Notes under the pieces: generated by a model
Databases searched by the model: none
Seen by the model: the letters and a program-made list of their open reading frames with translations, nothing else
Told to the model about the DNA's origin: nothing
Shown: positions 1 through 64,000 of the stretch, in pieces
Numbering within the stretch: the first letter of the stretch is position 1
Layout of the letters: each line of letters starts with the position of its first letter
Assembly (NCBI GenBank): GCA_030390025.1
Contig: CM059432.1
Location: 66,094,001-66,158,000 of the forward strand
Source: Squalus acanthias
Lineage: Eukaryota
Direction: 5' to 3'
DNA length: 64,000 nucleotides
Translations under genes and position numbers: made by a program

Positions 1-175
1 AAACGGGCAGACAAGTCTTACCTGAAAGACCGTACTTCTGACAATACAGCACTCTCTCAGTACTGTGCTGAGATATCAGCATAAGATGTATGCTTAAATC
101 CTGTAATGGGGCATAAATAATACAACCTTCTAACCCAGATATATGAGTGCTACTATCACTGAGCCAAGCTGATTA
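1..175 (-). mobile_element. DeuSINE (SacSINE1-like) 5' head fragment
   Basis: Similar to the SINE heads at 14760-14847/15479-15560 and 36720-36890 (cagcactc.ctcagtactg; acaaccttct.ac.caga...gtgctac.a.ctgagcca). Reverse complement of a tRNA-like head. Confidence 0.7.
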
Positions 176-947
176 TTTTTTAACTGACAACAGCTATTCT
201 ATGATCTGAGTTCTTTCAGCGTAATGTTGGGAAGCAGGTCATTTGAAGTGCTGACCCATTCTGATATACACTCCTGCACCCCCTGCCCCACACTTCATTT
301 GAGAGGTACTCTAAATTCCTTCTGCTCCGAAAGGGGGACATTCTGTAATTGGTGCAACAATTTTTCCACATTAGTGGAGAAACTAGCTAGTAATCTTGAG
401 ATTAAGAAATGTTTTGGGCCAAAAAATTACTTTTAATTACTGATTTTTTTTGTAGTTATGCTCTAATAATAAAATTGTGAAAAAAGTTACTGTAAACAGT
501 AACAAAAGTAGGGACATATTTATGCTCCTACCATATCAGTGTGAGGCAAACATAGGTAGATAGACTGAATACTGAACAGTCAGGCTATGAATAGAGATTA
601 CTCCAACATTGCCAAATGATATATAGCATTTTAGTACATTTTATGTGCCATGACTGCAATTATGCACTATGGAGCTGTGGAAGGAGCAGAGAGTAAAATT
701 GATTTGTTTTCTGTGCATCACAGGACATCTGCATTTTTTAATTTTAAATGAAAAAAACTGGCTTCAATCAATGGCACAGGTAAAGTGTACCATTTTTCAT
801 AACTTTTGTAAAACAAACAAAACAAAGAGTGAAAACAAAAATGTCAGAAAAGTATGTCCAAAAGATATTACTGACTTTATTCTTTGCTTTAAAAAGAAAC
901 CGATTTGCATAAATTTGAAACACTGGAGGCAATGGCTTTGGACTCAC

Positions 948-1031
948 CAGTAAGTAAGCCCAATAGAGAACCAGGCAAACTGGCATCTATCTCTGTATTC
1001 AGATGGCACAGCTGATCCGCATGGCACACCA
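948..1031 (-). other. Candidate 84-nt phase 1-1 cassette exon of the MYT1-family gene
   Basis: Minus-strand acceptor taattttattcag and consensus donor CTG|gtgagt. Open in the frame left by the ATG exon: (V)VCHADQLCHLNTEIDASLPGSLLGLLT. No homology recognised. Confidence 0.3.
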
Positions 1032-1329
1032 CTGAATAAAATTACATTTTTATGCTCTGGTGCACTCAGCTATTAGTATCACACCAGCAGAGATTACAAA
1101 ATTCTACCTCATGTTTCATGATGGTCTACGTGAGACAATCTATTTCATATTTACGTTGCACAGATGTAAGTAATGTAGTTTCCACAGCTTTAAGCAAGAA
1201 AATGAATTAACATAAATGGTAATTTTTTTGCTTGTATTAGAAAATTAATATTTTAAAATGTTTTATCACCCTTCTTGTAATGCTGGTTTTTGTATTATTC
1301 AACAAGGAAAAATCATGTGACTAAAAGAG

Positions 1330-1525
1330 GAGGTAATTTTCAGAGTTCACGCTGCTGGCAGACTCTCCACTGTTGGCCGTATGTATCGAGAAATTGCAGG
1401 CATGCTGCCTATAGTTCACCATCCATTAAAATCGATAAATGGAAAATCATGGGCCACATGCCCGTAATTTTCCAATATGCATTGCCGATAAGAAAGCTCC
1501 CACTGGCATTCCAAACTCAGAAGGT
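1330..1525. repeat. Degenerate palindromic (hairpin) MITE-like element
   Basis: Imperfect inverted arms (gagttcacgctgctggc / ccactggcattccaaactc; aaattgcaggcatg / catgcccgtaattt) centred on ccattaaaatcgataaatgg. Confidence 0.5.
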
Positions 1526-1634
1526 TCGTCCTATTATCTTTATACATTTGCTCATTGTCCCTGGGATTTTAGCACTCTGGAGTTGTGGAATGGATAAAAA
1601 CAGTACAATTAGTCATCATTGTACAAAATATTTT

Positions 1635-2090
1635 GGGGTAGAAATTGTATCTCGTTGCTCCTGATTAGTGAATGAGGGCCAATTTTGGGGCCCAACGTCC
1701 CGTGCCTAAAGAACTGCTGAAAGATGTCTAACCTTACACTGGGTCGTGCCATTATTCAGACATCCCTGGCAGCTGCCTAAAACAGGCATTAGTCCCTTGC
1801 ATATGTAAATGAGGGGCCTAACGCCTGTTTTAGCACACACCGCCCCCCCCCTCCCCCTACTAAATTGGAGATCACAGAGTAGAGCAGGAGCTCGGGATTC
1901 CTCAGCGACCACTGCGACATAAGCAGAGGCTGCCACCAAAAGCTTTGCTTTTGTATAAAAATGTTAAGAATGTTCCTGTGGAGCCAGGAGGAGCAGGAGC
2001 GTTCCCCTGACTCCACAGTACGCATGATCAGCTGCTACACTGTTGTCACTCCACCTCCTTCCCAGGAATTACCTTCAGGCCATTGCCACG
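1635..2090. mobile_element. Non-autonomous GC-rich DNA-element remnant with a Harbinger-like end
   Basis: Begins ggggtagaaattg, like the other TIRs in the window. Contains the ggagccaggaggagcaggag motif also found at ~32617 and, reverse-complemented, at ~55200. Truncated by a CR1. Confidence 0.5.
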
Positions 2091-2092
2091 AG

Positions 2093-3692
2093 GCAAGTTG
2101 AAATTTTTGAGGAAGTAACCAAAATAGTAGACAAGGGAAAGTCTATGGGTGTCGTTTATATGGACTGCCAGAAGGCATTTGATAAGGTTCCACATAAGAG
2201 ACTATTAGCTAAAATTAAAGATCATGGAATGGAAGGCAAATTATTAATCTGGTTAGGAGATTGGTTAGGCGGTAGAAGACAGAGATTAAGGATAGGTATG
2301 TACTCGAATTGGAAGGAAGTGACTAGTGGTGTCCCACAAGTACTTGTGCTGGTGCCCCAACTATTCACTATTTATTCATGAGTAAGATAGCACAATAGAG
2401 AGCCGTGTATCCAAGTTTGCTGATGACACAAAGATTGGTGATATACAGGAAACTCTTTATTAACCGGCACCGACGGGACCGGCATGGTGCCGGTTAATCA
2501 AAAAGTCCGGATAATGGAGAGTTATATCTCCCAACGTACGAGAGCCCCGTACACACTGACATGCGCCTGCATTCGGAGCTCCGTCTCCCCGGGGACCGCC
2601 AGCTGACCATCTGTCATGTCCGCTGCCTACCCGGGCTGCACATTCCCCTCCCAATCTACATGCTCCGATACAAGGCAAACGCCTCGGGGTTTTTTTTTAA
2701 GTTATTTTTAAAGGAGAGATGAAGGAAAACCCCGGTTACCTACTCAAGAATTTTGCCGGTTAAGAGAGATTTCCGGTTATTTGGGTGCCGGTTAAAAGAG
2801 AGTTTCCTGTAGTAAGTAGTGTAGATAGGAGCATAACATTACAAAAATACATTGATAGATTAAGTGAGTGGGCAAAACTGTGGCAGATGGAAATGCAACG
2901 CAGGTAAGTGTCAGGTCATCCATTTTGGACTAAAATAGGATAGATCCGAGTGTTATTTAAATGGTGGAAAGCTTAGAACAGAGGAGGTCCAAAAAGATTT
3001 AGGGGTCCATGTACACAGATCACTAAAATGTAGTGGTCAGATACAAAACATAATCCAAAAGGCTAATGGAATGTTAACCAGAGGGCTAGAATATAATGGG
3101 GATAAAGTTTTGCTGCAGCTATACAAAGCCCTGGTTAGGCAACATCTGGAGTACTATGCACAGTTTTGGGCAACGCACCTTCGAAAGGATATATTGGCCT
3201 TGGAAGGAGTGCAGCACAAATTCACCAAAATGTTACCAGGGCTCCAAGGGTTAGATTATGAGAAGAGATTACATAAACTAGGCTTGTATACCCAGGAATA
3301 TAGAAGGTTAAGGGGTGATTTGATTGAGGTTTTTAGGATTTTGGAAGGAATTGATAGGATAAATAGAGAGAAGCTTTTTCCGCTGGTGGGGGAGTATGGG
3401 ACAAGGGGACATAACCTTAAAATCAGGGCCAGGCCATTCAGGAGAGAAGTTAGGAAACACTTCTTCACGCAAAGGGTGGTAGAAGTGTGGAACTCTCCCA
3501 CAAAAAGCAGTAGACGCTAGCTCAATTAATAATTTTAAATCTGAGATCGATAGATATTTGCTGGACAAGGGTATAAAAGGATATGGAGCCAAGGCAGGTG
3601 GATGGAGTTAAGATACAGATGAGCCGTGATCTCATTGAATGGAGGAACAGGCTCGAGGGGCTGAATGGCCTACTTCTGTTCCTATGTTCCTA
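2093..3692 (+). mobile_element. CR1 LINE, 5'-truncated and decayed (RT plus 3' UTR)
   Basis: RT motifs YMDCQKAFDKVPH, SGVPQ, FADDTK, LYKALVRQHLEY, RGHNLK; 3' tail tcctatgttccta; multiple stops and frameshifts. Confidence 0.95.
2446..2809. mobile_element. Tc1/mariner (pogo/Tigger-like) MITE nested in the CR1
   Basis: TIRs caggaaactctttattaaccggcacc / ggtgccggttaaaagagagtttcctg, flanked by TA on both sides (2444-45, 2810-11). The CR1 RT resumes after it. Confidence 0.9.
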
Positions 3693-4784
3693 AGGAGGCA
3701 CAGTGGTCAGCACACATGATTCATGGTGCTCCGAATTTTCCAGTGGTTAATTTTAATGACTTGAACATCTGAATTGGGTGCGTGATTGATGTACTCGATT
3801 CCCTGATCCACAGTCCCATTGAGCAAGGATTCATCCTTGGAGCCATTCCTTGCAAAATGTCCCTGAATGTCTCTACAGAATAGAAAATTACATCTGAATG
3901 GATGTTCCACTACTAGACCAATGGGAAGGTCACCAGAATGGAGGGTTATGTGACCTTCCACTAATTCTTTCCCAGAACCACACCCAAGCTGTAGACTATC
4001 AGGGATCATATGCATATTCCATCAATAAATAACTGTTAGATGCATACTGCACCACACGATCAGATACATACTTCACCAATGAACGATAGGGATTGCACAA
4101 TAAAAAGCACAGCTAGATGTTAACTGCACCACTGGGTAGCAGAAATCGGACACAAACATCACCAACTTGTCCACAGAAATCAGACACATGGTCCTCAAAA
4201 TTCCTGGGGTCGGAGAGGGTGGAAATCATGATTTTTGCACACGGGAACCAGGAATGTGGAACAAACCTGGTTCAGCAAGGATTCCATCTCATTTAGGCTT
4301 TCTCTTTAAACTCTGATAGGAAGCCATGGATGGATCTGCCATTCGACTTCCACCCCCTCCGCTCCCCCCCCCCCCCCGCCCAATATCAAGGGGTATGTCT
4401 GGGGAAGTTACCTGGTTCCCCCTGGAAATTTTGCCCTTCACGCCTTCCATAGGCCTCAGTGGAGCACACGCCAGCTGAGTGCTGTTGTGAGTCCCATTGA
4501 ACTTGTAAAAAGGCCCCAAGCCTGGAGGAGATCGATTAACTTGCAAAAAAAGTTTGCTTGCTCCATGGGAGGAGCTTGTTGGTGGAATTTAAACGAGGGC
4601 CGAACCCAAATTTGGTTTTGGGTGGAAGTCAAATTTTTCAGCCAGAGTCTCCACCTTGAGGCCAGGACAGGTGGGGTCCATATTTTACTTGCGTTGCCAG
4701 AGATCCTCTTCTCTGTAAGGAACTGGGCTGCTGTCAGTTCTGATGACCATGAAGCATAAAAAGAAAAACTTTAAAGTCTGAAAC

Positions 4785-5140
4785 TCTAGTCTATGCTGAG
4801 TTATCTGGTCTCAACCAGAGTATTTGCAGGGGCACTACAAGAGACTTCATCGCTTCTGGGTTAGGGAGGAGAAATCAGCTAGATCATTTCTGATTGCTAT
4901 CCAGTGATCTCTGCTGGAAGTGCAACCGCCCTCCCCCCACCCCACCCGTGTGGGCGTTGGTTGAGATCAGGATTGGACTTAGCTGTGATGCCCTCAATGG
5001 CCAGGCAGCCAACACTCACTGTTGAAGCTCACAACTGAATAATGGCCACTTGGTTGAGGCACCAAATGGCAACCAGTACTCATGGAATTATGAAACAAAG
5101 AACCAAATGGGGAAAAGGTGGGGGGAGAAAATTGGCAAAA
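4785..5140 (+). mobile_element. Unclassified SINE-like interspersed repeat
   Basis: GC-richer block (tctatgctgagttatctggtctc...gggttagggaggagaaatcagc...aatggccacttgg) resembling a common shark repeat as I recall it. Family not verified. Confidence 0.45.
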
Positions 5141-5671
5141 AAAAATGAAACGCCATATTCAGTTTTTTGCTAGAGGTCTAGGTACAAGTGCAGACATTTA
5201 CCCAGAAAATAGCAGAAAGTATATCCAGACATAGAAAAAATTGCATTCGGCATTTTAGTACATGTAGAATATTGGTTAGAAACAAGGGACTGACATCTTT
5301 GAACCTAAAGCAGCCTGCAATACAACTGCAGTACTGGTGTAAAACGGTTCTCAGTTCAACTTGATGCTGAAATGTGAGGCCTAACCTGACTCCAGAATTA
5401 TACTAAAACTTATTAGCATCGGTGCAAAGCAAAACAGCTTTGTAGTGTAAATGCAGCCGGAAATTTGTACATAAAAGCCAAAAGGACCATATGGATACTT
5501 TGGGGTTCAATTAAAATGCTCATACATAAAAATGATGAAGCAACTAAATTGGATCAAAATTTTTGTCTAGTTGTAAAATGATCAACAGTTCATTGTCACC
5601 TTTCTTTGTTATGGTGATTCCATACTTTTCTTATTCCAGCTGTGGTAGCGGTATATGCCTACATCATATTC

Positions 5672-5760
5672 GGTATGGTAGCATAGTGGTAATGTTACTG
5701 AACTACTAATCCAGAGGCCTGGACTAATGATCCGGAGATGTGAGTTCAAATCCCACCATG
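5672..5760 (+). promoter_or_regulatory. tRNA-derived Pol III head (A and B boxes)
   Basis: A-box-like tagcatagtgg and B-box gttcaaatcc. A similar head occurs at ~20551-20657. Confidence 0.75.
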
Positions 5761-8548
5761 ACAGCTGGGGAATTTACATTCAGTTATTTAAATAAAATCT
5801 GGAATAAAAAGTTAGTATCAGTAATAAAACTACCGAGATTGTCGTAAAAACCCATCTGGTTCGCTGATGTCCTTTAGGGAAGGAAATCTGCCGTCCTTAC
5901 CTGGTCTGGCCTGTATGTGACGTCAGACCCACAGCAATGTGGTTGACTCTTAACTGTCCTCTGAAATGGCCTAGCAAGCTACTCTGTTTTACCAAACCGC
6001 TACAAAAAACAATAAGAATAAAACCGGACGGACCACTCAGCACCGGCTTCGGATACGACAAAGGCACACATAGTCCAGTCGACACTGCAAAGTCCTCTTC
6101 ACAAACATCTAGGGACTTGGGCCAAAATTGGGAGAGCTGTCCCACAGACTAGACAAGCAACAGCCTGACATAGTCATACTCACAGAATCATACCTTTCAG
6201 CCAAAGTCCCAAACTCCTCCATCACCATCCCTGGGTATGTCCTGACCCACCGGCAGACCCACCAGAGGTGGCGGCACAGTGGGATACAGTCAGGAGAGAG
6301 TGGTCCTGGGAGTAATCAACATTGACTCTGGACCCCATGAAATCTCATGGCTTCAGGTCAAGCATAGGCAAGGAAACCTCCTGCTGATTACCACCTACCG
6401 CCCTCCCTCAGCTGATGAATCAGTACCCCTCCATGTTGAACACCACTTGGAAGAAGCACTGAGAGTAGCAAGGGCACAGAATGTCCTCTGGGTGGGGCAC
6501 TTCAATGCCCATCACCAACAGTGGCTCGGTAGAACCACGACTGACCGAGCTGGCCGAGTCCTGAAGAACATAGCTGCCAGTCTGGGCCTGCGACAGGTGG
6601 TGAGCGAACCAACACGAGGGAAAAATCTACTTGACTTCGTCCTCACCAATCTACCTATCGCAAATGCATCTGTCCATGACAGCTTTGGTAGCCGTGACTA
6701 GCGCACAGTCCTTCTGGAGATTAAGTCCTGTCTTTACACTGAGGACACCCTCCATCGTGTTGTGTGGCACGACCATCGTGCTAAATGGGATAGATTCAGA
6801 ACAGATCTAGCAGCTCAAAACTGGGCATCCATGAGGCGCTGTGGGCCATCAGCAGCAGCAGAATTGTACTCCACCACAATCTGTAACCTCATGGCCCGGC
6901 ATATCCCTCCCTCTACCATTACCATCAAGCCAGGGGACCAACCCTGGTTCAATAAGGAGTGTAGAAGAGCATGCCAGGAGCAGCACCAGGTGTACTTAAA
7001 AATGAGGTGCCAACCTGGGGAAGCTGCAACACAGGACTACGTGCATGCTAAACAGCAGAAGCACAATGCTATAGACAGAGCTAAGCAATCCCACAACCGA
7101 CAGATCAGATCAAAGCTCTGCAGTCCTGCCACATCCAGTCGTGAATGGTGGTGGACAATTAAACAACTAACGTGAGGAGGAGGCTCCATGAACATCCCCA
7201 TCCTTAATGATGGTGGAGCCTAGCACGCAAGTGCAAAAGACAAGGCTGATGCGTTTGCAACCATCTTCAGCCAAAAATGCTGAGTGGATGATCCATATTG
7301 GCCTCCTCCTGAGGTCCCCACCATCACAGATGCCAGTCTTCAGCCATTTCGATTCACTCCACATGATAGCAAGAAACGGCTGAGCGCACTGGATACAGCA
7401 AAGGCTATGGGCCCTGACAACAACCCGGCTGTCGTGCTGAAGACTTGTGCTCCAGAACTAGCCACGCCTCTAGCAAAGCTGTTCCAGTACAGCTACAACA
7501 CTGGCATCTACCCAACAATGTGGAAAACTACCCAGGTATGTCCTGTCCACAAAAAGCAGGACAAATTCAATCTGGCCAATTACCACCCCATCAGTATACT
7601 CTCAATCATCAGCAAAGTGATGGAAGGTGTCGTCGACAGTGCTATCAAGTGGCACTTACTTACCAATAACCTGCTCATCGATGCTCAGTTGGGTTCCGCC
7701 AAGATCACTTGACTCCTGACCTCATTACAGCTTTGGTCCAAACATGGACAAAAGAGCTGCATTCCAGAGGTGAGGTGAAAGTGACTACCCTTGACATCAA
7801 GGCAGTATTTGATCGAGTGTGGCATCAAGGAGCCCTAGTAAAATTCAAGTCAATCGAAATCGGGGGAAAACTCTCCACTGGCTGGAGTCATACCTAGCAC
7901 AAAGGAAAATGGTTGTGGTTGTTGGAGGACATTCATCTCAGCCCCAGAACATCACTGCAGGAGTTCCTCCGGGCAGTGTCCTATGCCCAACAATCTTCAG
8001 CTGCTTCATCAATGACCTTCCCTCCATCATAAGGTCAGAAGTGGGGATGTTCGCTGATGATTGCACAGTGTTCAGTTCCATTCGCAACTCCTCAGATAAT
8101 GAAGCAGTCCATGCCCACATGCAGCAAGATCTGGACAACATTTAGGCTTGGGCTGATAAGTGGCAAGTAACATTCACACCACACAAGTGCCAGGCAATGA
8201 CTGTCTCCAACAAGAGAGAGGCTAATCACCGCCCCTTGACATTCATCGGCATTACCATCGCCAAATCCCCCACCATCAACATCCTGGGGGTCACCATTGA
8301 CCAGAAACGTAACTGGGCCAGCCACATAAATACTGTGGCTACAAGAGGAAGTCAGAAGCTGAGTATTCTGCGGTGAGTGTCTCACCTCCTGAATCCTCAA
8401 AGCCTTTCCACCATCTACAAGGCACAAGTCAGGACTGTGGTGGAATACTCTCCACTTGCCTGGATGAGTGCAGCTCCAACAACACTCAAGAAGTTCGACA
8501 CCATTCAGGACAAAGCAGTCCGCTTGATTGGCACCCCATCCACCACCT

Positions 8549-10874
8549 GGATTAATTAATGATCTTGAAGTGAAGGATCCTCTTGGGAAGAGTGATCATA
8601 GCATGGTATAATTTCAAATTCAGTTTGAGGGTGAGAAAGCTAGGTCTTAAACTAGTGTCCTGAATGTAAACAAAGGTAATTACAAAGGTGTGAAGGCAGA
8701 CTTGGTTAAAGTGGACTGGGAAAATATATTATAGGGTAAGATTGTAGAAAAGCAGTGGCAAACATTTAAAGAGATATTTCATAACTCTCAGCAAAGATAT
8801 ATTCCAGTGAGAAAGAAAGACTCTAAGAGAAGGATGAACCATCCGTGGCTAACTAAGGAAGTAAAGGATGGTATCAAATTGAAAACAAAAGCATACAATG
8901 TTGCAAAGAATAGTGAAAGGCCAGAGGATTGGGAAATTTTTAAAAACCAGCAAAGGATGACTAAAAAAATGATGAAGAGAGAGAAGATAGCTTATGAGAG
9001 TAAGCTAGCAAGAAATATAAAAACAGACAGTAAGAGCTTCTACAGGTATATAAAAAGGAAGAGAGTAACTAAAGTCAACGTTGGTCCCCTAGACGATGAG
9101 TCTGGGAAATTAATAATGGGAAACGGAAATGGCAGAGACTTTGAACAAATATTTTGTATCGGTCTTCACGGTAGAAGACACTAAAAGCATCCCAATAATG
9201 GATAATCAAGGGGCTATTAGGGTGGTGGGGGGGGGGGGGAACTTAAAACAATCACTATCACTAGAGAGAAAGTACTAGGCAAACTAATGGGACTTAAGGT
9301 GGACAAGTCCCCTGGACCTGATGGCCTGTATCCTAGAGTCTTAAAAGAGGTGGCTGCAGAGATAGTGGATGCATTGGTTGTAATCTACCAAAATTCCCTG
9401 GATTCTGGAGAGGTCCCAGCAGACTGGAAAACCGCAAATGTAATGCCCCTATTTAAGAAAGGAGGGAGACAGAAAGTAGGCAACTATCGACCAGTTAGCC
9501 GAACATCTGTCATTGGGAAAATGCTGGAGTCCATCATTAAGGAAGTGATAGCAGGTCATTTAGAAAATCATAATATAGTCAGTATGGTTTTATGAAAGGG
9601 AAATCATGTTTGACAAATTTGCTGGAGTTCTTTGAGGATATAACGAGCAGGGTGGATAAAGGAGAACCAGTAGATGTCGTGCATTTGGATTTCTAGAAGG
9701 CATTCAATAAGTTGCCACATAAAAGGTTACTGTACTAGATAAGAGCTCACGGGGTTGGGAGTAATATATTAGCATGGATAGAGGATTGGCTAACTAACAG
9801 AAAACAGAGAGTCAGGATAAATGGGTCATTTTCAGGTTGGCAAACTGTAACTAGTGGGGTGCCGCAGGGATCAGTGCTGAGGCCTCAACTATTTACAATC
9901 TATATTAATGACTTGGATGAAGGGACTCAGTGTAATGTAGCCAAATTTGCTGATGATACAAAGATAGGTGGGAAAGCAAATTGTGTGGAGGACGCAAAGA
10001 ATCTCCAAAGGGATATAGATAGGCTAAGTGAGTGGGCAAAAATCTGGCAGATGGAGTTTAATGTGGGAAAATGCGAGGTTATCCACTTTGTTAGGAAAAA
10101 TAAAAAAGCAAATTATTATTTAAATGGGGAGAGATTACAAAATGCTGAGGTACAGAGGGATCTGGGGGCCCTTGTACATGAATCACAAAAAGTTAGCATG
10201 CTGGTACAGCAAATAATTAGGAAGGCAAATGGAATGTTGGCCTTTATTGCAAAGGGAATGGAGTATAAAAGTAGGGAAGTCCTGGTACAACTGTACAGGG
10301 CGTTAGTAAGACCACACCTGGAGTACTGCGTACAGTTTTGGTCTCCTTATTTAAGGAAGGATATATTTGCATTGGAGGCAGTTCAGAGAAGGTTCATGAG
10401 GTTGATTCCGGAGATGAAGGGGTTGTCTTAAGAAGAAAGGTCGAGCAGGTTGGGCCTATACTCACTGGAGTTTAGAAGAATGAGAGGGGATCTTATTGAA
10501 ACATATAAGATTCTGAAGGGGCTTGACAGGGTAGATGCAGAGAGGATGTTGCCCCTCGTGGGTTAATCTAGAACTAGGAGGTAAAATTTCAGAATAAGAG
10601 GAAACCCTTTTAAATCAGAAATGAGGAGGAATTTCTTCTCTCAGAGGGTCGTGAATCTTTGGAATTCTCTTCCCCAGAGAGCTGTGGAGGCTGGGTCATT
10701 GAATATATTTAAGGTGGAGATAGACAGATTTTTGAACGATAAGGGAGTCAAGGGTTATGGGGAACGGGCAGGGAAGTGGAGTTGAGGCCAAGATCAGATC
10801 AGCCATGATCTTATTGAGTGGCGGAGCAGGCTCGAGGGGCCAAATGACCTACTCCTGCTCCTACGTCTTATGCT
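8549..10874 (+). mobile_element. CR1 LINE (APE C-terminus, RT, 3' UTR) nested in the older LINE
   Basis: Motifs KSPGPDG, WKTANV, NYRPVS, VPQGSVL, FADDTK, LVRPHLEYC. Host sequence ccatccaccacc|ttaaacattc is contiguous across the insert when compared with the intact copy at ~48722. Confidence 0.95.
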
Positions 10875-12331
10875 CTTAAACATTCACTCCTTACACCACT
10901 GGCGCGCTGAGGCTGCAGTGTGTACCATCTATAAGATGCACTGCAACAACTTGCTAAGATTTCTTCGACAGCACCTCCCAAACCCACAACCTCTACCACC
11001 TAGAAGGACAAGGGCAGCAGGTGCCTGGGAACACCACCATCTCCAAGTTCCCCTCCAAATCACGCACCATCCTGACTTGGAAATATATCGCCGTTCCTTC
11101 ATTGTCGCTGGGTCAAAATCCTGGAACTCCCTCTCTAACAGCACTATGGGAGTACTTTCACCACACGGATTACAGCGGTTCAAGAAGGCGGCTCACCACC
11201 ACCTTCTCAAGGGTAATTAGGGATGGGCAATAAATGCTGGCCTTGCCCACATCCCAGGAAGAAATAAAAAAAAAAGCCTGGCACCTTGTCTATGTCGGGT
11301 CCACAATTGAGTTCAAACCTCAGTCAAACCAGAACCCTATGAACGACACTCCAGCACTCTATTCATTGCTAAACTCGGTGTGCCTGTGAGTAAAACTGGC
11401 TTTAGATAGATTTAGAAATCCCTTCTGTGAACTAGATTGGCCTGTTCATTCCTGTGGGCCTGCAGTAGATCTACCGAACTGCAGCATTTTGACCTGCTGA
11501 GAATAGCTGGTAGAATTCATCATTTGCATCATCTGCAGGACTAGCCCTGACAGTGTGGGGACATTTTATGTTGCTACCACTGGCAGTAAGGAGATAACAG
11601 GAACTTCACCCAAACAGTAAGTTGAGGATGGAACAAATGAAATGGTTTGGGGACGGATTCCATCCTCCCCCACCAAATTGGACAGCTGCCTCACTAGGGG
11701 CAGAGCTGCAGTTGAGTCAGAGAAACGATGATAATTTATTTTTAAATTCAGTGATGCAATAATGAGTTCAGCCACTGCTGATACTGGAAAACTGTAAATC
11801 CAGGAGACAGGTTAATCATTTCACCACCCATTCTGTCAATTACCTTCTTTTAGCTCCTCAATGCTAACCCATTATCCAGTGTTAATCCCAGCAGGAATAC
11901 TAATTTACCTGTTGGTAGCCATTGCCAGCAGTTTGAACATTATTCAAAAATCAAATGGTACAATCATCATTAAAAGACATTTCTTGCAATATTGTAGTCA
12001 ACATGCTAGCAATTGCACTCAGAGTGGGTAAAATTATTTTCAGCTAAGGTTCAAAAAGAAAATAAGCTTTTACATACATTTTTAAAGAGCATCTACAATA
12101 AACAAGCTGTTATGTGGTCCATTATTTGTCCTTATTAAACTTGACAGTACAGTATATGTTTAAAATCACCCCACTACCTCACTTCTGTTGAATACATCTC
12201 TTCTGATGAATGCATCACATTTGGAAAAGCCAATATTAATTCAGTGCCAGCCCATCAGGAGCTCTCCACAGGAACTGACCTGTTTCCTACTGTGTGGAGC
12301 AAAGTGATTTAAGACCTATTCAACAACTCAC

Positions 12332-12386
12332 CCCTAGATCCTTTAGAGCGTGTGCGCAGTCTCTTTTCCTCACTGTCTGTATCCAT
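12332..12386 (-). CDS. ST18: First coding (ATG) exon of a MYT1-family C2HC zinc-finger transcription factor; ST18 preferred, MYT1L possible
   Basis: 55-nt exon: acceptor ctaac...ctcaccatgttccag|ATG and donor AGGG|gtgagt. Translates as MDTDSEEKRLRTRSKGSR(V), matching the family N-terminus (ST18 MDAEAEDKTLRTRSKGTEV; MYT1L MEVDTEEKRHRTRSKGVRV, from memory). Family call is strong; paralog call is moderate. Confidence 0.8.
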
Positions 12387-14222
12387 CTGGAACATGGTGA
12401 GAGATGTTAGTGGCAACTATTGCCCATGATTTCCGGCACTCATCTTACCATAAATTAATAATAATAAATAAAGCAAAGACTTTGCATAATAGTTTTGCAC
12501 TGTTATATACTGTTTTCACCAAACCTATCTCAGTCATTACTGGTTGAAGGTCATCTCTAATTTTTACATTCTCAGAAAGGAACTGAGTGAACAGGATGTG
12601 CTGTTACCTTAGTTTAAATGGGAAACATGACTCTTTTATCTAATGTTGTGTTGTGATTGAAAGCAGTGACCTGTATTAGATTTATAATAGGGGAGCAGGT
12701 GTGGCTATGATGGACCTTAATTTCCTTTAATAAACCTTTTGTGCGCTGCACTCATATGGCAATACGATGCTCTCTGAGGCCCTACGCATAATAGGTTCAT
12801 TACTTTTGATTACTATGGTCTATTGAGAGAAAGAACTCCCCAACACACTATATTATATGCTGTTAAACCAATATATATACCATTTATTCATTTTCTTTCA
12901 GTAGTTCACATGCGGCACTTAGTGATTTTAACAACTGGCCTTCATAAATTAAACGATCAAAAGACACAACTGGTGTATTTTATAGCAGGTAGAATTAGCA
13001 TCCGTGCGATCTGTTTTCTTGCTGCATCCATCTCACAAGTTAGTCTAAATTTGATTTGGCTGTGCATAACAATAATAAATCTTTAATCTCACAAAACATT
13101 GTGGTAAATCGACAAGAGTGGATTTATAATATCTGGGGGAAAGATAAAGCAGGTCAGATTGACCTGACCAAGCTTTCTATTTTAGTAGCTTTTCTAAGAA
13201 GGAAATCTCTTCTGTTCGAAATTAATGAAGACTCTGACACACAAACATCCTCCGAACTAAACTAATTTCTGCGGCACATTGAAAATGTGTATAATTTGGA
13301 TGCAGCCACTAAAGGATAAAATTGCTTTGCAATATGTGGCAATAAAATGTAAGATTTATGGGCTTTATTTAAAAAAATGCAATCCTGGCTAGCTGTAGTT
13401 ATTAAAAAAATATTTAAGTAGGGCAGTGCTATATCTGCCATCACAAAATATATATAAACAATTCTTGCTGCAACTTCTGCTGCTTCTTCCACACTCTTCC
13501 CTGAATCATATTGGTAGGTTTGTTCCCTAACACCTGAGTGCAAGTTTGTGGGGTCTGACCAACTCAATTTTTTTTAAAAGTTTGATTTTCTTTGCAACAG
13601 GCAAAAATCTGAATTTTGCATAAGTAACACTGGAACATACAAGGGAAGCAAGCCTTATACAGACAATGATCGCACAGGAAACCCGATTAAAAACTTAAAA
13701 AGTAGGGTAAAGGAGAAGTGGGTAAGATCTCACATTTAATGCAGTTAACTAGCAATAATGCACTTGATATATGCAGTTCTGTCAAATTAAGGGCATGATA
13801 ACCTGATAGTTTGATTATCAGTCTTGCTCTTTATAATCAAGCCTATCCTCAATATAGCAAGACTTCATAGCCTAGAAATTACTGTTGGTAATATTATTAG
13901 AGAAACATGTAACACTTTCATATAAAATTCGCCTATCCACTATTTGAACAGAGGAACAATCCCATTTATTTCAAACAGGTTAACACCTCTGTTAAACTAA
14001 CAGAAAGAGAATGGCTACTGTAACAGTGTGCATCTCTAAAAATAGAAAATGAATGAACTGTAAATAAAGCTAATTAGCACTCTCTAATTTTGTTGTACAG
14101 CAAATTGTAAAGTAATCCCAGTTTAAAAAAAAATAGCTTCTAGGACCTTAGAGGTGTCAGAGTATCACTGCACCACTGAGCTTATCTGCAACAGAAATAT
14201 CTAATGAAGACACTAGGCTCAC

Positions 14223-14329
14223 CTTTGTCGGTTTGCCGTTACAGTTATCTGGTGCTTCACAGTGTCCAAGCTTTTCACTGTTTCCACGTATCAATGTCTG
14301 CTTTAACAGGTAATCCTGAAATTCATTCT
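14223..14329 (-). other. ST18: Upstream (5'UTR or N-terminal extension) exon of the ST18-like gene
   Basis: Strong acceptor tgtttttaatcttgcag and donor AAG|gtgagc; 107 nt. Only one frame is open (NEFQDYLLKQTLIRGNSEKLGHCEAPDNCNGKPTK), and it joins the ATG exon in frame. Confidence 0.75.
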
Positions 14330-14454
14330 CTGCAAGATTAAAAACATCAACAATAAACTCTTGCGTTTTGAAAGGAAATCAAAATGCAAAATCAAAAGGG
14401 CCTGTATGTTTTATCACAATCTTCTTATATGTTAACTCGGCTGTTTTTAAAAGG

Positions 14455-15560
14455 AAAGAAAGAAAAACTTCCATTTATTTAGTGCCTGTCACCACCACCG
14501 GATGTCCCAAAGCGCTTTACAGCCAATGAAGTACTTTTTGAAATGAAGTCACTGTTGTAATGTAGGAAACGCAGCAGCCAATTTGCGCACTGCAAGCTCC
14601 CACTAACAGCAATGTGATAATGACCAGATAATCTGTTTTAGTGATGTTGATTGAGGGATAAATGTTGGCTAGAACACTGGGGATAACTCACCTGCTCTTT
14701 GTCGAAATAGTGCCATAGGATCTTTTATGTCCACCTAACAGCAGATGGGGCCTTGGTTTAATGTCTCATCTGAAAGATGGCACCTCAGACAGTGCAGCAC
14801 TCCCTCAGTACTGCACTGGAGTGTCAGCCTCGATTTCTTGTGCTCAAGGGGGGTGATTTTGCCAATGGGGGCACGTTGGAGGCGGGACTACTGCTTGTCA
14901 GGTTTCAGTCCCGCCTCCATCGACTTGTGGCCAACCCACGCTATTTTCCCTTGATTGACCTTGTTAAGCCCGCCCAGCGGGCTTAGCAGGCCAATTAAGG
15001 GGAAGCTGGTTACAGAGAACATCAGCATATGATGTTTCATCTGTCAAAAATTTTTGACAGATGAATTGTCATTGTTTGACAGCTCTGTGAAGCTTTGACA
15101 GCTCTCTCACTTTTCACTCACCTCACATACTCACCTCTCCACACTTGCACTCATCACTCACCTCCACAGCGCACTTTTGCACCCCTCCGACCCCCGCAGA
15201 CCCTCTGCTCGGTGGGGTTTCCCGACGTCGGGAAGCCTGCGCCTCTGGTGGAAAAATGGGGATAATCCTCTTAACTGCCTGTTAACAGGCAGTTAAGTGG
15301 CTGTAATCCCCTACCCGCCTCCAGGAGACGGAACCCGGCGCGGGTCGGCTACCCACCTCCTGGGAAGATGGCACGGAGGCGGGTTGGGGGCGGGATGGGT
15401 ACCCGCCTCCAGATTCTGCCATTTTCCCGACAGAAGCGCCTCCAAACCTGCCCCCCCAGGGCTGGCAGAATCGCCCCTCAAGTCTCTGGAGTAGGACCTG
15501 CTCCCACAACCTTTTGACTCCGAAGCAAGGGTGCTACCAACTGAGCCACAGCTGACACTT
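14455..15560 (-). mobile_element. DeuSINE (SacSINE1-like), split by a Harbinger MITE
   Basis: Deu-like core gcagccaatttgcgcac.gcaagctcccac..cagcaatgtgataatgaccagataatc, L2-like tail at the left and tRNA-like head at the right. tgtgctcaa|gtctctggagt is rejoined across the insert. Confidence 0.85.
14848..15478. mobile_element. Harbinger-type MITE (same family as 43681-44461, opposite orientation)
   Basis: TIRs ggggggtgattttgcc / ggcagaatcgcccc; (t)caa duplicated at the flanks; long reverse-complement homology to 43681-44461. Confidence 0.85.
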
Positions 15561-17828
15561 AAGTCTTCGTTTTACCTTTGGCTCTATGTGACCACTTTGA
15601 ATGCTGACTGGTTATATAGCATGCAGAGCAGCACCAGTTATACAAACCATCATCACCAATTCTAATTTCTTAATCTAAGAAATCCACTGCACTGGATTAC
15701 AGTTAACCCTTGAAACTGAAGGTGCTGAACCAGAATTGGCTTTGTTTAAAGTAGTACATTGTAAGAGTAAAGCAAAGTTGTCAATATCTATTTCTCTTAT
15801 GACCAAACAGCCTGCATTCAAATACAGGACCCCAATTTACCCATGTAAAGTCTGGGGGGGGGACGAAATTCATTATAGCCCAGGAATGGGCGCTAACTTC
15901 GGAAAAGTTTGAGATTTAGCACCAGGTGCTAATGAATCTTGCTGCATGCAAAGCTCAGTGTCATCGCTCAAAGAGAGGACTGGAGTGCTAAATCAAGCGC
16001 AAATGACCTAGCTCAGTGGCGTTAGACTCAAAGTGCTAAGCAATTTCAGGTGCAGTCTAATCGCTAGTCATCATTACCACAGGTTCTTTCCAGTTCTTAA
16101 AGGGGAGGTTCAATCATGCTGCAGAACCTCATTCTCAGCATTGCTGGTTCTGCAGCTGTCTCAGCAAGCAGCAGAAGGCCAAGGAGAAGGAACCGGACCA
16201 CTGAAGGAGGTGTCATTATGGCAGATTAACGGCCCAGGGAGAGAGCTCGCAGATTCTGTGACCAGGCATTGAAGGCCTTGGTCTTCGCTGTGGAGAGATG
16301 GAGGGCGGTGCTGTACCCGGCAAGTGGCAGGAGGCCCTCGCCGCAAGTCTTCGGCGCCATGTGGAGGGAGGTTGCCCAGCAGGTCTCGGGCAGCACTGTG
16401 GTCCCCAGGACCCTCACACAGTGCAGGGAGAAATTTAACGACCTCACTCGGGTGGTCAGGGTGAGTCAATGCTTCAACAAATGCTACATATCACCGTCTG
16501 AACCACAGTCTGCACACACTGCCCAAAGCACCACACCCCCAGCACTCACCCACCAACAATCTCCACCTACCAACACTCACACCCACATCTCACACCTTGT
16601 ACACAATGACAGCTATTCAACTATGGCAGGCACATCTCCCAAACACATTGCTCCACACTCACTCACACACTTTCCTCTCTCTTACAGGCCAAGGTCGCTC
16701 ACAACAGGAGGAAGCAGGAGCACACAGGTGGGGGACAACCTGACACCCAACCACTTTCTGAGCTGGAGGAAAGAATGCTACAAATCATTGGGTGCCAGGT
16801 GGTGGACGCCGTGGCCAATGGCGACGTTGACCCCCTTGGGGACAAAAATGGTATGTTCATCCCTCCTCCTTCTTCTCACATCCCACTTTCCCCGCACCAC
16901 ACAAGCCTTTCCCACTTTCCAACTAATCACGCTGTATGCATGCCTTTCTCCCTTCCTGTCCCCTCTCCTCATCTTAACCCGAATATTGTGTCTTTATGCT
17001 TTCGGATAATGAGCAAGCAGCTGAGCAGCCTGTCCCTGAAGGTACCATTGAGAGCGAGGTGGGAGAAGGAGGAGGAAGAAGACACCGCGTCACTGCATGT
17101 CTCACCCGCAGGCACCAGCTCAGATACTGGCACTATGCGTTCTTTACAGGCTAGTATAATAGCGGGATTTGCACAGGGTGATGCACCGGGAATGAGCGGG
17201 CTGCAGCAAGGCCGGGGGAAAGGGTAGCTCGGGAGTCAACTCCCCAGAGGGCGAGTTCGCATTCGATTTCTGCTGCGAAGGACTCGGATGTGGACCTCAA
17301 TGGGGAGGTCTTTAGAAGGGTGATGGACATGCACACGGAGATGATAGGTGCAATGGCAAGGGTGCCAGAGAGCCTCTCGCCAATGGTAAGGAGCGTGGAG
17401 GAGTCCGCCTCCAACATGGCACAAGGCTCTGCGCAGAGCATGGGGCCAGGGTTTCCAGTCTGCAAAGGATGGTAGACTCCCAGAGAGACCGTGGCGACCC
17501 AGACCTCATGCCGCGTGTGATGGGCGATGTTGCAGCTTCCATTGCAGCACAGGCGGAAGCCACGCAACGTCTTAGTGCTGTAATGCAGTCTATGCTTGGT
17601 GCCATCAATTCTCAGACTGCTCTCATGCAGTCTCAGCTTGATGCCACACAAACTCTGACTCCTGCCATTGTGGCGGGATCGACCATCGTCCACCGTCCAC
17701 CAGGTCTTTCACAGTGTTGCAGCAGGCCAGCAATCTGTGCTCCAGCAGATTAGTAGTGATGCTGAGGTGCTGCCCCGGGGGAGTGGCAGTGGGTCAGTGA
17801 AGCAGGAAGCTGCTGTCCTCTCTCAGGA

Positions 17829-18033
17829 CACCCCCTGGGACACATCTCATTGTCTTGGCTGTGCTCTTTGTTGTAGGGAATAATGTGAATAGATTTTGTC
17901 TGGGTTTAAATTGTGAATTCTGGGAGATTCTCTCATTGCTAACTTACCTGACGAAGGAGCGAACTGCTTCGAAAGCTTGTAAAATTAAATAAATCTGTTG
18001 GACTATAACCTGGTGTTGTGCGACTTCTCATTT
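17829..18033 (+). mobile_element. Penelope-like element pLTR fragment
   Basis: 205-bp insert flanked by an 11-bp duplication ctctctcagga (17818-28, 18034-44). Contains a hammerhead core followed by aataaa. Confidence 0.8.
17944..17982 (+). ncRNA. Minimal type I hammerhead ribozyme (Penelope-type)
   Basis: ttac-CTGACGA-a-ggagc gaact gcttc-GAAA-gctt-gtaa: conserved core, 5-bp stem II, palindromic aagctt stem III region and stem I ttac/gtaa. Confidence 0.8.
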
Positions 18034-18493
18034 CTCTCTCAGGATGACAGCATTCCTGCTCCCACCACTGCCACCCCGCCATTGCCCTTGTCGCTGCCTG
18101 TCATCCAGCCAGCCCAGATTGCTGCCATCCATGCTGAGGTGATGCAGTGTACAGCCGGGCCTTCCAGGCCCAGAGCTGGTCGAGGGTGTCCTGCAAGGCC
18201 ATCTGTAGTCTCTGGCACTGACACTCAGCAGCCTTCCACCAGCCCTGCTGCAGCCACTGGGCCTACACTTCGTAGGAGCACTAGAGTAGGCAAAGGCACT
18301 GTAACAAGAGGCACTAAGGGATTGCACAAGGGTGAATAGCTAATATTGTTGTAAATATGAGTTCATTGATTACTGATTAATTAGCTTTGGATAATTTTGT
18401 GGTGTCTCTCATTTGAGCTTTGCACTGTGATATGGCCTGCAACAGGAATGGAATGATGGGGATGTGGTGAGCAATGGGGATCTGGGATTTAAT

Positions 18494-19588
18494 TTATTGG
18501 AACTGCAGTCTGATGAGGTGGTCACGGACTGCCCTCCCAAAAGGCAGATTGAGTGGCTGCCTCTTCCCTCGCTCCTGTTCTATGTCCTCATCCTCATCCT
18601 CCTCCTCCTCCTCTCTCTCTTCCTCCTCCTGAGGTGGTCCCGCAATCCTTGGTGGCAAGGGCTGGGCCCTCATGATGGCCAAGTTGTGGAGCATGCAGCA
18701 GACCACGACAAAATGGGACACCCACTCAGCCGAGTACTGGAGGGCTCCTCCCGAGTGGTCAAGGCAGCGGAACCATTGCTTGAGCACCCCGATGGTCTAT
18801 TCGATGATATTCCTGGTGGTGGCATGGCTCTCATTATATGGGTTGCGGAGGGGAGTCGTGACCCAGGTGGAGAGCGGATAGCCCTTGTCTCCGACCAGCC
18901 AGCCGCGAGCTGGCACAGGTTTGGCGCAGGTCTGGCGCAGGTTGAAGGCAGCGTGGCTGTTGCCAGGATTGTGAGCATTGACATTGAGGATTCGCTGTCT
19001 GTGGTTGCACACCAACTGCACATTAAGTGAGTGGTAGACTTTGCAGTTATGGAAGATCTCAGGATTGTTATGCCCGCAAAGCCACGTGGGTGTAGTCAAT
19101 GGCGCCCTGCACCATGGGGAAGCCCGCTATCCTGGCAAAGCCACATACACATACATCCTGGTTCCCTCTGGTGATGGGGAAAGAAATGTAGTCCCTTCTC
19201 TTGCTGCAGAGAGCCTCTGTGACCTCCCGGATGCATTGATGGACGGTGAACTGAGATGTTCGCTATATCTCCTGTTGCAGACTGGAAGGAACCGCTGGCG
19301 AAGAAATTGAGGGTGACGGTGACCTTGACTGCCACTGAGAGCGGTGGTCAACCTGATCTGAGGCTCGAGGTCTGGTTGCAGGAGGTGGCAGAGTTCGGTG
19401 ACCACTTCCTTGCTGAATTGAAGGTAGGAGAAGTGCTCTCGGAATAGCCTCAGAGGGTAAGGCCTCCTGTTGAGAGCCTTGATGGCCCTCCTCCTCCCTC
19501 TGGCCACATCTTGCAATCTTTCTCACTGCCTCCGCTCCCTCCACAGTAGATCCTGGAGGGTGAAGTCGGCTGCCAGTACAGCCCCCAT
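18494..19588 (-). pseudogene. HARBI1-like Harbinger DDE transposase, disrupted
   Basis: Fragments across frames: [85 protein letters not shown]. Confidence 0.92.
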
Positions 19589-20550
19589 TAATGCAATGAT
19601 GTGTAACACTTTGAAATTTTGTCAGAATAAATGTAAGAAATTTTTAGTAGCCACAAACACTCCTGATACTAAAGAACCTTTAATTGACTGAATTAAACTC
19701 TTGCACAATTGCAAACTGACATGGAAGCAGTGAAACAGCACTAACCTGACAGCTGCAACTTATTCATTTAAATAGCACCCCTGGAGCCGCCATCTGCCTG
19801 TCGTTGTCGGGGCGAGGCGCTAAGGCAGGGGGGTGATAATCAATTTGGCAGATCGGGCGCTCAGTGAGCATTGCACACTCACTGATGTCACGATTTGCCT
19901 GGTTCTAAAGCCCCAGGCGCTAACTGTTAGTGGCAGCGCTAAGGGGCGACTGGATTTGGCGTGTGGCGCTGGATTCACCTCGTTCCAGCGCTACTTCATT
20001 AATGCCCCGTTAGCGCCCCCGACAGGTGCTAACTGGAGGCGCTAACCAACCGAATTTCTCCCCCTGGGTGGTACTGCCTTTGTATTTTTCCATTATGCAC
20101 TACCTTTGTTTTTTTATTATGTGGACAGTTGCTCACAGTGGTATAGAAGCAAATATTTTTGCCCCACCTTTTGTTATCAGTGCTCAGTGAAATGGGATGC
20201 GCGGTGTTCAGAAGGGAATCCGCATTCTTCTCAATTTTTGTTAGTTTTAACTTAGACATATTTAACAAAAGGGTTTTTTTTGTATGTGTTTGGGTTGCTC
20301 TCTTGTCAAGAACATTATTCCAACCTGATTTCAATAAAAAAAATTCCTTTTCAATTTTTGTAGTAAGATTTTAATCGGATCAGTGGCATGTGTTTGGTCT
20401 TCAGTATCTGAACCGGGAGGTTACTTCAGTGTTATCACACTAATTCTGTCTTTTTAATCTAATGGTTTAATCTGGTGTCTCTTAATTATGGTTAGATTTA
20501 TTAGCCTACAAATGACTCATGCTTAACACATGCCTATTGCATTACATATA

Positions 20551-20657
20551 TGGCAGTGTAATGGTTAAATTATTGGACTAGTAATCCAGAGGCCTGGACT
20601 AATAATCCAGCTAATGTGAGTTCAAATCCCACTATGAAAGTTTGAGAACTTGAATTT
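20551..20657 (+). mobile_element. Truncated tRNA-derived SINE head
   Basis: tggcagtgtaatgg...ctagtaatccagaggcctggactaat...gagttcaaatcccac, homologous to 5672-5760. Confidence 0.7.
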
Positions 20658-21075
20658 GGCTCGAGAAGCTGGGATTGTTCTCCTTCGGGCAACACAAATT
20701 AAGGGAGATTTAACAGAGGTATTCAAAATTATGAAGGGTTTTGATAGAGTAGAAAGGGAGAAACTGTTTCCATTGGCATGAGGGTTAGTAGCCAGAAGAC
20801 ACAGATTTAAGATAATTGGCTAAATAACCAGAGGGGAGATGAGAATGTTTCTTATGCAGCAAGTTGTTACAATCTGGAATGCATGGCCTGAAAGGGTGGT
20901 GGAAGCAGATTCAATAGTAACTTTCAAAAGGGAATTGGATATATACTTGTAAAGGAAAAATTTACAGGGCTATGGGGAAAGAGCAGGGGAGTGGGACTAA
21001 TATGATAGCTCTTACATAGACCTGGCACAGGCACAATGAGACGAATGGCCTCCTGTGTTGTATCATTCTATGACA
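20658..21075 (+). mobile_element. CR1 3' fragment
   Basis: Begins LEKLGLFS, then LRGDLTEVFKIMKGFDRV; tail attctatga. Confidence 0.85.
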
Positions 21076-21767
21076 TTCCTTTGCTTGCCTTTTTAACAGA
21101 GGGTATCTGTGTTTATTTTAAATAAATTAACATCTGTTAAAATAGCAGAGACTGGAAGGTCAAATAAACAGGTTAAGCTTTCAATGGTTATTTTTGTAAA
21201 CAGTTATTTCTAGGCTACTGTGATTTAAAAAGTAAGCACTAATATTAATCTTTGTACTTCAATATAAATAATAGGGTTAACAAAATCAGAACTAAAACTT
21301 GGTTGGGTTGCTTGTAGTTTTTGTAGAATCTTCGGGCTAAATTTTACAAATTAATGCACCTGGTCTAAAGCTTTGCATGCCGGAAGCTCATATCTGGAAT
21401 TTGAGTGCCTTGGTCAGTGCAGGATTTTCCATTCATTTAAGGTTTTCAATTTTTAGATGTGCACTTCCATCACAGGCAGCTCCATGTCTGTAGCTCAGAT
21501 TCATAACGTCTACCCTTTGGCCTCAATTGGAGAGTCCAGTTCCAATCCCAGTCTATGCAGAACTCAGGCATTCTCCCGATTTTGAACAAGTCACCATGGA
21601 CAGTGGGAAAACTAGCCAAGAGGGGCCCATGATTTGTTCATCTGACTTCTGTGTATTTATCAAGGACTAACGTTAGTAGAAATTTACATATCTGGATAGT
21701 CCTTATTCTTGGAGATAAAGTGCATGAATACATTTCAATGTAGGAGTTCTAACTTCATAAAATCATA

Positions 21768-22005
21768 CTCCACATAGCTGAAGTCCTTCATCCCTGGTAC
21801 CAATCTGGTAAATCTCCTCCGCACCCTCTCCAATGCCTTGACATCCTTCTTAAAGTGTGGTGCCCAGAATTGGATACAATACTCTAGCTGAGCCCTAACC
21901 AGTGATTTATAAAGGTTTACCATAACTTTCTTGCTTTTTTCCTCTATGCCTCTATTTATAAAGCCAAGGATCCCATATGCTGTTTTAAGAGCCTTATCAA
22001 CTTGA
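21768..22005 (-). mobile_element. CR1 RT C-terminal fragment
   Basis: ORF 21735-22010: GILGFINRGIE...LYKSLVRAQLEYCIQFWAPH...GMKDFSYVE. Confidence 0.88.
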
Positions 22006-22680
22006 ATCAATACTTTAAATTAGTCCATTTATTGATCATTATGGTGCCATTTTAGGACCAATAAAATGGACTATTAAAGTAAAGAATCAAAATGCTAGAG
22101 TAGTAATTTATTTTTTTAATGTCATGTTCAGACACAATACCATACAAGCACTCCTAGCATGGCAGATATTGCGGCACTAAACCTTACCACATCAGCCTGT
22201 TAATAATGAGATATAATCCACATGTGTCACCTGATCTGTATTATAGGTGTTAGAAAAATGTGCAAAAATCATTTGGATTTCATGAGTAGCTTTAAGGGGC
22301 AAAACTCTTGTTTAGTGCTATTGCTAGTTACTGGTGGTGCTGGGACAATAACATTTAGCCTCCAAACACTTTTTGTGCTCTTCACCTTTAGTTCAATATT
22401 TAGAGTACTGTTATTTTAATTACAAATGGTATGAAGCCAAAACTCCAAAAAAGTACAATGCCACAAAGCAGCATCAGCTTGCTGATTAGGGCATCACTTG
22501 TCAGATTTCAAAAATGTGAATAAAACGCAATGGAAGAAAGGATGAACGTCAATGGACTTTCTCTTAGAAAGCTAAAGTCAAATTTGAATGATTCCTTCAG
22601 CCTTAGTATGTTGTAATGCACTTATTCCAGGGTAAGTTCTGTTTTATTTTGGTAAATTGGCATTGATATTAATACACCTG

Positions 22681-23397
22681 GGGCTAGAAATTTGCCTCCT
22701 TTGCGCCTCCAGGGTCGATAACGGGGCGCTAATGACTTACCGCCCGGGCGAGGCGATAGTACCGCCCCCGCAAAATTCACCTGGCAGTTTGCGGTTGCAG
22801 TAACCCCTAGTGCCACAATCTCCTGCGCCCGGAAATCATGATGTCATCTGGCTGCGCAGCGCCCAAGACGCGAATTTTGGTTCCGCTCCCTGCAGCATCG
22901 GCGGGCGATAACACTGACAGCTGCAGGAGACGTTGTTCCGGAGGTCAGGTGCTTTGGGAGCGCTAATTAAAGGTAAGGCTGCTGGTCTTCAGTAGAAATA
23001 TGTTTCCTTCCTTTAGGGTGCATTTCGAAAATTTTAAATGGTGCGATTGATCAGCCCTGCACTCTGTTAGCGTGCTTGGGGCTGATCGTCGAGGACCCCG
23101 GCTGCTATCAGCGATGAGGGAGATCGTTCAAATGCAGAGCCTGCAGCAATGGCCCTTCCCTTTAATGGAGGGAAGGAGCCCTCGGATCCCGGCAGCGCTG
23201 CAGTGAGCATTGTGCAGCACTGCACCTCTACTGCACATCGCCCCCCCTCACCCCCCTGCTTGGTTTAGCGCTCGACTTCCTTCCTGGAGCGCTGACACTG
23301 AATTTACCGTAAGCTGAGAATGATTAGCACCTGCCGCTAATTTTTCCAGCTTTCAAAATTTAGTGTCCCAAACGGGGCGATACCGAATTTCTCCCCC
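22681..23397. mobile_element. Harbinger MITE
   Basis: TIRs gggctagaaatt / aatttctccccc; CTG TSD on both sides; gcgctaa-type subterminal repeats. Confidence 0.85.
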
Positions 23398-23629
23398 CTG
23401 GTCTCACAGTTCCTTAGAACAGTCTTTAATTATTCAAATCACCAAATATTAATGAGCTGATCTACATAAATTCCAGTGTAATTTCACATTGAAGCTATGG
23501 AATTCTAGAGGAGAGCCAGGGAGGACACAGCCTTCCTCCGTGCTGCACAAATACCATAGCTGTTTCCTCCCAATGCTCAAAAATATACGTAATTTTATTC
23601 AAAGTAAGAATAAGTAGCAACAGTTTATC

Positions 23630-23900
23630 AGAAGAAAGTGTTTCCACTGGCGGGAGAGTCAGTAACCAGAGGACACAGATTTAAGGTCATTAAAAGAACC
23701 AGAGGGGAGATTAGAAGTATTTTTTTAAGCAGCAAGTTGTTATGATCTGGAACACACTGCTTGAAGGGGTGGTGGAAGCAGTTTCAATAATAACTTTCAA
23801 AAGGGATTTGGATAAATACTTGTAAAGGAAAAATGTACAGGGCTATGGGGAAAGAGCAGGGGAGTGGGACTAATTGGATAGCTCTTTCTTTGAATATGGC
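23630..23900 (+). mobile_element. CR1 3' fragment
   Basis: Close match to 20760-21010. Confidence 0.8.
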
Positions 23901-23929
23901 CTCCCTCTTTGGATGACTGTACACAGGGA

Positions 23930-24062
23930 TTGATAGTTTCCCTTTCCTACAATACAACAGTAACTACACTTCATACGTATTTCATTGGCTGTAAAGCGCT
24001 TTGGGACGTCCTGAGGTCATGAAAGAAGCTATATAAATGCAAGTTTTTCTTTCTTTCTTCTT
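23930..24062 (+). mobile_element. DeuSINE 3' tail fragment
   Basis: cattggctgtaaagcgctttgggacgtcctgaggtcatgaaag..gctatataaatgcaag followed by (ttct)n. Confidence 0.75.
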
Positions 24063-25194
24063 GTTTGTGCAACCCCCTGCAGAAACTTTGGTGGGGCATG
24101 GAGGAAAGCTGTGGCACTCCAGAGGATTTATTTAATCTACCTCCCCATGTGTATAGGTTGAATGCCTGGATCCGTCCGCCTCTATTCTATTTTCCCTCTC
24201 TTTTTCTGAACTGCCCCTCATTCATTATTATTCATTCATTCTTATAGCTGCAAGACCACTGGGGACTCCCCTTACAATAATGCTCCTTGCACTTGTAATG
24301 GGAGGGACCCATTTTCTATCAGTTATGAGCTAGTCTCTTGTGTCTACAGCACTGTACACTTTCCAGTTATAACACCAGAGAATTCAAAAATAAAAAAATG
24401 TAAAAACAGAAGAACAAGTGGCATAATTGGAAATTTGAGTCAATAGGAACATTAAAAAAATTAACAAAACAAAGGAAGTTGGACATTTGCACTACTACAC
24501 TCCCCTGAGAAGCAGCTATTGTGTGATGTGATAGTTGTGGCAGCTGTGCCAACTTAACGAAAGGACAGAATTAAGTTTGGTGCCGCATTAATAACTATGT
24601 CCACCCCCTCTACTGCGGCACACTGCCAAATAGATTGTGCTGTGACAAAGTACCAGTAAGACTATTCATTTGTATTGTAGCAAACACATTTTGGAAGTGA
24701 GTGGATTTCTCTTCCCTTTTTATGCAGGTACTCCATTACAACAAAGCTTTTCAGATTTTCCCTTGTCAGTCTTCAAAGTTCCATTCCTATGGCACCTACA
24801 AAATACATTTCTGTATGTTGATATTGATTATAGAGTAGAAATTAAGAAGTTTATTGAAAGTTTCATTTTGTCTTGATGTTGGTGCGAGATTGTTACCTAA
24901 ATTCTATGGAGATTAATTGGAATGTTACTCAACCTTACAGATAAATGTTCCTGAGATTTCAACTAAAATTTATTCCAAATAAAACATTCAGCATTACAAT
25001 GTTAAACAATTATATAGGTTGAATCTAAAGAGAAAGCTTACCAATGCAAGGCTGAGGTGAAGTTCTGTGTGCCTATTACTTCAATAATAGTTAGAAAATT
25101 TGTTGATTTTTTTTTAATGGAGCGCAATGGCTTTTGCGAGCATTATTCAGTAAAGGACCCATCCCATTAGTTTGTTGGATGAACAATACACAAT

Positions 25195-26075
25195 GGGGGA
25201 AAAATTCGGTTGGTTTGCGCCTCCTGTTAGCGCCTTAAGAGGGCGCTAATAGGGCGCAAAGCAACTAGCGCCCGGTCGCGGCGATGTTTGCGCCGCTCGC
25301 GAAACTGACCAGACATTTTGCGGCGGCGCTAAACACTACCGCCACGATCTCCTGCGCCCGCAGATCGTGACGTCAGTCGAGCGTGCAACGCCCTGGTAGC
25401 GCTCCAGACTGGATATTGAGTGGCGCCCCCCTGCTTTACAGCCTGCCACTAGCAACGACAGGTTGAGTGGAGCGTTTTGCAGTCGGGAAGGGACTGGGGG
25501 AGCGCTATTTAAAGATGACCGCTTCCTGCCTTTTTTTGTCGGCGACATTTTTGCACCACGCATTCTGAGTGAGAGAGAGAGTTCTGGAGATATTCAATGC
25601 TGTGTTGAGGAGTTTTGGGTACTGAGCAGTACTTTGCAGGTTCATTTTGATTTGATCTTCCTTGCATTGATTTAGAAGAGACTATGGGGGCTGCACTCTG
25701 AGCTCTTTCCCTGGGCCTCTCCATTGTTCTTTCCAGCAGATTTGATGTACAGGTCTCTCCAGGCCGAGATTCAAGGCTGCAATGCACAGAGTGTGGATGG
25801 AGAGCAAGATCGACCCTCCCCTTTAAGAACTGGCCGGCGCCACTGTGTCTGTGTTCTATTGCTGACTGACCTCACATGAGCTTCTGAGGTAGCGCCTTGC
25901 TCCTCGGCATTAGCGCCTTAAGAGAGGTGTGTAGAGCCTGATTTAGCGCTCCAATCACCTCCAGGGGCGATAGAAGCCAAGTTTGCAGTCGGAGGCGATA
26001 ATTAGCATCAGGCGCTAAACTTTGCGCCCGGCCGATAATTGTGCCCCAAACGGGGCGATACCGAATTTCTCCCCC
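25195..26075. mobile_element. Non-autonomous Harbinger related to element A
   Basis: TIRs gggggaaaaattcgg / ccgaatttctccccc; AAT TSD. Left end matches the reverse complement of element A's right end. Retains atgggggctgcact (~25684), like the transposase start of A. Confidence 0.88.
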
Positions 26076-26912
26076 AATGAATGTGATCTTGTCTTTTTTG
26101 GAAAGGTTGATATACAGACACATAGCTGGTAATGAAGTTAATTATACTAGTGAAGGAGACTGCATAACAAATGAACAACAAAGTTCAGTCATACGGGTCT
26201 CTCTTTGAGTGGAATAAATACCATTTTCAATAACTTTCTATGAAGCATTCTACTTTTTATTATACATGTTCCAGTTTCAAGCTACCTTGCAATTGTGGAG
26301 TTTTAGGCTGGTATGGTAGTCCTAGTCTTCAGTGCAGCACTTATGATAACTTGCAGTTATTAGGTGCGACTGTGGCTGAAAGTGAATGCAAAGCTGTTTG
26401 ATTTTTTTCAGCTCCTAGTGGCTCATGGGGAAATATTTCTGGCTGGATTGTTATCTCACATACATATATATATATATGTATATGGAATAAAATCGGCTTC
26501 ACACATACGTGAGTTATTATATGGTGCTACTGCCTGTGCACGGCATATACATTTTCTTTTAGAAAATTAATATCTGTGGCTTGGCATCATGTCACTAAAA
26601 CCCTGGTTCAGTAAATATGTGTGCCAATAAATGACAGAATAAAAGATTTCAGCAGGAGTCTGCATAAAATCTTGCTAGCGCGCACTCTCCAATGCATTGT
26701 GATACTCTTTATTGCTAAGGCAATCTGCAGCATCACGTTTTGGGGTGATGAGAAAATTAAGGGACTGAACAAAACAAAAACACATAGGTAACTGTTGCAA
26801 AAGATGCTTTCTATTGGCACAAACATTAATAACATAAGGACATTGACTACAGAATAAATACATATTGACATTATTATTCGGTAAGTGAAACTTGTAGATT
26901 TAAGGACATAAT

Positions 26913-27564
26913 GGGCCTGAATTTGCGGTCGGAGGCTTCCCGCGGGGAAATGCACCGATCCACAAATAAAATCTGTGCCTACCTGGTGCCTCGGGATCCA
27001 TGCAGACTCACGCTCCTGGGCCTCTACGCCTGCGTAGAGGCCCACGTATCCGAGAGGCACAGGCGGTTCGCAAGCTCCCCTGGGATCACGTGGGCCGGCC
27101 CAACCAATAAAAGAAGGGGATCCCCATTCATGCTTATGGGGATCACATAAAAAACACATTTACATGCCAAATAAATTTTTAAAATTACATATTTAAAATT
27201 AATTAAAATGACATTTAATTAAACATTTAAAACAAAAATTTAATTTTTTGAAAAATAAATTTAAATGTTTTAAAGGGGCTAAAAATAACCTTAACTTATT
27301 TTACAGGTGTTTTAATGTCTAAATAATTGAAAAAAAAATTATTTTTATATTCAGTTAAATTCTTGCGCTGGTAAAAGCAAGCCTTACGCCTGCTTTTACC
27401 AGGCGTAAGAATTTCTCGGGCATTCGCTGGGCAGTAGTTGGGCAAATAGCCCAGCTCTCCGCCCGCGAATGCCCTTTTCCCGGGGATGCTGAAAACCTGG
27501 AACTGGAACCTTATGGATGTGTACACACCCCGTATGCACCCATAGGCCCCGGAAGATACGGGCC
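26913..27564. mobile_element. Harbinger-like MITE with AT-rich core
   Basis: Imperfect TIRs ggcctgaatttgcgg / ccggaagatacgggcc; CpG-rich arms around an AT-rich centre. Confidence 0.6.
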
Positions 27565-28019
27565 ATAGAATAACAGCTGCTCCAGAGCATGTTAGATTGC
27601 AACACAGTCAAAAGGTTTTGAAAACAGCATATATCACAACAGCAAAGCTTGAATGGTTGACAAAATCTTAACACCTGCACAATGAGATACAACCTGTAAA
27701 ACAGGCTTGCCTTGAGGCACAGTGTCACACACAGCCCAGGCCAGCTTTAAAAATCCTTTTTCTTGACATTTCCTGCTTCATCCTGACACTGTATGTATAT
27801 GTAAATGCTAGTAATGACAAGTTGACATATTAAAAATGCATTCACATCAGGAATTTCTTTATATTTGATCAGGACATCTACAAGCATCGCCCAGAATGTT
27901 CTAGAACGGCACAAACGGTATTGTATGGCCAGAATTTTCCCGTTGCCAAGCGTGCGGGCTTGGGGGCAGGTCGGCAGTAAAAATACCAGAAATTGCAAAT
28001 GTGTCGGGAACCCACCGTC

Positions 28020-28250
28020 ACCTAAGCTCTGGAATTCCCTGCCTAAACGTCTCCGCCTCTCTCCTTCTCTTTCCTCCTTTAAGACGCTCCTTCAAACCTA
28101 CCTCTTTGACCAAGCTTTTGGTCATCTGCCCTAATTTATCCTTATGTGGATCAACGTCAAATTTTTTGTCTTAAAATACTCCTGTGAAGCGCCTTGGGAC
28201 ATTTTACTACGTTAAAGGCGCTATATAGATACAAGTTGTTGTTGTTGTTG
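28020..28250 (+). mobile_element. L2 LINE 3' end nested in Harbinger D
   Basis: PKLWNSLP...SFKTLLQTYLF, then gtgaagcgccttggga...aaaggcgctatata and a (gtt)n tail. Confidence 0.85.
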
Positions 28251-28701
28251 TCATCCTGCTGCCTCACGTATTTTACTCGAGTGGCTTTGAAGGCGCGACA
28301 CGGACCCGATCCGCAGAGGTGCGTGACCTCATTCAAATCATTAACTGCTTGGTGAGAGGCCCTTAAGAGGGTTTTTAATGCCAGCTTTTGACTTCAGGAG
28401 CACGGGATTCACGCAGCTCGGGTAACTGGCCTGTGAAGGGGAAGCGGAAGCTCAGTGACCATTGGTGAGTCCATTCACTGACAGCTGGGAAAAACACATA
28501 AATACTGCATCATTACACCTCATTACCTGCCTCATGGAAAGGCTCTTGCTGACTCCATTTTGTCCACAGATTTAGGTGTCAGCAATTTGCAGGTCATTTC
28601 TGAAACCTCGGAAGCCACTCTCACCACATTGTTATGCAGTATCACAACATTGAGGGATTGGCCCTCTGATCTCCACTTTACCTGCCATCTACCACACCAG
28701 C

Positions 28702-29873
28702 ATGGGTGCCGCTTATACTGTCTCACCTTGGTCCTCAGAATCAGACCAAGATGAGCCCCACCACCAACAACACCAGCCACACCAGCAGCAGCAGCCAAAA
28801 CACCAGCAGCAACCACAACAGCATTCTTCTCCTCAACGACCTGATGCTCCACAGGAGGGGGACACCACAGGGCAGCACCGCGCCGGAGATGATAGCCCCA
28901 ACATAGGGTATACAGGTAGAGGATAAGTTTCCTCAACATGACTGAGCAGCAGTGCTTCAGGAGGCTCAGGCTATCGCACCAGGTCATCACAGACATTTGT
29001 AGCTTGCTGGAACAAGATCTGCTGTCCAGAGGTCCTGGTGGACACTCCTTACCAGTGGCTGTCAAAGTCACCACTGCCCTCAACTTCTTCACCTCAGGCT
29101 CCTTCCAGGGATCTGCAGCAGACATTTGTGGAATCTCACAGTTGGCCGCCCACTGATGTATCACCCAGGTGCGATGCCATGCTTCACAAGTCCACCAATT
29201 ATACTAATTTTGACACTGATGAGGCCAGTGTTACTGAGCGGGCGCTCGGCTTTGCGGCTCTGGTTGACTTCCCACAGGTGCAGGGTGTCATCGACTGCAC
29301 ACATGTGGCCATGAAGGCACCCCATCATCACCCAGGAGTGCTTGTGAACTGCACCCTCAATGTGCAGCTCGTCTGCAACCATAAAAAGATGATTATGCAT
29401 GTGTGTGCCAGATTCCCTGGCAGCTGTCATGATTCTTTCATGCTGCGCCAGTCCACCCTCCCTCAGCTGTTCACACCTCCAAACACACTTACCGGCTGGC
29501 TGCTTGGAGACAAGGGCTAGCCACTGAGGACATGGCTCATGACACCATTGAGGATGCCAAGTACTGAGGCCGAGGAGCATTATAATGAGAGCAAGCAATA
29601 GGCATGATGAAGAAGCGCTTCAGATGCCTTGACAGATCTGGAGGAGCCCTTCAGTATGCACCAGCCAGGGTCTCCTGAATCATCGTTGTTTGCTGCGTGC
29701 TGCACAACATAGCGCAGCAGCAAGGACTGGAGCTGCAGGAGCAGCAAGGAGCAGAGCACACAACCTCTTCTTCTGCTGAGGAGGAGGAACCTGAGATAGA
29801 GATGGCACCAGCAGCGGTGCACATTGCTGCCGGGAAGGTCCGGGATGGCCTCATCAGGGCCAGATTTACTTAA
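28702..29873 (+). pseudogene. HARBI1-like Harbinger transposase, disrupted
   Basis: [81 protein letters not shown]. Frameshifts and stops. Confidence 0.92.
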
Positions 29874-30164
29874 CTTGCTCCAATGCAGCCACATGCCTGC
29901 CACATACTGTACTAAGTTCCCCACAACAACACCATAAAGCATCCCTACTATGACCAAGCCTTTCCTCTCACCCAAAACCCCAGTACTCGAGCTTAAGTAA
30001 TATCTTCCCATTCACTCCAAGTGACAAGGCCATTTCCAAGATAGCAGGCAAAAATGGACAAGAACGGAAAGTGGTGCAAAGAAAAACATTTATGAGTGTC
30101 ATCAAAATAACTGAAACTTAACAGTAACATTTTCTCATACACCCACATACATACCCTTATGCAT

Positions 30165-32034
30165 CTACTTTTGTGTCACTTTTCTTTTCCGAGTGCTTCT
30201 ACGAGGTGCAATCCCTATGGCTTCAGCAGAGGTAGAGGCAGGCTGCTCACTTCCCTGCTGCAACACTTTTGGCGGATGTCCTCTGGGTTTTGGAGCCTGT
30301 GATGGCCCCGCCAATGTCTGCTCCTCCTGCAACTGTGCAGGGGCAGACTCGGCCATCGGGATCCAAGGAAGCATGTGGGGCTCTGACTGAGGGGGAAGCA
30401 ACAGGGGAGAAGTGGAAGTGCTTTGAGAAGAGCCCCACTTCCATGTTGTCTCTCAACATTATCCCTCTCATGGGCCACCCACATTTCCCTGCTAGCAAGG
30501 AGCTAGAGAGCACCTTGCTGCACAGCAGTGGGGTGATAAACGCCCAAGTCTACGTTTATATCCCTCCTAGAGAGGAGGTCTATCAGCGTCTGCCATCTGT
30601 TGTCCACAGCTAGCATGTGTTCATGTGACTGGCGCATTTGCTGCTCCATGCAGGTGGCCATCCTTTCCACGGAACAGCACATCTTTGCCATTGCCTGCGA
30701 CATGGTGGTGCTCATGTTGGAGATGGACTCCTCCATTCTCTGCACACTTGTAGACATCGCAGCTGCAAAAGATGCCAGAGCCTCATGCAATTGTTGCTGC
30801 CCCTCCAGGATCACCCTCTTTCTCGATGGCCCCCGAGGCTCAGCGTCTGCATGCAGCTCAACAGAGTTTGGAGCGTCCTGCACCCTCCGATGAGGAGTCT
30901 CCACTGCTGTCCCTGTCAACACCATCTGCTCTTGCTCACTTGTGAAGTGTGAGACATCAGGTGACAACACTACTATATGGCGTACCAGACCCACCGAGGT
31001 GTGCATATCTGCACTTGTGCTGGGTGCACTTGAGTCTGCTGACGCTGCACCCTCAGAGGCTGGAGGTTCCTCTGAGGAGTCATCTTCTTGCTCCCACTGG
31101 ACAGTGGCGGGGGGCACTTGATGGAACTGTGGGAGAGTAAGGAGATGAATTAGAAGTGTTATAATAAGAATGGATAATGTTACAATTATGCACATGATGG
31201 CATTTCACTGTCTGCTGACATCAGTCACCATATGAGTGACTGCTGTATGTCTTGTGGCTGTATTAGATTTAATTCTGTCACCAGGTTGCTGGGATGGTTC
31301 CCCCCCCCCCCCCCTCCATCTCCCACCACCAGCATCTCTGCAACTCCCGATATCTCCAGAGCCCCCTCCTCTGCTGGTGTTAGTTGGGTGAAGACTGGAG
31401 GGCCAACTCCAGTTCTCTGCCTCTCCCACGTGTTCTGGGCTCTTTTCTCCTGCAAGGTGGGAAAGAAGAGAACTTTGAGTGAGAGTGATTGAATGAGTGT
31501 AAGGAATGAATGGGTTACATCTGTAGAGGGTGACTATGAGGGAGTGGGGTGCCAATGCCAAACGGCTTTCTTCTGTGGTGTTACTTGCTATGATTGCATT
31601 AGGATGAGGGTGAGTGTCAGGGGTGGTTAGTTAGATGGGGATGTGAGTATGTACATAGAGAGAGGGATGGGTGGACATGCAAGGTATGTTGGTGTGCGGA
31701 ATGATGTGCAGGAATAGGCTTGGGAAGGCAGAGTGATGGGGATGTGGTGACAGGCACATCAGGATGAAGGTGAGTGTGACATTGCAATCACCTTTCCTGA
31801 CCTCATGAGATCATTGAATCGTTCCCTGCACTGTATCCAGGTCCTCCTGACCACATCCCTGCTGCTGACCTGCTCTGCTTTATCCAGCCAGGCTCTTTTG
31901 GTGTCTTTTGGAGGTCTCCTTCACCTATCAGCAGGAAACAGGACCTCCCTGCGTGCTCTCACTGCCTCCACCAGAGTATGCAGGGATGCATCAGAAAATC
32001 ATGGTGCAGCCCTCCGCCTTTGACTATCCATCAT
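30165..32034 (-). pseudogene. Harbinger Myb/SANT-like gene, three exons
   Basis: Exon 1 32034-31792 (MMDSQRRRAAP*FSDASLHTLVEAV...RTWIQCRERFNDL), exon 2 31449-31282 (EKRAQNTWERQRTGVGPP), exon 3 31126-30165 ending APRRSTRKRK. GT-AG boundaries visible. Confidence 0.85.
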
Positions 32035-32519
32035 TGCTGATTTAGAACAGTACTCAGACCTTTGTATTTCAGCTTCCACACTCCTCTAGCAACCTTCAAA
32101 TGAGTTGAGTGCAAGGCTGCTTTATATATGGGCGCTTGAAATGACTCATCGATGACGTCATCAGACCCGCTCCATTTAATTGGGCTGGGAAACGTGCATG
32201 ACTGCTTTAAGTGGGGCCATTAAGTTAAAGTCACCCTGAAGAACGCGGTGGTCAGAACATCGCATTCCCGACCCGCTATGCAGCCCGCACGCACCTGACT
32301 CAACTCCACGGTAATGCCATTAATTACGTAATTTTGCACCCTGATCTTCCTGTTGTAAACGTACTTCAAAAATTCCTGAAAACTAATCTGAATACACAGC
32401 AGTGAGCATAATGGCGAATGAGGGATTCAGAAGTAATGCAGTCAATGGCTTACCCCATCTGTATCAATTAAGCAAATCAATATTGGCATGACCTGAGTGG
32501 CATGCTGTGCTCAGTTTTC

Positions 32520-32900
32520 CCAGTTTCTTCTGCATCCGAACCAGTGGTCCTTAACGGGACAGCAGGAGGCTGCCAACAAAAATCTAAGTTTTTTTCTTTT
32601 TAACTAACCTTAATGTGGAGCCAGGAGGAGCAGGAGTGCTCCTTCTGGCTCCACAGCACTACTGGGAGACACTATCGTCCTGCGATTGCCCTCTGCCCTG
32701 TTGCCCTCCCACCCTGTATGCCTCTCCCTCCACCCACCTCCCCCCCTCACCTCCCCAAGACCTAACTGAGGGCTGTGAGTGCGCTGACCATTTCAGGCCC
32801 CTCTCCATCTCCTCTACTCTCACTTTCATTGATGGCACGTGTAGGCACTTCAGTGCCCTACACCGTGCATACAATATACACTAAGCCTAACACACAATGA
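32520..32900. repeat. GC-rich interspersed repeat remnant
   Basis: Shares gtggagccaggaggagcaggag.g.tcc..ctg.ctccacag with ~1978-2018. Confidence 0.5.
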
Positions 32901-34810
32901 TGAAGAAGAATTATTTTGATGGGCTTTAGCTAAGAATTAAATATATCAGGAAAGAGCAGAGATATTGTTTTACTTTGATCAATTATTTAAATGCATGCAC
33001 CATTTATCTTTAGTCTAAGTGGCCGTAGTAAGAAAACTAGCATAAATTCAGCAAATTCGAGATGGCCATTGACTTGACTGGGGGTGGGGGGCTGGGGTAA
33101 TCAACTTTTCATGGTTTCAGCAAGAGTACTGATGGAGCAGCACAAAAGTCCCAGGAAATTATGGCACAGCATGAACGATGGCGTAACTCACAAACTCTCA
33201 TCTTTTCTCTTTGTAATATTTTAAGAAAATACAGTCAGACATACTAAACAAAAAGCAGTGTTGGAAACATTTTTCCAGCACTAGTCTCTGCACTCCTGGT
33301 CAATTTATAATTCCCCCATCTGAGCTTCCATTCTATTGCTATCTAATCTGATGGACGCCTAGGGTGCTGTTTTGCCTACCAGAAAATTCAACTGTTTATT
33401 AAACTGACCACTTGGACCTATTAGCAACTGCATAGGCTACTCTCACGGCTGAGCTCACCACAAGTCTCCAATCTCCCTCTAGCTTTGAAAGAATTTGTCA
33501 TTGAAAATTGGGTCCCTAGATGCGCAGACATCATGTTGGTGATGTCATTGCGTTGTTGCGTGATATATGTGCTGTCCGTGATGCACACAAGCCATGCGAG
33601 ACGCATGACCATGTCATTAATGTGATGTGTATGCATCTTGGGACTTGATTTTCTGTGTGAAATTCAGCACAAACACTAGGCAGAATTTATGGTTTTTAAA
33701 GTGAGAATTGTTTTTTTACTGATTCGCCAACTCAAAAAAAATCCGGACCTTTAATGCTGCCTAACTGTAGACCACATACATGCATTGCCTGGTTATTGAT
33801 TACTTCATTAAATAAACACCAGTAATACCTTCTTTCATTGTGAGAAGTACCAACTTCCAGGTAGTATGGTAGCCCAAGGCATCAGAGTACTGCTGCACAG
33901 CACATCGCAGTGGGAGGTTCAAGCTCAAGCTCCCATTTCAACCACTGCTGACAGGAAGTGTAGAATGGAGGCTAACTATACTAACATATACATTACACGT
34001 AGTCCATGGAATTTAGTTATAAGGAAAGCCAACAGATAATGCAGTAGTATCCATGTAATTAATACTCAAATTCCCCCATGTTGACAAATTAGCATAAAGA
34101 TAACAACATAAGAGACGTCATCTGCTAAAGTGCAATTTTGGGTACTTTTTTCATAACTATATTTCTCAGAGGAGTTGTTTTTGAATTTATTCAGTACTTC
34201 ACTAGTTCTCAAGGGAAAGTGTCATCCTGATGCTCATAGCTTCTGCACAGCAACCAGAGCATTTGTTGTCAAAAGCATCAGCCTCTGCCCTAACCCCATC
34301 TGCTGCCTTTCCCATCCCTGGGGATGGAAAGTTCAGAGTACAATCCTGAGATTCACTGACATGATATTAGTGAGTGGAGAAAAACAAGTATTGTCATTTT
34401 CATTAAAACTGCTGATTCCTTCAACTTCTTTTATTTAAATTGTACTTTGAAAAAAAGTATTTCCTTTGGTGTCAATTTAAATTTATGTATAATTATATTC
34501 ACCATATATAGCCCGCTAAGCTCTCATGTTCTCTCTTTGGATTTTGTAATTAAAGAATGACATAAAGCACATCTTAAGAGTAGAACCATCATTCAAAAGT
34601 ACAATGGCAAATTACTTGTTCAAGTACATGCTGAAGTCATATAACCATGTAAGGAAGAATTCGCATTTATATAGCGCCTTTCCCAACCTCAGGACATCCC
34701 AAAGCTCTTTACAGCCAATGAAATACTTTTGAAGTGTAGTCACTGTTGTAATGTAGGAAACATGGCAGCCAATTTGCGCACAGGAAGCTCCCACAAACAG
34801 CAATGAGATA

Positions 34811-36548
34811 CCAGGGATCAGGTGGAAAATGTAGTATAAATAATAGTTCAAAAACAAACGAAAGGGAAGAGAGTAGAGTAACAGCCAGAAATTGTGCTTT
34901 AGGCACTACAGGTAAAGGGAAAACTAAAACATGTAAAGTGATTAAACCAGAAGAGAGAAATAAGAAACATGTGAGTAAAACATTAGAGCTGAAGGACAGG
35001 CTAGGGTGTGTGGCCCAAATAAGCGTTCTTTATACAAACTCACGGAGTATAAGGAACAAATTGAATGAACTGCAGGCACAAATTCAACTTGGAGGGTATG
35101 ACATGGTAGCCATTACTGAGACATGGCCGCAAGACGGTCAGGACTGGAAACTAAATATACCAGGTTATAAGGTCTACAGGAAAGATAGGGAAAATGGTAG
35201 AGGGAAGGAGTAGCCTTCGTGATTAAGGATGAAATCACTTCAATGATAAGAGAGGATATAAAGAGAGGTAAACAGGCAGTGGAGACTTTATGGGTAGAAT
35301 TAAGAAATAGGAATGGATTTAAGACTGTAGTGGGAGTTGTGTATAGGCCCCCGGTGGCAGCTGTGAAGTGGTAGATTGTATAAATGGAGAGATTAGACAA
35401 GCATATAGTAAAGGCAGAGTGGTTTTAATGGGGGATTTTAACTTTCATATAGATTGAGATAAGCAGACTAGCATCTGTCAGAAAGGTAGTGAATTTCTTG
35501 AGTGTGTCCGGGATAGTTTTCTGCAACAATATGTCCTAGAACCAACAAGGGGGGCATGACATATTAGATTTAGTAATGAGTAATGAGCCAGATTTAGTTA
35601 ACAGCCTAATGGTGCGTGAACATTTATGTAATAGCGATCATAACATGATCGAGTTTAACGTAATGTCTGAAAGGGAGAAACATGAAACAGCTACTAAGAT
35701 TCTAGTTTTAGGTAAGGTTGATATTGATAGATTAAGTGAATGGGCAAAACTGTGGAAAATGGATTTCAATGTAGGCAAATGTAAGGTCATCCACTTTGGA
35801 GCTAAAAAGGATAGAACAGGGTACTTTCTAAATGGTGAAAAGCTAAAAACAGTGAAGGTCCAAATAGATCATTAAAATGTCATGAACAGGTACAGAAAAT
35901 AATCAAAAAGGTTAATTGAATGCTGGCCTTTATATATAGAGGACTAGAATACAAGGGGGTAGGAGTCATACTTCAGCTATACAAAGCCCTGGTTAGACCA
36001 CACCTGGAGTACTTTGAGCAGTTCTGGGCACCACGTGTTAGAAGGATATTGGCCTTAGAGGGAGTGCAGTGTAGGTTTACCAGAATGATACCTGGACACC
36101 AAGGATTAAATTACAAGGGGAGATTACATAAACTATGGTTGTATTCCCTGGAATTTAGATGGTTAAAGGGTGACTTGATTGAAGTTTTCCAGATATTAAG
36201 GGGGACAGATAGAGTAGATAGAGAGAAACTATTTCCGCTGGTTGGGGAGTCTAGGACTAGGGGGCATAGTCTAAAAATTAGAGTCAGACCTTTCAGGAGT
36301 GAAATTAGGAAACACTTCTACACACAAAGGGTGGTAGAAGGTTGGAACTCTTCTGCAAACGGCAATTGATGCTAGATCAATTGTTAATTTTAAATCTGAG
36401 ATTGATAGATTTTTGTTAACCAAAGGTATTAAGGGATATGGGGCAAAGGCGGGTATATGGAGTTAGGTCGCATATCAGCCATGATCTCACTGAATGGCGG
36501 AACAGGCTCGAGGGGCTCAATGGCCTACTCCTGTTCCTATGTTCCTAT
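34811..36548 (+). mobile_element. CR1 LINE with large internal deletion
   Basis: APE (VLYTNSRSIRNKLNEL, AITETW, YRPP, SDHN) is joined at ~35720 directly to the post-catalytic RT (DIDRLSEWAK); tail cctatgttcctat. Confidence 0.92.
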
Positions 36549-36645
36549 ATAATCTGTTTTTAGTGATGTTGGTTGAGTGATAAATATTGGCCAGGACACT
36601 GGGAAAACGCCCCTACTCTTCTTCGAATAATGCCATGGGAGGGAA

Positions 36646-36712
36646 GTTTTTTTTATTCATTCACGGGATGTGGGTGTCGCTGGCAAGGCCAGCATTTATT
36701 GCCCATCCCTAA
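36646..36712 (-). mobile_element. 3' tail of the tRNA-headed LINE family (or its partner SINE)
   Basis: Reverse complement of ttagggatgggcaataaatgctggccttgcc...cccacatccc plus A-tail, as at 11217-11275 and 49075-49120. Confidence 0.8.
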
Positions 36713-37632
36713 CCAAGTTGAGAGTCTCAGTTTAACGTCTCATCCAAAAGATGGCAGCTCCGACAGTGCGGCACTCCCTCAGTACTGCACTGAAGGGCCA
36801 GCCAAGAATATGTGCTCAAGTCTCTGGATGGGCTTGAACCCACAACCTTCTGACTCAGAAGCAAGAGTGTTACCACTGTGCCAAGGCTGATAGCAAAAGT
36901 TACTGTCAGTGAATTTATATGAACACTTAACGTACTTGTATAAAATTCCTCTTTCTGTTATTATAATGGTGGCATTAGTTGTTTTATGTTAAACATGTTA
37001 ACTCGTCTATTAATCAGTGGAGAAAGAATTTGATAAATCTGCTTTAAGCTTTTGTGCATTAACATGCCTGACAGTAATTTCTAGTCTGTTGTAGAATTAT
37101 TATTGCGTTATCATTGTTGAAATAATGAGTATGGTATATCTGTCAACTGCTTCCAAAATGTAAATGATATATACATACTCCTGCCAGTCACTGACTACGC
37201 AAATGGAGAACTTGCATTGGAAACAATATCTAAAACATATTCAACTGGGATCTTTGCTGGTACTGCAGTTATACAGAAGGTGGGACAGGATGATTGTTGT
37301 AGCATTTGATTTGTCCCTCTTGTTCATCAGGAAACCAAACAAAAACATCTGTGCAGATAAGTTCAACAAAACCATGTACTGTATTGTCCATATGCAAATT
37401 GAAATCTGACCCTAAAATGCGAGTATTCTTTTATATATGTAGTGCACTGAACGCCTGTTTTTGATGGAACAGGATTAATGCATCTCCCCCTCCCTTCTGT
37501 TCAAAAGCAAAATATTACAGAAAGGTCACATACCTTTCTCAGTACCATCTGCACTAATGCTTTCCAACAATACATCACAAAATTATAGTGTCATAATATT
37601 TTACTCTAATTGTAGCTACAAATTTGATACAT

Positions 37633-37761
37633 GGGGGTAATTTTGACTTTGTGTGACAGTGTAAAATGGGTGATAGCGAATCGGCAGCCCATTTTACATC
37701 TTTTCCGATTTTTATTTCCATTGACTTAATTTGACTACCACACAAAGTCAAAATTACCCCC
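37633..37761. mobile_element. 129-bp hairpin MITE (Harbinger-like ends)
   Basis: Perfect 26-bp inverted repeat catgggggtaattttgactttgtgtg (37630-55 / 37739-64), consistent with a 3-bp CAT or ATG TSD. Confidence 0.85.
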
Positions 37762-40700
37762 ATGCAGCGCTTTAAGGAAAATAACAAATCAAATCGATGA
37801 AACAACATAATTATTGACACAACCAGACTTTAACAATAAGCAATCTGAGGACTACAGTAGAAGTCAATCATAAAATTCCAAAAGTTGTAGATTGTAATTT
37901 TTTTGAAAGGATACCGTGAATCACAAAATGCCCAACAGCTCTTTCTATGTCATAATATATCCATATTGGAAATTCACAAAAAATCAGGCGACATATGATG
38001 GATGACAAGTTTTTATTTTGGAAGTTTGAAAGAAACTGAGTACTGAGAAGTGTTATATTTCACAAACATGTTATCTAACTTCCAGTCAATTATTTATTTT
38101 TAGTGCTTACACCAATATGACAGAGTGGAGATAACAAAAGCACAATGTTCTAAAGATTTTGTTGCTGGTTCCAATTACATTTAGGGATAGAGTTTTGGTG
38201 TGTGAACTTTGGATAATTGTATTAGATGTCATTATAGAAACAAAGATTAAACACTAAAATCTATATTAATATATTATACAGCATGTAAACATCGCATTCT
38301 CTTCCCTATCCAAATTTTGAATGCACAATTATTTTTATCTTAAACATTTTCAGCTCTTTTGAATACTTCAGTTGAGATTATTTAAAAAAAATCTATTATG
38401 CTAATATCAGGTTCGGAAAGAGGGCTGTTAATTGGACACCTTCCTAAAATTCCATAACTAAATATACACATCTATTTCAAAATATCAAAGGCATTTAATA
38501 ATGTTCATGTTACTTCCATTGTAACTTCAAGTTTAAACCCTCAATTAGCAGAGGAAGAGTACAGTGTCCCAAGGAGAATGGCTTTCACTATCAGTCAGTT
38601 TATACGCAAATATAGTTGTATTACTGAGGCAACATATTCTTGTAATGTCCACTGGACCATGTCAGAAAAAGGGTGTCTGTATAATACCGACTTCAGTCCT
38701 ACTTTTTCTGTTTAGTGACAACTGCACAAGTAGGATATGAAGATGGCTTTAGGGAAAACTAGTTTTTCAATCTTTTGTTTATTAATACTGAACCATTGCT
38801 TGTATGTTTCACTGCATGGTCACTGTCTTTTTACATTTCTTCAAACACAATATACGGCATATAATTAACAGCAATGCATAGTTTGATCTTAAATGAACCC
38901 AGTGGCTATTTGTGCAATGAGAGAAGTTCCCTACACACAATGACTCTTGATTTAATATTTTATCCCACTTTAAGGACAAATGTGTTAAATGATAAAAGGC
39001 TAAACTTTTTGTAATCCTTCAAATCTCACAACAGCAGTCACAATACAGTTTTCCAGGCATCATCTACCAGTTCGAACAAAGACATTCATTTGCAGGCTGT
39101 TATTTATCTGTTTGACAATCTGTTTGTTTTAAAGGATATCATTATTTGGATTTGACAGACAAAGTCTTGCATACTGCAAGCTCCAAAGGATATTCAGAAC
39201 TCCAATGGTTAATGCAAATGGATTTATGATAAGCTTCAGGCCAGTTGTCCCCTCATTTATTAGCCCAGCTGATAGAAGAGATTTGATGAGGCACTTCTGG
39301 CATAATTGAGTCATCACACAAAGAAGCCTGCTAGCATTCAAAGTGGTTTTTATCAGCAGCAAACAGGCCTGATTACTGACAATTACACTCTGATCCATGG
39401 GGTAAGAAAGAGTAGGCAAAAGAGTGGGAAATCTCCACATGTTTATACCCAGGCATAATTTCTACATTCATTTCACATACTGCGTGTTTTCTACACAAAC
39501 ATAATAAACTGTAAACAGCAGTGGATGTTACAATTTACCTCAATACCACATTGTAATGAAGGCGTCAGTGGCCATCTGTAAGTTGAATGTGATGCAACAA
39601 CTCCAGCAGGGCAAGCATTTCATACTGTTTGCTAGAGTACAATCCAACAAGCAGAATAATAGCAAATGCTGACCTTATTTTATTTGCTTGTTTTGCTATA
39701 GGTTATAATCAACCAAAAGTCAAGGAAGTCCAACACTGTGTGGACTACATTGTTTTTCCACTGACCAAAGAAAATCATATAATAATAGCAATGTTTTGGT
39801 GTGTGTGAGTTGTAGTTGTTAACCTTCGGTCTATCAAACAAATACCTACTCTAGTTAGCACAATGCTGTGCATCTGTAATGGGTTAAGAGAAAAATAAAT
39901 TATTCTTGTTCTAAGGTACTTTTAAACAATGATAAAGCTCTGTATTGTGGCATAAATACAAACAAGAACAAATTATTTTTCCAATTAAATTGCTAGATGA
40001 AGAAACACCAGAAGGAATATTATAATATAAAATACTTAGAAGTGTACTCTTTACTGGAGTGTATCAACTAGCTGATTTTTTTGTGAGCCCAGCAATGCTA
40101 ATAAAGTAACCTTGGATACTGTGGCACAATGTATTTATTTTATCTGTGCAAATACAAGAGAAAGTAGAAAGGGAAAATGTGGAAAGTTTGAGTCGTTGGT
40201 TATCACTTTTGAATTAAAGAAAGATTAAATTCACAGTGACTCATAATTCTATTGGCAAAATTTCATCCTTATGCATGTTATTGGTGACTTTACTAATGGT
40301 TTTTAGTCTCATGGTGCCAAAAAAGTATCTCATTCGGTGATGCAATGCAGAATTACGTGGCATAGAATTAATATTTAAATCCTAATTTAAATATCTTCTG
40401 CTACATTTCTGTGCCACCGCTGGCATTACTGTGCTGAATGTGCAGTCACATATGATAATGGAAGTTAAAGAGGCATGACTGCCATTCAGGACCCCTGCCT
40501 GGTGAAGGACAGGGGTCCTGGCAAAGTTTGGAAAAAAAAACAGTAAAAACAGAGAAATGGCAGCATTGTGCCACAGTCTTCAAGGTTACTTTATTGCCAT
40601 TGCTGGGCTCACAGAGAAAAAAATCAGCTATTTGATACACTCCATTAAAGGAGGGATTACCTATCCCGCTTCTCCACAGGGGAACTGTGGCAAAATCCTG

Positions 40701-41427
40701 CCCTGCCAGTAATTGGGGATGGATTGGGAAAGAGGATATGAAAATACACCATTGTATTTGTGTTCCGGTAAATAGAATTAGCGCCACATGTAATGGTATA
40801 AATCAAAGGAGTAAAATATCACTATATGTTTGTTGTAAATATCTCTTCATTGTGTGCAACTAGTTTGTGGATTTAATATTTTGCATTAAGTGTATTCAGT
40901 GACGATTTTGTGCTTGAGCTACAAAGACTACACATGAATCAGAAAATCATATTTACAGACCACCCCAGTGCCTTCTTACAAAGGTTGGAGAGTGGTTTGC
41001 ATAAAATGTAATTACACAAAATAACAATAATGTAAGTATTTCAATGACTGACCCTTAGCTTTCTGTTAAGGTAAATGAAAAAAATTGCTCGAAAAGTACT
41101 TTGCTTTAAATGTCAAAAATAAAGTGGTGTGAGCCATATTAAAAGGGGAGGCGTGTTCATATTTTGTCTCATTATTTTCTAATTGAGTATCATTTCTGTA
41201 AGTACTGTTACAAAAATTCTCCTGTAACCTGTTGAACAAATAGGTGACTGGCAGTGAGTGTTAAGGTGATAACTCAGTTCAGTGCTTCTCATGATCGAAA
41301 GCAAAAGAATAAAGCTCAAGCAGTTTGCCATCAACTAAACCCCGAGTCTAAGTTACAGATTTAAACCTACTAAAAGCTTGTATTCATTCTCAGTAACATA
41401 AGTTGCATGTTCTGTTTGAAATAATAT

Positions 41428-43185
41428 AGCCGGGATTTTGCGGGCGTCAGCGGACGCGATCGGTGGCGGGTCAGGTGGGAAAGTGATTTTTTTTCACAGC
41501 AGACCGGGACCCCGCTGTGAACCCACCACCATGCACCTTTCCCGATGTCGGGTCTGTCAGCTCAGTGCAGACCTGACACGCAGTTGCGGGGGACCCAATT
41601 CAGGTAATTAGTGGTTTCTTTAGAGCCACTTAAGATTGATTTTCAGCTTACCTTTCGCATTTGACAGCTGGCCCACGGGGTCCACACTGTCAAGCTGAGG
41701 CGGGAGTTCAGTGGCCATTGAATCAGCTGTTGAGTTGACAGCTTGAAATGTAAAGTAAAAGCTCCCACCTTACAGACTTATCTTCCCTCAGCCACAAGCA
41801 GTTCCTCACTGCATTCCACAACAGATTCACCATGTTGCAAGTCTTTACACAAGTCTCCATCCAGGTTGACCTCATTACCTCTCTCACTATTGACAGATTG
41901 CTTCGGTCATCTCTACTTCACCTGCCATCTATTACATCAGCATGGGTGTCCTTTATACTCTCTCACCTTGGTCCTCAGAATCCCATCATGATCAGCCCCA
42001 ACACCAGCAGCACCAGGCACACCAGCAGCACCAACAACAACACCAACCTTCTCCGCAATCAACTGATGCTGCACAGGACACACGGCATCAGCACCCGACC
42101 ACATTGCTGCCTGGGAGGCCAGGGATGGCCTCACCATGGCCAGATTTACTTCTCTTGATGTTGTACACCCTGGCTGCCACATGATGCACCAGGTTGGCAC
42201 CACCCCACACCAGCACCATAAAGCATCCCTACAATGCCCAAGCCATTCCTTTCACACTCATCACCATTGTAGGGGGTACCGTTATGTCTCACCATTCACT
42301 GCAACTCACTAAGCCACTTCCAAAGGTGCACACAAATCTGTTCAAGAACGCAAAGTGTTGAAAATAAAGATTTCAATGAATGACACCACATTAACAGAAA
42401 CTTTACATGAACATTGCATAAAACGCCCAAGTGCCTACCCTTGTGTGTTGTTAGTTGGTATGATTGCACTAGGATGAGGGTGATTGTGAGGGGTGGCTAG
42501 TGAGATGGAGATGTGATAATATAGATAGAGAGGTCCAAGGTAAGTTGGTGTGAGTAAGGATGTGCAGAAGTAGGGTAGGGAAGGCAGAGTTATGAGGATA
42601 TGATGAGAGATACAGCAGGATGAGGCTGAGTGTGGCTTTGTACTAACGTTCTGTGATCTACTGAGATTATTGAAACATTTGCGGCACTGCACCCAGGTCC
42701 TTCTGACCACATCCCTGCTTGTGCCTCCTCTGCAATGTGCAACCAGGCTGTGTTAATCTCAAAGGGAAGTCTCTTCTGCCCATGGGAAGGGAAGAGGACC
42801 TCCCTGCATGCTGTGACTTCCTCCATAAGCATATGGAGGGAGTCATGGGAGAGCCTGGGTGCAGCCATGTGCCTTTGTGCAGTGATTGTCAGTGTTTGCA
42901 GCACCTCAATGCTGTTGAACACTGACAGCACAAATGCCAAAATAAATTTGGCCATGGTCCCTTTAAGGAAACCGGCTGATGACGCGTCATCAAATTACAT
43001 CACCAGACCTGCTTCCTCTAATTGGCTGGCAAACGCGCTGGGAGGGCTTAACAAGTGCAATCAAGGGAAATTTATTCTACACAGAGCGGGATGGAGCCAG
43101 CAGCGGGGTCGGGACCCGCCACCGACGTCGCCCGCCACCGATGTCGCTTGCCCTGGACCCGCCAAGGTTAGCAAAAATTACAGCC
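41428..43185. mobile_element. Internally deleted Harbinger related to element D
   Basis: Transposase N-terminus MGVLYTLSPWSSESH (cf. MGAAYTVSPWSSES in D) is fused at ~42090 to the transposase 3' end. Myb exon 1 on - (MAAPRLSHDSLHMLMEEV...RTWVQCRKCFNNL). Ends agccgggatttt / aaaattacagcc. Confidence 0.88.
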
Positions 43186-43379
43186 TTTCTGGTCTTTGTT
43201 ATTATGCAGCTAATGCACTGAGTGAGGTAAAAGTGGCAGGATATAGTTGAAAGGTTAATATCAATGACAGTGATATAGGGCCTGTAGGTATACAGCATCA
43301 CTAATTGGATGTTAAAGTGCATAGGAATACTTTACAGTAAGCGCCAAAAATATTTTTAAAAGTAGTTTTACAGGTTAAA

Positions 43380-43495
43380 TTTCCCTCCATTACAACACTG
43401 ACTAATTTCAAATGTACTTAACTGGCTTTGTAGCACTTTGGGTTGTTCTGAGTTCATGGAAGATGCTATATAAATGCAAGTCATTTCCTTTTCAT
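43380..43495 (+). mobile_element. DeuSINE 3' tail fragment
   Basis: actggctttgtagcactttggg...atgctatataaatgcaag. Confidence 0.6.
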
Positions 43496-43680
43496 TTTAA
43501 ATTGTGATATTTAATAACTCAGTAAAGAAAGAATGATACAAGGTGATGAGTTAATGTTACGTGAAGTCTTCGCTTGTCTTTTAATTGCATGTCTCGCAAA
43601 GGTAAGTAGATTTGTGTCTCTATATAGATCATTGGAGTGGTCATGTAAAATCTTAGCTATTAGGTTCTGTTGTACTTTTA

Positions 43681-44461
43681 GGGGGGAATTTTGCCAGCCC
43701 AGGGGAGGTGGGTACGGAGGCGGGACTGCCGGGAAAATGGCAGGAACTGGGAGCGGATACCGAACCTGCTCCCAACCCACCTCCGTGCCATCTTCCCGGG
43801 AAGCGGGTCCCCGAGTCGCGCAGGGACCCGTCTCCTCGAGGCGGGAAGAGGATGACAGCCAATTAACTGCCTGTTAACAGGTAGTTAACAGGCAGTTAAG
43901 AGGCTTATCCCGATTTTACCCCTGCAAGTGCGGGCTTCCCGACGGCTGCGAACCTCGCCAGGGTCAGCGAGGCGAGCAGTGGGTTTACGGGGGTGAGAGG
44001 GATCGAAAAGTCCGCTGTGGAGGTGAGTAATGGGTGCAAGTATGGAGAGGTAAGTATGTGAGGTGAGTGTGAAGTGTTAGAAAAATTTCCTTACCTTTGT
44101 TTCTTCCTGCAGGCTTCAACCCTTGGGGATCCGGAGGTGCCTCATCTCAACGGCAGAGATGACAGAATGGCTGCTGCATTCTCAGATACAGCGGCCATCT
44201 GATTTCTGCTGAGGAAAGAGGTTTGGTGAGTCTTTGTGCAAGGGCTCACCTTAGAACAGAGATTGTCAGTGTTTGACAGCTTCTCAAAGCTGTCAAACGA
44301 TGACAATTCATCTGTCAAAATTTTGACAGATGAAACGTCATACGCTGACGTCCTCTGTCACCGGCTTTCCCTTAATTGGCCGGACGTCGTTGGGGGCGGG
44401 ACTAAAACCTGAAAACCAGCAGTCTCGCCCCCAATGCGCCCCCATTGACAAAATCCAGCCT
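43681..44461. mobile_element. Harbinger-type non-autonomous element
   Basis: TIRs ggggggaattttg / caaaatccagcct; TTA TSD; homologous to 14848-15478 but with ~190 extra internal bp. Confidence 0.85.
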
Positions 44462-44642
44462 TTAGTGAAGGAAAGTGCATGGATCTGTGTGTCTCCTGTG
44501 CTGGGATTTTACTCAATAAACAAATATTAGTTAATTTTTGTCTTCCCGCTCCCTTTTTTTTACAGGCGTCAAAGTAATGGCGGGATTGTCTGGTGATTAC
44601 TGAATGTTCTCGTCAGGCAGTTAGGTTAAAATTGGAGCTTTT

Positions 44643-45060
44643 GGGGGCAAAATTCCCCTCGTTTGCGCCTCCAATGGCTTTGCACCCCCCGAGGCGATAA
44701 CTGCACCTCCCGCAAAATTCCGCAGGAGGTTAGTGGCAGTGCTATCGGGTAGCGCCCCGATCTTCTGCACTCGGAGATCATGACATCATCTCCGGGCGCA
44801 GCGCCCTGGTAGCACCTCGGGAGAAAAATTCCCCCTCGCATCCCGCAGCAGCGCCGGGCGATGTTACCTGACTGCTGTAGTGGTCGTGAACAGTAAGGCT
44901 GACCGATCGCGGGGCACCATTTAGAGGCGCAGCACTCCCGCACCCCGGTGCTCCACCAGATGCCAAAAAAAATGCAGAGCTCGCAGCGGGGAGCCCTTCC
45001 CTTTAATTGAGGGAAGGGCCCCTGCACTAGTGACATGGTATGTGCCTGCGACTGCGGTGC
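44643..45060. mobile_element. Truncated Harbinger MITE (family of 22681-23397)
   Basis: ggggcaaaattcccctcgtttgcgcctcc...cccgcaaaattc...cccttccctttaa..gagggaagg is collinear with 22681-23180. Right TIR absent. Confidence 0.7.
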
Positions 45061-45074
45061 ATTTACATTCCTCA

Positions 45075-46320
45075 GCATTCAGTACACTCAACAACACTAT
45101 CCTCCTCCATCATCCCTCCTCTGGGATCTATCCCCCTGTCAATGCCCCTGCATGGTTCCATTCCTAACTATGTCACTGCAAAGGCTACTCTTCTCCTGCT
45201 CACATGGTCGCTTCCAATGTGCTCCAAAGTTCCATCCTTGGCCTCCTCATCTATAAGTTGCCCTTCCTTTAACAAGATAATTTGTAACCATGGAGTCAGC
45301 ACTCATATGTATGCTGACTATACTCAGCTTTACCTCTCTACTACCACTCTTGATTCCATGACTGTTGCTGTGCTGCCTGACTGGATGTCCAACATATCAA
45401 GTATGGATGAGCCAGAACTTTCTGAACTAAGAACATAAGAAACAAAGAATTAGGAGCAGGAGTAGGCCATAAGCCCCTCGAGTCTGCTCCGCCATTCAAT
45501 AACATCATGGTTGGTCTTCGACCTCAACTCCACTTTCCTGCCCGAACCCCATAGCCCTTGATTCCCCTAGAGTCTAAAAATCTATCTATCTCAGCCTTGA
45601 ATATACTCAACAACTAAGCATCCCCAGTTCTCTGGGGCAGAGAATTCCAAAGATTCACAACCCTCTGAGTGAAGAAATTCCTCCTCATCTCAGTCTTAAA
45701 AGGCCTACCCTTATCGTGAGACTATGCCCCCTAGTTCTAGATTTTCCAGCCAGGGGAAACAATTTCTCAGTATCTATCCTGTCAACCCCCCTCAGAATCT
45801 TATATGAAGCTTAGCATTGTCAAGACTGAAGCTATCCTGTATCATGTCTACCATGCCTTAGCTCTGGTCCCAGCCTCCTTCCTGGATGTTTGCTCAAGTT
45901 CGACCCGATGGTTCATAAGCTCAGAGTCCCACTCAACCGTGAACCAAGCTTCAAGTTCCACATCCAGTCCATCACCAAGACCACTTACTTCTGTCTCCAA
46001 GATTTATCCATCTCTACCTCACTCCCAATGCTGTTGCAACCTTTTTTTTATACATTATCACTTCAACCATGACTTTTCTAATGTCCTTCTTGCCAGCCCC
46101 CTGACCTCCCCCCGTCCCTACATCCTTGCTCAAACCTCTGCTCTTCCATTTCTGGTTTACTAAGTGTTGCCTGCTTCCTTCACCCTATAATCAGCACATC
46201 GGCCATCTTTCCCATACTCTGGTACTCTCTCCCTAAAACCCTTCATTTTGCTATGCCGTTACCATTTTCAAAAGCCTCCTTAAAACCTACATCTTTGATC
46301 TTGTGTTTGGTCACATCCCA
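45075..46320 (+). mobile_element. Old L2 LINE RT/3' fragment
   Basis: HGVSTHMYADYTQLYLST (YADD-like), KLSIVKTEAI, FKFHIQSITKT, and aagcctccttaaaacctacatctttga (cf. ~28080). Interrupted by a CR1. Confidence 0.75.
45428..45803 (-). mobile_element. CR1 3' fragment nested in L2
   Basis: Reverse complement of the CR1 3' end at ~10500-10870; aagaacataaga tail at the left. Confidence 0.88.
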
Positions 46321-47014
46321 CAGCTGAAATACCTGGGAACCAGACACCAATCATCAATCACCGATCTGGAAGACAGTGTCAGCCTCCATCTCGATTGAAG
46401 GACTATTTGTTTTTACAATGCCTGCTTGTGATTATGTGCTTTGTTTCAGCTAAATTTCAGAGTTCCACTATGTATGTTTTCATTTGAACTCTGAAATGGT
46501 TAGATATATCTTTTTCTGTCAGGGGAATCATATGATGTCGGTGCGTGGCATCTATGTCATCTGCACGTGACTCGCTCTCTCCTCTGTGTGCGTTCTGGTA
46601 AAGCAGCAAACTTGTGGAGCTCTTGGAGCTCCTGAACAACTGTAAGTTAACTTGTTATTTTATATGCTTAATAAAACGTTGATACTTTTTCGAACAATGC
46701 ACGGCTACGTCTACCTATTTAAAGAGGTATTGACACATAAACATAAGTTGTTGCTTTTCACATAACTGATAATGAAACTCTAAGTCTTGGGACAACAACT
46801 CTTGAAAGAATGACATTTGTTGTACGCCAATACCCTAATGGGTAGGATTGTTGTAACTGGCAAGTAGGAAGTTTACCAGTGATAAAACTGTACCGTTTTA
46901 GCTGATTAAATTCTAAAAATACTCTTTAGTCTATGCCTAAGTTCTCTTCACAGGCAAATGGAAACTCAACTTATGTGGCTTTCTGAGTAGTATGGTTGGA
47001 ATCTTGTAAATATA

Positions 47015-47760
47015 GGCCTAGAATTTCCTGGATTGCACTTATGCCAGTTTCAACACCGATCTTGCTGATGGGAACTTACGTCAAAATTTCCTGTGGAGCT
47101 CATTTGTCTATGCTGGAATGTAAATACCAGCATAAAACAACTGCAGCACCACCAATAGGAGGAATAGTGAGTGGGCATCTGTCTTCTGCCATGGTGCCTC
47201 ACTCTCGGAGCCTCTTGCCTCTGCTGCTCCTCTTTCTCGCATTATTATGCAGAACTGGGGTATCCCCATTGGGAAGGCCATTCCAGCTGCTTAGTCCTTC
47301 TGAATGTGTTGGGGGTCAGAAAACATTTGGGTGCACTGAGACTAACAGCAATTTGGTTCAGTATAATGCAGGTCTCTGTCGGAAAAGGTCAACATAAAAA
47401 AGCGCGAAGAAAATCGCTATCAAACCCCAGAAAACTCAGTTACACAGATATCAGGTGACATGGAGCACGCTGTGCCTAAGTTTTTGGGCATGAATCTACA
47501 CCAGCACATGGTGTAAATGTAGGAACTTGCATGAGCATATTTTTTGCATGGCACAGAGCCATGCAAATGAGAAGTAGAGGGTTCCGTCGGATATATCTCG
47601 GAAGCGGCGCAAACGATCGAGGAAATTCACGCATACCGATGTTTCATCATAAAACCGGCATGAATCAGTTATGCGTGAATTTCCTCGGAAACATACAGTG
47701 CAATGCCACTTTTACACCGTAATTATGCTGAAAAGTTCTCGGATAATGGCTGGCCAAAAG
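47015..47760. repeat. Degenerate MITE-like element with internal hairpin
   Basis: Starts ggcctagaatttcc. Perfect 18-bp inverted repeat cgaggaaattcacgcata at 47618-35 / 47670-87. Confidence 0.5.
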
Positions 47761-47809
47761 AATTGTCTATGTCTGCCTAAGAGTTGAACACTGCTCTCAT
47801 AACTGTCAT

Positions 47810-49130
47810 AAGGTGTCATCAACAGTGCTATCAAGTGGCACTTACTCACCTGTTCACTGATGCCCAGTTTGGGTTCCGCCAAGACCACTCGGCTCCCGAC
47901 CTCATTGCAGCCTTGGTCCAAACATGGACAATGGATCTGAATTCCAGAGGTGAGGTGAGGTGAGAGTAACTGCCCTTGACATTAAGGCAGCATTTGACCA
48001 AGTGTGGCATCAAAGAGCCCTAGCAAAACTGAAGTCAATCGGAATCGGGGGGAAAACTCTCCACTGGCTGGAGTCATACCTAACACAAAGGAAGATGGTT
48101 GTGATGGTTGAAAGTCAATCATCACAGTCCCAGGACATCGCTGCAGGAGTTCCTCAGGGCAGTGTTCTAGGCCCAACCATCTTCAGCTGCTTCATCAATG
48201 ACCTTCCCTCCAACATAAGGTCAGAAATGGGGATGTTCGCTGATGACTGCACAGTGTTCAGTGCCATTCACAACTCCTCAGATAATGAAGCAGTCCCTGC
48301 CCGCATGCAACAAGACCTGGACGATGTTCAGGCTTGGGCTGATAAGTGGCAGGTAACATTCATGCCACAGAAGTGCCAGGCAATGACTATCTCCAACAAG
48401 CGAGAGTCTAACCACCGCCCCTTGACATTCAACGGCATTACCATCACCGAATCCCCCACCATCAACATCCTGGGTGTCACCATTGACCAGAAACTTAACT
48501 GGACCAGTCACATCAATACTGTGGCAACAAGAGCAGGTCAGAGGCTAGGTATTCTGCGGCGAGTGTCTGACCTCCTGACTCCCCAAAGCCTTTCTACCAT
48601 CTACAAGGCACAAGTCAGGAGTGTGATGGAATACTCTCTGCTTGCCTGGATGAGTACAGCTCCAACAACACTCAAGAAGCTGAACACCATCCAGGACAAA
48701 GCAGTCCACTTGATTGGCACCCCATCCACCACCTTAAACATTCCCTCCCTCCACCACCAGCGTACCGTGGCTGCAGTGTGTACCATCTACAAGATGCATG
48801 GCAGCAACTCGCCAAGGCTTCTTCGGCAGCACTTCCCAAACCCGCAACCTCTTCCACCAAGAAAGACAAGGGCAGCAGGCGCATGGGAACACCACCACCT
48901 CCAAGTTCCCCTCCAAGTCACACACCATCCTGACTTAGAAATATATCGCGGATCCTTCATCGTCACTGGGTCAAAATCCTGGAACGCCCTCCCTAACAGC
49001 ACTGTGGGAGTACCTTCACCACACGGACTGCAGCGGTTCAAGAAGGCGGCTCACCACCACCTTCTCAAAGGCAATTAGGGATGGGCAATAAATACTGGCC
49101 TTGCCAGTGACACCCACATCTCATAAACAA
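47810..49130 (+). mobile_element. 5'-truncated second copy of the tRNA-headed LINE family; RT C-terminal half open
   Basis: ORF 47960-49078 (372 aa): LDIKAAFDQVWH, GVPQGSVLGP, FADD, YKAQVRSVMEY. Collinear with 7625-8547 plus 10875-11260. Confidence 0.95.
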
Positions 49131-50944
49131 TTTTTTTTTTTAAACTAACTGGAGAAGGTTTTCTAACACTTCTCTCGCACTGCAAGAGCGTATACAAGAA
49201 AAAGTGTGTCAGAGAATACTCAATCCCTCTCTCAGCTTTCACCTTCTGCCTCCAACCACTCTCCATCCATCACAAATTTTTTCAATCTTATTTTACTACT
49301 ATGGCCAGCCCTCCTTTGAACTTTCCTCTCTTGATTCTCTTAAATTAGAAATATGTCATTCTGTACAGTGTTCTTCACTGTGTTGAAATTAAGACTTATT
49401 GCATGGTTTCCTACTCTAATTTATTCTTTCCATGACCTCAAAACTGTGGAGTTTCTTACCTCCCTCAGTCATCCTAGGGGTCAACTAATCACTACTTCTT
49501 GAGGTACCTCATCTCTTGTCTTCTTTTCAACTTTGATTGCTTCCTTCACTATGGGCCTTGGCCCTTCTCCCTTTAAGAAAACAGTAAGCCATGACAATAG
49601 CTAATGACATTTTGCAATACCACCAATAAATTCCCTTATGGTGCTCTCCATTTGCTATTTCACATGGCATATTTACTTTGCACTTTACCATGGTGGGTGC
49701 AGAGTGGGTGGGGAGATGGGAATGGGATTCATGTTGTGTCCAGGTACTGTCAACTCAATTTTATTTAACAGAAATTGGTTAAAATTGCATTTTGTGATAT
49801 TAGCAACAAACTTGTTAATGTGTTTGGATGAAATTCCTCTGTCTGCTACTTTAACAAAGACATTAATCTGTTTCAAAAATGTTAAAAGAAGAAAACGGTG
49901 AACAAAACAAATTGATATGAATATGCTTAGTTTCATTATTGATATCACACAGCATCATTTCAACTCACAAGTGTTTCACCTGCTATCCCTTACATTTTGT
50001 CATTGCAGGGTGGAAATGGCCACAATAGTTATACTGTGCAAATCCATTTTCTTCCCAACATTCTCAGGCGCTGATGGGAAATTTCCCAGGAAATTGTTAA
50101 TGTTTATTTGGTGACACAAATTGAATACAAAGGAGGGTTACTTGATGTACTGTGTAGCAGTGTGTCAGTGCCCCTGCCAACTCACACATGAAAAATAAGA
50201 TCCAGTCTTAAATATCTGGTCGCTATCCAATCAAAGCAAAACAAAAGCATCTCCTAGGAATGCAAATCTGGGCCCAAAATCTATATTCATGAAAACTTGG
50301 GCAGTTTGGCAGAATCAAGGTAAAATCAAAACCTGCGTGAATTCATTTATTTTTTCAAAATGGAAACCTGGAGCTGTACCAAGTTTTTCCTTTGCTATTA
50401 AGTTAGAGATGGGATTAGTGAATTTAACACTTCAGATTTGATCTGAGGCTGTTCGGTCATTTCTAGTATCTTACACAGTGCATCATGCAGTACACTCGAA
50501 CTGTAGCAGCATCAACTTACAGAGCAGTTCTCGATGATGTATGTGTGTGTGTTAGAATCTTCTAGTCAACAAAAGGATACCAATAAACAACACACTAACC
50601 ATTCAGAAAACAGCCTTCAACAACTACAATTCTTTATAATACACAAGCAAAGTTTTTCACCACAGCATATTGCATGTCATGTCTTCGAATTGTAATGAAA
50701 ATGGCATTTGTGTAGAATTCAGATATTACAGTTGAATATTGCAGTCCACTGATGGTACCCAAATAGACTTGGATGGAAAGAAACATGAAACAGGTTTGTT
50801 TTAAGTGCTAAATTCCCACTAGTACTGTAGTAGAGATCTGTATGTAAATGCGACCAACCCACTGCTTTTTTTCTGCCTGCACCTGATGGTGATACTGAAT
50901 TATCAATGCCATTTTGGAGAAGAATCACTGATTTAACACTAATT

Positions 50945-51150
50945 CCTAATCAGGTCTCACAAAAACGGGGAGCTCGCATGGCAGCTGTACTTTTCCCAGG
51001 GTTAATTACCTTTTGCTGCTCTCTCCTAATGAGTCAGCTGTTCCAGTCATTACACAACTTCACTTTGTTCATCTGTGGCTCTGGCTACTGCTCACTGATA
51101 TTAGCCATGAACAAAGACAGCTACTGTTTAGTCCAAAAGCACATTTAGTA
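50945..51150. promoter_or_regulatory. Candidate neural enhancer
   Basis: CAGCTG x2 (50982, 51035), CATCTG (51070), SOX-like ctttgtt (51063) and aacaaag (51110), and TAATTA, all in unique DNA. Motif evidence only. Confidence 0.35.
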
Positions 51151-54100
51151 GTGTAATGCGCCTTGAAAAAATAATATATATAGTAATAAAAGCGTCGTTC
51201 ATAAATAAAACATTTTCATTATTCAGTGGTGTAAAAATATAGGTAACTTCAATCCCAATATTTCTCAATGAAGTATTTCAAAAGGGTTAATCTGTTTTTT
51301 TTCCCTGCTCTAAGTTGTTTTCCAATTGCAATTGGGTTTTTCAGTCCCAATGATTTGGGGGAGGGGACTCCATGCCTCAGTGCTATAATGTCACTATCTC
51401 AGCTGCAAGATTCATTAGATTTTATGTTACCACTTTGCTACTGACTTTAACAATGCCAGGGCTTAAAAATTAAACCCCAGATTTATAGCTAAGGCAGTAT
51501 TTTTGTGACAAAAAAGTGAAAACATTATTTTCATGAACTAAATAAGAATTTTTAATTTATTTCAACTTTAACTGAATATTTTTTTAAAGGGCTGTGTGAT
51601 TTTCTTCAAACTAAATATTACAAATTCCATGTAAACAAATTAATAGAACAATAAACAAAACTTTGATGGCCATCTGTTTTAATTTCAAACATTCCATACA
51701 TCAATAGTTACAGTATTGAGCCAAAAATCCCATTCAATGAAATGCCAGGCTTAAGAACCCAGAAAAAAAGCAGAAAAATAAAAGCTCATGTCCTGTTTAT
51801 AGAAATAACGAATACACAATAGGGTTTTCACCAGAAACATTATCCTTTCTTCTCTTTTCAGGTGCTGATGGATCTACTGCATATTTCCAACATTTTCTAT
51901 TTTTATTTCAGAGATACAATAGTCTGCACTTGTATTGGACATAACCACAAGCAAAGTAGTAGAGAGTGTGCATGGCAAATGTAGAAATGGGGGCTAGTAA
52001 AGTGTAGACTTTCAAACCAAGGGCAACAAGTAATGTTTTTTGGACAACGTAACCCAGAAAAATAAATTACCGAGCAGCAGACAGTAATTTCTACATCAGT
52101 ATTAGGAAGAAATATTGATATTATGCCAGTAAGGGTTAGTTTGGGATTTTTTTTCCATTGCAATTTAGAGAAGCCTGCCAAATCACCAGATGGCTCATGA
52201 TTATAATTATGTGCATAAAAAACAACACTCTAATGCATAAGCTGTGCAAAATGTGAATTTGTACTGAATCGATAAGAGCAAGTGATTCAGCGGGAAAGTG
52301 GGTAACGTAAAACCTCATTTTATGGAAGACGAATATTTTAAATGTTAGAAGAGACTTGTGGTAGTTACTTTGCTGACCATATTTGTTATGACAACAGTGC
52401 TATCATTATGAAAATATGGTGCAGTAGTGTATCAGAGAATTCATCATGAGCATTTTGCTAAGTGATAAATAAAACAAATGTGCTTCTGTGTTGCAATTAG
52501 CAAAACAAGTTCATTAAAAATGTGAATCAAATTATTGTCATAAGTGCTATCTGACTACGCTCAGCAAGTACACAAAGGTGTACTATCAAACTATCGACGT
52601 CTTAGTTCAAAACCAATGACTAACCACGTATCTAGTTTATACTATCGGAATATTAAAGATTAGCTAAAACTCTGAGCCATCATAAACCATCATTTTGAGA
52701 TATTTTTCCTATTCTGTCAAGCAATCTATTACAGCTAGTTAATATGTACTATAAGCAATAAACAATAGATTTTTGTTTCAGCACTTAAGCCATCCTAACT
52801 AATCTTTAAACAACATCTGACTGCGTAGAACTACAGCATAGAGGAAGAATCATACTCATAGTAATGCAAACAGAGCCATCTGTGCAACGTCCTGTCAACA
52901 CATCACTTTGTTCATTCACTGTTAGAACCATAGGTGTTTTATTGATGTTAACAAGTTATGATTTTAACAACAAGCACAGAGGGAAGACCAAAAATATTAC
53001 TTCTTGCTCATAATTACCATATCACACATTTCATCAATTTATTTATGTTCTATACTGAATAAAAGAGTCAGCTAATGCAGATCTGAGGATGTGAAAGGGG
53101 GTTAGTTTAAAAGGAGTAAATGTTAAAGCAAGCATCGATAAAATAAATCAGTATGGTGGGCTTAGTATGGAACTCAGAACTGGCAAGGTCCAAATAAAAA
53201 CAGGATCTTTGCGGAAACTTCTTTTGGTGTTATTCAGTAATAATAAAATGAAAATGTCTTTTGAAATAAAATTGCTATCTTGTTAATGTGCACTGATTAT
53301 TTAATCACATTTTTAACTTATAATGTGAAAAATACATGCAACAGTAGCCAGTAATAAAAAATATGAAATTAGACAAATAAATGTGTAAAATAAATCAGTT
53401 AAAAATCAAATTCCTAAGAAAGTATTTTATTTAGCAATAGATAAAACACAGAAAATTAGAAATTGTCTTTTTTTAAGAAGTCTAGGTTCTTTTGAAGAAT
53501 AAAGTAACTTTGCCTTCATGTGATAAATTATTACTTTTCCTCTACGCTCTACTATCAGCTGCAGTTAAAGGGAAAGCGGATTTGCTCTTCTGTTCTCCAG
53601 GGTACAATTGTTAGACTGACTTACCATTTCCCTTTTAGTCTTTGTTCTGCTTCTAAAACTGACACCAGGGAACCAATGATGAAGTACAAACAGGGGTGGG
53701 CGAGGTTACTCCAATGTGTCGCGTGCAACGTATGGGGACTCTCTGTGATACTCCAATGAGCTGCTAAGCTTTTTGTAGGCTTTGTGTCATTTACTTAACG
53801 ACCAATCTCATTAGCTGCCTAGTACAATGGGCTGATGCATTTTCTGTGTAAATACAGTACCCAGTGGCCTTTGGGGTCGTACTTGGTCTGCTCAGAAATG
53901 AATATTTACTGTAAATCATCTAAACTATGGAAATTTTTAGATATCTACTCAAACTGACAAAAATAATTAAAAATATATGGACCAATTTCTTTAACAAAAG
54001 GGATTGTCTGATTATAATTGAAAGAATGCATTTACATCTTACTTATGATGATCCGGCACAGAGGAGAGGTTAAAAAAATAAGAAATACTTAATTTACAAT

Positions 54101-54964
54101 AGGTGACTTCAATTACATGGCTTTTCTGGGCTATGACTGTGCACAGCATTTGATGATATCAACTCCATATACACATCAAAGTGACAGTGCGTAAATCCCT
54201 TTAATCAATAAAGCAGTGAAATGCTTTCAACAATTACTCAGCAATCTTTCCTACTTCAAAGGCTAAGTTGAGATTTTGAATTATATTGATAAAAGATGAA
54301 TTTACGTGGAATGAGCTGAGAAAAATACTTGTAAAACAGTTTCACTTCATTCTTCAATGGCATTTTTTAGATTGCAAATTAAAATAGAATCTCATTATCT
54401 GCAAAGGGATTCATTATTAATAACATGTTTCTTGTGCAATATTTCCATATTATGCATATAACAGTAATGGCTTTACCCATATTTCTGAAGTTACAAATAA
54501 ACTGGGACTTGGTCATGATTCACTTGTTTTTATCAATTTACTCAGTGTACCAATCTAAGTGTAACTTAAGTTTATTTTCTTTAACTGATTCAACCTGAGT
54601 AAATAATCCTATTTAATATATATTCATTTTCTTTCTCTAGTGTGAACTCTGACTGAAGGTGTAGGAGATTGATTTGTAGGTATCTCCGTGGCCTCCACCA
54701 ATGCCATTCTGTGACCAGCTTGGGTGAGTGCTGAAGTGTGACCAGAGGCTAAACCCCTGCTGATTCTCCCTCTTTTCCAACCAGGCTCTGTATTGTAGCA
54801 GATGACCTCAAAATTGACAAGTCAACAACGTTCCGAATCCTGACTGCAAATGTCAACTGAGGGTCAGTTTCTAAATTCAAGTACCTTAAGCCCCTGATTT
54901 TAAGTGTGCCGTATGAGGGCCGGGGCAAACGGTAAGCTCGCATGATAGTACCGTGTGAGGCCTG

Positions 54965-55552
54965 GAGAGATTTTAACTCCCGGACCTCATTTCAATGTGG
55001 CAGGTTGGCCTCCCGCCGAACCCATTGGGAATCACTACTTCACCGGCTGGTTGGGAGAGGGATTTTGGGTAACAGGAAGCCGTCGCAAGAGACCTGAGAG
55101 AACTGTCCCCGCCAGAAGGTGGTGAGGGGGGAGATCCAGAGTCGGTGGGTGGGGGAGGAAATCCGGGGTCAAGGTTTCCTTGTTGGGTCCAGAGGAGCAC
55201 TCCTGCTCCTCCTGACCCACAAGGAACCCATAAAAAATGAAAGATACTAGCATTCCTGGGCCTCTTCTGGCTCCAATCCTGCTTGCTGCATGTTTCACTG
55301 GCGGGTCCAGCACTGTGCATATGTCGCTGGAGTAAAAATCCCGTCAGCGTCCTAATTGCCTTATTGGACCCTGACATTCAAATATTAATGAGGCCCCTGC
55401 CTGTCTACGGCAGACATTGTTGGCGCTGCCGAAAACCCAGCTGTTAAAATGGCGGCGGGTGGGAACGCATCGGGAACAGAGAGTGAAGCGAGTGCCATTT
55501 TAACCACCAGCCTGCCCCACTCCCATCGGGTGAGCAGGGTTAAAAACGTCCC
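54965..55552. mobile_element. GC-rich MITE-like element
   Basis: Imperfect ends ggagagattttaac / gttaaaaacgtccc; contains the reverse complement of the ggaggagcaggag motif family. Confidence 0.55.
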
Positions 55553-58500
55553 TTTAATTTCGGGTGCAACATTTAATTTTGCTTCCCTTTCATGTGCATT
55601 TATGGAATTGTTTTTTTTCCACTGGCAGCCACTTACAGCTACAGAAATTCATCACAACTTTAAGCTAACTTGATGGTCTAACAGCTCGCACAACTGAGTG
55701 CTTGATTCAAGTCCCACAGCTGCCTTTTACTGGATCTCCCCAGCTAGAGTTTTATCAGTTTATTCTAGTTGTGAAACAAAAGGCTCTGTCAAAGTTGTTG
55801 GAAAAAGAAAGAAAAGCACATATTTCGTCCCCTACTCATCGCATCTTCTGCTGATCAATCACGAAATGGAAACGATAGCAATTGTGGACTCCTTTGGGAG
55901 TCAGCTGCCATTTCTATTCACTCTCCTTGAGGAAGACTTATGTTGCATACCGTGCATTTAGAGAAAAATTGGAGCAAATGACCAGGAAAAGGTTTAAATA
56001 ATAATTCTACCATGTGCGTGGTAACATTTTCTCTCTAAAGAGTATAATATAAACAAATTTGGTTAACACAATAGTTCCCTTAAATTTTGGGCTTGATCCC
56101 CTTAACAAACATAAAAGACTGGGAAGTTTGAAAATTGGATCTGGTATAAAAAAAATTAATTTAACCAGATTATACCAACCTTTAAGTGATACAGAATTGT
56201 ACACCCCATCCCCAATATAGCAAATGTCAGAGCCCTGTAACTTCCAGTAAAATAAAATGCTGTTAGCAATTCCAAATTTGACAGCTGCCCATATGTATAT
56301 TACATATATAAATATATATATACATATATATCAATGCAGATTCTATTGTTCTAATCAACTCTCATTGTTGGGTGGGTGTTTGTTCAGTTGGGTCACTGGA
56401 GATTTCTCTGACAACTATGGTGTGTGAAAGGGCAGGCTTTGCTTGAATCACTTTAACAGACTGTGCGCAATCTGGGCTCTTGCAGAACTATCTCCTCTTG
56501 CCCGGACTCCATTCAGGCCTTATCTCTGTTTACCAACCACCATTTCTCTTTCTTCCACACAACTATGGCTTTCTTTTACAATCAGCCAACAGCTGACACC
56601 GTGCCACAACCTCAAAGGCAAAAAAAGGGATAAAAAGCCCAAGCTGTGCAAACAATGAAACAGAACAGGTTAATTCATAAACCCTGATTTTTTTTTTAAG
56701 CCAACTCATTAGAAAGAAACATACTAGTGGAAAATGTATTCTGATATCCAGAAAATGCGCCAGAAGCAGTCACTTTCATTACCAAGTTCGGTACTGCCAA
56801 AAAAAGGGAAAAAAAACAAATCAATTTTTTATGCGCACAAAATTATTTCAGTAGTGCAAGTTTTACAAATCCTAGTAACAAGTCACAAACCCACAACTTC
56901 CATATTTTATATTCATTATTTCATAGTATTTATTGAAATTGTACAGATGAAAGGATTTTTACTTACTACTATTGTTAACTGGATGAAATGAGGGCATGAG
57001 AAGCTAAACATTGTATTGTTAAAGTATGTTTCGTTATGTCATTGTTACAATTTTATCAAATTTAGAAAATTACAATTTTTAAACAATGAATTCTTTGAAA
57101 GGCTATTTCCTTAAAATGATTTAATGAATTAAATTTATCCCTACACCAGCTGTTGTGCAGCAGATGGATCCATTTTGAAGCCTTGTTGAATTCAATCCAT
57201 AAAACTCATTTTGTAGGATTATCCATCCAAAGTTTCATTTACTGTTAAGGGACAGCATTGGATTTAAAATTACATGACATTACACTGTGGATGGGGTTTC
57301 TGTACATATCAATATGTGACCTGTCTGATCATATGTTACAAATCATCAGTATTTTCTTTCAACAACTATGAAACTGTCAAACATACTTTCACTGTTATAT
57401 ACATACACACACAAATATATTGTATATATTAGTAACATGTATATAAGTACAAATGTTTATTAACCGTCCATTGTGTCCATTAAAATCCAACTTAAAAAAT
57501 TTCCAGCTCCTATCTTTCAGGAGAAACATACTTTGCGGCACCTTGCAATTCTTTGATTCCGAGGAAATTCTTTTTCAGATTTCCGTAAGTGTGAAACATG
57601 GATAGTTGGAATTTCTGTAAAAGCTAAGTAGGAAATGGATTACACGGCAGGATTTTTCAAAGAGGAAAGTTTAATTATAGGGCATCGATGGGGAAATTTT
57701 AGTTTAACCATCTATTTGAGTCCCTCAGAGTGACATCAGCTTTTTTTATGCCAACTTCTATCATAAAACTCTTCTCTGGCTTTTGATTCTACTTAGAAAG
57801 CTAATGCACATTTTAGACACATAGGATGCACTCTACAGAAAATAGACCTGGCATCACGTAAAAGGGTGCTGTTGATCACAACTTGATATACAAAAACAAA
57901 TTAAAGCACTTGGGTATCAAGGTTAGCAGACTGTTCAGTTTCCATGCCTATAATAAGTACAGCTCACATTTGTTATATTTAGCATTACCTGATTTACAAT
58001 TTTTAGTACAACAAGATCATGTCACAAATGTACCCTTCTCTCACATTACCTTCAGAATTTAAATTCATTTAAGTGGAAACATTAATGCACATATTACAAA
58101 ATATATTCTAAAAGATCACATCACCATCTGCCACATGAAGGGCTCCATTTTCAGTCACAAGATACCTTCTAATGTGCTAGACAGTTGGCAATCTTTGATT
58201 ACACTCACTGAGCCCGCTAACAATGTCAGAGGAATAAAGAAACTACTACTACTACTGGAGAAGGTCAAGGCACACCCAGAAAATAACCCTTCCTTAAAAT
58301 GAATATGTTAGTAATAAATAATACTGTAGCACTTTTCACTTGAAATAAATGTTTGTAAGCTCTATACAGACAAAATAACTACCTCAGCACCTGGATTTCC
58401 CTTCAAAAAGATCTCTCTAATATTCACATCTCTCCTCTGATCAGAAGGCAGCAATTGCAACAACACTGTGCAAGATTCCACACACCATGGCTTGTGTGAC

Positions 58501-58797
58501 ACTGTAAGCGGAGGGCAGCAAGGGAGGTATAATCGTACAAAACAAGTTACTCGAGTTCCAATTCATAGTGAGGTTTGTATATTCTCTAAAGCAGTGGTGC
58601 CACAATGTTACTTTGTGTTGCTGTCGTCAATTGGAGTTTTTAATCATACAATGTTCTGCTTGGCTGAATGCTAATACTTTCAAACTGAGTTGAGAACAGT
58701 CAATCCCAATGGTACATTCCCTCACAACATATTATGGGGTGTTAACCAATCAGCCTTCTCAGCAGGTCAGCAGTGACAATTAAGCTCCCCCCACTAC

Positions 58798-58846
58798 TGG
58801 CTAATAGTGCAATGGCTAATAGTGCAATGGCTAATAGTGCAATGGC
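58798..58846. repeat. 15-bp tandem repeat, ~3.3 copies
   Basis: (tggctaatagtgcaa)3 followed by tggc, perfect copies. Confidence 0.95.
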
Positions 58847-61689
58847 AAGTCAAAGAAACGGAGGCCAGTCAAGAGCTCTTCGCTCTGTAGAAATAATTTA
58901 CTTGAATGGAGACATCTTACTCCAAGAAATAGATTACTGATCCAGTTTGTAATCTACTTTTTTAAACAAAACTCTCACTCCTAGCAACACCCTGTCCTTT
59001 ATCCTTCTGGAAACCCGACGTTGTTCACAATAACTAACAAAGTGCAAGACCGAAATTACCTCTATTAAAAATGTATTATTATTGCTCATCTGTGATTGAT
59101 TAGCAGTAAAGAACTTCTCAGTGCACTATACTAAGTAATTGAGTACAGAGTAAATTTAACCCAGTGGTCACTTTTTTTCTGACCAATGACCCATACTCAA
59201 TTTCTCAGAATAGTACATGGGCTGTTCTTTTTTGCACACCTCGATGACGCTACAGATGCCCATTTCAGATTGCCTGTATTTCATAATTCTGTGTTCTGAG
59301 GTTATTGAGATCAGGGGAATTCCCTGCATGACTTTGGTTTGACTAACATATCAACAGCTTTGTAATACAATATGAGCCAATGCAAGTTAACAATCCAATA
59401 CATTTGCAACAGCAAATTTCAGAAGCTTCACTGTTGAGTAAAGTTAGGAATAATATCTGATTCATTTTGACAGAAGATTTGTATTTTGAGCCAAGGTGCA
59501 TTATAACAAGATTGTCAGGCAGCTTTGTTTTTAACCTTGTAAAGCATATTGATTTTTCTGCTCACTTCTTTGGTAGGTTCTATATTTAGATAGATAATTA
59601 TTTTACGAGTAGCATGTTTGCAAATGTATTGGCAGTTCCTGAATTCATATTGTCCGAAATTCAAACAGAACTCTTCAAAAGTAAAATGTTTTAATACTTC
59701 ACCCCATTCATCTGCTTTAGGTGAGATTGTGGCTGTTAATGGTCTCAGTCACAGAGAGGATGTAAAGAGACAGATAAGAAGAACTTACAGGCATCACAAA
59801 AAACAGCAACACTCCCTCTGTGAGTAAACTGTAGGCAGGCACCAAGGACAGCTCCTCAAAGTTCCTAACACTACTTTAGCATAAACCTGCATAGCAGCCT
59901 GCTTACCATCACAACCAACTGCATTCTCACTGTATAATGCTAAGATAATTAAGACCTTCTACAGGTTAAAAGGAGTATCTGTCTGAGGATTCAGGGTCAC
60001 TCCTTTTTGTTCCACATTATTTTACTAGACTTCTAATAGAAAATGTTATTAATTCAGATGTTGAAAGAAGAAGTGGTTGCCGACATTTAGTACATCCATA
60101 TAAAGAAGCACATACAGCAGTGTCAGCATTTACATGGAATATTACATGAATAGCCCCATACACAAACACTTCAAGAGATATGAGTGTAGAATTCAGACTT
60201 AGAGGGGACACTGAAGAAAATCCGAGTTGCCTGGCTACAGTGGATTACAGAATGCCATCTATAAAAAGAGTTCATCCAGTTGATAGATAAATTGAAGAGG
60301 ATTTTTTTTTAGTAGAAGTCATTAAACATGTACGCTTCATGTACGAGCTGGTTTTTACTTTGCCTTTCTTCAACTTTGTCAACTGGAAGTTATATTTGTA
60401 CTAAAAGTGAAATACTGAATTTGAAAATTACCATACCATTAATTGCAAACAGTGGCAATTAGTTTCAATTTTAATGTTAAAGCCTATGTGCTCTTTGGTA
60501 ACAGATTTTAAATGTTTTACAGGAAATAGCTTTTGAAAGAACAAGTGTACAACAGAGCATGAAGTTTGAAATGACTGCATTTGCAACAAACATATTGTAC
60601 ACATAAACATAGTATCATACACTTAAAATAAATATGAATAATACTTTGAAACTGAGTGAAAATCATAGCATATTACAGAACTGAACAGATGGAAATGCAG
60701 CATTCGCTAACTGAACAAACTTCCTATACAATAATGATAATTAGCGATGCCCCGCTCACCAGAAAACAATCAGACAACTGAATTTCTGCTGACAACCAGG
60801 CTGGCTTTTCTGAGAATACATTTTTTTCCTTTTACTTTTTGACCTAAGGCTAGTTTATTCACATTATTGTTGTACAGTGATAAGCTATAGAAGGCTATTC
60901 AGAAATGTACTAAATAGGTCATGCATTAATACAGTACTTAGTCAAAAACATTTTGTGATATGAATTGTCTTCTTCCAACAACATAGGCAGAGTCTGACTT
61001 TAGAAACAGAAGCTTTCTCAATGCTTATACCTAGTTGTGAAAGATCCATCAAAAAACTCCAAAAGCTTATACTTAAGTACATAAAGAAGTGTTTTAAAAA
61101 AAGTTTTAATAATTTCGAGATGAACACAGTATCATTTTCTAATGCATGATTAAAGTAATGGAATTAATACTGTATTAAGAGTTTCATATCACAAAGCTTT
61201 AATTCTACTTAGATCCATTGAATTACTACTCACTGGTGCTAGAACTGATTACAGAAAATAAAATTTACCAAATTGAATCGTCTACTTTGCAATCACATAT
61301 ATGCTACCAAATCTTATAAAAATTCTGTTCTCTCCTCACAAGATTAATCTTCAAAGTATATATGTTAATATTTTCACTCCAAACAAACACAAAAAGAAAG
61401 TTTAATCTAAACCCAGCACATGCTTTACACCTCTTACTTTTTCATCTGCTTGTACTGGAGCTGTAGCAGTTCCCAAGATGCGATATCCAGTGCCTTTGAC
61501 TGCATAGAGATAAGCACCTGCATTTGTGTGCGTTTCTACGTCATACATCCCTATTCATAGCCCTCAATATTCTACATTTGCACATCAACAGCCTCACACA
61601 CAGATTTCGGCTCTGGGCCCAAAACTTTCACTTTAATTTTCATCACATGATTGCTGCAGCATATGTCCTTCCAAGCTTCCCATATATCA

Positions 61690-61830
61690 GTCATCATGCA
61701 AATGAGATAGAATATTACTCCTCTACAGCAGATGGCCAGGGAAGATAACAATGGCTGAAGAGGGGAGATTCAATGTCCCTGACTTTATTGCCACGGCAAC
61801 AACAATCTAAAATATATATAATGGAAGCTG
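61690..61830. promoter_or_regulatory. Candidate neural enhancer (Oct, bHLH, SOX, RFX motifs)
   Basis: ATGCAAAT 61696, CAGATGG 61729, AACAATGG 61747 and X-box-like ATTGCCACGGCAAC 61787, all within ~105 bp. Motif evidence only. Confidence 0.4.
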
Positions 61831-63556
61831 TGTTGATTAATTTTGTAGGCTCCAGTATTCTGATTTTGTGAGTGAATGGGCTCAGTTAAAAAGGTGCTGC
61901 CAGCTAATGTCCCTAGAAGACTATCTATAAAAGCCAGGGACTAGGATATTATTTCCAGTGACTAACAAGGCAACAGCCTAGCAATTATTTGAGAAATTAG
62001 GAGTAATTCCTCCCTGTAGGCCTTATATCCCTTCTGTGCTCTGAGTCTAGAAGCACATGTATTTGACAGACCTAGATTAGACATTGAAAAGAAAAGTGCC
62101 TAAAGATATTGCTGCAGAACTTGCACACACTACACCCTTGTGATATGGCATCAGGAATCCAACATGCTGTGTAAACATAAGCCCCCAGCCAAAAGTAAAT
62201 AATGGCAGCACTCCACATACACGGGTCAATTAGAATGACAAAGCCTGCCACACTTCTGGGTGGAGCTGAAGCTTTTGAAGCACAAGGCTCTGAATGAGTG
62301 GCACACTTAATGGCCTTTCTGGAGCAGCAAGTATTTCCATTACCAGCTGTCACTGTGGGACACCAGTACAAGCTTGTCTCCGGGTTACAAGCTTCCTCCC
62401 TAGAGATTAATGTGTGCACCAAGTCCATGGCAAGTTTTTAACCTTTTCAGTGCTAAATATCTTTATTAAACATGTTCTGCAAAATGATTGAAATGAATAA
62501 ACTTGGTGAAAGCAAACCTCCTGTTAGCCAATGTTGAGCAGTATTAATGGACAAGTCTATGCGCCAGCCTACCCTATTTTCTTGGCTGACGAACAGCCTG
62601 GAGACAATAAGGCAGCAAAATGAAGGATACAGCAAACTGCAAAAACAACAAAAAAAGATCAGTAAGACAGAAAACTGTCTTTCCCCTTGTTCAAAATTTT
62701 TGTCCCAACTTGGAAAAGAAAAGAGAAACAATGTTGGAAGATGGTCAGGAATTTTACTGGTTATTAAAACTGGATGCAATTTAGTCCATAAACTCCATGT
62801 GGTGGAAAAAAGTCATTTTCTCAGCATGATTTTTACAACATGGAATCACGTCCAACACTGAACTCAGTAAACACTACTATCTCATTCCTGGCATGGTTCC
62901 TTTTTATTCTTAGGAACAGGAATGCTGGGTGGGTAAAATAAAAAAAAGCTACACAGATTTTAACACTGGAGTCTGAGTGTGTGGGGATAATGGACAGCAG
63001 GGCAGCACATTAAAAGCCTCAAGAGTCATTTGCCTGAATAGTGGTCACCACAGGGACTCACTTGTGCCCACCTGCCTGATCCAGAAATGACTGCATATAA
63101 GTCTGGCTGAAAGATTTAAAAACTGACTGATCCATTTTTATTTAGTGGGCACTAGAAATGAACAACAAGCGGCTGAGGTACAGACCTTTCTAAATGCTGG
63201 TACGATTCATTATAATTGAGTAGTCTAAGCAGACGCAGAATACTAAGTAGAACTCTCCATTAGCCTCAGCGCAAAACCAGAAACCTTATTCATTTTTGAT
63301 TCAGGCAGCTGATATGATTTAGAGCTCAATTTTCGCCACATGGTGGCAAGCACTGAAACAAGAACAGAATGGGGTCCAATTTTCCTGATTTATATCTATG
63401 TGCAGTGTGACTATTTTCCTTCAGGAGTGCAGAGCAAAATAAGATTATTCAAATTTATCTGTAAATGTCCTACCCTTACTGACCATGACTGAGTGTGTAC
63501 AGGGCCCTTTATAAGTTCAAGTGGACAGTCCTCCCATGTGTTAAAACAAACTTGGT

Positions 63557-64000
63557 GGCCGAGATTTTCCGGGGGGTCAGCGGGCGCGATCGGTGGCGGG
63601 TCGGGGGAAAATTATTTTTTTCCCCAACGGGTTGGGACTCAGCTGTGAACCGACCACTGGCCTGCCCCAATGTCAGGTCTGTCAGCGCTGAGCAGACCCG
63701 ACACGCAGCGGCGGGGGACCCAATTCAAGTAATTTTGACCTTGTTTAGAGATCATTAAGAATGCATTTGAGCTCACCTTTTGATTTTACGTGCTCACCCG
63801 CGGACCACGTCTGTCAAGCTGAGGCGGGAGTTTAGTGGCCATTGAATCAGCTGTTGAGTTGACAACTTCAAATGTAAAGTAAAAGCTCCCACCTTACAGA
63901 GATATCTTCCCTCACTGCATTTCCACAACAGATTCACATGCTGCAAATCTTTACACAAGTCTCCATCCACTCCGACCTCATTACCTCTCTCACCATTGAC
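63557..64000. mobile_element. Left end of another Harbinger of the 41428 family, running off the window
   Basis: ggccgagattttccgggggg tcagcgggcgcgatcggtggcggg...ccattgaatcagctgttgagttgaca is highly similar to 41428-41890. Confidence 0.88.

Follow-up and report, generated by a model that had tools for sequence, protein, structure and literature searches.

Introduction

In the textbook division, LINEs are coding elements transcribed by RNA polymerase II (Pol II), and SINEs are non-coding elements transcribed by Pol III. The element described here lies at 5672-11275 of a 64,000-nt stretch of Squalus acanthias DNA (the window) and has its closest counterparts among the Zenon LINEs, a group in which ORF1 is missing and the tail is poly-A whatever the phylum.

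The elasmobranch Zenons (Stuart et al., 2026, PMC13343379) are ~3.3 kb long, with no ORF1 and a poly-A end; nothing in the sequence, compared over the first 400 nt, sets the window element apart from this family, and the head described below is present, unremarked, in the published data. The lepidopteran Zenon (Wang et al., 2019, PMC6740152) is likewise a single-ORF element of ~3.3 kb with poly-A, and has a deletion derivative, Persaeus, made of the Zenon 5′ and 3′ ends in ~0.35 kb and comparable to the short form of the window family. Persaeus was stated to have neither tRNA homology nor a Pol III promoter (PMC6740152), whereas the shark parent LINE itself carries a tRNA-like head. Bov-tA, CoeSINE4/5 and the RTE- and Vingi-derived SINEs (Kojima, 2018, PMC5786205) consist of a small-RNA head, a LINE 5′ part and a tail, a layout that the short form would share if headed. 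In the model proposed for them, the head was added after the deletion, the parent LINE was headless and driven by Pol II, and the only contributors found were RTE and Vingi; here, by contrast, the LINE belongs to the Zenon clade, and the head sits on the coding parent itself.

Two other groups of elements invite comparison. SacSINE1 (Deu domain, L2-type tail; PMC5499810) and HE1 (V-SINE, HER1 tail; PMC3747384) are also tRNA-headed and occur in the same hosts, but they differ from the window LINE in being non-coding and in having another body and another partner tail. Cassandra, Helenus and Ajax (TRIMp3; Kojima, 2024, PMC10886601) are, like the window LINE, non-SINE retroelements with a Pol III-type promoter, but they are short, non-coding LTR elements, and their autonomous partners were argued to require Pol II.

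Results

A dead LINE copy with Zenon traits

The element is a decayed LINE of 3,277 bp once a nested CR1 is subtracted, and reads, in order, a tRNA-like head with A and B boxes, a ~300-bp 5′ region, a single APE-RT frame and poly-A (Table 1), in agreement with a preliminary description of a SINE-like head on an APE-RT LINE of ~3.3 kb without the CR1. That description also placed the head ~330 bp from the APE, with no space for an ORF1. Indeed, the APE motif KVLFTNI*GLGPKL begins 417 bp from the head start and 336 bp past the B box, the longest plus-strand stop-to-stop frame upstream is 94 aa, and Pfam found nothing in that frame. The nesting of the CR1 was borne out by the second copy, which is contiguous across the insertion site (47810-49105, 88%), and by joints from 8543 to 10875 in three of four sequencing runs. 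No target-site duplication of at least 5 bp was found around the main element.

Table 1. Features of the LINE and related pieces in the window.
Feature	Position	Strand	Remarks
tRNA-derived head	5672-5790	+	A box 5679-5689, B box 5743-5753; 3′ limit approximate
Conserved non-coding body	5791-5988	+	Common to the short form; no Deu, V or CORE domain assigned
LINE-only linker	5989-6088	+	APE frame reads basic, Arg/Lys-rich, resembling N-termini of relatives
Short upstream frame	6018-6152	+	44 codons; overlaps APE start out of frame (by eye)
ORF2 5′ part, APE and RT	6089-8548	+	Several stops and frameshifts; Pfam endonuclease and RVT_1
Nested CR1	8549-10875	+	2.3 kb, canonical type, 5′-truncated; later insertion, outside the element
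ORF2 3′ part, to stop codon	10876-11220	+	Downstream of the CR1
3′ UTR, AATAAA, poly-A	11221-11275	+	Element ends at 11275 with A10; short form rejoins at ~11194-11210
Related tRNA-like head	20549-20651	+	80%; then CR1-like 3′ fragment
Family tail with poly-A	36647-36712	-	66 bp, inside another tRNA-headed SINE; possible 5-bp target duplication
Second copy of the LINE	47810-49125	+	5′-truncated; open 374-codon RT/C-terminal frame; no TTTT in 47810-49120

The traits of Zenon were found in the element, namely the missing ORF1, a poly-A tail (A10 at 11266-11275, with a tail consensus ending in AATAAA in three runs) and a single ORF2 with APE (PF14529, E=3e-10) and RT (RVT_1, PF00078) collinear with relatives of 930-990 aa. 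Those of canonical CR1, an esterase ORF1 lineage and no poly-A, were not, and the RT is 27% identical to that of the nested CR1. As for SINE2, the tRNA-derived head with A and B boxes was present, whereas the short (100-700 bp), non-coding build was not, given the length and the APE-RT frame. In a quick RT tree of 48 rows, which held no labeled Zenon references, the element was sister to P0022-P0026 plus P0028 (SH-aLRT 82), with the nested CR1 far off. Judged by its sequence, the element appears to be a defunct member of the elasmobranch Zenon family (Stuart et al., 2026). The missing ORF1 and the poly-A are known Zenon traits and hence not new. The implied tie between loss of ORF1 and gain of the SINE head was not supported, since Zenons of all phyla lack ORF1 and the closest relative, an invertebrate element (47% RT identity; 5′ region 213-305 bp), has no ORF1, no tRNA and no A/B pair.

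A tRNA-like head with conserved boxes

ARAGORN reported a single tRNA-like gene in the entire window, at 5671-5765, and the Rfam tRNA model matched 5688-5764 below threshold (23.3 bits versus 29, E=0.019). Only two A- and B-box pairs occur in the 64 kb, and the similarity of the main head to the one at 20549 stops at 5775. The latter had been described as a solo head at 20551, but it runs on into its CR1-like fragment; similarly, the supposed solo LINE tail at 36646 proved to be an insertion within a different tRNA-headed SINE, whose other copy (14628-14848) lacks the tail.

A Pol II transcript longer than the element might instead be cut at the 5′ edge of the head in an RNase P-like manner, so that the head would act as a processing signal, comparable to the self-cleaving ribozymes of R2, RTE and Ingi. 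The 5′ end would then be fixed, and the message would lack both a cap and an AUG; LINE clades with ribozyme heads have been described. However, the head folds no better than shuffled sequences (z=0.43), its boxes are kept while the tRNA arms vary, it scores under the Rfam tRNA threshold, and the absence of TTTT reported below would be left unexplained. An Rfam scan of 5620-6150 found no ribozyme or other family besides the weak tRNA match, nor did it in 14 relatives. We regard cleavage at the head as very unlikely.

The head-APE junction recurs across elasmobranch Zenons

Seven elasmobranch Zenon consensuses from five species (SquAca_Zenon-1/2/3, CarCar, RhiTyp, ScyCan and HypSab_Zenon-1; PMC13343379), which had been built by automatic extension, were compared by eye over the first 400 nt of each. 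The results showed that the same tRNA-like head opens all seven: a match to TRGCNNAGTGG, the A box, lies at +6 to +11 and is followed, across a spacer of variable length, by a B box. None of three coelacanth and hagfish Zenons had such a head (first 400 nt, by eye), and invertebrate relatives also lacked it. Conservation is higher in the body than in the head: compared by eye with published consensuses within the first 400 nt, the window copy showed 11 differences in 105 nt of head (~90%) and 6 in 142 nt of body (5837-5978 versus SquAca_Zenon-1, ~96%). Over this stretch, both values exceed the 80% identity that, across 80% of a consensus, defines a family. Searched in the first 400 nt of 1,003 elements (PMC13343379 supplement), six B-box 10-mers occurred six times, always in elasmobranch Zenons.

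Long copies numbered 2313, 1419, 612, 396, 294 and 59 in the elasmobranch Zenon families, and the top insertions approached consensus length in most families and, in three shark species, covered roughly its entire length. Proteins from Heterodontus (P0001) and Rhincodon (P0007), each from an independent locus, read body and then APE, in that order. On these comparisons, a multi-copy family of sharks and a ray normally has the head-APE junction at its 5′ end; neither a junction unique to this locus nor full-length copies with an ORF1 and a different 5′ UTR, the outcomes that the preliminary description had set against its reading, were found. A one-off accident, with a LINE landing in a SINE here and nowhere else, might be favored by the lack of a target-site duplication and by the frequent nested insertions in the window, but it is hardly credible, being refuted by the same junction in seven consensuses of five species, by the proteins of two further loci and by a summed linker depth of ~1e5.

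Summed over contigs, the depth of the linker at 6010 was 109,606, 33,884, 181,084 and 1,492 in the four runs, versus ~10 in unique flanks. Contig depth was at least 2.5e5 in each bin from head through tail. In run X1, the head was as deep as the APE start and short-form joints were few. Joints from 5953-5988 to 11179-11210 occurred in all four runs, and P0004 and P0014 read body and then tail, which established a short form in which the 5′ body is joined to the tail. It shows the SIDE (short internally deleted element) trait of carrying the 5′ and 3′ ends of its own LINE; as regards the second SIDE trait, the lack of a Pol III promoter, it would inherit the head if the 5′ end of the LINE were retained. 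No junction-bridging contig was present among the 32 pieces listed (999,205 others), and no loose end near 5790 or 6090 among the 24 listed (32,783 others).

Headed copies could also be outnumbered by headless ones, or be an artifact of how the consensuses were built. The LINE would then start at the body, and the head would have been supplied by an abundant SINE (head, LINE 5′ part and tail, by the Okada/Kojima route) through repeated recombination or automatic extension. SINEs made of a small-RNA head with LINE 5′ and 3′ parts are documented, and the automatic extension of the consensuses likewise favors this explanation. On the other hand, the window holds a real contiguous headed copy, the top insertions in three shark species are about as extensive as the full consensus, and both the equal depths in run X1 with its few short-form joints and the lack of loose ends among the 24 listed (32,783 others) disagree with this explanation, which appears very unlikely.

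The 5′ region and the start of ORF2

The body is likely the native Zenon 5′ UTR. It was also considered as the Deu domain of SacSINE1 and rejected, because 5672-6100 has no similarity to the Deu-like SINEs of the window (36550-36890 and 14628-14848, so labeled from a motif in common with BivaMD-SINE1; blastn, word 7, E<=1, no match). The body, like the head, folded no better than shuffles (z=-0.54), which therefore gave no support for an IRES-like structure.

Nine ATGs precede ORF2, none of which opens it; the window copy has no in-frame AUG before the endonuclease, and the first in-frame Met, at 6831, lies past that domain. The 6018-6152 frame starts with ATA in the window copy and with ATG in six of the seven consensuses (by eye), and no perfect slippery heptamer was seen in its overlap with the APE start (by eye). 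ATG-GCC-TAG at 5966 is in the APE frame here and in three consensuses (by eye); read-through from it was rejected as a general start, because in RhiTyp and SquAca-1/2 it lies in another frame or meets a stop. A word search with the 94-aa junction frame gave no matches, and a full HMMER search gave 16, of which 7 were long proteins presumed to be chance matches.

The coding strand lacks TTTT

As the preliminary description had suggested, the coding strand was checked for TTTT terminators. None occurred in 2,881 coding bp or in the second copy, versus seven in the nested CR1 and at least one in each of 21 relatives. Codon shuffling gave 2.85 expected against 0 observed (P=0.035), with A4, G4 and C4 at expectation; dinucleotide shuffling gave P=0.15 and the second copy alone P=0.29, the signal being modest in an element that is T-poor overall. 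The sole TTTT, at 5987, is missing from the consensuses. The start position of the copies and the missing TTTT indirectly suggest, with somewhat better than even probability, that the LINE is transcribed by Pol III. It is likewise rather probable that the tRNA-derived A/B-box head, with which the full-length elasmobranch Zenon begins, serves as its Pol III promoter.

Several observations point against Pol III. AATAAA beside the poly-A fits Pol II equally, Pol III is said to have weak processivity and SINEs measure 100-700 bp, none of the nine upstream ATGs opens ORF2, and the B box is imperfect in the window copy and in four of the seven consensuses.

The head may be a genuine family feature and yet a passenger, with the RNA made by host read-through or from a Pol II promoter located inside the body. 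The boxes would then matter to the short SINE alone, and SINE-LINE exchange would keep them similar. LINEs are regarded as Pol II transcripts, AATAAA precedes the poly-A, and the body surpasses the head in conservation and is similar in length to the 5′ region of the headless relative. Uncapped RNA is a poor messenger, and capped RNA would be translated more readily. Nevertheless, a passenger head seems rather unlikely, since tRNA +1 marks the start of the copies in five species, the depletion of runs is T-specific and spans the coding part, which SINEs lack, and an AUG-less ORF2 is no easier to account for with a cap.

Discussion

A tRNA head on a coding Zenon seems to be unreported. The main text of PMC13343379 mentions neither tRNA, promoter nor polymerase, and SINE once, in a reference title; its supplement mentions neither tRNA nor Pol III. 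The accessible part of the literature, taken apart from Repbase, Dfam and subscription journals, yielded no description of a tRNA-headed coding LINE in sharks. No shark loci came from a scan of viral contigs or, with a first query, from 240 metagenome candidates; a second query gave 49 and 5 loci, which were distant relatives throughout (24-46%).

We propose that an ORF1-less Zenon with a ~300-bp 5′ region acquired a ~120-bp tRNA head once, probably via template switching, either before the split of the sampled sharks and ray or during its spread among them. TFIIIC bound to the A and B boxes would start a 3.3-kb transcript ~8 nt ahead of the A box, and copies would begin there because the Pol III transcript does. 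Purging of T-runs may let the polymerase read through, with termination in flanking T-runs as in SINEs. The ORF2 protein could be made at a low level without a normal AUG, or in trans from copies inside Pol II transcripts; it would recognize the 3′ tail and insert the element via target-primed reverse transcription, and internal deletion would have yielded a ready-made SINE of ~0.4 kb. Taken as a whole, an autonomous coding retrotransposon made by Pol III, using a captured tRNA promoter that sharks and rays have retained, with TTTT purged from 3 kb of coding sequence, AUG-less translation of an uncapped RNA and SINEs arising by deletion, is a tentative reading to which we give slightly less than an even chance.

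A coding family with a SINE promoter and thousands of long copies already breaks the structural half of the LINE/SINE division. If Pol III indeed makes the RNA, this would be a naturally occurring Pol III message of 3.3 kb whose translation starts in an unusual way. It would also offer a second route to new SINEs, with the head first and the deletion second, opposite to the Okada/Kojima order. In practice, repeat libraries will treat such copies as two elements, one SINE and one LINE, and the heads will be counted as tRNA genes by tRNA finders.

Structure of the Zenon copy

Re-examination of the sequence agreed with the preliminary description of a head followed by an APE-RT frame and a poly-A tail, with no room for an ORF1. 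The single tRNA-like gene predicted by ARAGORN in the 64 kb lies at 5671-5765, and the Rfam tRNA match to the head is weak (E=0.019, under threshold). Two similar ~21-nt arms stand in tandem inside the head (5695-5737), so that the spacing between A and B boxes is stretched to about 63 nt; the second arm differs in other Zenon consensuses. The endonuclease (APE) motif begins at 6089, 417 bp after the element start. Pfam detected the endonuclease in this main element and the RT in a second copy (47810-49105, 88% identity), which is uninterrupted across 8548/10875, indicating that the 2.3-kb insertion in the main element is a CR1 that arrived later; the RT of this CR1 is just 27% identical to that of its host. 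Once the CR1 is subtracted, the element is 3,277 bp long, with AATAAA and A10 at its 3′ end. Several stops and frameshifts in its frame imply that this copy is dead, and no target duplication was found flanking it. The second copy has a T run in place of poly-A at its 3′ end (49119-49142), and the 8-mer directly ahead of the run is repeated 15 bp upstream of the copy's 5′ end.

Coordinates of promoter boxes, related 5′ regions and neighboring repeats
Feature	Position	Strand
A box	5679	+
B box	5743	+
Shared 5′ region of the nearest invertebrate-type relatives	L001:450-760; L005:290-600	
Other tRNA-headed SINE with Deu/Nin-like motif, two copies	36550-36890; 14628-14848	-
More CR1 fragments of differing age (identity to the nested copy 65-81%)	2106-3692; 21785-21971; 35720-36547; 45445-45806	

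The head across copies and species

ORF1-less, poly-A-tailed Zenon elements are present in five elasmobranchs (Stuart et al., 2026, PMC13343379). In Table S2 of that paper, which displays the first 400 nt per consensus, head, body and linker open 7/7 elasmobranch Zenons by eye (species being taken from name abbreviations), so the junction is not unique to this locus; the head was seen at the start of 0/3 coelacanth and hagfish Zenons. Compared with SquAca_Zenon-1, the window shows 11 differences over the first 105 nt and 6 over 142 nt of body sequence. Six B-box 10-mers occurred six times in the supplement (1,003 elements, 400 nt visible each), all in elasmobranch Zenons. Table S3, with one cell illegible, lists long-copy denominators of 2313, 1419, 612, 396, 294 and 59, no more than three intact ORFs per Zenon family, and top insertions of about consensus length.

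In four sequencing runs from four organisms, contigs cover every head-to-tail bin, with a summed depth, which is not a copy number, of at least 1.5e5 over the LINE part; it climbs toward the 3′ end, as 5′ truncation predicts. Depth at 6010, in the LINE-only linker, was 109,606, 33,884, 181,084 and 1,492, versus about 10 in unique flanks; among the contig pieces listed, 0/32 bridge the junction. The order of the main element, body and then linker or APE, recurs in the Heterodontus (P0001) and Rhincodon (P0007) protein models, which are automatic and may skip predicted introns. Zenon pieces form false exons in public shark gene models (P0001-P0003, P0007, P0010, P0014, P0018). The head is very probably a feature of the family; it is very doubtful that head-bearing copies are a minority or a consensus artefact, and a one-off insertion has practically no standing.

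Comparison with headless relatives

The nearest full-length relatives in the protein collection, locus L001 among them, show 47% identity. L001 and L005 have a common 5′ region upstream of APE, which BLAST traces over 213 bp and visual inspection over about 305 bp; no tRNA or Rfam match was found in it, and neither locus has room for an ORF1 there. ARAGORN detected a tRNA in 0/54 relatives' loci, and an A and B box pair occurred in 1/31 upstream regions, its B box degenerate. Since these headless relatives have no ORF1 room, the loss of ORF1 is ancestral and no consequence of the SINE-like head. The ~120-bp head is stacked on a ~300-bp 5′ region of usual length. Because body and linker have no DNA similarity to L001-type relatives, it is their length alone that suggests a native UTR. 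LINE endonuclease sequences of animal type within five bacterial genome bins (L050-L054), mostly on short contigs, are likely host contamination.

Signs of Pol III transcription

The 5′ end of a retroposed copy is the start of its RNA. The A box starts at +8 in the main element and at +6 to +11 in the visible parts of the elasmobranch Zenon consensuses, about the distance before the A box at which a tRNA-type promoter sets the transcription start. The suggested search for TTTT on the coding strand returned none in the main element's 2,881 bp and none in the second copy; a lone TTTT at 5987 is missing from the consensuses as displayed. TTTT occurs seven times in the nested CR1 and 1 to 26 times in each of 21/21 relatives, selected from the 54 loci by a frame of at least 2 kb. 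Codon shuffling gave 2.85 expected versus 0 observed (P=0.035); runs of A, G and C matched expectation. Weaker values came from dinucleotide shuffling (P=0.15), from the second copy (P=0.29) and from Phe codon bias (P=0.10). Start position and TTTT absence are suggestive of Pol III, not proof. That the head is a passenger on an element transcribed by Pol II appears rather unlikely, and that it is a processing signal very doubtful.

Translation of ORF2

Nine ATGs lie upstream of APE, 0/9 of which open its frame, and the first in-frame Met of ORF2 (6831) is past the endonuclease. The ATG kept in 6/7 consensuses, as displayed, starts a 44-codon frame overlapping APE out of frame; the APE frame has a basic segment resembling the N-termini of relatives. 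The start of ORF2 must be unusual, or ORF2 must be made from other transcripts. Rfam searches and folding against shuffles found no structure in the 5′ region accounting for the start.

The short form and neighboring SINEs

Contig joints from 5953-5988 to 11179-11210 were present in 4/4 runs among the 15 joints listed of 18,672, with 26 contigs for 5953 to 11208 and 13 for 5979 to 11207 in run X13, and 1-2 in the other runs. In the protein models P0004 and P0014, the body runs straight into the tail. These joints and models therefore reveal a ~0.4-kb derivative, in line with the suggested deletion product of the LINE; this derivative would carry the tRNA head.

Identity of the short form with SacSINE1 was rejected as far as testable: SacSINE1 combines a Deu domain with an L2-type tail (PMC5499810), and no match was found between the Zenon head and body and the Deu-like SINEs of the window. 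The two tabulated SINE copies, the second of which has lost its head, are presumably SacSINE1-like. The tail earlier regarded as solitary at 36646 is a 66-bp Zenon tail inserted within the first copy, and the supposed solo head at 20551 proved to be joined, within 20549-21075, to a ~410-bp CR1-like 3′ fragment (86% to 23633-23886). This head is related to that of Zenon, and the unit may be a SINE carrying a CR1 tail, or else the head may have been severed by a CR1 insertion.

Relation to known elements and proposed mechanism

The Zenon family is already published, with ORF1 loss and poly-A among its known traits; the text of PMC13343379 contains no match to tRNA, promoter or polymerase, and its supplement none to tRNA or Pol III. 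Zenon derivatives of moths and butterflies share a deletion origin with the short form, yet no Pol III promoter is present in them (PMC6740152). RTE and Vingi are known to have yielded head-plus-bipartite SINEs from headless parent LINEs (PMC5786205), in contrast to the head-bearing coding parent in elasmobranch Zenon. Pol III-type promoters beyond SINEs occur on short non-coding elements (PMC10886601), unlike the present element with its APE-RT. Further comparison literature comprised PMC4824008, PMC2746220, PMC11481361, PMC10468316 and PMC3747384. No description of a tRNA head on a coding LINE was found in the literature searched, a coverage that excludes Repbase and Dfam notes.

Most likely, and with moderate confidence, a Zenon LINE would have captured a tRNA head from which Pol III would transcribe the element; terminators would have been lost from it, ORF2 would be produced via a non-standard start or supplied in trans, and deletion of head-bearing Zenon would have given rise to a SINE.

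Follow-up and report, generated by a model that had tools for sequence, protein, structure and literature searches.

A 107-nt exon upstream of the canonical start of ST18 in Squalus acanthias is likely part of an ancient alternative N-terminus

The stretch of DNA analyzed here (the window) comprises 64,000 nucleotides of Squalus acanthias (assembly GCA_030390025.1, contig CM059432.1, positions 66,094,001 to 66,158,000), and its minus strand carries the canonical first coding exon of ST18 (Myt3), a transcription factor of neurons and islets, together with exons lying upstream of it. The features to which the text refers are the following, in window coordinates:

12332..12386, minus strand: canonical first coding exon of ST18, 55 nt, MDTDSEEKRLRTRSKGSR, recognized by 18/18 identity to shark ST18 models.
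14223..14329, minus strand: 107-nt ST18 exon, entered in phase 1 and left in phase 0, recognized by its splice signals, its frame, and the orthologous peptide in predicted models.
14303..14326, minus strand: 7-codon out-of-frame uORF MNFRITC* inside the 107-nt exon, read from the sequence.
61425..61437, minus strand: weak alternative donor of exon A (5/9 consensus, exon end 61431), 7 bases further on, from in-silico splicing.
61438..61548, minus strand: 3' part of exon A, a likely alternative first exon with several ATGs, recognized by tblastn and the starts of shark models.

The assignment to ST18, a name taken from the source labels of the matching proteins, is supported by the 55-nt and the 107-nt exon. 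The 55-nt exon encodes 18 residues that agree completely (18/18) with the N-terminus of the ST18 models of Stegostoma and Chiloscyllium, and a 40-residue query over the 107-nt exon matched RefSeq ST18 isoforms in all cases (7/7; Heterodontus, Stegostoma, and Chiloscyllium), the exon peptide directly preceding MDTDSEEK in those shark models; the ST18 call of the first-pass annotation is thereby backed. Two orthologous models (P0017 and P0133) contain six zf-C2HC stretches and the MYT1 domain according to Pfam, and no further ST18 coding exon was recognized in positions 1-12331 of the window. The ATG of the 55-nt exon is formed by its first bases, directly after the acceptor, and in-silico splicing behind the 107-nt exon gives it an A at -3 and a G at +4. 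The last nine intron bases before this ATG (12387-12395, minus strand) read ATG TTC CAG, an in-frame Met-Phe-Gln, and the rabbit and Otolemur models start with Met-Leu-Gln at the same place, a likeness that suggests a conserved acceptor sequence.

The 107-nt exon is followed by an intron of 1,836 nt that leads to the 55-nt exon in the window (in-silico splicing), and is bounded by a TTGCAG acceptor on its 5' side and an AAG/GTGAGC donor on its 3' side, the latter agreeing with the consensus at 8/9 positions. The window sequence confirms what had been stated about its reading frames at first pass: two of the three contain stops, while the third (35 codons, NEFQDYLLKQ...KPTK) is open, ends at phase 0 and reads into MDTDSEEK, and the exon holds in-frame CTG, TTG, and ATA codons as well as the out-of-frame uORF MNFRITC*. 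If the long form exists, the coding share of the exon would be 36 codons, that is, the junction codon and the 35 residues. The open frame alone is weak evidence for coding in this exon, since chance openness amounts to 8-19%: when the bases of the exon are shuffled (20,000 times) the given frame is open in 8.0% of cases, and among 9128 minus-strand windows of 105 nt 1712 are open (18.8%). A second AG lies two bases into the exon (14327-14329, minus strand) and would, if used, leave an exon of 105 nt and bring the exon-A ATG at 61548 in frame with the strong exon-A donor.

The peptide encoded by this frame recurs in ST18 models of many vertebrates, and all of the orthologous evidence consists of computationally predicted gene models, and such predictions favour the longest ORF. 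The survey covered 259 named ST18 models from 126 species, with 14 unnamed proteins set aside, and the peptide profile matched at least 119 predicted ST18 models in at least 60 of the 126 species; these counts derive from the models listed per cluster and are biased towards retention, since one query itself contained the extension, the bias being strongest for the two teleosts and a species being counted only if its frame was open and annotated. Among the models listed, the peptide is present in sharks (8/11), chimaera (1/1), ray-finned fishes (9/11), birds (34/53), other sauropsids (7/15), and monotremes (1/2, the echidna), and was not found in therians (0/24) or in batoids (rays and skates, 0/9); absence from a model is no proof of loss of the exon peptide, and in 23 peptide-less species the models are also without the canonical N-terminus. 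In an alignment of 34 species chosen for carrying the peptide, its length is 35 residues in 29 species, 34 in three (galliforms), and 36 in two (teleosts). Synchiropus, whose models have an exon-B-like start and no recognizable exon peptide, was left out of the alignment. Identity to the window peptide is 77-91% in sharks, 51% in the chimaera, 40-49% in sauropsids, 34-37% in sturgeons, paddlefish, and bichir, and 31% in the echidna. Predicted long ST18 proteins, such as XP_067887927.1 of Heterodontus, XP_078396654.1 of Cetorhinus, XP_042188341.1 of Callorhinchus, and XP_072707374.1 of Ciconia, have the same peptide before the canonical Met. The first-pass annotation had proposed an unannotated extended proteoform; the extension agrees with the deep conservation of the peptide, but the word unannotated has to be given up, since RefSeq/GenBank models of 60 species include it.

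Database searches placed the peptide in no known family. Pfam gave no family match for the 107-nt exon peptide or for the other peptide queried, the ESM Atlas no usable match, and Rfam no match within positions 13000-64000 of the window, and an AlphaFold prediction of one long model (P0017), with a mean pLDDT of 40 and even the zinc fingers unfolded, was uninformative. When 1.84 billion representatives were searched with the 35-residue peptide (phmmer), five multi-stretch matches were returned, which were left out of the results. A metagenome contig (L001) that was the sole match to a degenerate pattern of the exon has a GC content of 28%, runs into a stop 16 codons on, and gave no tblastn match to ST18 models, so that it was set aside as a chance match. 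The 46-residue N-terminus of a rodent-like model (P0099), compared with the frames of the exon, gave uncorrected p values of 0.03, 0.11, and 0.71, which is unconvincing, and no therian frameshift was shown.

Upstream of the peptide, the predicted models point to further coding exons. In 29 of the 34 aligned models the peptide is preceded by a coding segment ending in Gly-Lys/Gln-Glu/Asp, or in a pipefish equivalent, referred to here as exon B. Most birds, turtles, and lizards start at MFLTECDLTGIPEK-like peptides approximately 94 residues upstream, mormyrid fishes start at MFFTVCDLGGTLEK, and in sharks, chimaera, sturgeons, paddlefish, and bichir the models use other Mets as their start, within exon B or ahead of it. 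The start peptides of a mormyrid (P0247) and a turtle (P0133) are identical at 9 of 14 positions (shuffle p ~1e-5, the pair having been picked by eye), and the start motif MF(F/L)TxCD is carried by 40 proteins. Among 26 distinct extensions with an MFL start, 22 measure 94 residues and four measure 91, 92, 93, and 95, which are whole-codon differences; frameshifted copies of the sauropsid extension could not show among proteins. Several species also have canonical-start ST18 models, and Chiloscyllium plagiosum has models with an exon-B-type start and models with an exon-A-type start. In the alligator, chicken, ptarmigan, and echidna, other upstream segments feed the exon peptide (among P0032, P0153, P0159, P0048, P0026, and P0029), and some owl, crow, and hummingbird models enter exon B from other starts; these varied upstream segments suggest a large number of alternative 5' exons in ST18. 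Whereas the predicted long models are fed by exon B, no exon B was found in the 50 kb upstream in the window (best profile E 3.2; the positive controls, from non-shark sequences, were weak, at E 0.07-42), and the start exon (exon C) was likewise not found in the window, where the best start-motif score was 20 vs. self scores of 42-53. Both exon B and the start exon likely lie beyond the 64 kb in this species.

What the window does contain upstream is exon A, located 47.1 kb from the 107-nt exon. Positions 61523-61438 match the starts of the Stegostoma and Chiloscyllium punctatum models at 27 of 28 residues by tblastn, and in those models QMKKNE reads in frame into the 107-nt exon. The carpet-shark models differ from this window in the phase of exon A, the donor lying here one base further on than in those models. 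With the stronger donor (exon end 61438, 7/9 consensus), the ATGs at 61548, 61523, 61505, and 61445 are all out of frame, and open uORFs of 45, 30, 24, and 4 codons, respectively, that stop inside the 107-nt exon; the weaker donor at 61431, if used, would place the ATG at 61548 in frame and give a 75-residue extension in in-silico splicing. The start of a Mustelus model is identical (40/40) to the frame of the 61548 ATG, reading past the first exon-A donor, and this identity across the donor means that the extra base in exon A is no assembly slip of this genome; the same model skips both the 107-nt and the 55-nt exon and looks unreliable for that reason. Since the phase of exon A is not kept among sharks, a leader exon fits better than a coding exon. 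Among sharks, exon A (27/28 residues in one reading frame and 40/40 in a second) is better conserved than the 107-nt exon, and this conservation despite a changing phase points to nucleotide-level constraint or to a conserved uORF peptide. A region search with exon A and the 107-nt exon together recovered the Stegostoma cluster only, one of five candidates. An equation of exon A with mouse E1A was unsupported, the by-eye primer likeness not ranking among the top five local alignments within the window. A pyrimidine-rich acceptor-like site occurs near 61755 (61700-61760, minus strand), with which exon A could be an internal exon of approximately 317 nt with 14 ATGs, and a faint resemblance to the start-exon motif, short of significance, is present at 61715.

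The 107-nt exon is likely part of an ancient alternative and longer N-terminus of ST18, begun at an ordinary AUG further upstream. On balance, it seems rather probable that its open frame represents a 35-residue segment of a predicted long ST18 of jawed vertebrates, and that the exon has a dual use, coding in transcripts that bring an AUG from outside the window and serving as part of a uORF-containing leader when transcripts come in from exon A. According to the models of other species, the long route would begin at the AUG start exon (mormyrids and sauropsids) or at a Met in the next exon (fishes), and would continue through exon B, ending ...Gly-Lys in phase 1, into the 107-nt exon and from there into the 55-nt exon, adding before the canonical Met about 58-130 residues that are probably disordered and contain no known domain. 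In the short route, as given by in-silico splicing, exon A would be joined to the 107-nt exon, with the tested exon-A AUGs and the internal AUG out of frame; the exon-A and internal uORFs would terminate within the 107-nt exon, those from exon A in its first codons, and ribosomes would arrive at the canonical AUG, which has a strong context, by leaky scanning or re-initiation, giving the short protein. Translational control, which had also been put forward at first pass, appears plausible in the form of uORF control for transcripts entering from exon A, as far as in-silico splicing indicates. We infer splicing, translation, and the loss in therians and batoids alike from sequence and predicted models. 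A more speculative picture, possible but with the balance against it, would be that of a module of three exons (~95-130 residues, starting with MF(F/L)TxCD) that was present in the ancestor of jawed vertebrates and was lost independently in therians and batoids, the multi-exon 5' UTR of mammalian ST18 being a coding fossil. The 107-nt exon would then be a promoter-controlled switch, giving the long protein on entry from exon B and, on entry from exon A, a short protein throttled by uORFs, with its first nine codons also holding the start and stop of a conserved uORF.

Conservation of the frame and conservation of the residues were considered separately. In the deep tree, the length is 8.9 for the exon peptide, 8.5 for the acidic region of ST18, 3.0 for the first 18 residues, and 1.2 for a zinc-finger region, the exon peptide thus changing at about the rate of the acidic region and far faster than the other two. 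When neutral evolution of the window exon was simulated over the tree of the peptide (8.9 substitutions per site; 3000 runs, 16 deep lineages), the frame was open without indels in a mean of 5.9 of the 16 deep lineages, with 14 or more open in 0.2% of the 3000 runs, and with indels in a mean of 1.4-2.2 of 16, 14 or more never being reached; the contrast is inflated because the lineages were picked for being open. Across species the open frame is kept beyond chance, with the retention bias of the sampling noted above. Constraint at the amino-acid level was not found in the peptide, whose substitutions are no more conservative than random missense: the mean BLOSUM62 score of exon changes is -0.85 between the window and other sharks, compared with -0.42 for neutral random missense and ~0 for the acidic region, and is -0.78 within sharks, -0.40 within birds, and -0.74 within turtles and lizards. 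Within birds, the exon has accumulated 1.49 distinct changes per site vs. 0.63 in the acidic region, that is, 2.4 times as fast. Since the frame is rarely kept under neutrality and the residues change in a neutral-like manner, selection apparently favours an open frame in phase over particular residues. Were a stop to arise in the long route, the productive start would become a long repressive uORF, and this could explain a frame that is kept while its residues drift.

The same neutral-like substitution spectrum would be expected if the 107-nt exon were essentially 5' UTR under nucleotide-level constraint (splice signals, uORF start and stop, regulatory motifs), the extensions being longest-ORF predictions from rare transcripts and the peptide a passenger, an explanation that we consider unlikely. 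The ATG of MNFRITC* overlaps codons N1-E2 of the extension frame and its TAA overlaps L8-K9; N1, E2, and L8 are invariant in the 34 species, and the last Lys, which coincides with the donor site, is near-invariant. These coincidences speak for this explanation, and the lack of a Pfam family for the peptide and the wholly predicted nature of the supporting models agree with it as well. Nevertheless, N1 and L8 each have one exception among additional birds (sandgrouse and loon), the observed length changes are whole codons, the same AUG start peptide is found in teleosts and amniotes, and retention of the frame in 16 deep lineages is rarely reached under neutrality. MNFRITC* itself may be a conserved regulatory uORF, the comparison having covered the residues over its ATG and TAA.

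Within the 107-nt exon, the in-frame near-cognate codons are CTG at 14309, TTG at 14294, ATA at 14291, and three AAG, and a hidden extension begun at the CTG, TTG, or ATA appears very improbable. The TTG has an A at -3, and the CTG position is Leu in 29 of the 34 species; yet the surroundings of the CTG are unfavourable (T at -3 and +4), conservation is lacking at the TTG and ATA positions (Leu in 8/34 and Ile in 4/34, respectively), and the best-conserved residues of the peptide lie 5' of all three codons. The continuation of the frame into upstream AUG-bearing exons in orthologous models explains the opening without any near-cognate start, and the proposal of such a start inside the exon, made at first pass, is therefore not sustained. 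A loss or minor role of the exon-B route in this shark lineage, the extension being supplied instead from exon A through the ATG at 61548 and the weak 61431 donor (75 residues), is quite improbable, if somewhat less so than a near-cognate start. It would account for exons B and C being missing from the window and for the open 61548 frame, with its 40/40 identity to the Mustelus start reading past the first donor; against it stand the weakness of the donor (5/9 vs. 7/9), the unreliable look of the Mustelus model, the phase of exon A, which differs between the carpet sharks and this genome, and the retention of exon B in the models of both catsharks (Scyliorhinus). A long N-terminus probably begun at an AUG in upstream exons outside the window is the reading retained here.

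Alternative N-termini are known in a related gene. Myt1 has the forms NZF-2a and NZF-2b, whose alternative N-termini arise from upstream first exons, the long form adding a zinc finger. The resemblance to ST18 lies in the choice of promoter or first exon leading to long and short N-termini; the ST18 extension differs in that it is without a Pfam domain, while the long form of Myt1 gains a zinc finger. Alternative N-termini that arise in this way are well known and involve no new mechanism, and the ST18 extension is already present in predicted annotation. What seems undescribed is the depth of the long form, the start exon shared by teleosts and amniotes, and the apparent absence from therians and batoids, and no description of a long ST18 N-terminus was found in the literature searched, which was mostly open-access.

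In mouse, St18/Myt3 has several first exons and uORFs in its leader, and reporter and knock-in experiments show translational control (PMC12887802). The skipping of exon E7 there creates an overlapping uORF with stress-dependent translation, and no such uORF is present in human (PMC12887802). The mouse leader thus resembles the window in belonging to the same gene and in having multiple first exons and leader uORFs, and differs in that no N-terminal extension is described in the accessible part of that paper, where the term 'N-terminal' occurs 0 times; judging from the primer and construct text available, mouse E7 lies downstream of the canonical AUG and so is likely not the 107-nt exon. Non-AUG extensions, as catalogued with PhyloSET/RiboSET (PMC9789052) or among translated 5' UTRs (PMC11317171), likewise consist of an open in-frame stretch upstream of an annotated AUG, but the ST18 frame is explained by upstream AUG exons. 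ST18, MYT1L, and MYT1 were not found in the searched supplements of PMC9789052 (some of its files) and PMC11317171, and the accessible parts of PMC3517555 and PMC9751150 contain nothing on long ST18 isoforms.

Mouse and human account for nearly all work on ST18/Myt3, and in both the protein begins at the canonical Met. Should the long form prove real, the ST18 of chicken, sturgeon, shark, and some teleosts would include a longer, ancestral isoform missed by cDNA constructs and antibodies, and the mammalian leader, whose uORFs control stress-dependent translation in islets (PMC12887802), may derive from former coding exons. This would, if true, provide a clean case of coding exons turned into regulatory UTR.

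The window as a whole is AT-rich and full of retrotransposon-like ORFs. Fragments at 7400-11200, 28900-29600, 18400-19500, 47950-49075, 35900-36400, and 2900-3500 are presumably reverse-transcriptase-like (LINE) and Harbinger-like transposase sequences. A stop-free stretch of 374 codons extends over 47954-49075, and a perfect 15-nt tandem repeat of 3.3 copies occupies 58798-58846.
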